In this document: piece by piece, positions 1 through 39,362 of the stretch
How positions within the stretch are numbered: the stretch's first letter is position 1
Layout of the letters: every line of letters starts with the position of its first letter
Source: a virus
Taxonomy: Duplodnaviria; Caudoviricetes
Length of the DNA stretch: 39,362 nt
Direction: 5' to 3' (one strand)
IMG/VR virus record: IMGVR_UViG_3300037851_000044
Location: 1-39,362 of that record
The notes under the pieces: generated by a model
What the model was told of the DNA's origin: nothing
Seen by the model: the letters and a program-made list of their open reading frames with translations, nothing else
The model's database searches: none
Translations under genes and position numbers: made by a program

Positions 1-103
1 GGCCGTGTCCAGTCGATCCGTCGGCGTGTCATCCGCCGCCATTTCAGGCGACACGGGTGACGATAGCTTCAGTAGCGCGTGCTTAAGATTGAGGGTTCTA
101 ACG
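1..103 (+). repeat. Terminal overlap, identical to 39160-39262 (circular assembly)
   Basis: Direct match ggccgtgtcc...ggttctaacg at both ends, offset 39159. Confidence 0.95.
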
Positions 104-182
104 TGGAGTTCAGCGGCGTGCCCGCTGTCTGTTCGAGTAACCACCCTGCTGGCGGCACGTCCGCTGGAACGCAGGGTTAGGC
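96..182 (-). repeat. attC site 1 (87 bp)
   Basis: Minus strand: GCCTAAC-CCTGC-GTTCCAGC-GGACGTGCC...GGCACGCC-GCTGAAC-TCCAC-GTTAGAA; R''/L''/L'/R' boxes with extra C and A in the left arm. Confidence 0.92.
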
Positions 183-203
183 GTTTTCGCATAAGGAGGC
201 AGT

Positions 204-407
204 ATGTCTGCAAGATGGTACGTGGTTCGCGTTGACGAAGAAAAGCTTCAGATCTTTAAGGCGGCAAAGAAGCCAGTGTTCGAGCCGGTTCGCGGAAACT
301 GGCCACGGGAGTGCAACGTCAACGGGGATGACGGAGAAGACGCGGTTTACGCGGGTGGCTTTTTGACTGGCACGATGCGGCTAAACGTCGGATTTGAAGA
401 CGCCTAA
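204..407 (+). CDS. Cassette 1 hypothetical protein (67 aa)
   Basis: AAGGAGG RBS upstream; TAA stop lies inside the next site (GCCTAAC). Confidence 0.75.
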   Translation: MSARWYVVRVDEEKLQIFKAAKKPVFEPVRGNWPRECNVNGDDGEDAVYAGGFLTGTMRLNVGFEDA

Positions 408-420
408 CGTAGAGTTGGGG
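402..420 (-). repeat. Collapsed att site (two R-like boxes with a 5-bp spacer)
   Basis: GCCTAAC-GTAGA-GTTGGGG; each side complements the far end of the adjoining cassette. Confidence 0.65.
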
Positions 421-427
421 GTGCGGA

Positions 428-703
428 ATGAAGGTGGCGAACAAAGGGACGGGGAATAGGTATGCCCGCGATCTTGGCGGGAACCACATAGAAGCCATCC
501 GTTCCACAGCGACAAGCAACGGGGTTTTCATCGCATTCGGAAAAAGATTCTGCGAGACATGTCAGACGCTGAAACCGAAAGACTCAACGCCAGCAAAAAA
601 GGGGTGGAAGTGCAAGGACTGCAAAACTAAGACCCACAACGCAAAAGTTGAGGCCGACGGCGCGGGCATTATCGCGACGGTCGCGCCTCGAACGACGGGT
701 TAG
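428..703 (+). CDS. Cassette 2 zinc-ribbon-like protein, reads through attC2
   Basis: CETC...CKDC motif pair; stop TAG falls in the GTTAG box of attC2. Confidence 0.65.
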   Translation: MKVANKGTGNRYARDLGGNHIEAIRSTATSNGVFIAFGKRFCETCQTLKPKDSTPAKKGWKCKDCKTKTHNAKVEADGAGIIATVAPRTTG

Positions 704-705
704 CC
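634..705 (-). repeat. attC site 2 (72 bp)
   Basis: Minus strand: GGCTAAC-CCGTC-GTTCGAGG...CCTCAAC-TTTTGC-GTTGTGG. Confidence 0.9.
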
Positions 706-749
706 CTCAACGGAAACCTACTACAACTGACTCTCAAAGGAGCATAACG

Positions 750-1097
750 ATGGAACAACAGCACACCCTGATGAAGTTCGACCCGGCTACAGGGGAGCCG
801 AAGCCCTACCCGAGCCACGCCGGCCAGTGGCGCGTTTGGCACGGGAAGATGACGGCGTGGCTTTTCAACCCGTGGACTGGAACACGCCGCGATGCTGGCG
901 ATGTTGGAAGCGACACGTTTGGACAGTTGATCCTTCCGCCCGGGGAGCCGCTGTATGCAGCCACGGAGAAAGCAGCGCCACTGCAAGAGGTTGAGGCTCG
1001 CTACAAGGACTTGCTGCAACGGCTTGGCGTGCATGGACACGAAGGCGCGGTGGCTGAGATTTCCAAGCTGCGCGAGGTTAGAGGTCTTGATGGCTAA
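750..1097 (+). CDS. Cassette 3 phage-type hypothetical protein (115 aa)
   Basis: AAGGAG RBS at 737-742, ATG at 750; Trp-rich YPSHAGQWR...WLFNPWTG segment; TAA inside GGCTAAC. Confidence 0.8.
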   Translation: MEQQHTLMKFDPATGEPKPYPSHAGQWRVWHGKMTAWLFNPWTGTRRDAGDVGSDTFGQLILPPGEPLYAATEKAAPLQEVEARYKDLLQRLGVHGHEGAVAEISKLREVRGLDG

Positions 1098-1150
1098 CGC
1101 TCCGCATGAGCGCGCGAGCGAAGCGAGTCCGCTCGATGCGGTTGTTCGGC
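1092..1150 (-). repeat. attC site 3 (59 bp)
   Basis: Minus strand: GCCGAAC-AACCG-CATCGAGC...GCTCATG-CGGAGC-GTTAGCC. Confidence 0.9.
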
Positions 1151-1169
1151 GTCACTGTTTGGAGGATTG

Positions 1170-1637
1170 ATGAGCATACCGTATGAAACCGCCACAAGTG
1201 GCGATAAGGCGCTGCTGGAATTGCAGCGCACCCTGGCGAAGTTCGGTTGCCAAAGTTTCGGCACAATGACGGACGCCGAGAAAGGCGAAACCATCGTGCA
1301 GTTTCGGTGGCGCAATCGGGACGTGTCGCTGCGAGCCTCTTGGAAGGGCTACGCGGCGGCGTGGCTGAAAGACCACCCTTACAGCCACAGGATGCGCTGC
1401 AATCGAGCGCAGCACGACCAAGCCGCGCTGAAACAAGCGCAGACCAGCGTGTGCAGCGTTCTTCGGGATTGGGTAAAGGGCCAGGTGACTGCCGTTGAGT
1501 GTGGAATCATGAGTTTCGAGGCGGCATTTATGCCGCACATGCTGCTCTCGACGGGCGAGCGCGTGATTGACCGGATACATGCGCAGGGGATGCTGCCCGC
1601 GCCAGACGCCGGTAATGTTGTGGAGATGCGGAAGTGA
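1170..1637 (+). CDS. Cassette 4 phage-type hypothetical protein (155 aa)
   Basis: GGAGG RBS at 1161-1165; fills the interval between attC3 and attC4. Confidence 0.85.
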   Translation: MSIPYETATSGDKALLELQRTLAKFGCQSFGTMTDAEKGETIVQFRWRNRDVSLRASWKGYAAAWLKDHPYSHRMRCNRAQHDQAALKQAQTSVCSVLRDWVKGQVTAVECGIMSFEAAFMPHMLLSTGERVIDRIHAQGMLPAPDAGNVVEMRK

Positions 1638-1638
1638 C

Positions 1639-1707
1639 GCCGAACGCAGAGGTAAGCGGGACGGCGAAGCGCAGCTTCGACGGCTCCGCTTGACCGACTG
1701 GTTATGC
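1639..1707 (-). repeat. attC site 4 (69 bp)
   Basis: Minus strand: GCATAAC-CAGTC-GGTCAAGC-GGAGCCG...CCGCTTACC-TCTGC-GTTCGGC. Confidence 0.92.
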
Positions 1708-1724
1708 CTCGCGACGCGACCACG

Positions 1725-2183
1725 ATGAAACTGCGGATCGTACCCACGGACCTGAAAACGGCGAACGAGTTTGTGCGCCGGCTGCACCGGCACAGCCGCC
1801 CGGTGGTTGGGCACCGCTTCGCGGTCGGCGTGGCTGACGAGGCCGGCACGCTGCGCGGGGTTGCGATTGTGGGCAGGCCGGTAGCGCCGCGCCTGGACAA
1901 CGGTTTCGCGGCCGAGATTACCCGGCTGTGCACGGACGGCACGCGGAACGCCTGCTCGATGTTGTACGGAGCGGCGCGGCGGGCAGCGCGTGCGATGGGC
2001 ATGGCGCCGATTTACACCTACACCCTGCCGGACGAAGGCGGGGCCAGCTTGCGGGCCGCTGGATTCCGACTCGACAAAGAGGACGCGGGCGGTAGCGCCG
2101 CGATGTGGCACAACCGGCCCGGCAGGACCGCGCAGCCCGTTGGCGACGATCTCGTCGGCGGAAAGTGGCGGTGGGTTGGGTGA
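1725..2183 (+). CDS. Cassette 5 XF1762-family protein (possible Mom-like GNAT DNA-modifying enzyme); alternative start at 1704
   Basis: ANEFV..LHRH, GVAIVGRPVA, EITRLCTDGTRNACSMLYGAA, TYTL..EGGASLRAAG motifs. Confidence 0.75.
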   Translation: MKLRIVPTDLKTANEFVRRLHRHSRPVVGHRFAVGVADEAGTLRGVAIVGRPVAPRLDNGFAAEITRLCTDGTRNACSMLYGAARRAARAMGMAPIYTYTLPDEGGASLRAAGFRLDKEDAGGSAAMWHNRPGRTAQPVGDDLVGGKWRWVG

Positions 2184-2184
2184 G

Positions 2185-2260
2185 GCATAACGCACAAATA
2201 AGGGGCGGCTGACGGCGGCTTTATCGCCGGCAGGCGTCCCTCTTGATTGACGGGTTATGC
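2185..2260 (-). repeat. attC site 5 (76 bp)
   Basis: Minus strand: GCATAAC-CCGTC-AATCAAGA-GGGACGCC...GCCCCTTATT-TGTGC-GTTATGC. Confidence 0.9.
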
Positions 2261-2302
2261 CGCGCTACCCACAAAGCGCGGCACACGACAAAGGAATAGA
2301 AC

Positions 2303-2542
2303 ATGAGCAAAGGCAACCTGCAACAAGTGATGGTGCGGATTAAGGGTTCTGATGTCAGCAGCCCGATTGCTGTTTTTCGCTGCGACCAGCCGGAAATGCT
2401 GGATGCCGTTTTCGCGGCAACCGTGAAGACGCAGCAGATGATTGAGCTACGGCACCCGGACTTGATCGGAGTCTACGACGGCACCATGAATCTGGATCAG
2501 GTGTTGCAGGAGTTGGCCGGCCATGTGCGCTATGCGGCATAA
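2303..2542 (+). CDS. Cassette 6 hypothetical protein (79 aa)
   Basis: AAGGA RBS; TAA inside GCATAAC of the terminal site. Confidence 0.8.
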   Translation: MSKGNLQQVMVRIKGSDVSSPIAVFRCDQPEMLDAVFAATVKTQQMIELRHPDLIGVYDGTMNLDQVLQELAGHVRYAA

Positions 2543-2580
2543 CGTGATTTATCTCGGTGATCTGCCGGATAACATAGCTC
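2537..2580 (-). other. Candidate attI-like primary recombination site
   Basis: Minus strand TGTTATCCGGCAGATCACCGAGATAAATCACGTTATGC: GTTRRRY-type core at the head of the array with no paired R'' box. Confidence 0.55.
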
Positions 2581-2636
2581 GACCTGACGTAAACGATGCC
2601 ACGCAAAACAAATGAGCCGCTTCAATAATTTCCTGT

Positions 2637-2801
2637 TTGACCGCATGGACGCTCCGGTACTGGATCAACGGCTGGCTGAAGGAAGGAAAGCGCGGGAAGT
2701 TCCTGTCGCTGTCGTTCAAGCCGAAGACGGCAAAGGCTCCCGACGTGATGCCGAAGGTCAATGCTGGCGTGGCTGATATGGACTCGGATGTTCCTTTTTG
2801 A
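2637..2801 (+). pseudogene. 3' fragment of a small phage ssDNA-binding protein (DUF736-like)
   Basis: Translates YWINGWLKEGKRGKFLSLSFKPK...DMDSDVPF*, with an SSB-type acidic PF tail; in-frame TGA at 2613-2615 and no ATG upstream of the conserved block. Confidence 0.65.
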
Positions 2802-2803
2802 CC

Positions 2804-2902
2804 ATGACCACTAACACCGATGAATTGCGGGCCGAAGTCAAGCGGCTTAAGACAGGAGGTTGTGCGCGCGATCAAAGGCTGACGCAGAGAAGCGATGACT
2901 AA
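2804..2902 (+). CDS. Short ORF or gene fragment (32 aa)
   Basis: MTTNTDELRAEVKRLKTGGCARDQRLTQRSDD; packed tightly between neighbours. Confidence 0.4.
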   Translation: MTTNTDELRAEVKRLKTGGCARDQRLTQRSDD

Positions 2903-3677
2903 CTTGGAAAAAGTGATTGCTCTGCTCGATGGGTTGATCGAGTCTGATCTAGACAGAGCGGAACGATTTATTGAGTCTCGTCTTACTCGCATTGACCTAC
3001 TAAAGCGGCAAGCCGCCCGAGCAGCGCCAGCGCAGCGCAATCTAACCGTGCCGGAAGAAAAGGCGATTGACGCCGCGTTGTTCTCCGGATCAAAGCTGGT
3101 AGGAGTCGAGTTTAGGGACGGCGCAATTAGAGCAGCGCCAGCGCAGCCAGTCACGCACACGGTTGCTACCGCGCCGAAGCGAATCTATCTAAACGTCTTT
3201 GAGCACCTCGAGGACGATCTTGGATTCCCCGACGACCATGAGGGCATTACATGGTGCGAGGACAAGATAGGTGACAACGACATCCCGTACGTCCGCGCCG
3301 ACTTAGCAGGGGCAGCGCCAGCGCAGGCAGAGCTGCCAACTGCACTATCGCAGTTCAACAAGTTTTGGAGCGACGAAGATGACGGCAGCGATCCGGTCGA
3401 ACGCCTGCGTGCATTCTGTTCGTTCGCCATGAAAGGGCAGGACTGGCTGGACGTTGAACCGTTCTTCGATGCGCTGACTGCTGCGCGCGACCTGACCGCA
3501 TGGCGAGCCGAGGCGATGAGGCTTGGAAGGATAGAGCACTACTACTGCGAGGACTCATGGTACTCATGCCCCCAAGCGGAGGGCGGTTGCTCCGATGAAG
3601 CATGGGGGACGGAATGTACCTGTGGAGCGGACTCGCACAACGCCGCCCTCGCCGCGCATTTGGAGAAGTTGAAATGA
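2895..3677 (+). CDS. Modular phage early protein with AAPAQ linkers (260 aa)
   Basis: Three in-frame GCAGCGCCAGCGCAG repeats; Cys/His-rich C-terminus; ATGA coupling to the next gene. Confidence 0.75.
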   Translation: MTNLEKVIALLDGLIESDLDRAERFIESRLTRIDLLKRQAARAAPAQRNLTVPEEKAIDAALFSGSKLVGVEFRDGAIRAAPAQPVTHTVATAPKRIYLNVFEHLEDDLGFPDDHEGITWCEDKIGDNDIPYVRADLAGAAPAQAELPTALSQFNKFWSDEDDGSDPVERLRAFCSFAMKGQDWLDVEPFFDALTAARDLTAWRAEAMRLGRIEHYYCEDSWYSCPQAEGGCSDEAWGTECTCGADSHNAALAAHLEKLK

Positions 3678-4585
3678 CGCCGAAACAACTGGACCGCCGA
3701 ACCTATATTGGTTCATCCGACGCCGCTGCGATCCTGGGCGTATCGCCATGGCAGACCGCTTACCAGGTATGGCAACGCAAAACGTCGCCCGTCGTGCTGG
3801 CGGAAGAAGAATCAAAGGTAATGAAACGCGGAAAGCGGCTCGAGCCGGTCGTGCTGGAAATGCTTTCCGACGACCATCCGGAAATACGGGTGATCGCGCG
3901 CAATTCCCGATTTACTGACGCGGCGTTCCCGTACCTGTCCGCCGAAATCGACGCCGAAGCGACGATCGACGGGTTCGACGACGTCGTCAATATCGAAGTG
4001 AAAACCGTCCACCCGTCGAAGTCGCGCCAGTGGGGCGAAGAAGAAACCGACGAAATCCCACTATGGTATGCAGCGCAGATTTCGCACGCACTAATGGTTA
4101 CTGACCGGAAGCTTTGCATTGTCGCCGCGCTGATTGGGGCGGACGACTTGCGGGTGTACAGGGTCGAACGCGATGACCAGTTGATCGATAGCGTCCGGCG
4201 CCGCGAAGTCGAATTCTGGACAAATCACGTCCTGACGATGATCCCGCCGCCGCCGTCATCGCTGGCGGACATTAACGCGATGTATCAGCGCGACGACGGC
4301 GGGTCGTGTGTGGCGACGGACGGAATCGTCGAAGCGGTCGCGAACCTTGCCGCATTGAAGCGCACGGCTAAGGAACTGGAATCGCGCATGGAAGAAGAAG
4401 AACGCGCCATTAAGTCCGCAATGGGCGATCGGTCGATATTGGTAGACGCTGGCGGAAAGAAGCTAGCGACCTGGCTGGTAGTCGAGCGCGAAGTGTTCGA
4501 CCAGCGCGCGTTTACCGAACAGAACCCCGAGCTTGCTAAGGAATTCCGGAAGCGGATCGCAAGTCGGACGTTCAGGGTCGCGTGA
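3674..4585 (+). CDS. yqaJ: YqaJ-like viral recombinase / lambda-exonuclease family nuclease
   Basis: RRTYIGSSDAAAILGVSPW, RGKRLEP, AEID..NIEVKT, YAAQ motifs. Confidence 0.92.
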   Translation: MTPKQLDRRTYIGSSDAAAILGVSPWQTAYQVWQRKTSPVVLAEEESKVMKRGKRLEPVVLEMLSDDHPEIRVIARNSRFTDAAFPYLSAEIDAEATIDGFDDVVNIEVKTVHPSKSRQWGEEETDEIPLWYAAQISHALMVTDRKLCIVAALIGADDLRVYRVERDDQLIDSVRRREVEFWTNHVLTMIPPPPSSLADINAMYQRDDGGSCVATDGIVEAVANLAALKRTAKELESRMEEEERAIKSAMGDRSILVDAGGKKLATWLVVEREVFDQRAFTEQNPELAKEFRKRIASRTFRVA

Positions 4586-4690
4586 TGCAAGAAATCACGC
4601 TAAAGGCGCGAGTCGCCGCCATCGATATGGCGGCTGAATACGAATTAACCGCGCCGCGCGGATCGCGGCAGTGGCAACAGGGGAAGCGCA

Positions 4691-5491
4691 ATGGCAGACG
4701 AAATGCAATCGACGGAAGTAGCCGTCACCCCGTCGCCGAAAACGGCGGCGTCGATTCAGATTGTCGGCGGGCAGTTCGTCCCGACGACGTTCGACGAGGC
4801 TTACCGGATGGCCCAGGTTTACGCGGCATCCGATCTAGTCCCGAAGGATTACCGCGGCAAGCCCGCAAACATCATCGTCGCGATTCAGAAAGGCGCCGAA
4901 ATCGGCTTAAAGCCGTTGCAAGCGTTGGACGGCATCGCCGTTATCAATGGGCGCGCCGGCGTTTGGGGCGACTTGCTTTGGGCGCTTGTGCGCCAGTCGC
5001 GGCTAGTTGCCGGCGTCGACGAATCGTTCGACGATGCGACCATGACGGCGGTTTGCAAGATCAAGCGCCGGGACGGCGAGCTAGTGATGAGGACGTTTTC
5101 GCAGAAAGACGCGGAACGCGCCGGACTTTGGGGGCGCGACGGAACCTGGCGCAACTACCCGCGGCGGATGCTGCAAATGCGCGCTCGAGCGTTCGCCGCC
5201 CGCGACGCGGTGCCGGACGTTCTAAAGGGACTGGCGGTGCTTGACGAATTCGTCGGCGCAGAACCCGATCAGGCCGCCCCGGCGCCCGCGCTTGAGGTTC
5301 CCCGCGACGCCGCGCCATCCGCAGAAAAGGAACGCGGCGCCGTGTCGACCTTGCGCGATCGGGTCGTCCCGAAAAGCGAAGTCGCCGTCGGCGGCGTTCC
5401 CGCCGGATCGGTCGAAGCGTCGCCCGCCCTGTTTCCTGACGTCCCGGACGGCGATCCGAAGCAACTAACCGGAAAGGAAATTGAAGGATGA
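4691..5491 (+). CDS. recT: RecT/Red-beta-like ssDNA annealing protein
   Basis: VPKDYRGKPANII.A...GAEIGL.PLQAL..IAVINGR and W..YPRRML..RA motifs; follows the exonuclease. Confidence 0.85.
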   Translation: MADEMQSTEVAVTPSPKTAASIQIVGGQFVPTTFDEAYRMAQVYAASDLVPKDYRGKPANIIVAIQKGAEIGLKPLQALDGIAVINGRAGVWGDLLWALVRQSRLVAGVDESFDDATMTAVCKIKRRDGELVMRTFSQKDAERAGLWGRDGTWRNYPRRMLQMRARAFAARDAVPDVLKGLAVLDEFVGAEPDQAAPAPALEVPRDAAPSAEKERGAVSTLRDRVVPKSEVAVGGVPAGSVEASPALFPDVPDGDPKQLTGKEIEG

Positions 5492-5697
5492 ATCCGACCG
5501 TTCTGCGGGCGATCATGGACGCGCGTTTTGCCGCCAGTTCCACCCTTGACCGGCAGACGGCAGAAGAATGGCGCCGGGTCGCCGATATCCTCGAAACCCA
5601 TTCCGACCCGGTCAGGCATTGGGGCGAACGCATCATCGCCGCCATGATCGGCGCGGCGATCGGCGTTTCCGCGGTCATTCTGGCGATCGGGATCTGA
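5488..5697 (+). CDS. Small membrane protein
   Basis: C-terminal hydrophobic helix; ATGA overlap with recT. Confidence 0.65.
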   Translation: MNPTVLRAIMDARFAASSTLDRQTAEEWRRVADILETHSDPVRHWGERIIAAMIGAAIGVSAVILAIGI

Positions 5698-5699
5698 CG

Positions 5700-5852
5700 A
5701 TGTTCCGCGCCCTTTACGCCGCGTGGCTATTGGCGTTCTGGCGGTTCGTGCAGTTCTGCGGCGGACCCCGCCATGCTTCATACTGCTATGCGCGGTTCGA
5801 AGCATGGCGGGCGCGGGAATTCCTGCGCCTATGGGCGTCGGGGAAGCTATAG
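5700..5852 (+). CDS. Small hypothetical protein (50 aa)
   Basis: ATG 2 nt after the previous stop; ends at the convergence with the late operon. Confidence 0.5.
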   Translation: MFRALYAAWLLAFWRFVQFCGGPRHASYCYARFEAWRAREFLRLWASGKL

Positions 5853-5853
5853 C

Positions 5854-6987
5854 CTATTTCCGCGATGCCGCAATAATTTCATCCTTCGCCGCGCTCCCGG
5901 CGGACGATCCGAAGCGGTAATCGACGATCGTCCCGCGCTTTTGCATCGCCCAGGTAACGAACGCGGCAAGCAAAGCCATTACGCCCTCCGACATTGCGCC
6001 GTCTTTGGCAACGTCGACGACCGCGAGCGCCCCCAGGACGATACCGACGCCGACGACAATCCAGAATTGCTGTTCCGCCATGCGCGGCGCCAGGTCGACC
6101 CGGTCTTTCGCCGCCCTTTCGGTCGCCTTGTCGCGACTGGCGTCGTCGATTTCGGTCGTCCGTTCGATCAGACCGACCAGTCTGTCGACGTCCAGTTCGA
6201 CGGCCCGGCGGAATGCCGTCGCCGTCGACGGGTCGGATTCGATCTTCGCGACCGCTTCTTCCGCGGTCTGAACCCCGGTAACGGTTTTCGCGATTTCGAC
6301 GATCGCCGGCCCGGCTTTCTCGAGCAAGTCGGCATTGCGGGTCGCCGTCTTTGATCCATGCCCGCGGAACAGGTCGGAAACGAACGGCAGCAGCATTTGA
6401 GCGGCGGCGATGATCAACGGGGCGGCTGGCATCTTCGGACCTTCCTGCGTCGGTTTTACGGCTGGCGCCGCGGCGATCGGTGCGACCGCTGCGGCGGTTT
6501 CTTTCCCTTCGGCGTCGACCGGGACGAACCGACCGCCGTATTTTTCGTAGGTCGCGTACGCGCGTTCCGCGGTGAGTGTATGCTGCCCGTACCTGGGCGG
6601 CGGTAGGGACGCCCATTCCCACGAACAACGGTCCAGCGCATCCGCCAAATTGCCGTCCACCAGGCAATTCAACGCTTTCCGACCCGCGATCAGCGCGACC
6701 GCGCCTTCGTCCTGGCACTGCGGCCCGAAATCTTCGAACCCGTATTGCTTGACCAGTCCGTCCCAGGTCCGCGCCAAAAACTGATAGGCGCCCGCCGCCG
6801 TCGACGTCAGGTCGCCGACCGTGATCGCTTTGCGCGGGTGATCGGCGAACGACGAAAAGTAAGCGCCACCGAAGTGCATCCGGTAAGCGGAATCGTCCTG
6901 ATTCGTTTCCCCTTCGCGGATCAAATGCAGGAACGCCCGGACGTTCGGGTGTTTCAGTGCTTCGCGAAGTTCGGCGCGCGTCGTCAT
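5854..6987 (-). CDS. Lambda-R-type endolysin fused to a holin-like membrane domain
   Basis: N-terminal VRAFL.LI..GE, FADHP, STAAGAYQFL..TW, QDE.A..LI, WASLP; C-terminal two TM helices and YRFGSSAGS..KD. Confidence 0.85.
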   Translation of the reverse strand: MTTRAELREALKHPNVRAFLHLIREGETNQDDSAYRMHFGGAYFSSFADHPRKAITVGDLTSTAAGAYQFLARTWDGLVKQYGFEDFGPQCQDEGAVALIAGRKALNCLVDGNLADALDRCSWEWASLPPPRYGQHTLTAERAYATYEKYGGRFVPVDAEGKETAAAVAPIAAAPAVKPTQEGPKMPAAPLIIAAAQMLLPFVSDLFRGHGSKTATRNADLLEKAGPAIVEIAKTVTGVQTAEEAVAKIESDPSTATAFRRAVELDVDRLVGLIERTTEIDDASRDKATERAAKDRVDLAPRMAEQQFWIVVGVGIVLGALAVVDVAKDGAMSEGVMALLAAFVTWAMQKRGTIVDYRFGSSAGSAAKDEIIAASRK

Positions 6988-7289
6988 TTACCGTTCCTGC
7001 GGTTCCAGTCTTCTACGTGCTTTTCAAGTAGCGTTTCTATGCGGTTGAATCGCTGTTCGATGATTTCGCGCTCGCGCCGCCAGTCCGCTCCGCGGAAGCG
7101 GTCATCGCCAGCGTTGCGCATTTGCCCTTCCATCTGCGCTACCTGAACCTTGAGCGCGGTCACGTCGTCACGGATCGCGAGCAGCGTCGATCCAGCCCAC
7201 AGCAACAAGGCGAGCAGGATCGCGACGACGATCGTCTGCGCGTGCCGCTCGATGATTGGGCCGCGCTCAGACTGGTCATCTATGGGCAT
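6984..7289 (-). CDS. Single-TM lysis-associated membrane protein
   Basis: TM segment IVVAILLALLLWAG followed by a coiled coil; coupled to the endolysin start. Confidence 0.6.
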   Translation of the reverse strand: MPIDDQSERGPIIERHAQTIVVAILLALLLWAGSTLLAIRDDVTALKVQVAQMEGQMRNAGDDRFRGADWRREREIIEQRFNRIETLLEKHVEDWNRRNGK

Positions 7290-7302
7290 TGAACAAATTC
7301 CT

Positions 7303-7746
7303 TCATGGGCTTCCGCCGTTGTCGGTAATGATCTGGCGCATATATGCAATCTGCGCTTCGAAACCAATCATACGGTCGCGCGCTTCGCTAATGGTCGTCA
7401 ATCCTAGTTCACGTTCACGCAGGACGCGCAATTGCTTTGTTTCGATCGCGGCGATTGTGGCCCTCGCGGCGAATATGGCATTGAATCTGTACCGCGCAGC
7501 TTCTTCGGCGTCGATTTCAGCCTTATCGCGCGCGATCGGCCTTCCCGTCGCCAGGTCAAGCTTCGAATCAGCCGGGTTAATTTCACCTTCGAACGCGATG
7601 CATCCTGACGGCGTGTTTTGCGCTACATAAGCACGGCGCCCGCGGAAACGCGAAACGACGGCGCCGGTTGCCGCCGAACAGAACGTAAAAACCGTTTCGG
7701 CGTCGTCATCCGGCGCCGGGAAGCTAATAGTCAGCTTGTCCGTCAT
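7303..7746 (-). CDS. Putative tail fibre assembly/accessory protein
   Basis: Directly after the tail tip gene with ATGA overlap. Confidence 0.55.
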   Translation of the reverse strand: MTDKLTISFPAPDDDAETVFTFCSAATGAVVSRFRGRRAYVAQNTPSGCIAFEGEINPADSKLDLATGRPIARDKAEIDAEEAARYRFNAIFAARATIAAIETKQLRVLRERELGLTTISEARDRMIGFEAQIAYMRQIITDNGGSP

Positions 7747-10199
7747 TTGCGGATTCCCTGTAGAGAAAGGCTACAGTTCTGCCAGCTAACGGTCGCACTC
7801 CACGTCCCGCCGCCGTCGCCGATCGAATATCCGCCGCCGAGCAAGCTAGCCGCTACAGTTTGTCCGCTTGGAACCGATACGGTAATCAGTCCGCCGGCGG
7901 CAAACCAAACCGAATTCGTCCCATTCGAAGAATACGGCGGATTCGTCACGGACGTCCCGTTGACGGTTATCGGGACGCTGATGGTTGTCACGGCAAACGT
8001 ATTTTGCGTCACGTCCACTTGAAAGCCGACTTGCACGTCGATAGTCGCCGCGGTGTTATTCGTCAGCGACGCCGTTCCGATCGTGACTTCCCATCCATAA
8101 GGAGCGGGCGTCGGAGACGGTATTGCCCCGGTATTTGCTGAACTAGTGCTAGTGGGGAATACCGAAACGACGTCCGTCACACTTCCGCGCGGCAGTTGCC
8201 CGCCGTCGACCGTTGGCGCGTTGTAGTCGACCCAGGGGGTTTGCTGCGCTTCCGTCAGTCCAGATCGCGTGCCATGACAGAACAGCCCCACCTGGTGCCA
8301 GAAAATGTAAGGATCAACGCCGGTACCGTTTCCGGTAAGTCCACAAATCAAGGTCACATATGCGGCGTCGTATGCGGTACCGTTTGACCATACGCCGCCG
8401 CCGTCTGCGGTTACTGGCGCCTTGCCGAACCGCCATAGGCGCGGTCGATCTTCCAGCGTGTCGTATTGACCTAGGAATCCGGTTCCGCCGGGTACGTCCA
8501 CAATGTCCGCGCCCGACATAGCGTCAGAAAACGCCGTTTTCGCAGAGTTGTGGAAACGCAGAAAGAAAAATGCTTGGCTACGATGAATGGACGCCAGAAC
8601 CGAAGCTTCGTAGTAAAGCCCAGGCTGAACGGGAATATATGGCCCGTGAATGTAGCCGCCTTGATTTGTTCCGACGGCATTCGTTCCGTTCGCGCAATGC
8701 GTCCAGCAGCCCCCGCGCCCGAGGTTCCATATAACGCCGCTGCCATAGTTCCGGCCCCACCCCAGCGTCGGCGGCGATCCGAATCCGTATCCGGTCCAGA
8801 ACCTTATTGACCTTGCGTCCGCGTATTCGTATGCCCCCCACCCCAGGTCATCGGTAAAATCCGCGTTCTGCTGCATATTGACGACGGGCGGCGCGGGCGG
8901 CGAAATCAGGTCCGTATCTGCATAGGTAGGCCCGGCAGCCAGCGAATCCGAATACGCCGCCGGATCGTATTCGTCGCCCGTCAGGCGCCACAGTCCCGGC
9001 CCCGCGTATTCGGGCGCCAGAATGCGGAACTTCTTCGACGATAGTCCGATCGGGTGCGTAACTTCGATGACGTCACCTTCCTGATGCTTGATACCGGCGT
9101 CGAACACTTCCAGCACTATCCGCAGATCCGACGTCCGAAGCTTGTTCAGCCGTTCCGTAGCTTCGCGCGTTGCCTGCGAATGGCGGCGAATCCCAGGCAT
9201 GGGGACCTGGGACACGCGGCGCGGAACCGTTCCGCCAGCCACGCCGCCAGCTTCGACTGACGCGATCGCATCGCGCCAGGGAAAAACGGAAGTGTTCGTG
9301 TAGACGACTTCCACGACCGTCGGGACGTTGCCTGTTTCCTTCTTCGTAAGCGAAACGATTCGCGAAATGTTTCCCGATGCGTGCGAATAGGTCGCGTCCG
9401 TCGATCGCGTCGTGTCTCCGACTAGTTCGATGATTCCGCTTGACGACGTCGTCAAGAAACATCCGGCATAAGCGCGCAGGGTTTCGACGATATCTTCTAG
9501 GCTTTGCTGCGTGGCGAACGTGACGCCGACAATTCTTCGCTTTTCGGTGCCGCTAACAAGCGCATCGTTCAGGTCCGCGACCGTGTTCACAGTCGACGCG
9601 ACCACGTTTTTGCCGCATCCGTAGGTCGTATTCGTCAGGAAATCGCGCAGGCAAAGCGCCGGATTGTCGGACCATGCCGTCGTCGACGTCCGCGTGTCCA
9701 GAACCTTGCGCCCCTTGATCCGCGCCGACAGGTTCAGGTCGCCCGTAAATTTCGAAATCGGGATCTTGACGACCGAATACATATATCCGGCCAGCGTTTC
9801 CGAATACGAATACCCGTTCGCCGACATTGCAGTTTGCAGCGCACTATCCGCGGTGCTTTGCGAGCCGTCGTAATTGGTATACGCCGAACCTGGCGGAAGG
9901 TCGCGACCGCTTAACTTGATATCGTTAACCGAATCGCCCTGATGCGCCCAAAGACATTGCACATAGACAATCCCCTGATAGTGCGTAACGTTCAGGATCA
10001 GCGCGCCGACGCGATCTTCGCCGTAGACGACTGGAATCGGCGCCTGATCTGCAGCTTTCGCCAGTTGCCGCCGTTCCGCTGGTTCTGCAGTGTTCCGCAG
10101 TACGCGGGCGCGTACCATCGCAAGCCACTGTTCTGTCGTTCGCGATTGCGTTACGGGGACTGACCAGCGCGGCGAAAGAATGTCGGGGGCGGTAGTCAT
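7743..10199 (-). CDS. Tail tip / central fibre protein (gpJ-like)
   Basis: PIPVVYGE, IKGRKV.D.R...AWSDNPALCL.DFL....YG motifs; beta-rich C-terminus. Confidence 0.85.
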   Translation of the reverse strand: MTTAPDILSPRWSVPVTQSRTTEQWLAMVRARVLRNTAEPAERRQLAKAADQAPIPVVYGEDRVGALILNVTHYQGIVYVQCLWAHQGDSVNDIKLSGRDLPPGSAYTNYDGSQSTADSALQTAMSANGYSYSETLAGYMYSVVKIPISKFTGDLNLSARIKGRKVLDTRTSTTAWSDNPALCLRDFLTNTTYGCGKNVVASTVNTVADLNDALVSGTEKRRIVGVTFATQQSLEDIVETLRAYAGCFLTTSSSGIIELVGDTTRSTDATYSHASGNISRIVSLTKKETGNVPTVVEVVYTNTSVFPWRDAIASVEAGGVAGGTVPRRVSQVPMPGIRRHSQATREATERLNKLRTSDLRIVLEVFDAGIKHQEGDVIEVTHPIGLSSKKFRILAPEYAGPGLWRLTGDEYDPAAYSDSLAAGPTYADTDLISPPAPPVVNMQQNADFTDDLGWGAYEYADARSIRFWTGYGFGSPPTLGWGRNYGSGVIWNLGRGGCWTHCANGTNAVGTNQGGYIHGPYIPVQPGLYYEASVLASIHRSQAFFFLRFHNSAKTAFSDAMSGADIVDVPGGTGFLGQYDTLEDRPRLWRFGKAPVTADGGGVWSNGTAYDAAYVTLICGLTGNGTGVDPYIFWHQVGLFCHGTRSGLTEAQQTPWVDYNAPTVDGGQLPRGSVTDVVSVFPTSTSSANTGAIPSPTPAPYGWEVTIGTASLTNNTAATIDVQVGFQVDVTQNTFAVTTISVPITVNGTSVTNPPYSSNGTNSVWFAAGGLITVSVPSGQTVAASLLGGGYSIGDGGGTWSATVSWQNCSLSLQGIRK

Positions 10200-10711
10200 C
10201 GCGAAATTTCGTAATCGACGCCGTTAATTCGAATCACCTTACCCGTCGGAAGGTAGGTGTAAAACCCGAAAGCCGGACTTACCGTCGCGCGCGGTCCCGT
10301 CTGATATTGCGCCCAATCCCGAATATTGACCCGGCATCGGTCGAGCGCGATTTCGCATCCGGCGCCGATGCCGTCGCACAACAGGATCGGGTCCGATGCG
10401 CCTGGGGACGTAATGCTCCCATCCGATCCCCAAATCTGTATACGCTTATCGGCGAACAGTCCGCCGATTGCTTTGCCGCCGATGTAATCGTCGGCGTTGC
10501 CAAAATCGATGTATCCATCGATCCGCAGCGGCGCGACCCTTATCGACGAAACATCGAAATCGATCTGCGTCCACGAATTCCCGTTCCAGGTTGTCGTCGC
10601 ATAGGAACAGTACCGTTCCGTACCGGCCCCAAAGTCGACTTGCAAAAACCATGCGGGACGCTGGACGACGGCGGAAAATGCCGTGTTAAGTGCAGTCGAT
10701 AGCGACTTCAC
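10196..10711 (-). CDS. Minor tail / hub protein
   Basis: Position between distal tail and tip genes. Confidence 0.65.
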   Translation of the reverse strand: MKSLSTALNTAFSAVVQRPAWFLQVDFGAGTERYCSYATTTWNGNSWTQIDFDVSSIRVAPLRIDGYIDFGNADDYIGGKAIGGLFADKRIQIWGSDGSITSPGASDPILLCDGIGAGCEIALDRCRVNIRDWAQYQTGPRATVSPAFGFYTYLPTGKVIRINGVDYEISR

Positions 10712-10714
10712 TTA

Positions 10715-11035
10715 TCAAACTTCCGCGGCGGATACGTTGACCATATACAGATTTCCGGGCATCCATTGACGCTGCGGCGGTCGCAGAAAAACGCAGGTCG
10801 ACGTGCCGCCGTCAAAAGCCAGCGTAAACGACGTCCCCTTGTTCGACCCGTAGAAAGTGTTAAGCGTCGACCATTCCGACGACTTGAGACGGTGAACAAG
10901 GTTGAATTGACGCTTATCACCCGCGTACGGAATCCGCACCTTTACGGACCCGTTAGACGCGCGCACGACGATCCGCCCGTCCAAATCTTCCGTCGTCGAA
11001 TCGCGATGAAACGTCGTTAGCGGATAGGCTGCCAT
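10715..11035 (-). CDS. Distal tail protein (gpM-like)
   Basis: 106 aa directly after the tape measure; size and position as for lambda M. Confidence 0.65.
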   Translation of the reverse strand: MAAYPLTTFHRDSTTEDLDGRIVVRASNGSVKVRIPYAGDKRQFNLVHRLKSSEWSTLNTFYGSNKGTSFTLAFDGGTSTCVFLRPPQRQWMPGNLYMVNVSAAEV

Positions 11036-11046
11036 TCCTTACCCCG

Positions 11047-14000
11047 TCAATTGTCGTTCGTGCGCCATAGCCCGACTTCCGACGATCCGCCGCCCGCGAC
11101 GGTGACTTCGAGCCGTTGCCCGCGGATCGCTTCGACGATCGCGGCCCCGCTGGCGACGACTGCGCTTTCGATCGACCCAAGCAATGCGTTTGTCTGATCC
11201 TGCGTCGACACCATGACTTCGACGGAATCCTGCAATCCTGGCGCCCCGGCGGTGAAGTCGCGCAGGCTCATTCCCGACAGGGTCAGCAGATCCGACCCGG
11301 CTGCGAACGACCCGGCGGCGTTCATAAGCGCGGCGAATTGACTTTGCCCCTGCGGCGTCGAAATGTCGATCGAACTAACAAGGTTCCGGTACGCTTCGCG
11401 GCCCGTCAGCGCGCCGGTATCCAGTCCAGCCGCTTGCAGGATTTTCTGCGCTTCGACCAGGGACAGCGCGCCGCGTTCTTCGTCCGAATAGAATTCCCGG
11501 TAATAGGCGGACACCTTGCTAGCGAATGCGTCCAGTCCGCCCGTAAGGTCGGCCAGTGCGATTCGCGCGTCGACAGAAAGGTTCGTCAGTTCGGCGAACG
11601 GCCCGCCCAACATATCGAAAGCGTTCGCCATATCTTCGGCGGCGGCGGCGGTCGCGATCATCCGGTCCAGTGTTTCGCGATCGACCAGCGACGCCGAAAC
11701 CGTATTGAAGTAGGCTTTTATCTGCTTCGGTAGGTCGGCATCCTGCAATCCGGCCATGATCAGACCGGGGACCATTTGGCCTAGCAACGTATTTCGATCG
11801 GCGTTGCCCGCGTTCTGATTGAAGCTATACAGCGTCCCGCCGCCCGCGCCGATGACGTTCCCGACGACCTGGGCGCCGCGCCCGTCGGGCGAAGTGCTGG
11901 TGAACATCCCGTAAGACGTCCGCGCGTTCGCTGCGCCGCCCAGGGCCGTCGCCGTCATCCGTACGGCTGAAACGATCGCGTCGATTTGCGCGGCGTAATG
12001 CCCGCCGCCCCACGTCCCGCCGCCCGGATTATTGATCGCCCCGGCGAACATATTCGACAGCGGACCGGACGTCGCCCATTCCTGATAGGCGGGACCGCGG
12101 GCGCGACCGGTGCCGACGCCCGAAATCACCCTATACAAACCGTATGCGATCGCCAGATATGGAATTGCCGCGCCGATCGCCATTCCGGCGCTTGCCGCAG
12201 CGCCGCCGGCGCCGCCCATCGTCGACAGCGCGCCCGACGCCGCGAACCCGCTGGAAATCGCGCTTCCGCCGGCCCAGGACGACAGCGTCGCGAGCGCCCC
12301 TTCGCCGAGCGCAGTCCCGAAACCGCCGATGATCCCGCCCATGATGCCGGTAGACGCGCCGCCGCCGCTGCTGAATGCCGAACCCAATCCGCCTAGGATC
12401 GATCCGAACGCCGACCCGCCGCCGCCCGCCGTGCCGCCGCCCGCCGCGCTGGCAATCGACGACAGTCCGGCGCCCATCGCCGCAATAAGTGCCTGCGCGA
12501 TGCCGCGGGCGACGACCGACCGGAAATAGTTGACGATCCAGTCGCCGACCGACTGCGCGATCGACTTCCCGCCTTCGAACCCGGCGACCATTGCGTCCGT
12601 CAATGCCTGTTCGATATCGCGCGCGACGTTCGTCCACGCATCCCGCGAAGCTTCGGCGGCGTCGACCGACGCCTGGCGCCCGGCGCCGGTCCGCATGGAT
12701 GCAATCAATTCTTCCTGCGCCGCCGCCTGCGCTTCGAACAACTGCCGTTCCGCTTCGGATAGCTCGAGCGTCGCCAGTTTCGCCTTGATCTTTTCTAGCG
12801 TGACTTCGGCCAGCGTGATTTTGTAGCCGCGCTGCTGCGCTTCGGTGGCGCCGATAACGGCGTTTTCTTCTTTCTGCGCCTGGACTGCTTCGCGGATCGT
12901 TTGCAGTTGCTTGACTTCGGTCGCGAACGATTCCGCGTCGAGCTTGCGGATTTCTTCCTGCGTCGCCTGATACAGCGTGGCGGCGTCGACCGACCGCAAT
13001 CGCGCGAATGCTTCGGCTGTTTCTGCCTGGGATAGCTTGACCTTACCGGCGGCGATCGCTTCGCCGAGCTTGAGCATGGTCCGTTGCGCTTCCGACAATT
13101 TGCCGGTTGCAGACGAATTCATTTCAAGCGCGGAAATTTCCTTTAGCACTTCTTCCCGGACCCGCGCCTGCGAATCTGCCAGTCGCGACGCTTCTTCCGC
13201 CGCCTTTTTCTGCGCCGCGATGCGTTCGCGGATTTCCGCCGCATTGGGCGCGTTCCCGGCGCCGGTTTCGGAATAACGCAATGCGCGCGAACCGGCCATG
13301 AATCGCGCCATGCCGGCGTCAGCTAACGCGCGTTGCGTCCGTTCCAGTTCTGCATTGACCCCCTCGAGGGCTATTTGCAGGTTGCCGATAAGTTCCGGCT
13401 GATCCGTGTTTGCAAGCTTCGCCGTCAGTTCGTCGACCTGGCGATTCAGGCGGACGATTCTTTCTTCGGGCGTTTCTTCGCCGTAGTCTGACCCCTTGAA
13501 CCATCCGGCGACGGTCCCCGTCACTTGGAATTTCAGCTTTTCCCACGACGCGGACAGGCGATCGATATTCGCCGCCATCTTCGTCGCGTTCTGGATCTGT
13601 TCTTCGGACGCGCCGCCGAACTTTTCCAGCCCTTCGCGGCCTTCGCTTAGGAACGTGACGAACTTTGAATTCGCCTTGCCGAATAGTTCCGTCGCGAGCG
13701 TCGACTTATTGACGCCGCCAGCGTAAACCGACATTCGGTCGGCGACGTCGCCCAAGATATCGTCCATCCCGCGGACGTTGCCGCCCGCGTCGCGGATCGC
13801 GACCCCCATTTCGCGGAAGATCGCGGCCATTTCGGCGTTACCGCCGACCGCTTCGGAAACGGACTTATTTAGCTTCGTAAGCCCCGACGACAGTTGATCC
13901 TGTCCAACGCCCGCCGCCTGCGCCGACAATTGGAACGACGAAAGCTTCGTCGCGGCGATTCCTAGTCCCTGCGCCAGTTCGTCCAGGTTGTCGAGCGCCT

Positions 14001-14181
14001 CGAGGCTTTGCTTTCCGAGGTTCGCCAGCCAAGTTACCGAACCGCCGATCGCCAGGGCGCCGGACAGTTTCGAAAACGACGACTGTAGCCCGGTCAGGTT
14101 CCCGGTGATTCGGTTGATCGCTGCGGTTGCCTGATCTACCGCGGTGATTACGACACTAGCTTCGCCGACTTTTGCCGCCAT
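11047..14181 (-). CDS. Tail tape measure protein
   Basis: 1044 aa, Ala-rich and helical, VITAVDQATAA start, follows tail chaperones. Confidence 0.92.
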   Translation of the reverse strand: MAAKVGEASVVITAVDQATAAINRITGNLTGLQSSFSKLSGALAIGGSVTWLANLGKQSLEALDNLDELAQGLGIAATKLSSFQLSAQAAGVGQDQLSSGLTKLNKSVSEAVGGNAEMAAIFREMGVAIRDAGGNVRGMDDILGDVADRMSVYAGGVNKSTLATELFGKANSKFVTFLSEGREGLEKFGGASEEQIQNATKMAANIDRLSASWEKLKFQVTGTVAGWFKGSDYGEETPEERIVRLNRQVDELTAKLANTDQPELIGNLQIALEGVNAELERTQRALADAGMARFMAGSRALRYSETGAGNAPNAAEIRERIAAQKKAAEEASRLADSQARVREEVLKEISALEMNSSATGKLSEAQRTMLKLGEAIAAGKVKLSQAETAEAFARLRSVDAATLYQATQEEIRKLDAESFATEVKQLQTIREAVQAQKEENAVIGATEAQQRGYKITLAEVTLEKIKAKLATLELSEAERQLFEAQAAAQEELIASMRTGAGRQASVDAAEASRDAWTNVARDIEQALTDAMVAGFEGGKSIAQSVGDWIVNYFRSVVARGIAQALIAAMGAGLSSIASAAGGGTAGGGGSAFGSILGGLGSAFSSGGGASTGIMGGIIGGFGTALGEGALATLSSWAGGSAISSGFAASGALSTMGGAGGAAASAGMAIGAAIPYLAIAYGLYRVISGVGTGRARGPAYQEWATSGPLSNMFAGAINNPGGGTWGGGHYAAQIDAIVSAVRMTATALGGAANARTSYGMFTSTSPDGRGAQVVGNVIGAGGGTLYSFNQNAGNADRNTLLGQMVPGLIMAGLQDADLPKQIKAYFNTVSASLVDRETLDRMIATAAAAEDMANAFDMLGGPFAELTNLSVDARIALADLTGGLDAFASKVSAYYREFYSDEERGALSLVEAQKILQAAGLDTGALTGREAYRNLVSSIDISTPQGQSQFAALMNAAGSFAAGSDLLTLSGMSLRDFTAGAPGLQDSVEVMVSTQDQTNALLGSIESAVVASGAAIVEAIRGQRLEVTVAGGGSSEVGLWRTNDN

Positions 14182-14183
14182 GC

Positions 14184-14495
14184 TTACCGTTCCCGCCGTT
14201 CTGCGAAGTATCGCAACGCTTCCGATTCCATGACCCGAACCCCGTCAAAGACGGAAAGACGGTCCCCTTCGGGGACGTCTATCAGTCGCATGACCGTTTC
14301 GATTGCCTCATACCTTAGACCGACCGGACCGCCGAATCCGACGGTCCATTGTGTAGTCGAACGATAGAACACGACGACCGCTAGCCAGTTTTCGGGCCAA
14401 ACCTCGAATACTTCTTCTTCCAGTTCGACGTCGATTCCGAACGCCGCGGCGCTTTCGGCGACGTTGCGAACGTCAACGCCGCCGCCGATGATCAT
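14184..14495 (-). CDS. Tail assembly chaperone, gpT-like part (DUF1799-like)
   Basis: EVWPENW.AV..F....TQW...GG..GLRYEA...VRVME.EAL motif. Confidence 0.8.
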   Translation of the reverse strand: MIIGGGVDVRNVAESAAAFGIDVELEEEVFEVWPENWLAVVVFYRSTTQWTVGFGGPVGLRYEAIETVMRLIDVPEGDRLSVFDGVRVMESEALRYFAERRER

Positions 14496-14509
14496 CCGCG
14501 CCGCGGCGG

Positions 14510-14845
14510 CTAGTTTTTTGTCCTACCCGCGGACAGTTCCCGAATGTAGGACTGGAAAATTTGCAGCGACGCGCCGGGGTAGGACTCGAGCAACGCGCCG
14601 AACGCTTCCGGCGAAAACTTGACCGCTTTCCCGTCGGCGTCGACGACTTCTTCCCACCCTTCGACCGCCGATAGCAGAAATTCCGCGTCCTGCCCTTCCA
14701 TCGCTTTCGCCCGCTCGCCCCAGGCGCGCAAATCCGTTTGCGTCATATGTCGACCGACGAGCACGAACCGCGCCGGGTCGACGGCGCCAGGGATAGCGAC
14801 TTCGACCCGGAACTTGAACGACGGATTTGGATGCAGCTTGATCAT
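14510..14845 (-). CDS. Tail assembly chaperone (gpG-like)
   Basis: Follows the tail tube gene; ends in slippery A AAA AAC then TAG. Confidence 0.8.
   Translation of the reverse strand: MIKLHPNPSFKFRVEVAIPGAVDPARFVLVGRHMTQTDLRAWGERAKAMEGQDAEFLLSAVEGWEEVVDADGKAVKFSPEAFGALLESYPGASLQIFQSYIRELSAGRTKN
14513..14519 (-). promoter_or_regulatory. Predicted -1 ribosomal frameshift site AAAAAAC
   Basis: The -1 frame reads KLAAAARMIIGG, in frame with 14184-14495. Confidence 0.75.
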
Positions 14846-14874
14846 GGTTCCCCCGATAGGTGATTGACGAACGA

Positions 14875-15843
14875 TTAACCGAACGCGATCCGGAGTTCGT
14901 CGTTTCCGGTCGACGGAAGGATGCGCCCGTCGAATGACACCAGGCGCCGGCCCGACACTTCCGTCTTACCCCAATTCGTAAGTTGAACCTGAGGCGCGTA
15001 AACCATGACGCGGTAGCCGGTCGCCGTGCCGTGAATGAACCCGGCGGATTGCAGCGTCGCCGCCTTGACGTACGTCCCGAAGGTCGATTCCTGCGCCGCC
15101 GTCATATCCAGCGAAAACCGCGCGACGGGCGTCCGGTCGGTGATGTCGATCGATTCGCCGCCGAGTAGCGGCGTATGGGTAACGGCATTGGCATAGTCGA
15201 TATCCCATCCCTGCGACGGATAGGTCGTCCCGGACGTGATCGCCAGCGCGCCCGTCGTCGACGCCGTGCCGTTGAACGTCAGGTCGCCCGTATTCGTGTC
15301 GGTGACGACTAGCGGCGTTTTGAATGCCGTGTAAGTGACGTTCGTCGGCGTGCCGGTCGGGGCGCCGCCATCGATCCCGAGCATCCGGAAGGAAAATACC
15401 GGCTTTACGCCAATCGTCGCTTTCAGTTGCAGCGTTCCGCGGCATCCGATCGCCCTGTGCAGCAGGCCGTCGTCGTAGTAATAGATCGTCACCGAATCCG
15501 TTCCGGGCGTCGACGGCAGATAGTCGACGCGCGTCCCGGACGACGTCGTTACGGCGAACCCGCAAGCCTTTAGCAGCGGGTCGAACGCGGGCAGTCCGCC
15601 AGCCGTACCGTTGCCGACCATTTCCACGTCGAACGAACATTCGACGTAGGACGTCCCTAGCAACTGTTCGGACCCGCCGAAATAGGACCGGATCAACGCC
15701 CGGTCGACGTTCCCGGCGTTCAGTGGGTTAACCGAAATGTTCGAAACCAGCATGGCATTTGCCGTGCCGGTCGGCGCCGAATCGGTGCCGTAAGTCGTTT
15801 CAATCTTCGCCAGGATTGTGGCGTTGCGTGCATAGCGAGCCAT
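14875..15843 (-). CDS. Major tail tube protein
   Basis: ILAKIETTYGTD start, LLKACGF, SVTIYYY.DG..H...GCRG; position in the tail operon. Confidence 0.85.
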   Translation of the reverse strand: MARYARNATILAKIETTYGTDSAPTGTANAMLVSNISVNPLNAGNVDRALIRSYFGGSEQLLGTSYVECSFDVEMVGNGTAGGLPAFDPLLKACGFAVTTSSGTRVDYLPSTPGTDSVTIYYYDDGLLHRAIGCRGTLQLKATIGVKPVFSFRMLGIDGGAPTGTPTNVTYTAFKTPLVVTDTNTGDLTFNGTASTTGALAITSGTTYPSQGWDIDYANAVTHTPLLGGESIDITDRTPVARFSLDMTAAQESTFGTYVKAATLQSAGFIHGTATGYRVMVYAPQVQLTNWGKTEVSGRRLVSFDGRILPSTGNDELRIAFG

Positions 15844-15870
15844 AAAAAGCCCCTCCGTCAGTTGCCCGCG

Positions 15871-16314
15871 CTAGAACGCGGAAAGAAGTGTCGACCCCGT
15901 TCGGTGAACGACGTCGAGGCGGAACACTGCGCCGACGATGTTCAAATCTGCTTCGGAATAGTCCCAATCGATCGTCGTCGCCTGAACGACGTCCATCACG
16001 CCGTCCGGCGGCGTCATCCCGGCAACGCGCGAAAAGACGTCGCCGATAAGCGGGTCGACGGCAGCATCGGCTGCGACCGTGTCCGGCGTATAGCGAACGC
16101 GGATTTCGATTTCGTACGAACTTCGCCAGTCGATCGGCCCGTTTTGAATCCCGGCGACTTCGGCGACGGTCGTCATCGGGCGGACCCATACCATCGTGTC
16201 CGTGCCTTCGGGCATCGGCCAGGCGTGACCCCTGTAAACCCGCCCGCCCGCGACCGCGGGCGCCTGCGCCAGTGCGGCGACCAGCGCGGCGGAAATGTCG
16301 GCGAAAACCGTCAT
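15871..16314 (-). CDS. Tail terminator / completion protein
   Basis: Size and position upstream of the tail tube gene. Confidence 0.6.
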   Translation of the reverse strand: MTVFADISAALVAALAQAPAVAGGRVYRGHAWPMPEGTDTMVWVRPMTTVAEVAGIQNGPIDWRSSYEIEIRVRYTPDTVAADAAVDPLIGDVFSRVAGMTPPDGVMDVVQATTIDWDYSEADLNIVGAVFRLDVVHRTGSTLLSAF

Positions 16315-16580
16315 GGACGACTTACCCTAATAGTTACGATGCCGGTTCCGTCGGGTTCGACGGACCTGACCGTGTACGAAACGCCGCGGATCGTCGCGAC
16401 CTGGCCCGCCGCTGCCGACGGGTAGTCGGACGCGATCGCCGTCACGACGACCGCGCTTGTCAGAACGCGATTGAATTCGTCGACCGCCATATCGACGATT
16501 GCGGGCGCCGTCGACGTTCCGACGGCGACCGTTTCGCCGAAGTCCGCGAAATACCCTGCCAGTTGTTCGACGAATGCCAT
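16311..16580 (-). CDS. Head-tail joining protein (FII-like)
   Basis: FADFGE...TIRGVSYTVRSVEPDGTG motif. Confidence 0.7.
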   Translation of the reverse strand: MAFVEQLAGYFADFGETVAVGTSTAPAIVDMAVDEFNRVLTSAVVVTAIASDYPSAAAGQVATIRGVSYTVRSVEPDGTGIVTIRVSRP

Positions 16581-16590
16581 TCGCTTTCCG

Positions 16591-17214
16591 TTAAGCGTTG
16601 ACCTGTTCGTACGTCATGCTCGGACAGCACATAACGAACCCGGTCCCGGCGAAGTCGACGACGACGCCGTGCGTTTCCGACAGTCCCTTGCGGATGAATT
16701 CCATCGACCGCTTTACGCCTTGCAGTCCAGGAAAGTCCGCGGGCAAGTCCCCTGCCGCATACGGCCCCGGCTGATACACGCGGGCGTCGTCCATTATCAG
16801 AACGTCGCGCGAAACATCGTCGCGCGCGGCCAGGATGGCCTGCAATTCCCGCTCGAGCGGCAAGCGCCGTCCGACGTCTTTTTCGTCGTCGTACTTCGCT
16901 AGTCCGTAGTCCGCCCCGGCGAAGTGCGCGTCGAGCCAAAAGAAAATACCATCGCCCGGCGGGATCGCCGCCAGAATTTCTGGCAGAACTTCGGCGCTTT
17001 CGCCGCGGTGTACGCGGATGCGCTTGTCAGCGGCAAACCGCGCCGCCGCCGAGCTTGCCAATACTGGAACGATTTCGATCGAATGCAGCGTTTCGAATGG
17101 CGCCATCGCGGCAAGTGCCAGCGAATCGCCGGTCCCGGTTCCGGTTTCGACGAAATGTTTAAGTCCGTATCGCTCGATGATTCCTGGCAAATTGAAGTGT
17201 GCAAGTGTTCCCAT
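16591..17214 (-). CDS. Class I SAM-dependent methyltransferase-like protein
   Basis: FVETGTGTGDS, HSIEI, GES...L, FWLDAH, LIMDD motifs. Confidence 0.7.
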   Translation of the reverse strand: MGTLAHFNLPGIIERYGLKHFVETGTGTGDSLALAAMAPFETLHSIEIVPVLASSAAARFAADKRIRVHRGESAEVLPEILAAIPPGDGIFFWLDAHFAGADYGLAKYDDEKDVGRRLPLERELQAILAARDDVSRDVLIMDDARVYQPGPYAAGDLPADFPGLQGVKRSMEFIRKGLSETHGVVVDFAGTGFVMCCPSMTYEQVNA

Positions 17215-18786
17215 TTAGGCCGCCGCTTTCAGTTTTCCTTCGATCCATTGAACCGCCCAATTGCAGACCGTTTCCGGGTCCGCCGCTTCCTGACACGCCG
17301 CCGCGCCGGTTTTGCCGCGGTGACAATGTGACCAGTCGGCGTGTATCCGGTGACACGGGTAACAAGGAAGGTTGCTAGGTTCGACGGCGATGCACGGCGA
17401 CCAGTCGCGCGTCAGTTGTTCGGCGGTCGAATGCGACAGCAGAACGATTTTTAAGGGCGGTTCATGCGCGACCGAATTCACGATCGCACTTTCCGTCCCG
17501 ATGACAACGTCCGCCAGCGCGGCGAACGTGAAGCACTGCCGGATTGTCCATTGCGTCCCGACGATTGTTGACCGCGGCGTCGGGCGCAGCTTCGACATAC
17601 GCAAGTCTCCCAAAACGACGGTATGGATGCCGCGCGCCTCGAGGATTTCGATCGCGCGCTGCGTATGCGGCCAGAACTTCGGAAGGCTGGACCCGGTCGG
17701 GTTAATCACGACGACCGGACCGTCGCGCTTCGCGCGTTCCGCCTTCGCGAATTCGATTTCTTCTTTCGTCGGCGTGAACTTGATCCGCACCTTTTCGCGA
17801 TCGAAGTCGACGCCTGCCCAATGGTAGACGTTTTCGACGTAGTTTTTCCGCATGACCCGGCGCCGCGTTTCATCTGGCAGCCAGAAATTAGGGTCGATCG
17901 GATGCGGCAACAAAGTTCGTTCGACCGACCCGACGAGGTTCACGAACCTGTCGAACTTGCTTTCGGCCCATTGCCAGTAAGCCGACTGCAATCGCGAAGT
18001 GTCCGGCCCGCCCATTCCGAATATGCCGTCAGGCTGTACGCGCATTTCGTCGATATTCGGATCGTTTCCTAAGCTTGCCTGGCCTTCCTTTTGCGTAAAT
18101 AGCGTGACGTGCCATCCCTCCCGCTTGTATGCCTCGAGGATCGGCGTAATCCACAACGCATCACCGTATGCGCCCAGGCGGACAAGCCCGAGCGTTTTTT
18201 CGGGTTTCGGTTTCGGTTCGACGACGACCGTCTGCGCGTCGCTGCGCTTGCGGTAGATTTGAAGGAACGAGTATTCGAACGCTTCGGTTCGGACTTCGTC
18301 GCGTTCTAGATCCCACCCTTGCCCGCAGGATTCGGCGACTTCGCGCATCGCTTCGACAATGTCGGCGTTGCGGAAGTCGTGACGGTGATCCGGGTTCGCG
18401 CCAGGCATCCCCACATTCGGATAATGATCGGCGTGCGGGATGTACAAAATCAACCGACCGCCGGGACGAATGACGCGCCACCAGTCGCGCAGCGATGCGC
18501 GGTAGTCGTCGATATGCTCGAGCAAGTGCGACGAAAAGACGACGTCGATTTCGCCGTCGGCGAACAGCGTCAGCTTGTCGCATGACGCCTCGATCCGCTG
18601 ATTCGCCTTCGCGCCGAACAAGCGTAAATCTTTGTCGTTATCCATGCCGATGACGTGCGGCGCCCCGGCGAACGCGGGCATCGGCCCGCATCCTAGATCC
18701 AGGCATCGCCCGTGCATCAAATGGGCGATTTCGAACATTACTTTATGGGATTCCGCGCCCTGCGGTCCGTCACTTCTCCAAACCAT
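17215..18786 (-). CDS. Fusion of SAM methyltransferase and GT9 (heptosyltransferase-like) glycosyltransferase
   Basis: LDLGCG, VFSSHLLEH, WWRVIRPGGRL; then VRLGAYGD, INP.GS...KFWP, ADVVIGTESA. Confidence 0.85.
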   Translation of the reverse strand: MVWRSDGPQGAESHKVMFEIAHLMHGRCLDLGCGPMPAFAGAPHVIGMDNDKDLRLFGAKANQRIEASCDKLTLFADGEIDVVFSSHLLEHIDDYRASLRDWWRVIRPGGRLILYIPHADHYPNVGMPGANPDHRHDFRNADIVEAMREVAESCGQGWDLERDEVRTEAFEYSFLQIYRKRSDAQTVVVEPKPKPEKTLGLVRLGAYGDALWITPILEAYKREGWHVTLFTQKEGQASLGNDPNIDEMRVQPDGIFGMGGPDTSRLQSAYWQWAESKFDRFVNLVGSVERTLLPHPIDPNFWLPDETRRRVMRKNYVENVYHWAGVDFDREKVRIKFTPTKEEIEFAKAERAKRDGPVVVINPTGSSLPKFWPHTQRAIEILEARGIHTVVLGDLRMSKLRPTPRSTIVGTQWTIRQCFTFAALADVVIGTESAIVNSVAHEPPLKIVLLSHSTAEQLTRDWSPCIAVEPSNLPCYPCHRIHADWSHCHRGKTGAAACQEAADPETVCNWAVQWIEGKLKAAA

Positions 18787-18882
18787 TCTCGTTTCCCCGA
18801 TAGTTGCCCCGAAATGTAGACCGCGCCGGGTCCGTCGGGGTGGCGGATTTTTCGCCCGGATGGGCTAGGCGCGATCTGATCG

Positions 18883-19092
18883 TTACTTCTTAGCCTTCGC
18901 CGTCGATTCTGCCGCATCCTGCGGCGGCGCGTAATCGACCTTACAGAATCCTTTCAGGATCGCGAATTCGGATTCGGGCAGATCCAGAATTTGCCCCGGC
19001 GATACCAGGTCGCCGCGATAGAACCCGACCAGCGCAACCGCGCGGACAGTTTTCGTCCAACCGACCGACGCGCGCCCGACCGTAATCGTCAT
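18883..19092 (-). CDS. Small head-associated protein
   Basis: 69 aa after the capsid gene, lysine-rich end. Confidence 0.55.
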   Translation of the reverse strand: MTITVGRASVGWTKTVRAVALVGFYRGDLVSPGQILDLPESEFAILKGFCKVDYAPPQDAAESTAKAKK

Positions 19093-19122
19093 ACGTTCCC
19101 CCGTTGAAAGTTGACCATACGC

Positions 19123-19152
19123 TACGGGGTAGGGCAGATACCCTACCCCGTA
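19123..19152 (-). terminator. 12-bp stem hairpin after the capsid gene (terminator or mRNA stabiliser)
   Basis: TACGGGGTAGGG-CAGATA-CCCTACCCCGTA; no clear U tract. Confidence 0.5.
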
Positions 19153-19161
19153 TGCGTCAGG

Positions 19162-21051
19162 TTAGCCGGTGATGCCGGTTCCGATCGCGAACGCAGCGCC
19201 GTAGCGGACCCCGATATCGCACGAGTAGATCGCGCGAACGCCGATGATTCCGCTTTGGAAAACCGCAAACGGGTTAATCGCAATTTCGAGCGATCCCCAT
19301 TCCCCAACGAGCACTTGCGAAAAATCGCCGCCAAGCATCGTGCCGGACGTGATCTGCACGGATGCCAGTGCGCGCTTTCCGACGACCTGGCCCTCGAGCA
19401 ACGCGCCTTCCCAAATCGGCGTGTCGCTGTTCGTGAATCGCGGCTTGCCCATCAGAACGGCAGCGATCGCCGGGTGGCAGACATAGCCGAACCCGGTGAA
19501 CAGCGCATTCGCCGACGCGACGGTCGACTGGAATTTGATCATATCTTGATACGACACGGCGGAACCGGTCCCGGGGTTCGCGGTGCCGAGTCCCGATTGG
19601 TAGCGGATGCCAAGCGGGACCGACGAATCGGCGGACGTACCAGCCAGCATCGCACTATCCACGCCGAGCGCGACCGCTGCCGCAAGGTCGGACTGCACCA
19701 GCATTTCGGCATCGGGCGTCGACTGCATCAGCAGTTGCCGCGAAATCTGCTGATACCCGGCGACGTGCTTCGGCGACAGGGTCAGCGCGCCGACCGTCAG
19801 TTCGGAAGCGGTCGCCGTGCCGAGTTCGCCGATCCATGCGACGGAACCGCCGGTCGCCTGGCGCGGGATGACGACGACGCCTTGCAGACCGGACAGCGTC
19901 CGCGCGCCGAGTCGGAACCCGACCGAAGTGTTCCGCAGCATATCGATGAACGAACCCGGTTGCAGATCCGTTCCGACGATATAGCCGCCCTGCGCCGCCG
20001 TGCCGACTTGCAGCGTACGCTGCTGGACGTCAACGGGGACCATGAACGACGTCGCGTTCAGCGGCTTCCCGAGTCGTTCGGCGATCGTGCGCGAGCATTC
20101 CGCTTCGAATTCGGCGTTCTTCCACGAACCGTCGGCAATGGCGCGGACGGCGCGGACGACGGAAAACCGTTTCGTTTCGTTCGTCGTGAGGCCGAGGTAC
20201 GACGGGGAATCGGTGAGCTTTGCCCGGTCCCGACGGATCGTCAGGATTTCGTCCGCGATCGCGTCCCAGGTTTTGCCGGAACGGACCCAATGGGCGATCG
20301 TGTTTTCGTCGTGAATTGCGTTCGCTTCCGCGAACTTGCGGATCGTGGCGGAACGCGCCTGATCCGACTTGACTGCATCGAAGTCCGCCGTCACCCGAAT
20401 GTCCGGGGTACGGTTTTCCGCTGCTGCTGCGCCCGCGGTCGGCGTCGTTTCTTGGGACATTACGTCCTCCATTGAAAGTGCGGCGGGTGCCGCGGGGAAT
20501 TCATGCGCCCGGACGGGAACCGACCGGGTATGCATCACTGGATCAGTGCGACCGATGCCGACCGAAAAATCCGCCGGGATCGTGACAATGCTCGCTTCCA
20601 TCGGCGACCAGTCAACGGCGGTAAACGTGCCGGACTTTCGGTCCTCGATGAATTCGTGTACGTCATAGCCGACGGATACGTTCCGCAATCCACCGTCAAC
20701 CATGGTCTGCACTTCGCGCGCGCGGTCTGTATCGAACATCCGCGCGTCAACGTGCAGGCGACCGCCGTCCAAATAGGCGCGATCAACCATACCGATCGGG
20801 TCGTTCCAGTCGTGATTAAACAGTAGTGGCATGGCGCCCGATGCGGCGCGGTCCAGTCTGATCGCGCCCTTTTCGTGCGACAGGATTTCGGTTCCGTAAA
20901 ACCGTTCGACCGGAGCTTCGCTGGACAGCGAAAACGAAATCCGCACCTTTTCGTCCAGGTCGTCGGACCGCGTGACGTTGATCGCCGCCGCGGTTGCGTT
21001 GCGGATCTGCGGACCGTTAAGATTGATCGTTTTCCGTGTTTCGTTCGGCAT
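19162..21051 (-). CDS. Prohead protease (HK97 type) fused to major capsid protein
   Basis: PLLFNHD, RNVSVGY, EASIVTIPAD protease motifs; capsid domain from M198 onward. Confidence 0.9.
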   Translation of the reverse strand: MPNETRKTINLNGPQIRNATAAAINVTRSDDLDEKVRISFSLSSEAPVERFYGTEILSHEKGAIRLDRAASGAMPLLFNHDWNDPIGMVDRAYLDGGRLHVDARMFDTDRAREVQTMVDGGLRNVSVGYDVHEFIEDRKSGTFTAVDWSPMEASIVTIPADFSVGIGRTDPVMHTRSVPVRAHEFPAAPAALSMEDVMSQETTPTAGAAAAENRTPDIRVTADFDAVKSDQARSATIRKFAEANAIHDENTIAHWVRSGKTWDAIADEILTIRRDRAKLTDSPSYLGLTTNETKRFSVVRAVRAIADGSWKNAEFEAECSRTIAERLGKPLNATSFMVPVDVQQRTLQVGTAAQGGYIVGTDLQPGSFIDMLRNTSVGFRLGARTLSGLQGVVVIPRQATGGSVAWIGELGTATASELTVGALTLSPKHVAGYQQISRQLLMQSTPDAEMLVQSDLAAAVALGVDSAMLAGTSADSSVPLGIRYQSGLGTANPGTGSAVSYQDMIKFQSTVASANALFTGFGYVCHPAIAAVLMGKPRFTNSDTPIWEGALLEGQVVGKRALASVQITSGTMLGGDFSQVLVGEWGSLEIAINPFAVFQSGIIGVRAIYSCDIGVRYGAAFAIGTGITG

Positions 21052-21056
21052 CGCTA

Positions 21057-22610
21057 TTACCTCCGGATTACGCGCAGCCCGCGATCGTCATCGGACGCGG
21101 GTTCGTCGGGTTCGTCATCGGGTTTGGGCGCAACGTCGGTCGGCGGTTGAACCGGTTCGACGGTTGTATCCAGATTGATCCCGGCATCTTCGAACATTTC
21201 CAGTTCGACGGCCCGAATCCTGGCGATTTCTTCGACGTCGCGACCGTCGCTGTATTGCGAAACGACGTCCGTAATGGTCGTGAACCCGCAGCGGACCGCT
21301 TCTTTGTATGCGGCAACTTCTTTGCCAGGATCAACGAATCCCCATCCGCGCAACAGCCATTTGACCGCTTCGTACCTGACCGGATCGGCGGCGTATGCGC
21401 CGATCGGAATCGCCGGGATTGCTCGAGCCATCACCGCAAGCTGCAACCATTCGCGGTGAAATTCGGCGCGGAACGAACGGACCCACCATTGCTGCAAGAT
21501 CCGCCACAGATCGCGATCGTCCAGCAACGCCAGGCGCGACGACGAATAGTTCGACTGCGAATAGTCGCGCGAAAGGGATTCGTACGACACGCCGCAGCCC
21601 GCGGCCATTTCGCGCAACATATAGCGCAGGAACGCTTCGACCGCAGAATTCGGGCGGTTCGGCGCGACGAAATTCATTTTTTCGCCATACGCCAGCCGTT
21701 CGACGATGCCGGGTTCCATCGGGATCGTCGACTGTCCGTTCGCGGCGACGTCGCCGGTTCCAGCTTCGTCCCCAGGTTCGTCGGTTTCGACGAAACCCAT
21801 GTAACACGCGGCGGCGCGGGCGGCGGTGATTTCAGCTTCGGAATATCCGTCGATATCGTTCAGCTTCCGCAGGACAGCGTGCATCCACGGAACACAGCGC
21901 GTTTGCGGCCAGCGGTCGCGAAGTCCGATATGGATTATGTCCGATGCCGGGACGCGGATAACTTCGTCAACGGCCAGCGCAGACCAGCGGGTATCCCCCG
22001 GATGATGCTTGCGGATGTAATAGGCGACCGGGCGCCCGAACCCGTCGACTTCGATTCCCTGCCTGACCTGGCCTACCGCGCCCGGCCACGGTTGCGCCAT
22101 GTTTTCGGCGATGCGTTCCGCTTCGATGATTTCAAGCGCCATCGGCACGGACGAACGCCCAAGCGTCAACGGATGTTTGCGGATGAACACTTCGCCCGCT
22201 TCGAATACCTGTTCCAGGCAAAGCCGTTCCATATCCTCGAAAGCCAGAACGCCGCCGGTATGGCATGACTTCGCTTCGGACCACTGGCGCCAGGCCGATT
22301 CAATTCCGTTATTGACGGCGGTCGCCAGTTCGTCGCGCGTCGTCATTACTTGCGCCTGAATCCCGACGCCCGACCCGAGTACGTTATTAACGACGATCGC
22401 CCGCGCCCGCTTCGCGTAGGAATTGTCGCGGATCAGTTGCCGCGACCGGTTGCGAAGTGACGTCAGCGACGAACTTAGTTCGCCGTCTGCGCTTGTCGTG
22501 CCGGACCCGAAACCAAATGTCAGGCGCGACTGCGCGGCGCCGTTGTAAAGGCGGATCGACTTCGGCGCGATCAGTCGCGCGATGCGCTGGCGAAGTTTTC
22601 TAAGATCCAT
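21057..22610 (-). CDS. Portal protein, lambda family
   Basis: LRNRSRQL.RDN, QTR.VPW, GVSYE.LSRDYSQSNYSSSR, W.FVDP.KE motifs. Confidence 0.92.
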   Translation of the reverse strand: MDLRKLRQRIARLIAPKSIRLYNGAAQSRLTFGFGSGTTSADGELSSSLTSLRNRSRQLIRDNSYAKRARAIVVNNVLGSGVGIQAQVMTTRDELATAVNNGIESAWRQWSEAKSCHTGGVLAFEDMERLCLEQVFEAGEVFIRKHPLTLGRSSVPMALEIIEAERIAENMAQPWPGAVGQVRQGIEVDGFGRPVAYYIRKHHPGDTRWSALAVDEVIRVPASDIIHIGLRDRWPQTRCVPWMHAVLRKLNDIDGYSEAEITAARAAACYMGFVETDEPGDEAGTGDVAANGQSTIPMEPGIVERLAYGEKMNFVAPNRPNSAVEAFLRYMLREMAAGCGVSYESLSRDYSQSNYSSSRLALLDDRDLWRILQQWWVRSFRAEFHREWLQLAVMARAIPAIPIGAYAADPVRYEAVKWLLRGWGFVDPGKEVAAYKEAVRCGFTTITDVVSQYSDGRDVEEIARIRAVELEMFEDAGINLDTTVEPVQPPTDVAPKPDDEPDEPASDDDRGLRVIRR

Positions 22611-23187
22611 GACCGTCAAACCTCACATAAGAAAACCGCGGATCGGCCATGCCGCGCGCGATCGCGTCTTTGCGGATTTCCCGCGCCCGTTCGGTTTGCC
22701 AGTGCCGCAACAGATCCCGAATGCCCTGGGACGTAGTGAACTTCATCCGGCGCCCGGCGATTTCGTATTCGGCGATCGTGCCATTCGACGCCGTATAACT
22801 GGCAAGCGCCACGTTCAGGTCGTCGATTGCTTTCTGCGCCAGCGTCCGCCCGTCGAAACCCGCGACCGCCGTCCGCGGGTTTTGCAGGATGACCAGTTGC
22901 GAAAACGCCGGTTCGACGGTGTAAACCTCCGCGCCCTTTTCGACCCAGGCGGCGACCGAATAGTCGCCCGGCGACCAGTCGTCCGTAACGGTCGCGGCGG
23001 CGGCGACGCGATACTGCGTGCCTTCCGTCGTCGCCGTCAGATCGATGACGCTTGCAGTTCCGTCGCGCGGGATCAGTCGATATTTGAGCGTCCATCCGTC
23101 GCCCGGATAGTAAGCCCCGTCGGCGCCCGTCGGCGCATCCTGCAAGTAGGACAGCGTGTCGCCTGCAACCAGTTTTTGCGAAATCAT
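22600..23187 (-). CDS. Head completion protein (gpW-like C-terminus)
   Basis: AGDT..., EYEIAGRRMK motifs; directly upstream of portal. Confidence 0.65.
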   Translation of the reverse strand: MISQKLVAGDTLSYLQDAPTGADGAYYPGDGWTLKYRLIPRDGTASVIDLTATTEGTQYRVAAAATVTDDWSPGDYSVAAWVEKGAEVYTVEPAFSQLVILQNPRTAVAGFDGRTLAQKAIDDLNVALASYTASNGTIAEYEIAGRRMKFTTSQGIRDLLRHWQTERAREIRKDAIARGMADPRFSYVRFDGHGS

Positions 23188-25583
23188 CCAAGGTTCCCCA
23201 AGTTGCCGTCGACGACCTTTCCGCCGTCTCCGCCCGCGATACTGCGTTCCGGAACCGACAGCGTCCCATCCCCAAAGCGCCCAGGTACGACGCCCATAGC
23301 CGCCGAACCGATGCGCCGCGGACCCTGCCTCGTGATATCCGACAGCGACCAAACCGTGCCGACTGCCGTTCCGGCGGGCGTGATTGTCCGCGAACTTTGT
23401 CCGATGCGCGGCGTGGCGCCGGCGACCGCTTCCGACGACCCGGCGGCGACTACTGCGGCGGTCGACGTGCCGCGGATCGCGATCTGTCCCGCGCCAGCCG
23501 CGGCGGGAATGACCGCAACCGCCGACGCGCCTAGAACGTCGACCTTGCCGGTGGCGGCGCCCGCCGGGGTGATCGCCCTCGAGCTTGACCCAAAAATCCC
23601 GGCATAGCCTACGGACCCGGTCGAATCACGCCCGACGTCGACCGCGACGCCTGACGTCCCGCGGATTGCGACCGTACCGGCGGCGGCGCCCGACGACGAT
23701 ACTTCGGCGGAACTTGTCCCGACTACCGGCGTCGCGCCGACCGTTCCGGACGCGGCGGCCGCCGCGGTCACTGCCGCCGCGCTGGCGCCCGCGATCGCAA
23801 CCGTTCCCGCCGCCGATCCCGCCGGGACCACCGACGCCTGCGACGTCGCTCGAACGTCTACAGTGCCGCTGGCGGCGCCGGCGGGCGCGACCGTATAGGC
23901 ACTAGTGCCGGTCAGCGGCGACGCGCCCACGACGCCGGACGACGTCGCCGCGGGCAGAATTTGTGCCGACGAAACCCCGGCGACAGCAACGGCGCCCGCC
24001 GCCGCGCCCGCTGCCGTGACTGCAGCCGAGCTTGTGCCTACAACCGGCGTCGCGCCGACAGTGCCGGACGCATTGCCCGCCGGGACAATGCTCGAGGCGG
24101 ACGCGCCGCGGACTTCGACGGTTCCGGCAGCGGAACCCGCCGGCGCGAACGCGGCGGAACTTGTCCCGACTACCGGCGTCGCGCCGACCGTTCCGCTTGC
24201 GGTGCCGGCTGGCGTAACAGATAGCGACGACGTGCCGCGGACTTCGACAGTCGCGCGGCTATCCCAAAAGACATAGACGCTAAGGTCGCACTGGATTGAC
24301 CTTATTTCGACTGTACCGCCGGCGGTGCCAGCGGGGGTAATCGCGGCGGCGCTTGTGCCGGTTACGGGCGACGCGCCGACCGTCCCGGCAGACGTCCCGG
24401 AAGGAACTACGGCGCCCGTCGACGCGCCGCGGACTTCGACCTGTCCCGCCGCCGAGCCGACTGGCGTAACGGTTACGCCGGACGTTCCGGAAATCGACGC
24501 CTGTCCGCGTCCGAACGACCCGCCGCGACGCGACGCGATCCCTAGCGGCGTCAGCCTTGAATATGGCCCGATTTGCCGCGCCGACGCTTCCGGCGTGCCT
24601 GACGAATTCCCGGCGACGATGACCTGAACAGTCGACGCTCCGGAAATTTCGGCGAACGCCGCCGAACCTACCGCGGCGCCGGACGGAATGACGCCGACCG
24701 ACGAATTTGCGGCGATCGCGACCGTTCCGTTCGCCTGCCCCGCCGGATCGATTCCGACCGCCGACGTGCCTGATGCCGGACCGTTTTCAACGGTTCCAGC
24801 CGCCGCGCCGCCGGGCGTAACGGTGCCGGTCGAAATAAGCGACCGGTCCCGAATGATGACGATTCCGAACGGCCCGCGGACGTTCGTCGTCGTGCCGCCG
24901 ACGGTCGCCGACAGGACCGTTTTTGACGTGCCGGATGTTGCGCCGCTGCTGATCGGCGCGCGACCGATCAGTCCGCCGATATCGTTCCCGGTCGACGAAT
25001 CCGGTTCGTACATTTCGACGAACGAACCGAACGTGACGCCGCTACAGGACAGCGATTCGGCGGAAAACTGCGACGGCGTCGTGACGTCCGTCGGGATCGC
25101 GAACACGGCGAACGCCAGGTCGCCCGGTGCGATCGCCAGGTTATCGGTTGCCGTCCCGGCGAACGCCGTTCCGGGGTTTGCCGTCTGCTGCCCGAACGCC
25201 GCCAGGAATTCCCAGTCGGTAAGCGCGCCGCGGTCCGAATCGACCCGGACCATATGCGCCCACGCGACGTTATTCGTCGCGATCGTGACGGTTAGCGACC
25301 CTGATTCCGTGCCGACTGCGGACCGACCGTAAACCCAAAGGTTCATGTTGCCGGAATCGGCGCCAAGCGTCGTGCCATAGCCGCCGCACGCCAGGGCCGA
25401 ACCGACGGCAGTCCACCCGGACGGCGCCGTAATGCCGCCCCCGTTCGCGGTCGACGGTTTCATGGCGACGTAAAGCAACAGCCCGTCGCCGGCGTCTATG
25501 CCGCCAGGATACGCAGGGGCGACAGTTGTTCCGCCGCTGGCGCTATACGCTACCGCTGTCGCGGTCCCGTAGGTAATCGCCAT
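23184..25583 (-). CDS. Ala/Gly/Ser/Thr/Val-rich repetitive putative virion protein (799 aa)
   Basis: Globular N-terminus then alternating short repeats of the type GTSS...PAG.A.GTV. Confidence 0.75.
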   Translation of the reverse strand: MAITYGTATAVAYSASGGTTVAPAYPGGIDAGDGLLLYVAMKPSTANGGGITAPSGWTAVGSALACGGYGTTLGADSGNMNLWVYGRSAVGTESGSLTVTIATNNVAWAHMVRVDSDRGALTDWEFLAAFGQQTANPGTAFAGTATDNLAIAPGDLAFAVFAIPTDVTTPSQFSAESLSCSGVTFGSFVEMYEPDSSTGNDIGGLIGRAPISSGATSGTSKTVLSATVGGTTTNVRGPFGIVIIRDRSLISTGTVTPGGAAAGTVENGPASGTSAVGIDPAGQANGTVAIAANSSVGVIPSGAAVGSAAFAEISGASTVQVIVAGNSSGTPEASARQIGPYSRLTPLGIASRRGGSFGRGQASISGTSGVTVTPVGSAAGQVEVRGASTGAVVPSGTSAGTVGASPVTGTSAAAITPAGTAGGTVEIRSIQCDLSVYVFWDSRATVEVRGTSSLSVTPAGTASGTVGATPVVGTSSAAFAPAGSAAGTVEVRGASASSIVPAGNASGTVGATPVVGTSSAAVTAAGAAAGAVAVAGVSSAQILPAATSSGVVGASPLTGTSAYTVAPAGAASGTVDVRATSQASVVPAGSAAGTVAIAGASAAAVTAAAAASGTVGATPVVGTSSAEVSSSGAAAGTVAIRGTSGVAVDVGRDSTGSVGYAGIFGSSSRAITPAGAATGKVDVLGASAVAVIPAAAGAGQIAIRGTSTAAVVAAGSSEAVAGATPRIGQSSRTITPAGTAVGTVWSLSDITRQGPRRIGSAAMGVVPGRFGDGTLSVPERSIAGGDGGKVVDGNLGNLG

Positions 25584-25639
25584 TTAGACCCCCTGCAATC
25601 GAACGCGCCGACGCTTGCGCCCATCCGGCGCGTTGCCCG

Positions 25640-26221
25640 TCATGCGATCGTGAACGAATCCCCGTTCGTCGGCGCCCGCGTCAACGTCTGATCGCCAGCG
25701 GTGGCGGTTCCGAGCGTAATTCCTGCCGTTGTGACCGAAAAAATCGGCGCCCCTTCGCCGCGCAGCCCGGTCGACGTCGTGTCGGATAGAAACGTCAGAA
25801 TCCGGCCCTTGTATTGATCGGCGTCGACGACAGACGGCGATATGCCGCCGCTTCCGCCTGTGATCGGAATAAACGACGTCGTCGGCGTAGTGCCATTGCC
25901 GCACGTTCCGTAGACAAGCCCCTTCGCCGCCGCCGTCATCCGCACGGAACTTTCGTAGTCTGTCGTATAGCACTGCACAAGCGATTTCAGTGCCGCCGTT
26001 CCGTCGTTCGAAAACACAAAAGCGGCGTGCGCGCCGTCCGTCTGCGCCTGCGGCGGCGCGTATCCCCAAAGCCCGCCGCCCTTGTGCGTCGCCGTCGTGC
26101 CGGTCCCATAGGTGCCGTTGTCCAGGCAGTAGTAAACCGTCGTCGTTCCGGTCGTTACCGGACTGCCGTCGGTCCCCAGGATCAGCGCGCTAATGGCTTG
26201 ATTCGCGACATTTCTGAACAT
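25640..26221 (-). CDS. Putative virion structural protein (193 aa)
   Basis: Thr/Gly-rich, coupled within the late operon. Confidence 0.6.
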   Translation of the reverse strand: MFRNVANQAISALILGTDGSPVTTGTTTVYYCLDNGTYGTGTTATHKGGGLWGYAPPQAQTDGAHAAFVFSNDGTAALKSLVQCYTTDYESSVRMTAAAKGLVYGTCGNGTTPTTSFIPITGGSGGISPSVVDADQYKGRILTFLSDTTSTGLRGEGAPIFSVTTAGITLGTATAGDQTLTRAPTNGDSFTIA

Positions 26222-26991
26222 CAGACAATCCCTTGATCTACTAGCGCCCTAATGACGCCGGGCGCAAGTCCTGACGGCCCGCCGCCGCTCGATTCGGTTT
26301 TGTATGCGACCGCGCATATCGCCGACCCCGACCATGAGCCGCCGCTGCTGATCGCCCATTCCGCTTGATCGGTCGTCGCGGTCGAAACGATGCGATACGC
26401 GCAGGCGCCATTATCGTCGGTCGACGTTTCGTTTTCGTAGATCGTCGTAAATGCGGCGTCGGGCGTCAGCGTCGCCGCGGCGCTGCTATTGACTTGCATC
26501 GCGCCGACGATGACCGCTTCGCCCGCCGTATCGACGTCGCCGGATACGCTTGGCGTCGTGTTGTTCGCGGTAATGTTCGCGCTAGCCGTATCTTCGACGC
26601 GCGAGCTTCCCCACTGCCGTCCCGACCCCGGATTAAATGCTTCGACCCCGATCAGGATATAAGCGCCCGACGTCGCGTCGGTGATTTGCATCCGCAGCGT
26701 CCCGCTCGCGGTGACGATTGCAGACCATATGGCCGATGCCATGTAAGCCAGGCTGCCGGGCGTATCTTCGGCGAACGTTTGAACGTCCTGCGACACGGTT
26801 CCAATCGTCGCCGTCCCGCTTGACTTCGAACAGTCGCCAGCCGCAAAAGAATCGGAACCCCCCGGCGTGTATTTCATGCCGCAAACGACGATCATTTGTC
26901 CTGCGGTCACACTAATGTCCGCGCTTAGTGCGACGGACGTCGTGTTATTGCCGTTGTTACCGGCGGCAACGCCAGCGGCGGTTATGCTCAT
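26221..26991 (-). CDS. Putative virion structural protein (256 aa)
   Basis: Ser/Thr/Ala-rich beta-type sequence with overlapping start and stop codons. Confidence 0.6.
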   Translation of the reverse strand: MSITAAGVAAGNNGNNTTSVALSADISVTAGQMIVVCGMKYTPGGSDSFAAGDCSKSSGTATIGTVSQDVQTFAEDTPGSLAYMASAIWSAIVTASGTLRMQITDATSGAYILIGVEAFNPGSGRQWGSSRVEDTASANITANNTTPSVSGDVDTAGEAVIVGAMQVNSSAAATLTPDAAFTTIYENETSTDDNGACAYRIVSTATTDQAEWAISSGGSWSGSAICAVAYKTESSGGGPSGLAPGVIRALVDQGIV

Positions 26992-28313
26992 GGCGCGGCA
27001 TCCACGACCAGCACGGTTTCGCCGCCGGACGCGATGACTTCGCCGGTCCCCTTCGTGTAATTGCCGACCGTCGAAAAGGTTCCCGCGGTCGTGTCGTACT
27101 TGCGGACGCGAACCTGTCCGGAAACGCCGGTTAGTGCGTTAGTGACGATCGTTACGTTCGTCGATTCCGGCACCCAAATCATCGCGAAGGTGCCATCCGA
27201 CGCTAACGCCGGACAGATACGCGAAACGCCGGAACTTAGCGACGACGAAACGAGCGACGTATCCGTTTTAGGTACCAGTTTTTGCCACTGGAACCCGGTA
27301 AACAGCGATTTAACGTGCTGCTGATGCGTCGACCCGGTCGACCCTAAATTGCTTTCCCACGTCCCCGAATAACTGTAAAGCGTGTTCGGACTTTCGAAAT
27401 GCCAGATCGGGTTATTGCCGAAAAACTGACCGCAGGCGCCGGACAGCAACGCTTGATAGGACTGCCGCCGAAGTCCCGCGGCAGTGATCGGCGTCGACCG
27501 TTCCTGTTCGTAGACCGCTTCGCCCATGAAAAACGGCGTCGGTCCCGACCGTCCGTAGCTTGTCGCGCAGCTTGCATAGACGTCGTCGGCGCCGGGGTAG
27601 GCAAAATTCAGATTGAACCCCGTAACGCCCGACCAGTTTGCATAGCCATCCGTTCCGGGCGACGGATGCGCGGTTACAAGGTCGGACGTCCGAACCGTCC
27701 GGATACCCACGATGATCTGCGCCTGCTTCGTGCGGTTGCCGGAATTGACGCCGTCGTAGTCGCCGCCCAGGCACCAGATAACGTTACCTTGCGAATAGCG
27801 CGTTCCTAGCGCCGCGCCGTACGTCTGCAAGTCTGCGTCGCTTTCTGCCTGTACGTCTGTATACCATCCTTCTTGCCCGCCTCCGTAGCCGAAATATGCC
27901 GGATTGATTACGCAGGCAATCCCGAGCGCATACGCCGAATTAACGATATGGTCGACCCGGTTCCAATATCCGGAATTCATCGAACTGGCGAAATCCGTCA
28001 TCGACGAAAACGGGTCGACGCCGTCCACGTTGCGATAAAGCGGCGACTGCGACGTGAAGTAGTGTTCTATCGCGTTGAACATGATCGCGGTAAAACCTTT
28101 CGATGCGCGATCGTTCAGATAGGACGTTATTTCGGCGTTAGTCAGTTGCGCCGCCATTGACCACGGCGTATCCCCGTGCAACAGAAACGGCAGCCCGTCG
28201 CTTCCTTTCAGAAAACGGCCCGACGAATCGATCGACAGCGGAAAGCGGCTGCGCTGGACGGTCGGCGTCGTTCCGGCTTTGGGTCGCGTGGGTGATTTTC
28301 TGACGATCAGCAT
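26988..28313 (-). CDS. DUF4038 / GH140 apiosidase-like glycoside hydrolase
   Basis: PFLLHGDTPW, YL.DR..KGF, NVIWCLGGD, TAHP, GEAVYE, RRQSY.ALLSGACG motifs. Confidence 0.8.
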   Translation of the reverse strand: MLIVRKSPTRPKAGTTPTVQRSRFPLSIDSSGRFLKGSDGLPFLLHGDTPWSMAAQLTNAEITSYLNDRASKGFTAIMFNAIEHYFTSQSPLYRNVDGVDPFSSMTDFASSMNSGYWNRVDHIVNSAYALGIACVINPAYFGYGGGQEGWYTDVQAESDADLQTYGAALGTRYSQGNVIWCLGGDYDGVNSGNRTKQAQIIVGIRTVRTSDLVTAHPSPGTDGYANWSGVTGFNLNFAYPGADDVYASCATSYGRSGPTPFFMGEAVYEQERSTPITAAGLRRQSYQALLSGACGQFFGNNPIWHFESPNTLYSYSGTWESNLGSTGSTHQQHVKSLFTGFQWQKLVPKTDTSLVSSSLSSGVSRICPALASDGTFAMIWVPESTNVTIVTNALTGVSGQVRVRKYDTTAGTFSTVGNYTKGTGEVIASGGETVLVVDAAP

Positions 28314-28582
28314 TCGCGCGACGATCCCTGTAACCTTGCCAATTCCAGTTCGTGAATGCGAACCTCGAGCGGTTCGACGCGACTTCGAAGCGCGGCGTTT
28401 TCACGCAAGGCGGCGACCAGTTCACCCGATAGCCGCTTGCATTCTTCGCGGAAGAACACGGCGGCGGATTCTTCCGTGACCTGATCGTATGCCCCGGCGT
28501 GCGCTTGCTTCGCGATGATCTGCCGCGCCCGGAAATCAATCGGAACGACTTTTCGCAAGGCGCGAACGCGCGTACCTGGCAT
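28307..28582 (-). CDS. Small coiled-coil protein (91 aa)
   Basis: ATG at 28582 after GAAGG; heptad-like C-terminus. Confidence 0.55.
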   Translation of the reverse strand: MPGTRVRALRKVVPIDFRARQIIAKQAHAGAYDQVTEESAAVFFREECKRLSGELVAALRENAALRSRVEPLEVRIHELELARLQGSSREC

Positions 28583-28590
28583 TGCGCCTT

Positions 28591-28923
28591 CTAGCCTTGC
28601 ATCACGATATCTTCGACGGCGTTCACTGCCGCCCGCAGTCGCGCCGCGTCGTTCGCCGTGTCGGCTGCGATCGTCTCGGGAAGCGTCCCGGTCGTCGGTT
28701 TCATGTAGTTCGCGGCGATCGCCTTCACGATTGCCAGGCGGACTTCGACGCGCGGCGGCAGCAGATCCGCCGCGGCTTGATTCATCGTCGCGAGGTAAGC
28801 GGCGAGCCGGTCCGCCTTCGCGGAATCCGTCGTGTCGTAGCGTTTCCAATGGTCCCGAGCGTCCTGCGTGCGGATGCGTTCCAGCGCCAGGGCATCGGCG
28901 GCAGCGGTGATATCTGCGTCCAT
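28591..28923 (-). CDS. Hypothetical protein (110 aa)
   Basis: Tight operon packing. Confidence 0.6.
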   Translation of the reverse strand: MDADITAAADALALERIRTQDARDHWKRYDTTDSAKADRLAAYLATMNQAAADLLPPRVEVRLAIVKAIAANYMKPTTGTLPETIAADTANDAARLRAAVNAVEDIVMQG

Positions 28924-28926
28924 TGG

Positions 28927-29319
28927 TTACGCCAGTCCGATATTGCGGTCCCACTGCGTGATCGTCACGACCTGGCCCGACGCAATGTTCGTATTGTCGA
29001 GGTTCAGATCGGCGCCGGACGTCGAAATGGTCCCCTGTTCGTGACAGGTCGACGTACCTGCGTTGTATATCCGGTAATGGCCCGCGGTGCCGGCGGTCGA
29101 CGCCGTCCCCTGCCAGGTATTTGCCTTGCTGCAAGTGCCGTTCGACGCGGTGCCCATCCAGTCGGATGGGACCGGCAGATTCAGCAGCAGCGTTCCGGAC
29201 GTTGCCGACTGGCACGTCGCCGGCGCGGAGCCGGTGAAAACCAGCAGGCGCGGCGCGGTCCCGATGACCGTTTCGTAACGCCCGATCATGTCGTTTCGAA
29301 GATCAGTTCCAAATTGCAT
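28927..29319 (-). CDS. Putative virion structural protein (130 aa)
   Basis: TG.AP...GTLL...GTAGHYRI...QGT....GADL.LDNTNIASGQ.V.IT pattern typical of phage structural proteins. Confidence 0.65.
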   Translation of the reverse strand: MQFGTDLRNDMIGRYETVIGTAPRLLVFTGSAPATCQSATSGTLLLNLPVPSDWMGTASNGTCSKANTWQGTASTAGTAGHYRIYNAGTSTCHEQGTISTSGADLNLDNTNIASGQVVTITQWDRNIGLA

Positions 29320-29320
29320 A

Positions 29321-31174
29321 TCAATACCTCCAGCGATTGACGAACCCGGTTCTGGCGGGCGCGAATACGGGCGCGGTTTGTGTACGGGCCGCGCTTCCCG
29401 GTTGCTGCGATTCCTGCTGCCGCGCTTCTTCGGCCTTGCGCCGCTCGATCGCGGCGGCTCGAGCTGCCGTCAACCGTTTCCAGTTCGGCGACAGCGACAG
29501 CAACGCGGCGTAAGCGTACACGCGGCAGTCCAGCGGTTCATTGCGCGAACCTGGGCGCTTGTGCCATTCCCGGATCGGGAACCCGCGCGACATTCGCGTG
29601 CGGACTTCTTCCGCCGTCAGACCGTCGAAATAGTCGCCGTCCCGATCGTCCGGGAAGTGACAGAACCCAGGCCCGGCGGTTTTCAGTTTCAGCCAGCCGT
29701 AAATTGTGAACTTTGCCGCGTCGACGCCGACCATGAAATGCGGGACGCGCAATTTGTTATTGCGCGACCCCCGCTTCGGCCAGATCGGTCGGCCCGGACC
29801 GGCTATGCCCTTGATCGCATAAATCCGGCGGCGGAAGCGGTCCTTACAGAACCGCAGGACGGCGTCGGTATTGAAACCCGAATCGATGCAAACCGCGTTC
29901 GGTTTTAGCTCGAGCAATGCCGCGTCCAAGTCCGCGAACACTTCCGGGCGCGTCGTGTCGCCGGTGATCGGTCGATATTCCAGCGACCATGATTCGAAAT
30001 CGGCGCCCCATCCGACAACCTCGAGTTCGACACGGTCCGCTTGGACGTCAATGCCTACCGTCCGCAGCAGCACGCCGTCGGGCGTGCCTTCCCATCGTTC
30101 CGCGCGTTCGGCGATCGCCGTTGCCGGGATCGTTTCCGCTTCATCTTCGTACGCTTCGCCTAAACAGGTATTCGTCCACGCCCGCATCCGTTCCGGATTG
30201 CGCGAATGCCTGGCGTCGACAAACTGGCGCGCGACTTCCGCGGGCGACGACCAGGGCGAATAAAGTTCGTTCAGGTGAAATCCGGCGATCCCCGTAAACG
30301 GCGCCGATCCGCGCCATTCGCCCGCCCGGATCGCCGCAAGCCGGTCGACTTCGTCCCACCCTGTTCCGCATGAAACGCAATACAGGCGGGCGGTTTCCGG
30401 CTTGCCTTCGTCCCACTTCACCGCCGCCCAGGCTAGCACCTGAAATTCGCCGCAGTGCGCGCATGGGACGAAATAGCGCCGCTGATCGGATTCGGTGTAA
30501 GCCTGATCGATCCGCGATCCCTTGAAAGTCGGCGTCGACGTCAAAACGGCTTTGCGGTTCCAAAAGGTTTTCGTCCGCGCCCGCGCCAGCGTAACCGGGT
30601 CGCCCTCCGTTCCCGCGCTCGAGGGATACCGGTCGACTTCGTCCAGAAACACGACCCGCACCGGGCGCGACGCCAGCGATGCCGGCGAATTCGCCCCGGC
30701 GATCGTAACGTGGCCCCCGGGGAATTGCTTGTGCAGCAGCGTGTTTCCGGTCGACTTCGCCTTGGGATCGCCCGCCAGTGGCGTCAACGCCGGACAGTCC
30801 CGGATCATCGTCGCTAGCCGATCCTTCGATAACGCTTCGCCCATTTCGATCGTCGGTTGCACGACCAGCATGGGCGACGGGTCCATATGCATATGGAACC
30901 CGATCGCGTTCAGGATCGCTTCCGTTTTGCCTACCTGGGACGACGTCTTTACGACGACCGCCGTAACCCGCTGATCGCCGATCGCGTCCAGAATGCCGCG
31001 AAGGTATTCGGCGCGTTCAGTGCGCCACGGTCCCGGTTCCGCCGCCGCTTCCGGACTGAGCCGCCTTTCGCGGTCGGCCCACTCGCTTACCGTCAGGCGC
31101 GGGGGTGGCGCGAATGCTTTCCGCACCTTCGCCCATAGGTCCGTCGCCGACAGAAAGCCGGGCGAGGGATTCAT
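29321..31174 (-). CDS. terL: Terminase large subunit, lambda GpA family
   Basis: SSQVGKTE Walker A, FLDEVD Walker B, STPT, CxxC pairs, GIDVQ, RNEPLDCRVYA. Confidence 0.95.
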   Translation of the reverse strand: MNPSPGFLSATDLWAKVRKAFAPPPRLTVSEWADRERRLSPEAAAEPGPWRTERAEYLRGILDAIGDQRVTAVVVKTSSQVGKTEAILNAIGFHMHMDPSPMLVVQPTIEMGEALSKDRLATMIRDCPALTPLAGDPKAKSTGNTLLHKQFPGGHVTIAGANSPASLASRPVRVVFLDEVDRYPSSAGTEGDPVTLARARTKTFWNRKAVLTSTPTFKGSRIDQAYTESDQRRYFVPCAHCGEFQVLAWAAVKWDEGKPETARLYCVSCGTGWDEVDRLAAIRAGEWRGSAPFTGIAGFHLNELYSPWSSPAEVARQFVDARHSRNPERMRAWTNTCLGEAYEDEAETIPATAIAERAERWEGTPDGVLLRTVGIDVQADRVELEVVGWGADFESWSLEYRPITGDTTRPEVFADLDAALLELKPNAVCIDSGFNTDAVLRFCKDRFRRRIYAIKGIAGPGRPIWPKRGSRNNKLRVPHFMVGVDAAKFTIYGWLKLKTAGPGFCHFPDDRDGDYFDGLTAEEVRTRMSRGFPIREWHKRPGSRNEPLDCRVYAYAALLSLSPNWKRLTAARAAAIERRKAEEARQQESQQPGSAARTQTAPVFAPARTGFVNRWRY

Positions 31175-31598
31175 CGACCCACCCTTGCAGCACGGCTCGA
31201 GCCGCCGCGAGATCCGGCGCGGCCACTACAAGCGGCGCCAGGCGCGTCGGCCCGGCCAGCAAAACCGCGCGCGATTCGACAATCGCCCGGACCCATTGCG
31301 CCGCTACGTCGTCCGCCCGCAGCAGTTCCCCGCGCGATTCGGCGTTTTCGATTTCGTACCGGTCCGCCTGCGCAACCGCAAGGCGCGTTTTCGCATCCTC
31401 GAGGTCGACCGCCACAGGATTCGCCGCCGCCCGTTCCCGGTCGATCAGCCAGCGGAAAACGGCGACCGTGTCGTATTCGTTCCCCTTCCGACCCTTGCCG
31501 CGATAGACAGTGATCGGCAGTCCCGCCGCCTGCCATTCGATGACAGTTTTCGCGGTAACGCCGAAGATTTCCGCCAGTTGACCTTGATTGCAGCGCAA
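31017..31598 (-). CDS. terS: Terminase small subunit, Nu1-like
   Basis: N-terminal wHTH NQGQLAEIFGVT..TV.EW...GLP...YDT.AV..W; adjacent to cos. Confidence 0.88.
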   Translation of the reverse strand: MRCNQGQLAEIFGVTAKTVIEWQAAGLPITVYRGKGRKGNEYDTVAVFRWLIDRERAAANPVAVDLEDAKTRLAVAQADRYEIENAESRGELLRADDVAAQWVRAIVESRAVLLAGPTRLAPLVVAAPDLAAARAVLQGWVDESLARLSVGDGPMGEGAESIRATPAPDGKRVGRPRKAAQSGSGGGTGTVAH

Positions 31599-31644
31599 GG
31601 TTGATCTGTCCCCTATTTTTCACTGCCGCTAAGTGCTTGATTTA

Positions 31645-31700
31645 TCTAGCGTTATTTCGCGGTCGGTTCGTCCCGCAGCGAACCTCCCCCGGAAGGACCC
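31645..31700 (-). other. Lambda-like cos site (cosQ and cosN); predicted 12-nt end GGACGAACCGAC at 31662-31673
   Basis: Minus strand GGGTCCT (cosQ-like) then CG|GGACGAACCGAC|CGCG...CGCTA, the layout of lambda cos upstream of terS. Confidence 0.7.
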
Positions 31701-31802
31701 GCGACTCATAGTCGCAAACTAAAGCGTTGCGAGTCATTGGGTTAGGCGACTCCACCCGTTTTAGATTATGCGGCGTTTCGTTAGGGTAATCATGGACTTA
31801 CC

Positions 31803-32369
31803 CTATAGGGTAGCCCTATCGATTGCCTGCTGATCCAATCGACGGAAGCTATTAGCTTCGAACCGCACCAGTGCCCGCCCATCCTTGAGGATGCGGACAT
31901 GATCGCCGAAGAATTCGTCGACTGCCATTCGGCATCCTGGCAACGGATCGTAGTCATCGAACAGGATTGCGCCGCCCGGAATCATCCTGGGCGCGAACGT
32001 GCGGCAGATTTCGAACGTCGTTTCGTATTGATCGGCATCGGCATGGACGAACGCGACCGGACCTGTTTCGATGAACGAATCCGGGAAGATACCGGGAACG
32101 ATGACCGCATCCGGGCAGAGCGACCTGACCAGTTCGACCGATGTATCGGCGAAGTCCCCGACGCGATGAACGTCGAATTTGCCTGATACTGGCATCCCGC
32201 TGAACGTATCGAACAGGTAAAGCTTTCTGCCCTGCGCTCGAGCCACGTCCAGCAAGTGAACCGCGGTCCCGCCCTGATACACGCCGACTTCGACCATAGC
32301 GCCGCCAGCGGGACACGACGCGGCGATTGCGACCATAGTCGCCGTCATCGGTTCGTTTACGATCCGCAT
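31803..32369 (-). CDS. TylF/MycF-family O-methyltransferase
   Basis: VEVGVYQGG, LFDTFSGMP, G.F.DS, FVHADADQYE, GG.ILFDDY, AVDEFF. Confidence 0.85.
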   Translation of the reverse strand: MRIVNEPMTATMVAIAASCPAGGAMVEVGVYQGGTAVHLLDVARAQGRKLYLFDTFSGMPVSGKFDVHRVGDFADTSVELVRSLCPDAVIVPGIFPDSFIETGPVAFVHADADQYETTFEICRTFAPRMIPGGAILFDDYDPLPGCRMAVDEFFGDHVRILKDGRALVRFEANSFRRLDQQAIDRATL

Positions 32370-32986
32370 CAGAAACCCCGGCCCGATGCGTCGAAAGCGC
32401 GTTTCAGTTCATCGGGAAATTCGCGTTGAATCTTCGCCCATAGCAGCGCGTTGATTCGCTTGGAATTGAACATCTGCGGAACGTCGATCGTATACACGCC
32501 GCGAACCTTATTGCCTGTTTCCCTGGCGCCGACGAACGTCCCGCCGGTCCTGCGGTTCGTCATTATGAACGGCAGACCAGCGGCCCAATCCGGCTTTCCA
32601 AGCATCTTATAACCGCTAGCTCGCTTGATCTTGACGCGCAAGCGATCCAACGTATCGGACCGGCGGCGGCGGCGCGCTTCGGCCAGCGTTACCCGCTTTT
32701 CGACGAACCGAATCAGATTCAGTGAACGGCCACGCTTCGATCTTGCGGTTATCTTTACCGACAGTTGCCGCAGTTGCGAACGTGCCTTGACGACAGACAA
32801 CATCGAACCGATATCGGACGACGCCAGGTTGTATTCCTTGTGAATCTGGATTCGCGCTTCGGTTTTCGTCTTTTCGGCGACCGCGTTCAGCGCGCGGGAA
32901 ACGACGCGATCCTGTACTTTGCGGTCCAGATCGCGCAGTCCGCGCAGCGCATCGCGAAAATCGGTCCTGACGTCGAAGCGGATCAT
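32369..32986 (-). CDS. Basic neck / minor tail protein (gpZ-like)
   Basis: SRALN.VA....T.A...I.KEYNL motif; Arg/Lys-rich. Confidence 0.7.
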   Translation of the reverse strand: MIRFDVRTDFRDALRGLRDLDRKVQDRVVSRALNAVAEKTKTEARIQIHKEYNLASSDIGSMLSVVKARSQLRQLSVKITARSKRGRSLNLIRFVEKRVTLAEARRRRRSDTLDRLRVKIKRASGYKMLGKPDWAAGLPFIMTNRRTGGTFVGARETGNKVRGVYTIDVPQMFNSKRINALLWAKIQREFPDELKRAFDASGRGF

Positions 32987-32997
32987 TTCGATTTCGC

Positions 32998-33021
32998 AAA
33001 GAAAAGCCCGCCGAAGCGGGC
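32998..33021 (-). terminator. Rho-independent terminator ahead of the late operon (tR'-like)
   Basis: GCCCGC-TTCG-GCGGGC followed by TTTTCTTT, downstream of the Q-like gene. Confidence 0.8.
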
Positions 33022-33094
33022 AAACGAACAGGGGAGACTCCCTGGCGCGAATTGTGGCGCCATCGTAATCGCGAAAACCGCGCCTGTAAAGCGG

Positions 33095-33505
33095 TCAACG
33101 CGCAAGGTATGTCCCCAGGATTCGGGCGGACGTTCCGACCGCCATCGGCCATTCGTGCGGGCGGATGCCGATCGCCCGGCAGTTGCGGCGGACGTGAGCC
33201 GCCCAGGCATCGCCCGACCGGGTCGGGGCGGTGACGTAATGCGCCCGCAGCAGCATCCGCTCACGCATCGGGACCATAGTCCGCCAAAGCGTTTCCACTT
33301 CCCACGCCAGCCGCAAGTCGACCGGGATCGGCTTTTCTTCGGTCTCCCATACTTCGCCCGCTTCGGGCGTGTAACGCTTTTCCGCGGACCCGCAAGTCGC
33401 CTGCGGTTTGCCGCCGCAGCGCGCCCAACGTCCCCATTCCCGCAATTGCCAGTCCAAGTATTCGTCGACCGGTACCCGGTCGGTTGCGCGGATGGCCCAG
33501 GTCAT
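33095..33505 (-). CDS. Putative late antiterminator (Q-like)
   Basis: L.EWGRWAR motif, C-terminal HTH-like region, position before terminator and late genes. Confidence 0.6.
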   Translation of the reverse strand: MTWAIRATDRVPVDEYLDWQLREWGRWARCGGKPQATCGSAEKRYTPEAGEVWETEEKPIPVDLRLAWEVETLWRTMVPMRERMLLRAHYVTAPTRSGDAWAAHVRRNCRAIGIRPHEWPMAVGTSARILGTYLAR

Positions 33506-33840
33506 AGCGTCACCGGCCCCAGGCCCAATGCTTCGCGGGTCATGGCGATCGCGGTGCCGTCTTTCAGGTGAACGTCAGCGAACCGCAGAACCATCCACCC
33601 CCGAAGCTGCGCGGCGTTCTGCTTTTCGCAGTCGGCGACGAATCCCGTCCCGCGGGTATGCCGGCCCCGCGTCCACACCGCGCCCTCGAGTTCGACCGCG
33701 ATTTTCTGATCGACCCAAGCGAAATCAAAGCGCCATAGGCGGATCGGGTGGAATCGGTATTCGCGTACCGGTTCAGGCATCTTTAGCGCGCGGATCTGGC
33801 GGGCGAATGCTGCTTCTAGGGGTGATTCGGAAGCTGCCAT
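33502..33840 (-). CDS. PD-(D/E)xK endonuclease (DUF559/Vsr-like); the frame is open up to 34029
   Basis: EYRFHP.R.WRFDFAW...KIAVELEG...GRHTRG.GF..DCEK.N.A...GW.VLRF. Confidence 0.8.
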   Translation of the reverse strand: MAASESPLEAAFARQIRALKMPEPVREYRFHPIRLWRFDFAWVDQKIAVELEGAVWTRGRHTRGTGFVADCEKQNAAQLRGWMVLRFADVHLKDGTAIAMTREALGLGPVTL

Positions 33841-34045
33841 CTTGCGCTTCGACGATCCGCCCTTCGCGGATGGCGGCGATGAATCGGTCGAGTTCGCCAG
33901 CAGACGCGGGATGCGAATCGGCATACCTTCGATATGCGCCGCGGTCACTTGTGAGTCCGGATCGAACCGCAGCGAGAAAATCGGCCCACTGTCGCCGCCG
34001 TTCCTGATCGATCGCCGCTTCGTCGTCATCGCTGCGCCCGGTCAT
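33773..34045 (-). CDS. Hypothetical protein (90 aa)
   Basis: Protein-like composition, but overlaps neighbours. Confidence 0.4.
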   Translation of the reverse strand: MTGRSDDDEAAIDQERRRQWADFLAAVRSGLTSDRGAYRRYADSHPASAGELDRFIAAIREGRIVEAQDGSFRITPRSSIRPPDPRAKDA

Positions 34046-34153
34046 CGTAATCGCCCGCGACGTGCATCAGTGCGGCGATGATCATGCCGACCCCGACGCC
34101 AAACCAGGTGCCGAACAGACTTCCCCACCCTACCGCGACCATGCAGTCGTCCA

Positions 34154-34420
34154 TTACGCCCCCACGGGTTCCGGTTTGAACGGGTCAACGCCCATCCGAA
34201 GCTTACGGGTGATTTCGCCCCACTGTTCGGGTTTTTTGCCGTGATGGAACCGGCAGAACCATTCCGCGGCGTGCGAATGCGAAACGCTCGAGGTAATGGT
34301 CCCAAGCTGCGGGCATCCATGCGCCAGGCATCCGCGTTCACTTGCCGGGACGTCGTTCTGATTCGGCCCGCTCGAGCTTGCCTTGACCGCCAAAGCTTCC
34401 TTCGCTGATACCTTTTTCAT
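34154..34420 (-). CDS. Small Cys/His protein (88 aa)
   Basis: C.AHGCP...WFCRFH; ATGA overlap with the initiator stop. Confidence 0.6.
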   Translation of the reverse strand: MKKVSAKEALAVKASSSGPNQNDVPASERGCLAHGCPQLGTITSSVSHSHAAEWFCRFHHGKKPEQWGEITRKLRMGVDPFKPEPVGA

Positions 34421-35256
34421 CGGTGGTATTTCCCTTCGTAGACGAGGACGAACTTTTCGGCGCCCATCAGCCAGTCCAGCGAAGCGGCAAACGGTCGACG
34501 GCCTTCCTTCGGTTTGGTTTTGCCCGTCAGGAAATCGGACTTCGCGACGTGGGCGAAGAAGTCGTCGAACCAGTCGATTCCCGCCTGCCTGTCCAGTTTT
34601 TCGTCGGCGCAGACTTGCCGCCATCGGGCGGCTATGTGGCGCTTGCGCTGTTCGGACAGGACTTCGACAGCCGGAAGCATAGGCAGTCGGTCGTGATACC
34701 GCTTGACGATTTCCGCCGTCGGGCATGGCGGGACGCTGTAGGTTTCGGACTTATCCACAGGATCGGCGACAGGTGCATCGACGTTCGATGCACATTCCCT
34801 GAGGCCCGTAGGGCCGAAGGGAACATGGTTTAAGTCTTTTATGGGGGTGGGGGTGGGGGTGGGGGTACCCGCTGAAGCATTGCTTGTGCTCTGCTTAAGC
34901 AGAGCTTGTGCATGACGCAGTGCATCACGTTGACGCCTTGCCTTTTCGAATCCACCCTTCCGCCGGCCTTCCGAAATCGCTTCCGCCTTCGCGATTTCTT
35001 CCGTCATGCGCTGGTTGTACCAGCCGTCATCCATGCGGACGAAATAGCGGGTCAGGATGTACCGCAACGCTTCGATTTCATCCGCCGACCGGCAGTTCGC
35101 GATCCCGGCGGATTCCTGTTCGTCAAGCGGGACCGGCCCTTTCTGATCCCAACAATGCGCCAGCAACAGCAAATAGACGCCGTGCCGCATGGGCGTCAGG
35201 TGCCGCGTGTCGCGAATGTAATCCCCGGTGTACCAGGGAAAGAATTGAAAACTCAT
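34417..35256 (-). CDS. Replication initiator, DUF1376/YdaU family
   Basis: FPWY.GDYI.DT.HL....HG.YLLLL...W; C-terminal SDFL.G...ASLDWL....F..V.EGKY. Confidence 0.85.
   Translation of the reverse strand: MSFQFFPWYTGDYIRDTRHLTPMRHGVYLLLLAHCWDQKGPVPLDEQESAGIANCRSADEIEALRYILTRYFVRMDDGWYNQRMTEEIAKAEAISEGRRKGGFEKARRQRDALRHAQALLKQSTSNASAGTPTPTPTPIKDLNHVPFGPTGLRECASNVDAPVADPVDKSETYSVPPCPTAEIVKRYHDRLPMLPAVEVLSEQRKRHIAARWRQVCADEKLDRQAGIDWFDDFFAHVAKSDFLTGKTKPKEGRRPFAASLDWLMGAEKFVLVYEGKYHR
34827..34914. promoter_or_regulatory. Candidate replication origin inside the initiator gene
   Basis: Four 11-bp-period GCT-N3-GC repeats (34871-34914), 18-bp palindrome at 34888-34905, (TGGGGG)4 tract, AT-rich stretch. 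Confidence 0.6.
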
Positions 35257-35407
35257 CGATCGACTCCGGTAAGTCGCGCGCCCATATCGCGCTCATGGCG
35301 AAAGGTGCCGGTGAGTCCCGTATTCCGGCGGAACGGCTGACCGTCGTCAGTTGTCCCGGCGCTTGAATCGTACATCAGATTTTAATCTGGACGACGTCGG
35401 ATTATTG

Positions 35408-35524
35408 TCATTGCCCATCCGTCAGGATTCGCCATGCGAGCGCCGCCTGGAGCGGGACTTGACCGTTGCCCAATGCCTTGAGACGGTCCACCCGAGAGGC
35501 CACGCCATTAGCCACTCGACCCAG
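35408..35524 (-). pseudogene. 3' remnant of a C5-cytosine DNA methyltransferase
   Basis: LGRVANGVASRVDRLKALGNGQVP..A..AWRIL in one frame and WVEWLMAWPLGWT in another; no 5' part. Confidence 0.7.
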
Positions 35525-36043
35525 TCATGTTCGCAATGCCCGCCGCACCTTGTCGCGGCTGATGTTCAGTTCCGCCTGGATTTCGTCAAAGGACTTTCCC
35601 TCCGCCCGCAGCCGCTTCACGGGCCCCGCAAGATGCGCGACAGATTCCTTCCTGAATGTCGGACGCAAGGGCCCGCGCCCTGGAAACGTATGCCCCGCCA
35701 AAAGCGCCCGGACATACCTCCTGCTGATGACAAGCTCCGCCGCAATCTCGCGCTGCGTCCAGCCCGATTCGGCAAACTCAATGGCCCTGCGCCTGAGTTT
35801 GTCCACTTCCGATTCATTGCGCCGCCCGCCATCCTCGAGTTGCGCGCCATTGCCGAGAAGATTCTCGCGCCAGTAAAAGGCCGATCTTGGCTCCATCAAG
35901 CCACCCTCCGCAGCCTGACCGACTTCAATAGTTCGCGTACCCGTTCCTTTTCTTCCTCTGTCGGCGGCCCCTTCGCTTCCTTGGCAGCTTCGATCTCCTG
36001 CCGCTTCTGCATATTGGCGATCGAGGATGTCATCAGGGTTCAT
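35525..36043 (-). CDS. Tandem HTH DNA-binding protein (alternative start 35896)
   Basis: GWTQREIAAELVISRRYV and GKSFDEIQAELNISRDKVRR. Confidence 0.7.
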   Translation of the reverse strand: MNPDDILDRQYAEAAGDRSCQGSEGAADRGRKGTGTRTIEVGQAAEGGLMEPRSAFYWRENLLGNGAQLEDGGRRNESEVDKLRRRAIEFAESGWTQREIAAELVISRRYVRALLAGHTFPGRGPLRPTFRKESVAHLAGPVKRLRAEGKSFDEIQAELNISRDKVRRALRT

Positions 36044-36921
36044 GCGGATTCCTCACCGAACAAATCAGACTGAACAGCGGCGGCCCTTATATTGAGAACC
36101 GCTTGATCATAGTAGCTCGATTTAAGCTCTATCCCTATAAACCTACGTCCCATCTCAACTGCAACATGGCCTTCACTTGCGATCCCGGCAAAGGGAGATA
36201 ACACGGTGTCATTTGGATTTGTCCACAGATCAATTCCGCGACGGATAACCTCCAACTGCAATGGGCAGATGTGCCGCTCATCATCATCCTCGCGCGCGCT
36301 ACGAAATTGCAACGTGTCGCCTGGATCAATGTCTGTCCAGATCGGAGAAGCTATCTTCTGCCACTTGCTTACCGGATACTCTTCTCCGTGTAACACGCGA
36401 TCCACAATCTCACCAGGCGCGCGCATCGTGACAAGGTAGTCAGGAATACCTTGTCTGCTCATCGTTGCATTTCCTCGAACGGTTTTGTGCAACAGACCTA
36501 GTGCCTTAGTGCGCTGCATTGCCATTACCGGGTCTTTCCAGATACATACTTCGCTGGCATAGATAAACCCGCGCTTCTGAAACGCGCGGATCAGATCGCC
36601 GCGGAAGTCACTCAGCCCGACATAGCCGTCACGCTCTTTGCTGGTTGGCAGCAACATGCAATGAAACGAGACGTTATGTCCCGGCTTCATCACGCGCAAG
36701 AGTTGCGCTACCAAGAAATCGAAGTGCTCGAAAAATTCCGCATGGTCACGGCAATTGCCCATGTCTCTTGGGCTATTGCTGTAGGTATACAAGCTGGCGA
36801 ACGGTGGAGAAAAAATCGAATAATCAATACTTCTCTCCGGCAATCCCTCCATCACCTCTACGCAATCTCCGTGATACATCGCCCACCTATCCGTCACCTC
36901 CTGTCGAATACAATTCATCAT
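36040..36921 (-). CDS. DNA methyltransferase, N4/N6 family, beta class
   Basis: SIFSPPF motif IV precedes VLSPFAGI.SEG motif I; H.CPLQ; GIELK. Confidence 0.9.
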   Translation of the reverse strand: MMNCIRQEVTDRWAMYHGDCVEVMEGLPERSIDYSIFSPPFASLYTYSNSPRDMGNCRDHAEFFEHFDFLVAQLLRVMKPGHNVSFHCMLLPTSKERDGYVGLSDFRGDLIRAFQKRGFIYASEVCIWKDPVMAMQRTKALGLLHKTVRGNATMSRQGIPDYLVTMRAPGEIVDRVLHGEEYPVSKWQKIASPIWTDIDPGDTLQFRSAREDDDERHICPLQLEVIRRGIDLWTNPNDTVLSPFAGIASEGHVAVEMGRRFIGIELKSSYYDQAVLNIRAAAVQSDLFGEESA

Positions 36922-38297
36922 TCCCCCTTCAGCCATGCTGGATGTTGTACTTCGTCGCTAGCGTGATACGGATTCACGGATCGTTCCAATCCAAAAACCT
37001 CAGATCTCACGGCATCCGCCGTCTCGGCAGAAAGAGCATCTGCCATTAGCCGTGAGTCGCGCTCCTTTCTGCGTAGATTGGCCACAACAGATCCCTCCAA
37101 TTCGGAAGCGAAAATATGGACCTTCACTTCTCGCGGTTGCCCGAAACGCCAGCACCTGCGTACTGCCTGATAGTAACTTTCAAATGAGTCAGTGACTCCG
37201 ACAAATGCCATATGTGCGCAGTGCTGCCAATTCAATCCGAATCCAGCAATGCTTGGCTTTGTCACTAGCACCCTGATCTTTCCTGCAGCAAAATCAAGAA
37301 GCGCGCGTTCCTTGTATTCCGCATCATGGGAGCCTCGTATCTCCACAGAGTCAGGGATAGCCTCAATCAACGCGTCGCTTTCAGCATTTAGGTCGCACCA
37401 GACAATCCACGGTTCTGGCGTCTCGTTGACTATTGAAGCGCATTCTTCTACTCGACCTTCTAGAGACGCCTTGCGCGCCAGCCTACGCTCCGAGAGAGTC
37501 TGCGCCTCGAGCGCAAACAACATTCCTTCGCTGCTTTGATGGGTCTTGATGGTATGTTCGATTACGCTGAGAGGCGGGATGTCATAGAGTGAATCGTCAT
37601 ATCCAAGGTCAGAAGGCCGTCGAACCAAGGCCCCCCACGATGACACCCACCGCCAGAATTGATGCCTGGCGTGCCGCTTGATGCGCCATACATTAGTTTC
37701 CCCGCCGTCGTGCATGAAAAACTCTGCCAGCATTTCGGATCTAGTACAAACTCCAAGGAATTCCGCGTGCGTCCCTAGTTCTGTCCAGTCGTTCGGCGCC
37801 GGCGTGGCGGTAGCACATAACTTGAACTGAACATCCCGGAACCGTGCCGTCAAATCTGCGAATGTCTTTGCGTCGTGGTGCTTAATGATGCTTGACTCAT
37901 CGAGCACAACAGCTCCAAATTCAGAGGTGTTGAACTTGTGAATTCGCTCGTAGTTCGTGATGTTGATTCCTGGGCATATTTCCAATGACGATCTAGCATG
38001 TGTAACTTCAATGCCAATGGCTTTGCCCTCGTTCGTCGTTTGTTCTGCTACTGCTAGGGGCGCGAGAATCAGAACCGATTTACCGGTAGATTTGTATACC
38101 GCATTGGCCCACGTCAACTGCATTCTCGTCTTGCCCAATCCGGTATCGGCGAAGATAGCGCAACGCCCGCGCCTCAGTGCCCATATAACCAGAGCCTCCT
38201 GATGGGGAAACATTCCGGCATGAACATGGGACGTATTGGTCAATCCCGTTGGCGGTATCAGACTTAACTTGCGATCAATGAGATCCGCATAGCTCAT
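36918..38297 (-). CDS. SF2 (SNF2/DEAD-like) helicase
   Basis: ADTGLGKT, LDESS, TATPAPN, GFGLNWQ, QAVRRCWRFGQ. Confidence 0.9.
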   Translation of the reverse strand: MSYADLIDRKLSLIPPTGLTNTSHVHAGMFPHQEALVIWALRRGRCAIFADTGLGKTRMQLTWANAVYKSTGKSVLILAPLAVAEQTTNEGKAIGIEVTHARSSLEICPGINITNYERIHKFNTSEFGAVVLDESSIIKHHDAKTFADLTARFRDVQFKLCATATPAPNDWTELGTHAEFLGVCTRSEMLAEFFMHDGGETNVWRIKRHARHQFWRWVSSWGALVRRPSDLGYDDSLYDIPPLSVIEHTIKTHQSSEGMLFALEAQTLSERRLARKASLEGRVEECASIVNETPEPWIVWCDLNAESDALIEAIPDSVEIRGSHDAEYKERALLDFAAGKIRVLVTKPSIAGFGLNWQHCAHMAFVGVTDSFESYYQAVRRCWRFGQPREVKVHIFASELEGSVVANLRRKERDSRLMADALSAETADAVRSEVFGLERSVNPYHASDEVQHPAWLKGE

Positions 38298-38539
38298 TTG
38301 CGGCTCCTCTCGATCAGCGCCTCGTCATGCTCGCAAGCGTGCGCCAGTCTCAGGCATACGGCAGCAATGTCCAAACACTCTTCCCGTACCGAGCCGAGCT
38401 TGTTCGATTGAATTGCCGACTGTAACTCTCCCCACTCCTCAAGGATCACGCCCATCGCTTCGTGTGTTGACGCAAAGGCGCCGTATCTGTTGTGCGCATG
38501 TTCCGCGCGCGATAGCGTTTCCTGTACCTCGTTAATCAT
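38294..38539 (-). CDS. MazG-like nucleotide pyrophosphohydrolase domain protein
   Basis: HEA.GVILEE..EL...I...VREE.LDIAAV acidic pattern. Confidence 0.65.
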   Translation of the reverse strand: MINEVQETLSRAEHAHNRYGAFASTHEAMGVILEEWGELQSAIQSNKLGSVREECLDIAAVCLRLAHACEHDEALIERSRK

Positions 38540-38575
38540 ACGGACTCCTTGACAAGTGAATACATGGCCACCCGC

Positions 38576-38815
38576 TTACCGTTCGGTAGCCGGTGACCCC
38601 CGGTCGCGTTCGTATGCGTCGACGCTGGCGCGGTCGATCCATACCGTCCGGCCCGCGCGCCATCCGCGAATGTGGCCCCTTGCCAGCAAGTCGTCGACCT
38701 TTTGCCGACGCACGCCCAGGCGGACCATTACTTCGCCCGGCGTCAATACGTTCCGGATCTGGATCGCCGAACCGACCGCACGCAGCATCGCGCGGATATC
38801 TTCGAAGGTTTGCAT
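38576..38815 (-). CDS. HTH DNA-binding protein (excisionase/Cro-like)
   Basis: LTPGEV..RLGV.R..V..L...G.I.G.R.GR...I....V..Y. Confidence 0.75.
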   Translation of the reverse strand: MQTFEDIRAMLRAVGSAIQIRNVLTPGEVMVRLGVRRQKVDDLLARGHIRGWRAGRTVWIDRASVDAYERDRGSPATER

Positions 38816-38844
38816 TCAAGCCCCCGCTGGTTGATAACGCCGCC

Positions 38845-38920
38845 ATTATGCCATAGTTTAACGGGATAAAAACCCGTTACGGATCAACGCCGTACAAAGT
38901 CCCGTTTTTTGTGATATAGT
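38845..38920. promoter_or_regulatory. Divergent promoter region with central inverted repeat
   Basis: Extended -10 candidates TGGCATAAT (- strand, 38853-38845) and TGATATAGT (+ strand, 38912-38920); TAACGGG-N7-CCCGTTA at 38859-38879. Confidence 0.5.
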
Positions 38921-39035
38921 GCAATTGTTTCGGGACGGTCCGGAATTCGATGAACGATTACCTAGCCCGGCATGGACAGTGGCGCCAAACGGCGCCCAGC
39001 GGGTGGTATGCAAACCGGAAGCAAGGGAAAACGAA

Positions 39036-39245
39036 ATGACGCGAAACCTTGCAGTGATGCTGTTCGCCGCCGCCCTGGCGGCGTGCGGTGGCGGAATCGA
39101 CGACGAACAGTTCATCGGCCCGCCGTACGTCGAGGATACCGCGCCGGTCGCAGCGCCGAGGCCGTGTCCAGTCGATCCGTCGGCGTGTCATCCGCCGCCA
39201 TTTCAGGCGACACGGGTGACGATAGCTTCAGTAGCGCGTGCTTAA
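39036..39245 (+). CDS. Small lipoprotein (69 aa)
   Basis: Signal peptide with LAAC lipobox; Pro-rich mature part. Confidence 0.7.
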   Translation: MTRNLAVMLFAAALAACGGGIDDEQFIGPPYVEDTAPVAAPRPCPVDPSACHPPPFQATRVTIASVARA

Positions 39246-39254
39246 GATTGAGGG

Positions 39255-39326
39255 TTCTAACGCAAAAGTTGAGGCCGACGGCGCGGGCATTATCGCGACG
39301 GTCGCGCCTCGAACGACGGGTTAGCC
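39255..39326 (-). repeat. Hybrid attC (R' flank of site 1 joined to the body of site 2)
   Basis: 39160-39262 equals 1-103 and 39259-39362 equals 638-741; only AACG is shared at the junction. Confidence 0.9.
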
Positions 39327-39362
39327 CTCAACGGAAACCTACTACAACTGACTCTCAAAGGA

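What the first reader, a model, noticed from the sequence alone, without database searches (positions are those of the whole stretch)
102..2542. Every cassette gene is inverted relative to its attC, and the cassette ends pair with each other
Seen: the box after each hairpin complements the sequence at the 3' end of the following gene. Pairs are 176-188/396-408 (12 of 13), 414-422/632-640 (8 of 9), 699-710/1087-1098 (11 of 12), 1144-1156/1633-1645 (13 of 13), 1701-1710/2182-2191 (10 of 10) and 2254-2263/2534-2543 (10 of 10). This defines units 102-407, 408-639, 640-1097, 1098-1644, 1645-2190 and 2191-2542, each able to re-form a well-paired R box when circular. Known: typical cassettes have the gene co-oriented with attC and the stop in or near R''. 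Here 6 of 6 genes are antisense, with stops in or beside the complement of R'. Inference: this is a distinct cassette class that would be silent from a normal Pc but expressed from the phage early promoter at the far end of the array.
Basis: partly seen in the sequence, partly recalled or inferred. Interest (0 to 1): 0.85.

Follow-up and report, generated by a model that had tools for sequence, protein, structure and literature searches.

The report
Backwards integron cassettes caught excising
A freshwater bacteriophage keeps six small genes in an integron-type cassette array that reads backwards compared with bacterial integrons, and its assembly holds a second version lacking the first two genes, cut at the integron cutting motif, which likely means a borrowed integrase is reshuffling the phage's own genes.

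Summary
The six complementary pairs are real, but they fit either orientation. Other evidence settles it as inverted. Five full attC hairpins carry the extrahelical G on the gene-coding strand. The contig's circular end holds a second array form in which the left flank joins site 3 inside the AAC box, skipping units 102-639 (joint also in run X1). Between phage loci at least 99% alike, shared blocks end at the AAC box 18 times, at the GTT box never, and inside a hairpin twice. Corrections: 'site 2' is a collapsed attC without a hairpin, which explains why units 1 and 2 leave together; gene 2 stops in the next site. The right end (2541-2573) resembles attI. This phage has no integrase, but related phages do: 70 of 86 units inverted, 8 canonical. 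Bacterial arrays are mostly canonical (53 canonical, 17 inverted, 33 unclear). Expression and ongoing activity are untested. I found no paper on the layout, but this scan has noted it in at least 40 other genomes. The two coexisting forms are what this window adds.

The parts
39036..39245 (+). 69-aa ORF just upstream of the array on the circular map; not a cassette (no matching GTT box before it); lipoprotein-like by eye
   Evidence: no PHROG hit
1..101 (+). Left flank of the array, repeated at 39160-39262; ends in TTCTAA, the R' complement of the last attC on the top (minus) strand
100..178 (-). attC site 1; bottom strand is plus; predicted cut AA|C at 101/102; unpaired G at 167
204..407 (+). 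Gene 1, 67 aa, unknown function; RBS; stop TAA inside the AAC box
   Evidence: (one relative, 90%)
406..422 (-). Collapsed attC ('site 2'): AAC, 5 nt, GTTGGGG; both flanks of a full hairpin that precedes a gene-2 relative in L347:2409-2489
   Evidence: spanned in run X2
428..703 (+). Gene 2, 91 aa, CxxC..CxxC zinc-ribbon-like; reads through site 3
638..701 (-). attC site 3; unpaired G at 690; partner of the observed junction (639/640)
750..1097 (+). Gene 3, 115 aa, unknown function; relatives in other phage arrays
1096..1146 (-). attC site 4; unpaired G at 1135
1170..1637 (+). Gene 4, 155 aa, PHROG 17260; ordinary phage gene without adjacent hairpins in 21 of 21 viral relatives examined
1643..1703 (-). 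attC site 5; unpaired G at 1692
1725..2183 (+). Gene 5, 152 aa, XF1762 family / Mom-like DNA modification protein
2189..2256 (-). attC site 6; unpaired G at 2245
2303..2542 (+). Gene 6, 79 aa, unknown function; 19 relatives
2541..2573 (-). Likely attI: R box, L-like box and a repeat box ending 30 nt from the cut; no intI follows it here
39160..39362 (+). Second array form at the contig end: copy of 1-103 joined within AACG to a copy of 642-741, skipping units 102-639

Best explanation
This phage carries an integron cassette array (five intact attC hairpins, one collapsed one and a likely attI) whose six genes lie on the attC bottom strand, and its assembly holds a second form lacking units 1-2 joined at the bottom-strand AAC box, which an integron integrase borrowed from the host or another phage likely made. 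SHOWN: site anatomy and strand; genes on that strand; two array forms; junction within AACG; each hairpin moves with the gene that follows it on the plus strand; no tyrosine recombinase in this genome. INFERRED: the plus strand folds and is cut AA|C by IntI as in bacterial attC; attC1 x attC3 excision removes units 1-2 together because site 2 cannot fold; new cassettes enter at the attI-like right end; the array descends from a phage integron that lost intI; a rightward early transcript starting near 38.9 kb reads the genes, so the newest cassette is the last read, the reverse of a bacterial integron. Inversion is likely selected because it puts cargo, and in relatives intI itself, in the phage's early operon; it would also put the bottom strand on the lagging-strand template of a co-directional fork, which favours folding.
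For: Unpaired G in L'' on the plus strand in 5 of 5 full sites, the feature that marks the recombined bottom strand, with the cut between C and A of the R' box (PMC2727003). The detector places the tested bottom strand of TJE1_attC2 correctly. Re-formed circles fold more stably on the plus strand in 5 of 5. Contig end: 103 nt identical to 1-103, then 100 nt identical to 642-741, 4 shared bases; the same joint in a contig of run X1, depth 8 against 16 upstream. Other studies: an X3 contig matches 1096-1645 with other sequence on both sides, an X4 contig 2188-2544 with another left neighbour. Ends of shared blocks between phage or metagenome loci, AAC/GTT/inside: 18/0/2 at 99%, 22/2/3 at 97%. 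L347 shows the full hairpin that site 2 lost. L032 has the same array, then an attI-like end, then a TIGR02249 integrase. In 67 of 71 viral IntI loci examined, 70 of 86 units inverted, 8 canonical, 8 unclear.
Against: X1 may be the source sample, its joint contig has only 25 nt on the short side, and no X1 contig over 104-637 was listed. Two forms could be two strains from an old event. No integrase in this genome, and the host is unknown. The attI call is moderate: rank 2 of 1178 AAC positions but score 11 against a leave-one-out median near 28; rank 2 over 8 nt but 17 over 12 nt with bacterial ends. At 93% identity 13 of 49 block ends fall at the GTT box, and among 70-90% homologues the upstream hairpin was no more alike than the downstream one. 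No promoter passed the scan; no RNA strand data. A cruder longest-ORF method gave only 18 inverted, 6 canonical, 30 unclear of 54 viral units.
Confidence: 0.8

Rival explanations
1. The array is inverted and was built by an integrase, but is now a static relic; the two forms are two related phage strains in one sample.
For: No integrase in the genome; only contigs, no raw reads or circles; one site has decayed and the attI-like end scores below most known ends.
Against: Both flanks of the junction are 100% identical between forms; five sites are intact; X1 contig ends fall at the AAC boxes of site 1, site 6 and the right end, hinting at more forms; 152 of 401 genomes of the likely host order carry an IntI relative.
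Confidence: 0.25
2. The loss of units 1-2 came from integrase-independent slippage or from the phage's YqaJ/RecT pair acting on short homology at the hairpin base.
For: The phage encodes YqaJ and RecT-like proteins; slippage at attC hairpins is described (PMC8876359; PMC5371416) and probably made site 2.
Against: Only 4 bases are shared at the junction and they hold the IntI cut motif; 18 of 20 block ends at 99% identity fall at that box.
Confidence: 0.08
3. The orientation is canonical: each gene belongs with the hairpin that follows it, and crossover is at the plus-strand G|TT.
For: The end-pairing and the stops in TAAC look exactly like canonical cassettes; 2 block ends at 97% and 13 at 93% fall at the GTT box.
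Against: Unpaired G on the wrong arm for that reading in 5 of 5 sites; the observed junction keeps site 3's body with the downstream gene; X3 and X4 contigs start at the AAC box; intI and attI lie at the right end in relatives.
Confidence: 0.02
4. The contig-end junction is an assembly artefact.
For: It lies at a contig end; CheckV calls the record linear and 64% complete.
Against: A second assembler gives a 55-nt contig across the same joint at about half the upstream depth; a 4-base overlap cannot join a word graph; the joint falls at the predicted cut.
Confidence: 0.04
5. The hairpins are RNA control elements of the early transcript (terminators, antiterminator sites) rather than DNA recombination sites.
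For: They fold best on the coding strand and sit between co-oriented genes.
Against: No Rfam match to E=1; none called as a terminator; the same architecture lines bacterial integrons next to intI; DNA junctions map to one box.
Confidence: 0.03

Closest known systems
CALINs in phage genomes (Qi et al. 2023, PMC9892861)
   Same: Cluster of attC sites between small genes in a phage without intI; phage attC sites of TJE1 and PH101 recombine with attI1, bottom strand above top strand.
   Different: The paper describes TJE1 as a typical array, and I found its two detected sites canonical to the annotated genes. Here every gene is on the bottom strand, an attI-like end is kept, and two array forms coexist. 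The text I read does not describe inverted cassettes.
Bacterial integron cassette arrays (IntI, attI, attC; Bouvier et al. 2009, PMC2727003; Nivina et al. 2016, PMC5027507)
   Same: R'', L'', L', R' boxes, unpaired G in L'', pairing beyond 7 nt, cut at AA|C, stop codons placed at the box: within -9 to +8 nt in 27 of 48 inverted phage units and 26 of 53 canonical bacterial units.
   Different: Strand choice normally puts the gene under Pc; here it puts the gene against Pc. Cargo is phage-type. In relatives intI is co-oriented with the cargo genes.
Fused cassettes with a truncated attC (blaOXA-10/aadA1 and others; PMC8876359, section 2.4.4)
   Same: Partial loss of one attC leaves two genes moving as one unit, as for units 1-2.
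   Different: Occurs in an inverted phage array, and the unit's loss is seen.
Inverted-integrase integrons (as described in PMC13323075, methods)
   Same: intI reads in the same direction as the cassette genes.
   Different: There intI is flipped relative to attC. Here intI and attC keep the regular divergent layout (137 of 141 sites upstream of intI) and the genes are flipped.

Membership tests
attC site | AAC and GTT boxes at the ends, L'/L'' inverted repeats, 5-nt R''-L'' spacer | tested here: met
   5 of 6 positions; not met at 406-422
attC site | Unpaired G in L'' that marks the bottom strand | tested here: met
   G at 167, 690, 1135, 1692, 2245 on the plus strand
attC site | Second unpaired base (T) 6-8 nt from the G | tested here: inconclusive
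   A T lies 6-7 nt before the G in 4 of 5 sites; predicted folds do not always leave it unpaired
attC site | [quoted passage not shown] | tested here: met
   Junction resolved to the 4 shared bases AACG; 18 of 20 block ends at 99% identity
attC site | Recombined by IntI as a folded single strand | not testable with these tools
   Needs a conjugation assay
Canonical gene cassette | Gene on the top strand, upstream of its attC | tested here: not met
   6 of 6 genes score on the bottom strand and have relatives
Canonical gene cassette | Unit found with other neighbours | tested here: met
   Unit 4 in X3, unit 6 in X4; unit 5 relatives aligning from 1643 to 2193-2206 in 5 loci
Complete integron | intI next to the array | tested here: not met
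   No PF00589 match at E<=1; no tblastn hit below E 0.55 with the L032 IntI
Complete integron | attI at the proximal end | tested here: inconclusive
   Right position and spacing; rank 2 of 1178 with a modest score
Complete integron | Pc promoter reading into the array | tested here: inconclusive
   No consensus promoter on either strand in 1-3000; the scan is weak
CALIN | Two or more attC sites without a nearby integrase | tested here: met
   IntegronFinder itself was not available

The most novel reading that the evidence does not exclude
Phages run their own branch of the integron system: a phage clade of IntI, phage-type attI sites and cassettes built backwards from ordinary phage genes, so that the early operon reads cargo and integrase together. 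Integrase-less members such as this one still reshuffle in the wild with a borrowed enzyme, and this population is caught doing so. The backwards cassettes also flow into host chromosomal integrons. Cassettes are therefore being made from phage genes with the same precise stop placement on either strand, which makes phages a place to watch cassette genesis.
Probability: 0.4. Interest if true: 0.88.

Novelty: new variant of a known kind. Interest (0 to 1): 0.68.

Why it matters
Integron strand choice is understood as the device that guarantees a captured gene is read from Pc (PMC5027507, abstract). A class in which the same sites carry genes the other way round, almost without exception in phages, shows the machinery re-used under another promoter logic. 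While bacterial integrons stock anti-phage genes (listings), phages may stock accessory genes such as a Mom-like DNA modifier in the same format. How cassettes are first made is an open question (my knowledge); gene 4 is a plain phage gene in 21 relatives and a cassette here, which gives before-and-after pairs. This window adds natural junction evidence for which strand recombines.

Tried and rejected
End-pairing as proof of orientation: rejected, it is symmetric. Hairpin similarity among 70-90% homologous cargo: no signal (21 pairs, 9 of them duplicates of one array; background 0.49 +/- 0.12); against the window's gene 5, upstream beat downstream in 9 of 11 loci with both hairpins, often narrowly. 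Longest-ORF strand calls were swamped by shadow frames and replaced by a composition plus RBS score trained on 13 window genes, which may miscall AT-rich bacterial cargo (six low-scoring 'inverted' calls in L112). Left-flank pattern in metagenomes: 0. Right-end patterns in loci and viral contigs: 0. Site 5 against plasmids: 4 short chance hits. YqaJ relatives in viral contigs: none, so no close phage backbone was found. Rfam: none. PDB for gene 5: none. Promoter scans: none. MW202573 and KX853513 gave no array with my detector, so they say nothing on orientation. The hit at 22389-22480 is at chance level. Runs with small word shares (X5-X24) are not used for habitat; X7 laid nothing. The careful IntI tree did not finish; only the quick tree is cited. 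No covariance model was built; sites rest on a rule-based detector.
Full report
Setting. The window is the whole record G000, 39,362 bases, a tailed phage: terminase, tail, endolysin, helicase, methylase, YqaJ and RecT-like genes. Its best-holding run is a freshwater metagenome that may be the source. The array lies at 100-2573 in a run of plus-strand genes that begins at 39036 on the circular map and continues to about 5700.

Observation. The six pairs are as stated. Five full hairpins exist, at 100-178, 638-701, 1096-1146, 1643-1703 and 2189-2256. A rule-based detector gives 0-2 strict hits in each of five shuffled windows and 82 hits in 61 fetched loci against 4 in their shuffles. The position 406-422 has no hairpin. 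Gene 2 runs through site 3 and stops at 703; one of its three relatives also reads on into hairpin-like sequence. The pairing alone cannot give orientation: a cassette cut at the left box or at the right box of each hairpin re-forms the same pair.

Which strand is the bottom strand. Bouvier et al. state that L'' holds a G without partner, that IntI binds the bottom strand and cuts between C and A of its R' box (PMC2727003; passages and part 1 of 2 of the Introduction). In all five sites that G is on the plus strand, in the right arm, so plus is the bottom strand and AAC at the left is R'. The detector finds the experimentally tested bottom strand of TJE1_attC2 on the strand given by Qi et al.. 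Predicted circles fold more stably on plus in 5 of 5 (for example -32.2 against -22.8 kcal/mol for unit 6). All six genes score on plus, have relatives, and four have a clear RBS. The genes are therefore inverted.

Natural junctions. The contig end repeats 1-103 exactly and then continues with 642-741, sharing only AACG: a second form without units 102-639, in which site 3's body stays with the gene after it. A canonical crossover would have kept site 1's body instead. Logan contigs of run X1 show the same joint, 99 to 638, at depth 8 against 16 for the upstream contig. Caveats: X1 may be the source; the joint contig has 25 nt on its short side; no X1 contig over 104-637 was listed. The long form is backed by another study: X2 contigs match 122-272 and 356-506 without differences. 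Runs of two more studies hold single units with other neighbours: X3 matches 1096-1645 (1 difference) and X4 2188-2544 (6 differences). Across all viral and metagenome loci with sites, ends of shared blocks fall at AAC/GTT/inside as 18/0/2 at 99% identity, 22/2/3 at 97%, 25/4/3 at 95% and 30/13/6 at 93% (distinct site and side); bacterial pairs gave 12 of 12 at AAC. The GTT ends at lower identity, and the failed hairpin-similarity test, show that hairpins are also swapped or diverge over longer times.

Site 2. A gene-2 relative in L347 is preceded by a full hairpin whose outer parts match what is left at 406-427. Site 2 is thus an internal deletion, as in fused cassettes (PMC8876359, section 2.4.4). 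This predicts that units 1 and 2 can only leave together, which is the form seen.

Right end and integrase. G000 has no tyrosine recombinase. L032, fetched through gene 5, has ten inverted sites, then a non-hairpin end, then an integron integrase (TIGR02249, 479 bits, cut-off 265). With it, 71 viral loci were fetched; in the 67 examined (four partial matches left out) 137 of 141 sites upstream of intI have the regular orientation to it, and 70 of 86 distinct units in 30 loci are inverted, 8 canonical (6 in L240), 8 unclear. Their ends before intI share a pattern with a repeat box 31-32 nt from the cut. The window's 2541-2573 has such a box at 30 nt and ranks 2 of 1178 AAC positions, with a score (11) below most training ends; against ten bacterial ends it ranks 2 over 8 nt and 17 over 12 nt. 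I call it a likely attI of a different subtype. A quick tree of 57 integrases puts 41 viral ones in a branch (SH-aLRT 99) without any of 8 bacterial ones; the viral set was chosen by likeness to L032 and the careful search did not finish. In 401 genomes of the order of a Sulfuritalea genome, 152 have a relative; the best (68%, G216) has a phage-type end and inverted cassettes and lies beside a second recombinase at the edge of housekeeping genes, as a prophage would. A 92% relative of gene 5 sits in an inverted unit in G479 of that family. A betaproteobacterial host is therefore likely, not shown.

Phage against bacteria. Among loci fetched through the window's genes, 48 of 54 units in 17 loci (4 from the window) are inverted, none canonical, 6 unclear; among bacterial loci fetched by an attC pattern, 53 of 103 units in 34 loci are canonical, 17 inverted, 33 unclear (Fisher p 6e-19, but units are not independent and the phage set is selected). 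Four of the 17 come from L130, which looks like a prophage by eye. A cruder method gave 18/6/30 and 11/58/34 (inverted/canonical/unclear). In 29 bacterial intI loci, 10 calls were canonical, 6 inverted, 3 unclear. Three are first cassettes of ordinary-looking integrons; two of these lie among housekeeping genes, and two of the three proteins match PHROG families, one also a metagenome locus fetched through gene 5, at 73%. So the layout is strongly phage-biased but not phage-only.

Mechanism. Shown: anatomy, strand, two forms, junction box, no own integrase. Inferred: cutting by IntI supplied in trans; entry of new cassettes at the right end; loss of intI from an ancestral phage integron; transcription from the divergent gap at 38847-39035, where no promoter passed the scan. 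Bottom strands on the lagging-strand template fold and excise more often (PMC5371416, abstract and passages); if the fork runs with the early genes, inversion gives both expression and high turnover. The fork direction is my inference.

Literature. Qi et al. 2023 (PMC9892861; parts 1-4 of 7, which cover the main text, and part 1 of 2 of the supplement; figures and the Dryad annotation file not seen, and these may show orientation) report phage CALINs and working phage attC sites; TJE1 is canonical. Also seen: PMC4792948, PMC11551772, PMC13323075, 10.1101/2025.06.18.660453, 10.1101/2022.09.11.507474 and 10.64898/2026.03.17.712381 (passages only; bioRxiv supplements closed), PMC5027507 (abstract). 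Ten searches found no paper on systematically inverted phage cassettes; the library lacks most subscription journals. Single cassettes against Pc are known (symE in Xanthomonas). This scan has at least 40 earlier notes on the same layout in other genomes; two look-ups for an observed excision junction returned none.

Verdict. A real inverted integron array, a new variant of a known kind, already familiar within this scan. The added value is the natural crossover evidence, the collapsed site that predicts it, and the links to phage integrases and chromosomal integrons. Interest 0.68.

Noticed in passing
window 2163-2569 and 74-103 (run X1 contigs): Contig ends fall 30 nt from the AAC boxes of site 6 and of the right end, and a 31-nt contig (depth 10) precedes the joint contig (depth 8). 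With 31-letter words this hints at further array forms; no joints were listed.
   Followed up: partly
window 2533-2573: Contigs of X1 and X2 carry this element with 4 differences in another context, so the attI-like end is shared with another replicon.
   Followed up: partly
L362:901-1400 (G062), L367:1127-1440 (G034), L376:368-700 (G258): Bacterial integrons whose attI-proximal cassette is inverted; two of three cargo proteins match PHROG families.
   Followed up: partly
L203, L204, L205; L206, L207; L236, L237: Viral contigs with identical or near-identical integrases but different cassettes next to attI.
   Followed up: partly
L384:830-6219 (G216): Inverted array, phage-type IntI and a second tyrosine recombinase at the edge of housekeeping genes: a likely integrated prophage; one cassette encodes a Dam-family methylase.
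   Followed up: partly
L240: A viral record with a fully canonical array (6 of 6 units) and an integrase that groups with bacterial ones: likely a captured host integron.
   Followed up: no
L033, L035, L039, L045, L046, L048: Long hairpins that hold an RBS and ATG in their loop, so that genes start inside the site; 9 of 48 inverted units start inside a hairpin. None of the window's genes does so except by a possible upstream ATG at 1704.
   Followed up: no
window 2637-2801: 54-aa ORF with weak matches to phage single-strand binding proteins, where intI sits in relatives; may be a remnant.
   Followed up: no
window 38847-39035: Gap between divergent genes with a TGTGATATAGT element resembling an extended -10; it did not pass the promoter scan.
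   Followed up: partly
window 3019-3036, 3130-3147, 3310-3327: Three 18-nt copies encoding an AAPAQ linker inside the 260-aa ORF.
   Followed up: no
window 31803-32369 and 36040-36936: A TylF-like methyltransferase and an N6/N4 DNA methylase outside the array.
   Followed up: no

Follow-up and report, generated by a model that had tools for sequence, protein, structure and literature searches.

The DNA analysed here (the window) is the whole of a virus record, a contig of 39,362 bases that is classed as 'linear' with a completeness of 64. Matches to PHROG families among its 49 proteins include terminase, portal, capsid, tail and endolysin proteins, a helicase, methyltransferases and RecE-like and RecT-like proteins. 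Given this set, and because a 103-nt repeat closes the sequence into a circle, the genome of this tailed freshwater phage is probably complete. Six small genes with integron-type sites between them lie at its start, and the end of the contig carries a second version of the first part of this array (Table 1). The gene just upstream of the array encodes a product that we read as lipoprotein-like. A search of all six frames for tyrosine recombinases with PF00589 and TIGR02249 returned 0 candidates.

Table 1. Sites, genes and junction features of the cassette array and the contig end (positions in the window)
Feature	Position	Strand	Basis or remark
69-aa gene spanning the circle join, immediately before the array	39036..39245	+	Continuous frame
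Second copy of 1-103, circle-closing (genome 39,159 bp)	39160..39262	+	100% over 103 nt
Second copy of 642-741	39263..39362	+	100%
Short-allele crossover core AACG, cut predicted at AA|C	39259..39262	+	Common to 100-103 and 638-641; joint 99->638 in run X1
Hybrid attC site, site 1 left box with site 3 hairpin	39255..39326	+	Fold and box pairing
538-bp segment missing from the short allele	102..639	+	Bounds from predicted cut; registers 100-637 to 104-641 all fit
attC site 1	96..182	+ (predicted bottom strand)	Extra G and T on 3' arm; z -2.3
Cassette 1 gene, 67 aa, no family	204..407	+	Outer boxes GTTAGGC/GCCTAAC pair 7/7
Site 2, left box GCCTAACG intact, hairpin decayed	402..530	+	No attC fold, z +1.6 versus shuffles
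Cassette 2 frame, 91 aa, two CxxC pairs, through site 3; start uncertain	428..703	+	Pfam C1_1 below cut-off only
attC site 3	634..705	+	Hairpin, z -1.8
Cassette 3 gene, 115 aa, no family	750..1097	+	Boxes pair 7/7
attC site 4, begins AACGCT, candidate third-branch site	1092..1150	+	Hairpin, z -1.7
Cassette 4 gene, phrog_17260, unknown function	1170..1637	+	Boxes pair 7/7
attC site 5	1639..1707	+	Hairpin, z -4.0
Cassette 5 gene, Mom-like / XF1762 family DNA modification protein	1725..2183	+	Relatives align AAC to AAC
attC site 6; X1 record starts where a post-AACG branch would start it	2185..2260	+	z -6.5
Cassette 6 gene, 79 aa, no family	2303..2542	+	Boxes pair 7/7
Site 7, left box and short hairpin remnant, array end	2537..2600	+	z -0.2

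The array has seven left boxes, all within the first 2.6 kb; their AAC stands at 100, 406, 638, 1096, 1643, 2189 and 2541. Five of them (sites 1, 3, 4, 5 and 6, within 96-2260) open a hairpin that is closed by GTT; all five hairpins start with AACG and, on the + strand, each carries an unpaired extra G in its 3' arm. The folds of sites 3 and 4 are only modestly better than those of shuffled sequences (z -1.8 and -1.7), and sites 2 and 7 lack the attC hairpin, defined by R'/R'' boxes and an AAC/GTT core, and fold no better than shuffles. A strict detector found four attC-type sites with extra G, paired L boxes and unpaired central spacer, against a mean of 0.35 in 20 shuffles, and a looser one found the five sites plus four further hits on the circle (2667, 12926, 14817 and 20280), all on the + strand. 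When run as a control on 20 chromosomal integron regions, the looser detector placed 43 sites on the strand that intI predicts and one on the opposite strand. In the available text on bacterial sites, the extra G picks the bottom strand that is recombined, recombination takes place in the R' box, and a G usually comes after the AAC of that box (Bouvier 2009, PMC2727003); the cut is given as G|TTRRRY in the corresponding part of Qi 2023 (PMC9892861). Because the extra G is on the 3' arm, these cut rules predict that the + strand of the window is the recombined bottom strand and that it is cut at the left AA|C.

According to the available description of IntegronFinder 2.0, a CALIN is a group of at least two attC sites that lacks an integron integrase in its vicinity. 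Judged from its sequence, the array is by definition such a CALIN, integron-like and without a platform of its own, with five intact sites and no TIGR02249 or PF00589 match, and is not a complete integron, as no intI is present in cis. Site 1, at the start of the array, is a full hairpin, not attI; for Pc, no sigma-70-like site was found in 38700-39362. Rfam gave zero matches in 1-3000.

All six genes lie on the bottom strand, backward compared with the usual top-strand orientation of classic cassettes. Among the chromosomal integrons sampled, 17 of 21 units were classic by a longest-ORF test, a crude test that scored the window's own 538-bp unit as classic. The boxes flanking the genes are fully complementary (7/7) in five of the six cassettes (1, 3, 4, 5 and 6), and no partner box was found for cassette 2.

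The limits of the cassettes were examined in relatives. In one relative of cassette 5 (L032) the alignment covers 1643-2193, which takes it from an AAC as far as the AACG that follows; in another (L031) it starts at 1643, in five (L030, L049, L050, L056 and L058) it ends at 2192-2193 (L030, L049 and L050 at 2192), and one (L033) overshoots both unit ends. By these starts and ends, the cassette unit runs AAC to AAC. A relative of cassette 3 (L067) likewise lies between hairpins. At 26 viral loci with the cassette 5 gene, the strict detector found an upstream site in 11 and four more were recognized by eye; detector hits at these loci, nested ones included, numbered 47 on the gene strand and 0 on the opposite strand. 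Among 26 relatives of the cassette 4 gene, 21 were inspected by eye and none had a hairpin at its flank; this gene family therefore lives mostly outside cassettes. The sole match to the cassette 1 protein, 15 residues long, was rejected, and GenBank phages gave only six short Mom-like matches. The motif of the upstream flank had 0 matches in metagenome and viral contigs, where near-identical records possibly lie outside the search and absence is not implied; the cassette 2 end motif had 0 matches in metagenome contigs, a search that near-identical records may likewise have escaped. Protein searches with RecE and with a frame near the right end, which is not the real gene there, retrieved zero loci.

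Positions 39160-39262 of the window are identical to 1-103 (103 nt, 100%), and 39259-39362 are identical to 638-741 (104 nt, 100%). The initial annotation had described the contig end as a repeat of 1-103 that continues as 642-741 with 538 bp missing, and these matches bear it out to the base. The two alleles that it proposed, a long genome of 39,159 bp and a short one of 38,621 bp, follow from the same matches. The parental sites of the junction have only AACG in common (100-103 and 638-641), and inspection of the sequence supported the further claim that these four bases contain the IntI crossover position (G|TT on the minus strand); the exact crossover base is ambiguous over 4 nt within AACG, in both R' boxes. 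The skipped 538 bp holds two genes (204-407 and 428-703). The junction removes hairpin 1 together with both genes, keeps hairpin 3 whole and falls at the AAC box, not at the GTT end, a position that fits the predicted attC polarity, with its cut in the left AAC box. The hybrid site has a fold of -18.3 kcal/mol versus -16.1 for the parental site 3, and its outer boxes pair at 5/7 versus 3/7. The event had been labelled attC1 x attC2, which holds if intact hairpins are counted; three left boxes (100, 406 and 638) are involved, and counted by these the first is joined to the third. Because the flanks are identical over 103 and 104 nt, the junction shows an event that is recent on an evolutionary scale, which is not proof of activity today.

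The phage is present in two public runs from different studies, X1 and X2, both represented by contigs only. X1 may be the source sample, possibly with the same reads as the window contig, and its records are those of a k=31 assembly. In X1, the joint 99->638 lies in a 55-nt record with no mismatch and a depth of 7.98, and the adjoining flank record (715 nt, depth 16.1) ends at 103. The short allele thus has about half the depth of the flank (8 versus 16), depth being a rough measure, and because this second assembly holds the junction at such depth, assembler error is an unlikely source of it. The sides of the junction record, 25 and 30 letters, are under a 31-letter bridge standard; a k=31 record between two branch points cannot exceed the observed length. 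Its end at 667 demands a second path into site 3. It had been suggested beforehand that a lack of reads across TTCTAAC-GCAAAAG would point to an assembly artefact and that a repeat-driven misjoin was not at work; since the second assembly holds this very joint, at a depth of 7.98, both points come out in favour of the junction.

From the long allele, X2 has the stretches 122-272 and 356-506 at a depth of about 2, neither piece crossing site 1 or site 3, so cassettes 1 and 2 exist outside X1. The inside of the long allele had no record in the roughly 75% of X1 that was covered, with a filter applied, and the gaps at 104-637 and 668-2162 carry no evidential weight. In the roughly 75% of the X1 contigs covered there was no circle junction, and contigs drop rare forms; a circle would create four records, and as missing all of them has a P of about 0.004 if misses are independent, an abundant excised circle in X1 is unlikely. 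A common short allele also fits two co-existing lineages. Another X1 joint, 836->1353, was rejected as part of another organism's 19-kb record, in which 12,756 letters lie between the two sides.

The X1 records suggest more than two alleles. In simulations, two alleles alone predict a single junction record of 56 nt; in X1, the 55-nt record is accompanied by one of 31 nt, which covers 74-103 and one further letter at a depth of 10. Among 11 allele sets simulated, this split was reproduced only by those with a third branch after AACGC. Site 4, which begins AACGCT, fits as the origin of such a branch, and a foreign cassette would too. The circle junction and the combinations 1x5, 1x6, 6x3, 6x4 and 6x7 were rejected, as their simulated record ends are unlike those seen. 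A further X1 record of 407 nt spans 2163-2569; its start corresponds to a branch after the AACG of site 6 and its end to a merge at site 7, and the match of the record ends has a chance of about 0.5% per end. The region 2533-2573, which holds the site 7 remnant, is about 90% shared with contigs of other organisms in both runs, with different flanks, and this sharing may be the cause of the site 7 end. Because X1 records end at these points, we infer that the population holds a third branch and an alternative path to cassette 6 (slot 6), the branch records themselves not being among those seen. The layout of the window contig itself would follow from a bubble in the assembly graph: the second allele stands at the contig end because the assembler likely walked both arms, which would take it along the long arm, through the shared body and into the short arm. 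With k=103 a bubble arm would span 1..740 and so stop one base before the 741 that is observed; this k occurs in a published MEGAHIT k list, in the part available (PMC6646334).

Taken as a whole, these data make it probable that the contig end is a real second allele from which IntI excised a 538-bp two-gene unit, with the enzyme likely coming from the host or a co-resident prophage; a borrowed enzyme is likely because the phage encodes no integrase. By known integron chemistry, the + strand would fold at sites 1 and 3, four IntI subunits would exchange one strand at AA|C, and replication would resolve the junction, yielding a genome of 38,621 bp and a circle of 538 nt. Genes 1 and 2 would leave together as one unit, likely because the intervening site 2 has decayed. 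The odds that recombination is still going on are about even. The initial annotation had taken the alleles as the product of excision in an active or recently active array: the alleles and the join at the cut point are borne out, excision is the more probable direction over insertion, and the array may or may not be active at present. Beyond that annotation, the phage lacks an integrase, its cassette genes face backward relative to the sites, and more than two alleles probably exist.

The alternative that survives best, although it is unlikely, reverses the direction: the short allele would be ancestral, and a 538-nt two-gene circle would have been inserted at site 1 by the same site-specific chemistry. 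The junction carries no direction, its hybrid site pairs better than the parental site 3 (5/7 versus 3/7), the short allele is common, and integron arrays often grow at one end. Against insertion, the decay of site 2 suggests long residence, though a composite circle could bring a decayed site; the split into 31-nt and 55-nt records agrees with a further, nested deletion between sites 1 and 4; and the long allele is also found in X2, from another study. We give still less credence to a route without IntI, whether through another host tyrosine recombinase, through the phage's RecE/RecT acting on microhomology or through replication slippage at the hairpins. The phage does have RecE-like and RecT-like proteins and no IntI, and slippage can delete folded attC sites, as stated in the available part of Loot et al. 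(bioRxiv 10.1101/2022.09.11.507474). However, only four bases are shared, and joins between two cassette starts make up just 21 of the 3,526 AACG pairs (0.6%) within 2.5 kb on the circle. Slippage, moreover, should remove one hairpin, but here hairpin 3 remains whole and hairpin 1 is gone along with the two genes; the sites have the anatomy of IntI-type attC sites, and similar cassettes adjoin intI. A misjoin or a chimeric molecule from the library is the least credible explanation and a very improbable one, for although the junction lies at a contig end, X1 possibly stems from the same reads and the library method is unrecorded, the k=31 assembly has the joint with zero mismatch at a depth of about 8, the P that a deletion at random would end at two cut points is about 2e-7, and we know of no way for a de Bruijn assembler to bridge four shared bases without reads.

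Carriers of related cassettes bear on the possible source of the enzyme. The cassette 5 gene is present in five bacterial genomes, three betaproteobacterial and two actinobacterial. All three betaproteobacterial carriers have the gene behind a hairpin and encode IntI; the two actinobacterial carriers have neither hairpin nor IntI. With an IntI base rate of 47/121 in the carriers' order, 3/3 gives a P of about 0.06, which is not significant, and the enrichment of IntI among the carriers is weak. Two loci of one genome (G001), which tell more, bring IntI and such cassettes together. At the first (L056), a cassette 82% identical to cassette 5 at the nucleotide level belongs to an array beside intI (479 bits) and the chromosomal rarA. 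This locus (L056:1-3450) looks like a chromosomal integron in which all cassettes point toward intI, and its array has N gaps. The gene nearest intI points at intI and ends in AAC at the expected attI position; the attI and LexA-box labels that we give here are putative readings of the sequence. One cassette of this locus occurs twice around the N gaps, one of the copies taking the first position; shuffling or scaffolding may be the cause. The second locus (L096) is a prophage region with a repressor, a primase, backward cassettes, IntI, a second integrase and a head protease. Within it (L096:12400-16400, contig G001:C147), IntI (TIGR02249, 465 bits) sits at the end of the early operon, with the backward cassettes (one of them Mom-like) upstream and the second, phage-type integrase downstream. 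As both loci pair IntI with cassettes of this class, a host or a prophage could supply the enzyme.

Arrays of attC sites in phages are known from single genomes and an E. coli assay. Qi 2023 (PMC9892861) describes, in the text available, 17 phage CALINs and reports that IntI1 recombines 5/6 phage attC sites. The array studied here resembles those CALINs in its cluster of attC sites with small genes, in its occurrence in a phage without intI and in its DNA-modification cargo. The available part of that study covers single genomes and an attC x attI assay in E. coli, with no natural alleles, and describes two virulent phages as having the arrangement that is typical of arrays in bacteria, whereas the genes here are on the bottom strand. 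The proposed reaction is itself textbook integron recombination. As far as the accessible parts of Richard 2022 (PMC8946536) and Bouvier 2009 (PMC2727003) describe it, bacterial attC x attC excision likewise involves a folded bottom strand, an extra G on the R''-L'' arm and a cut in the R' box, and leaves a hybrid site. Unlike excision in bacterial integrons, the present case has no intI and no evident attI or Pc in cis, a phage as substrate and reversed genes. There is a further likeness to SALINs and attG insertion, which in the available text of Loot et al. (bioRxiv 10.1101/2022.09.11.507474) entail IntI acting in trans, cassettes away from the platform and later excision; those are single lab-made cassettes in bacterial chromosomes, in contrast to the six-unit array in a natural phage population described here.

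The present case shows a recombination product and its parental form together within a single population; the join lies where the cut is predicted, and the phage has no integrase. Natural recombination inside phages is untested in the literature that we found, and a literature search, which covered few subscription journals, turned up neither natural cassette alleles within phage populations nor backward cassettes in phages. The direction in which backward cassettes are cut is now settled, in that the hairpin goes with the downstream gene. If the case is general, host or prophage IntI would be one source of the mosaic early regions of phages. More tentatively, and with the balance slightly against it, a borrowed integrase may act as a live generator of diversity: the population would hold nested early-gene arrays (the full one, one minus cassettes 1-2 at about half depth, a third branch from site 1 and an alternative at slot 6), backward cassettes would be traded with host and prophage integrons, and the Mom-like DNA modifier and other accessory genes would switch in and out during infection.

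Several other features of the genome were noted. No integrase and no repressor match was found among the 49 proteins scanned, though the genes for replication and recombination resemble those of temperate phages. At 2812-2900, beyond the array, a short frame appears to be cut at about 2887, and contigs of both runs continue from it with other sequence; it is possibly a truncated copy of a common phage gene. A 799-aa protein without a PHROG family (23184-25583, - strand) has imperfect repeats of about 63-66 or 129 nt, and its gene sits between the portal and terminase regions. Besides the Mom-like cassette, three methyltransferase-like genes are present on the - strand (17215-18786, 31803-32369 and 36040-36936), one of which falls within the head-tail region.
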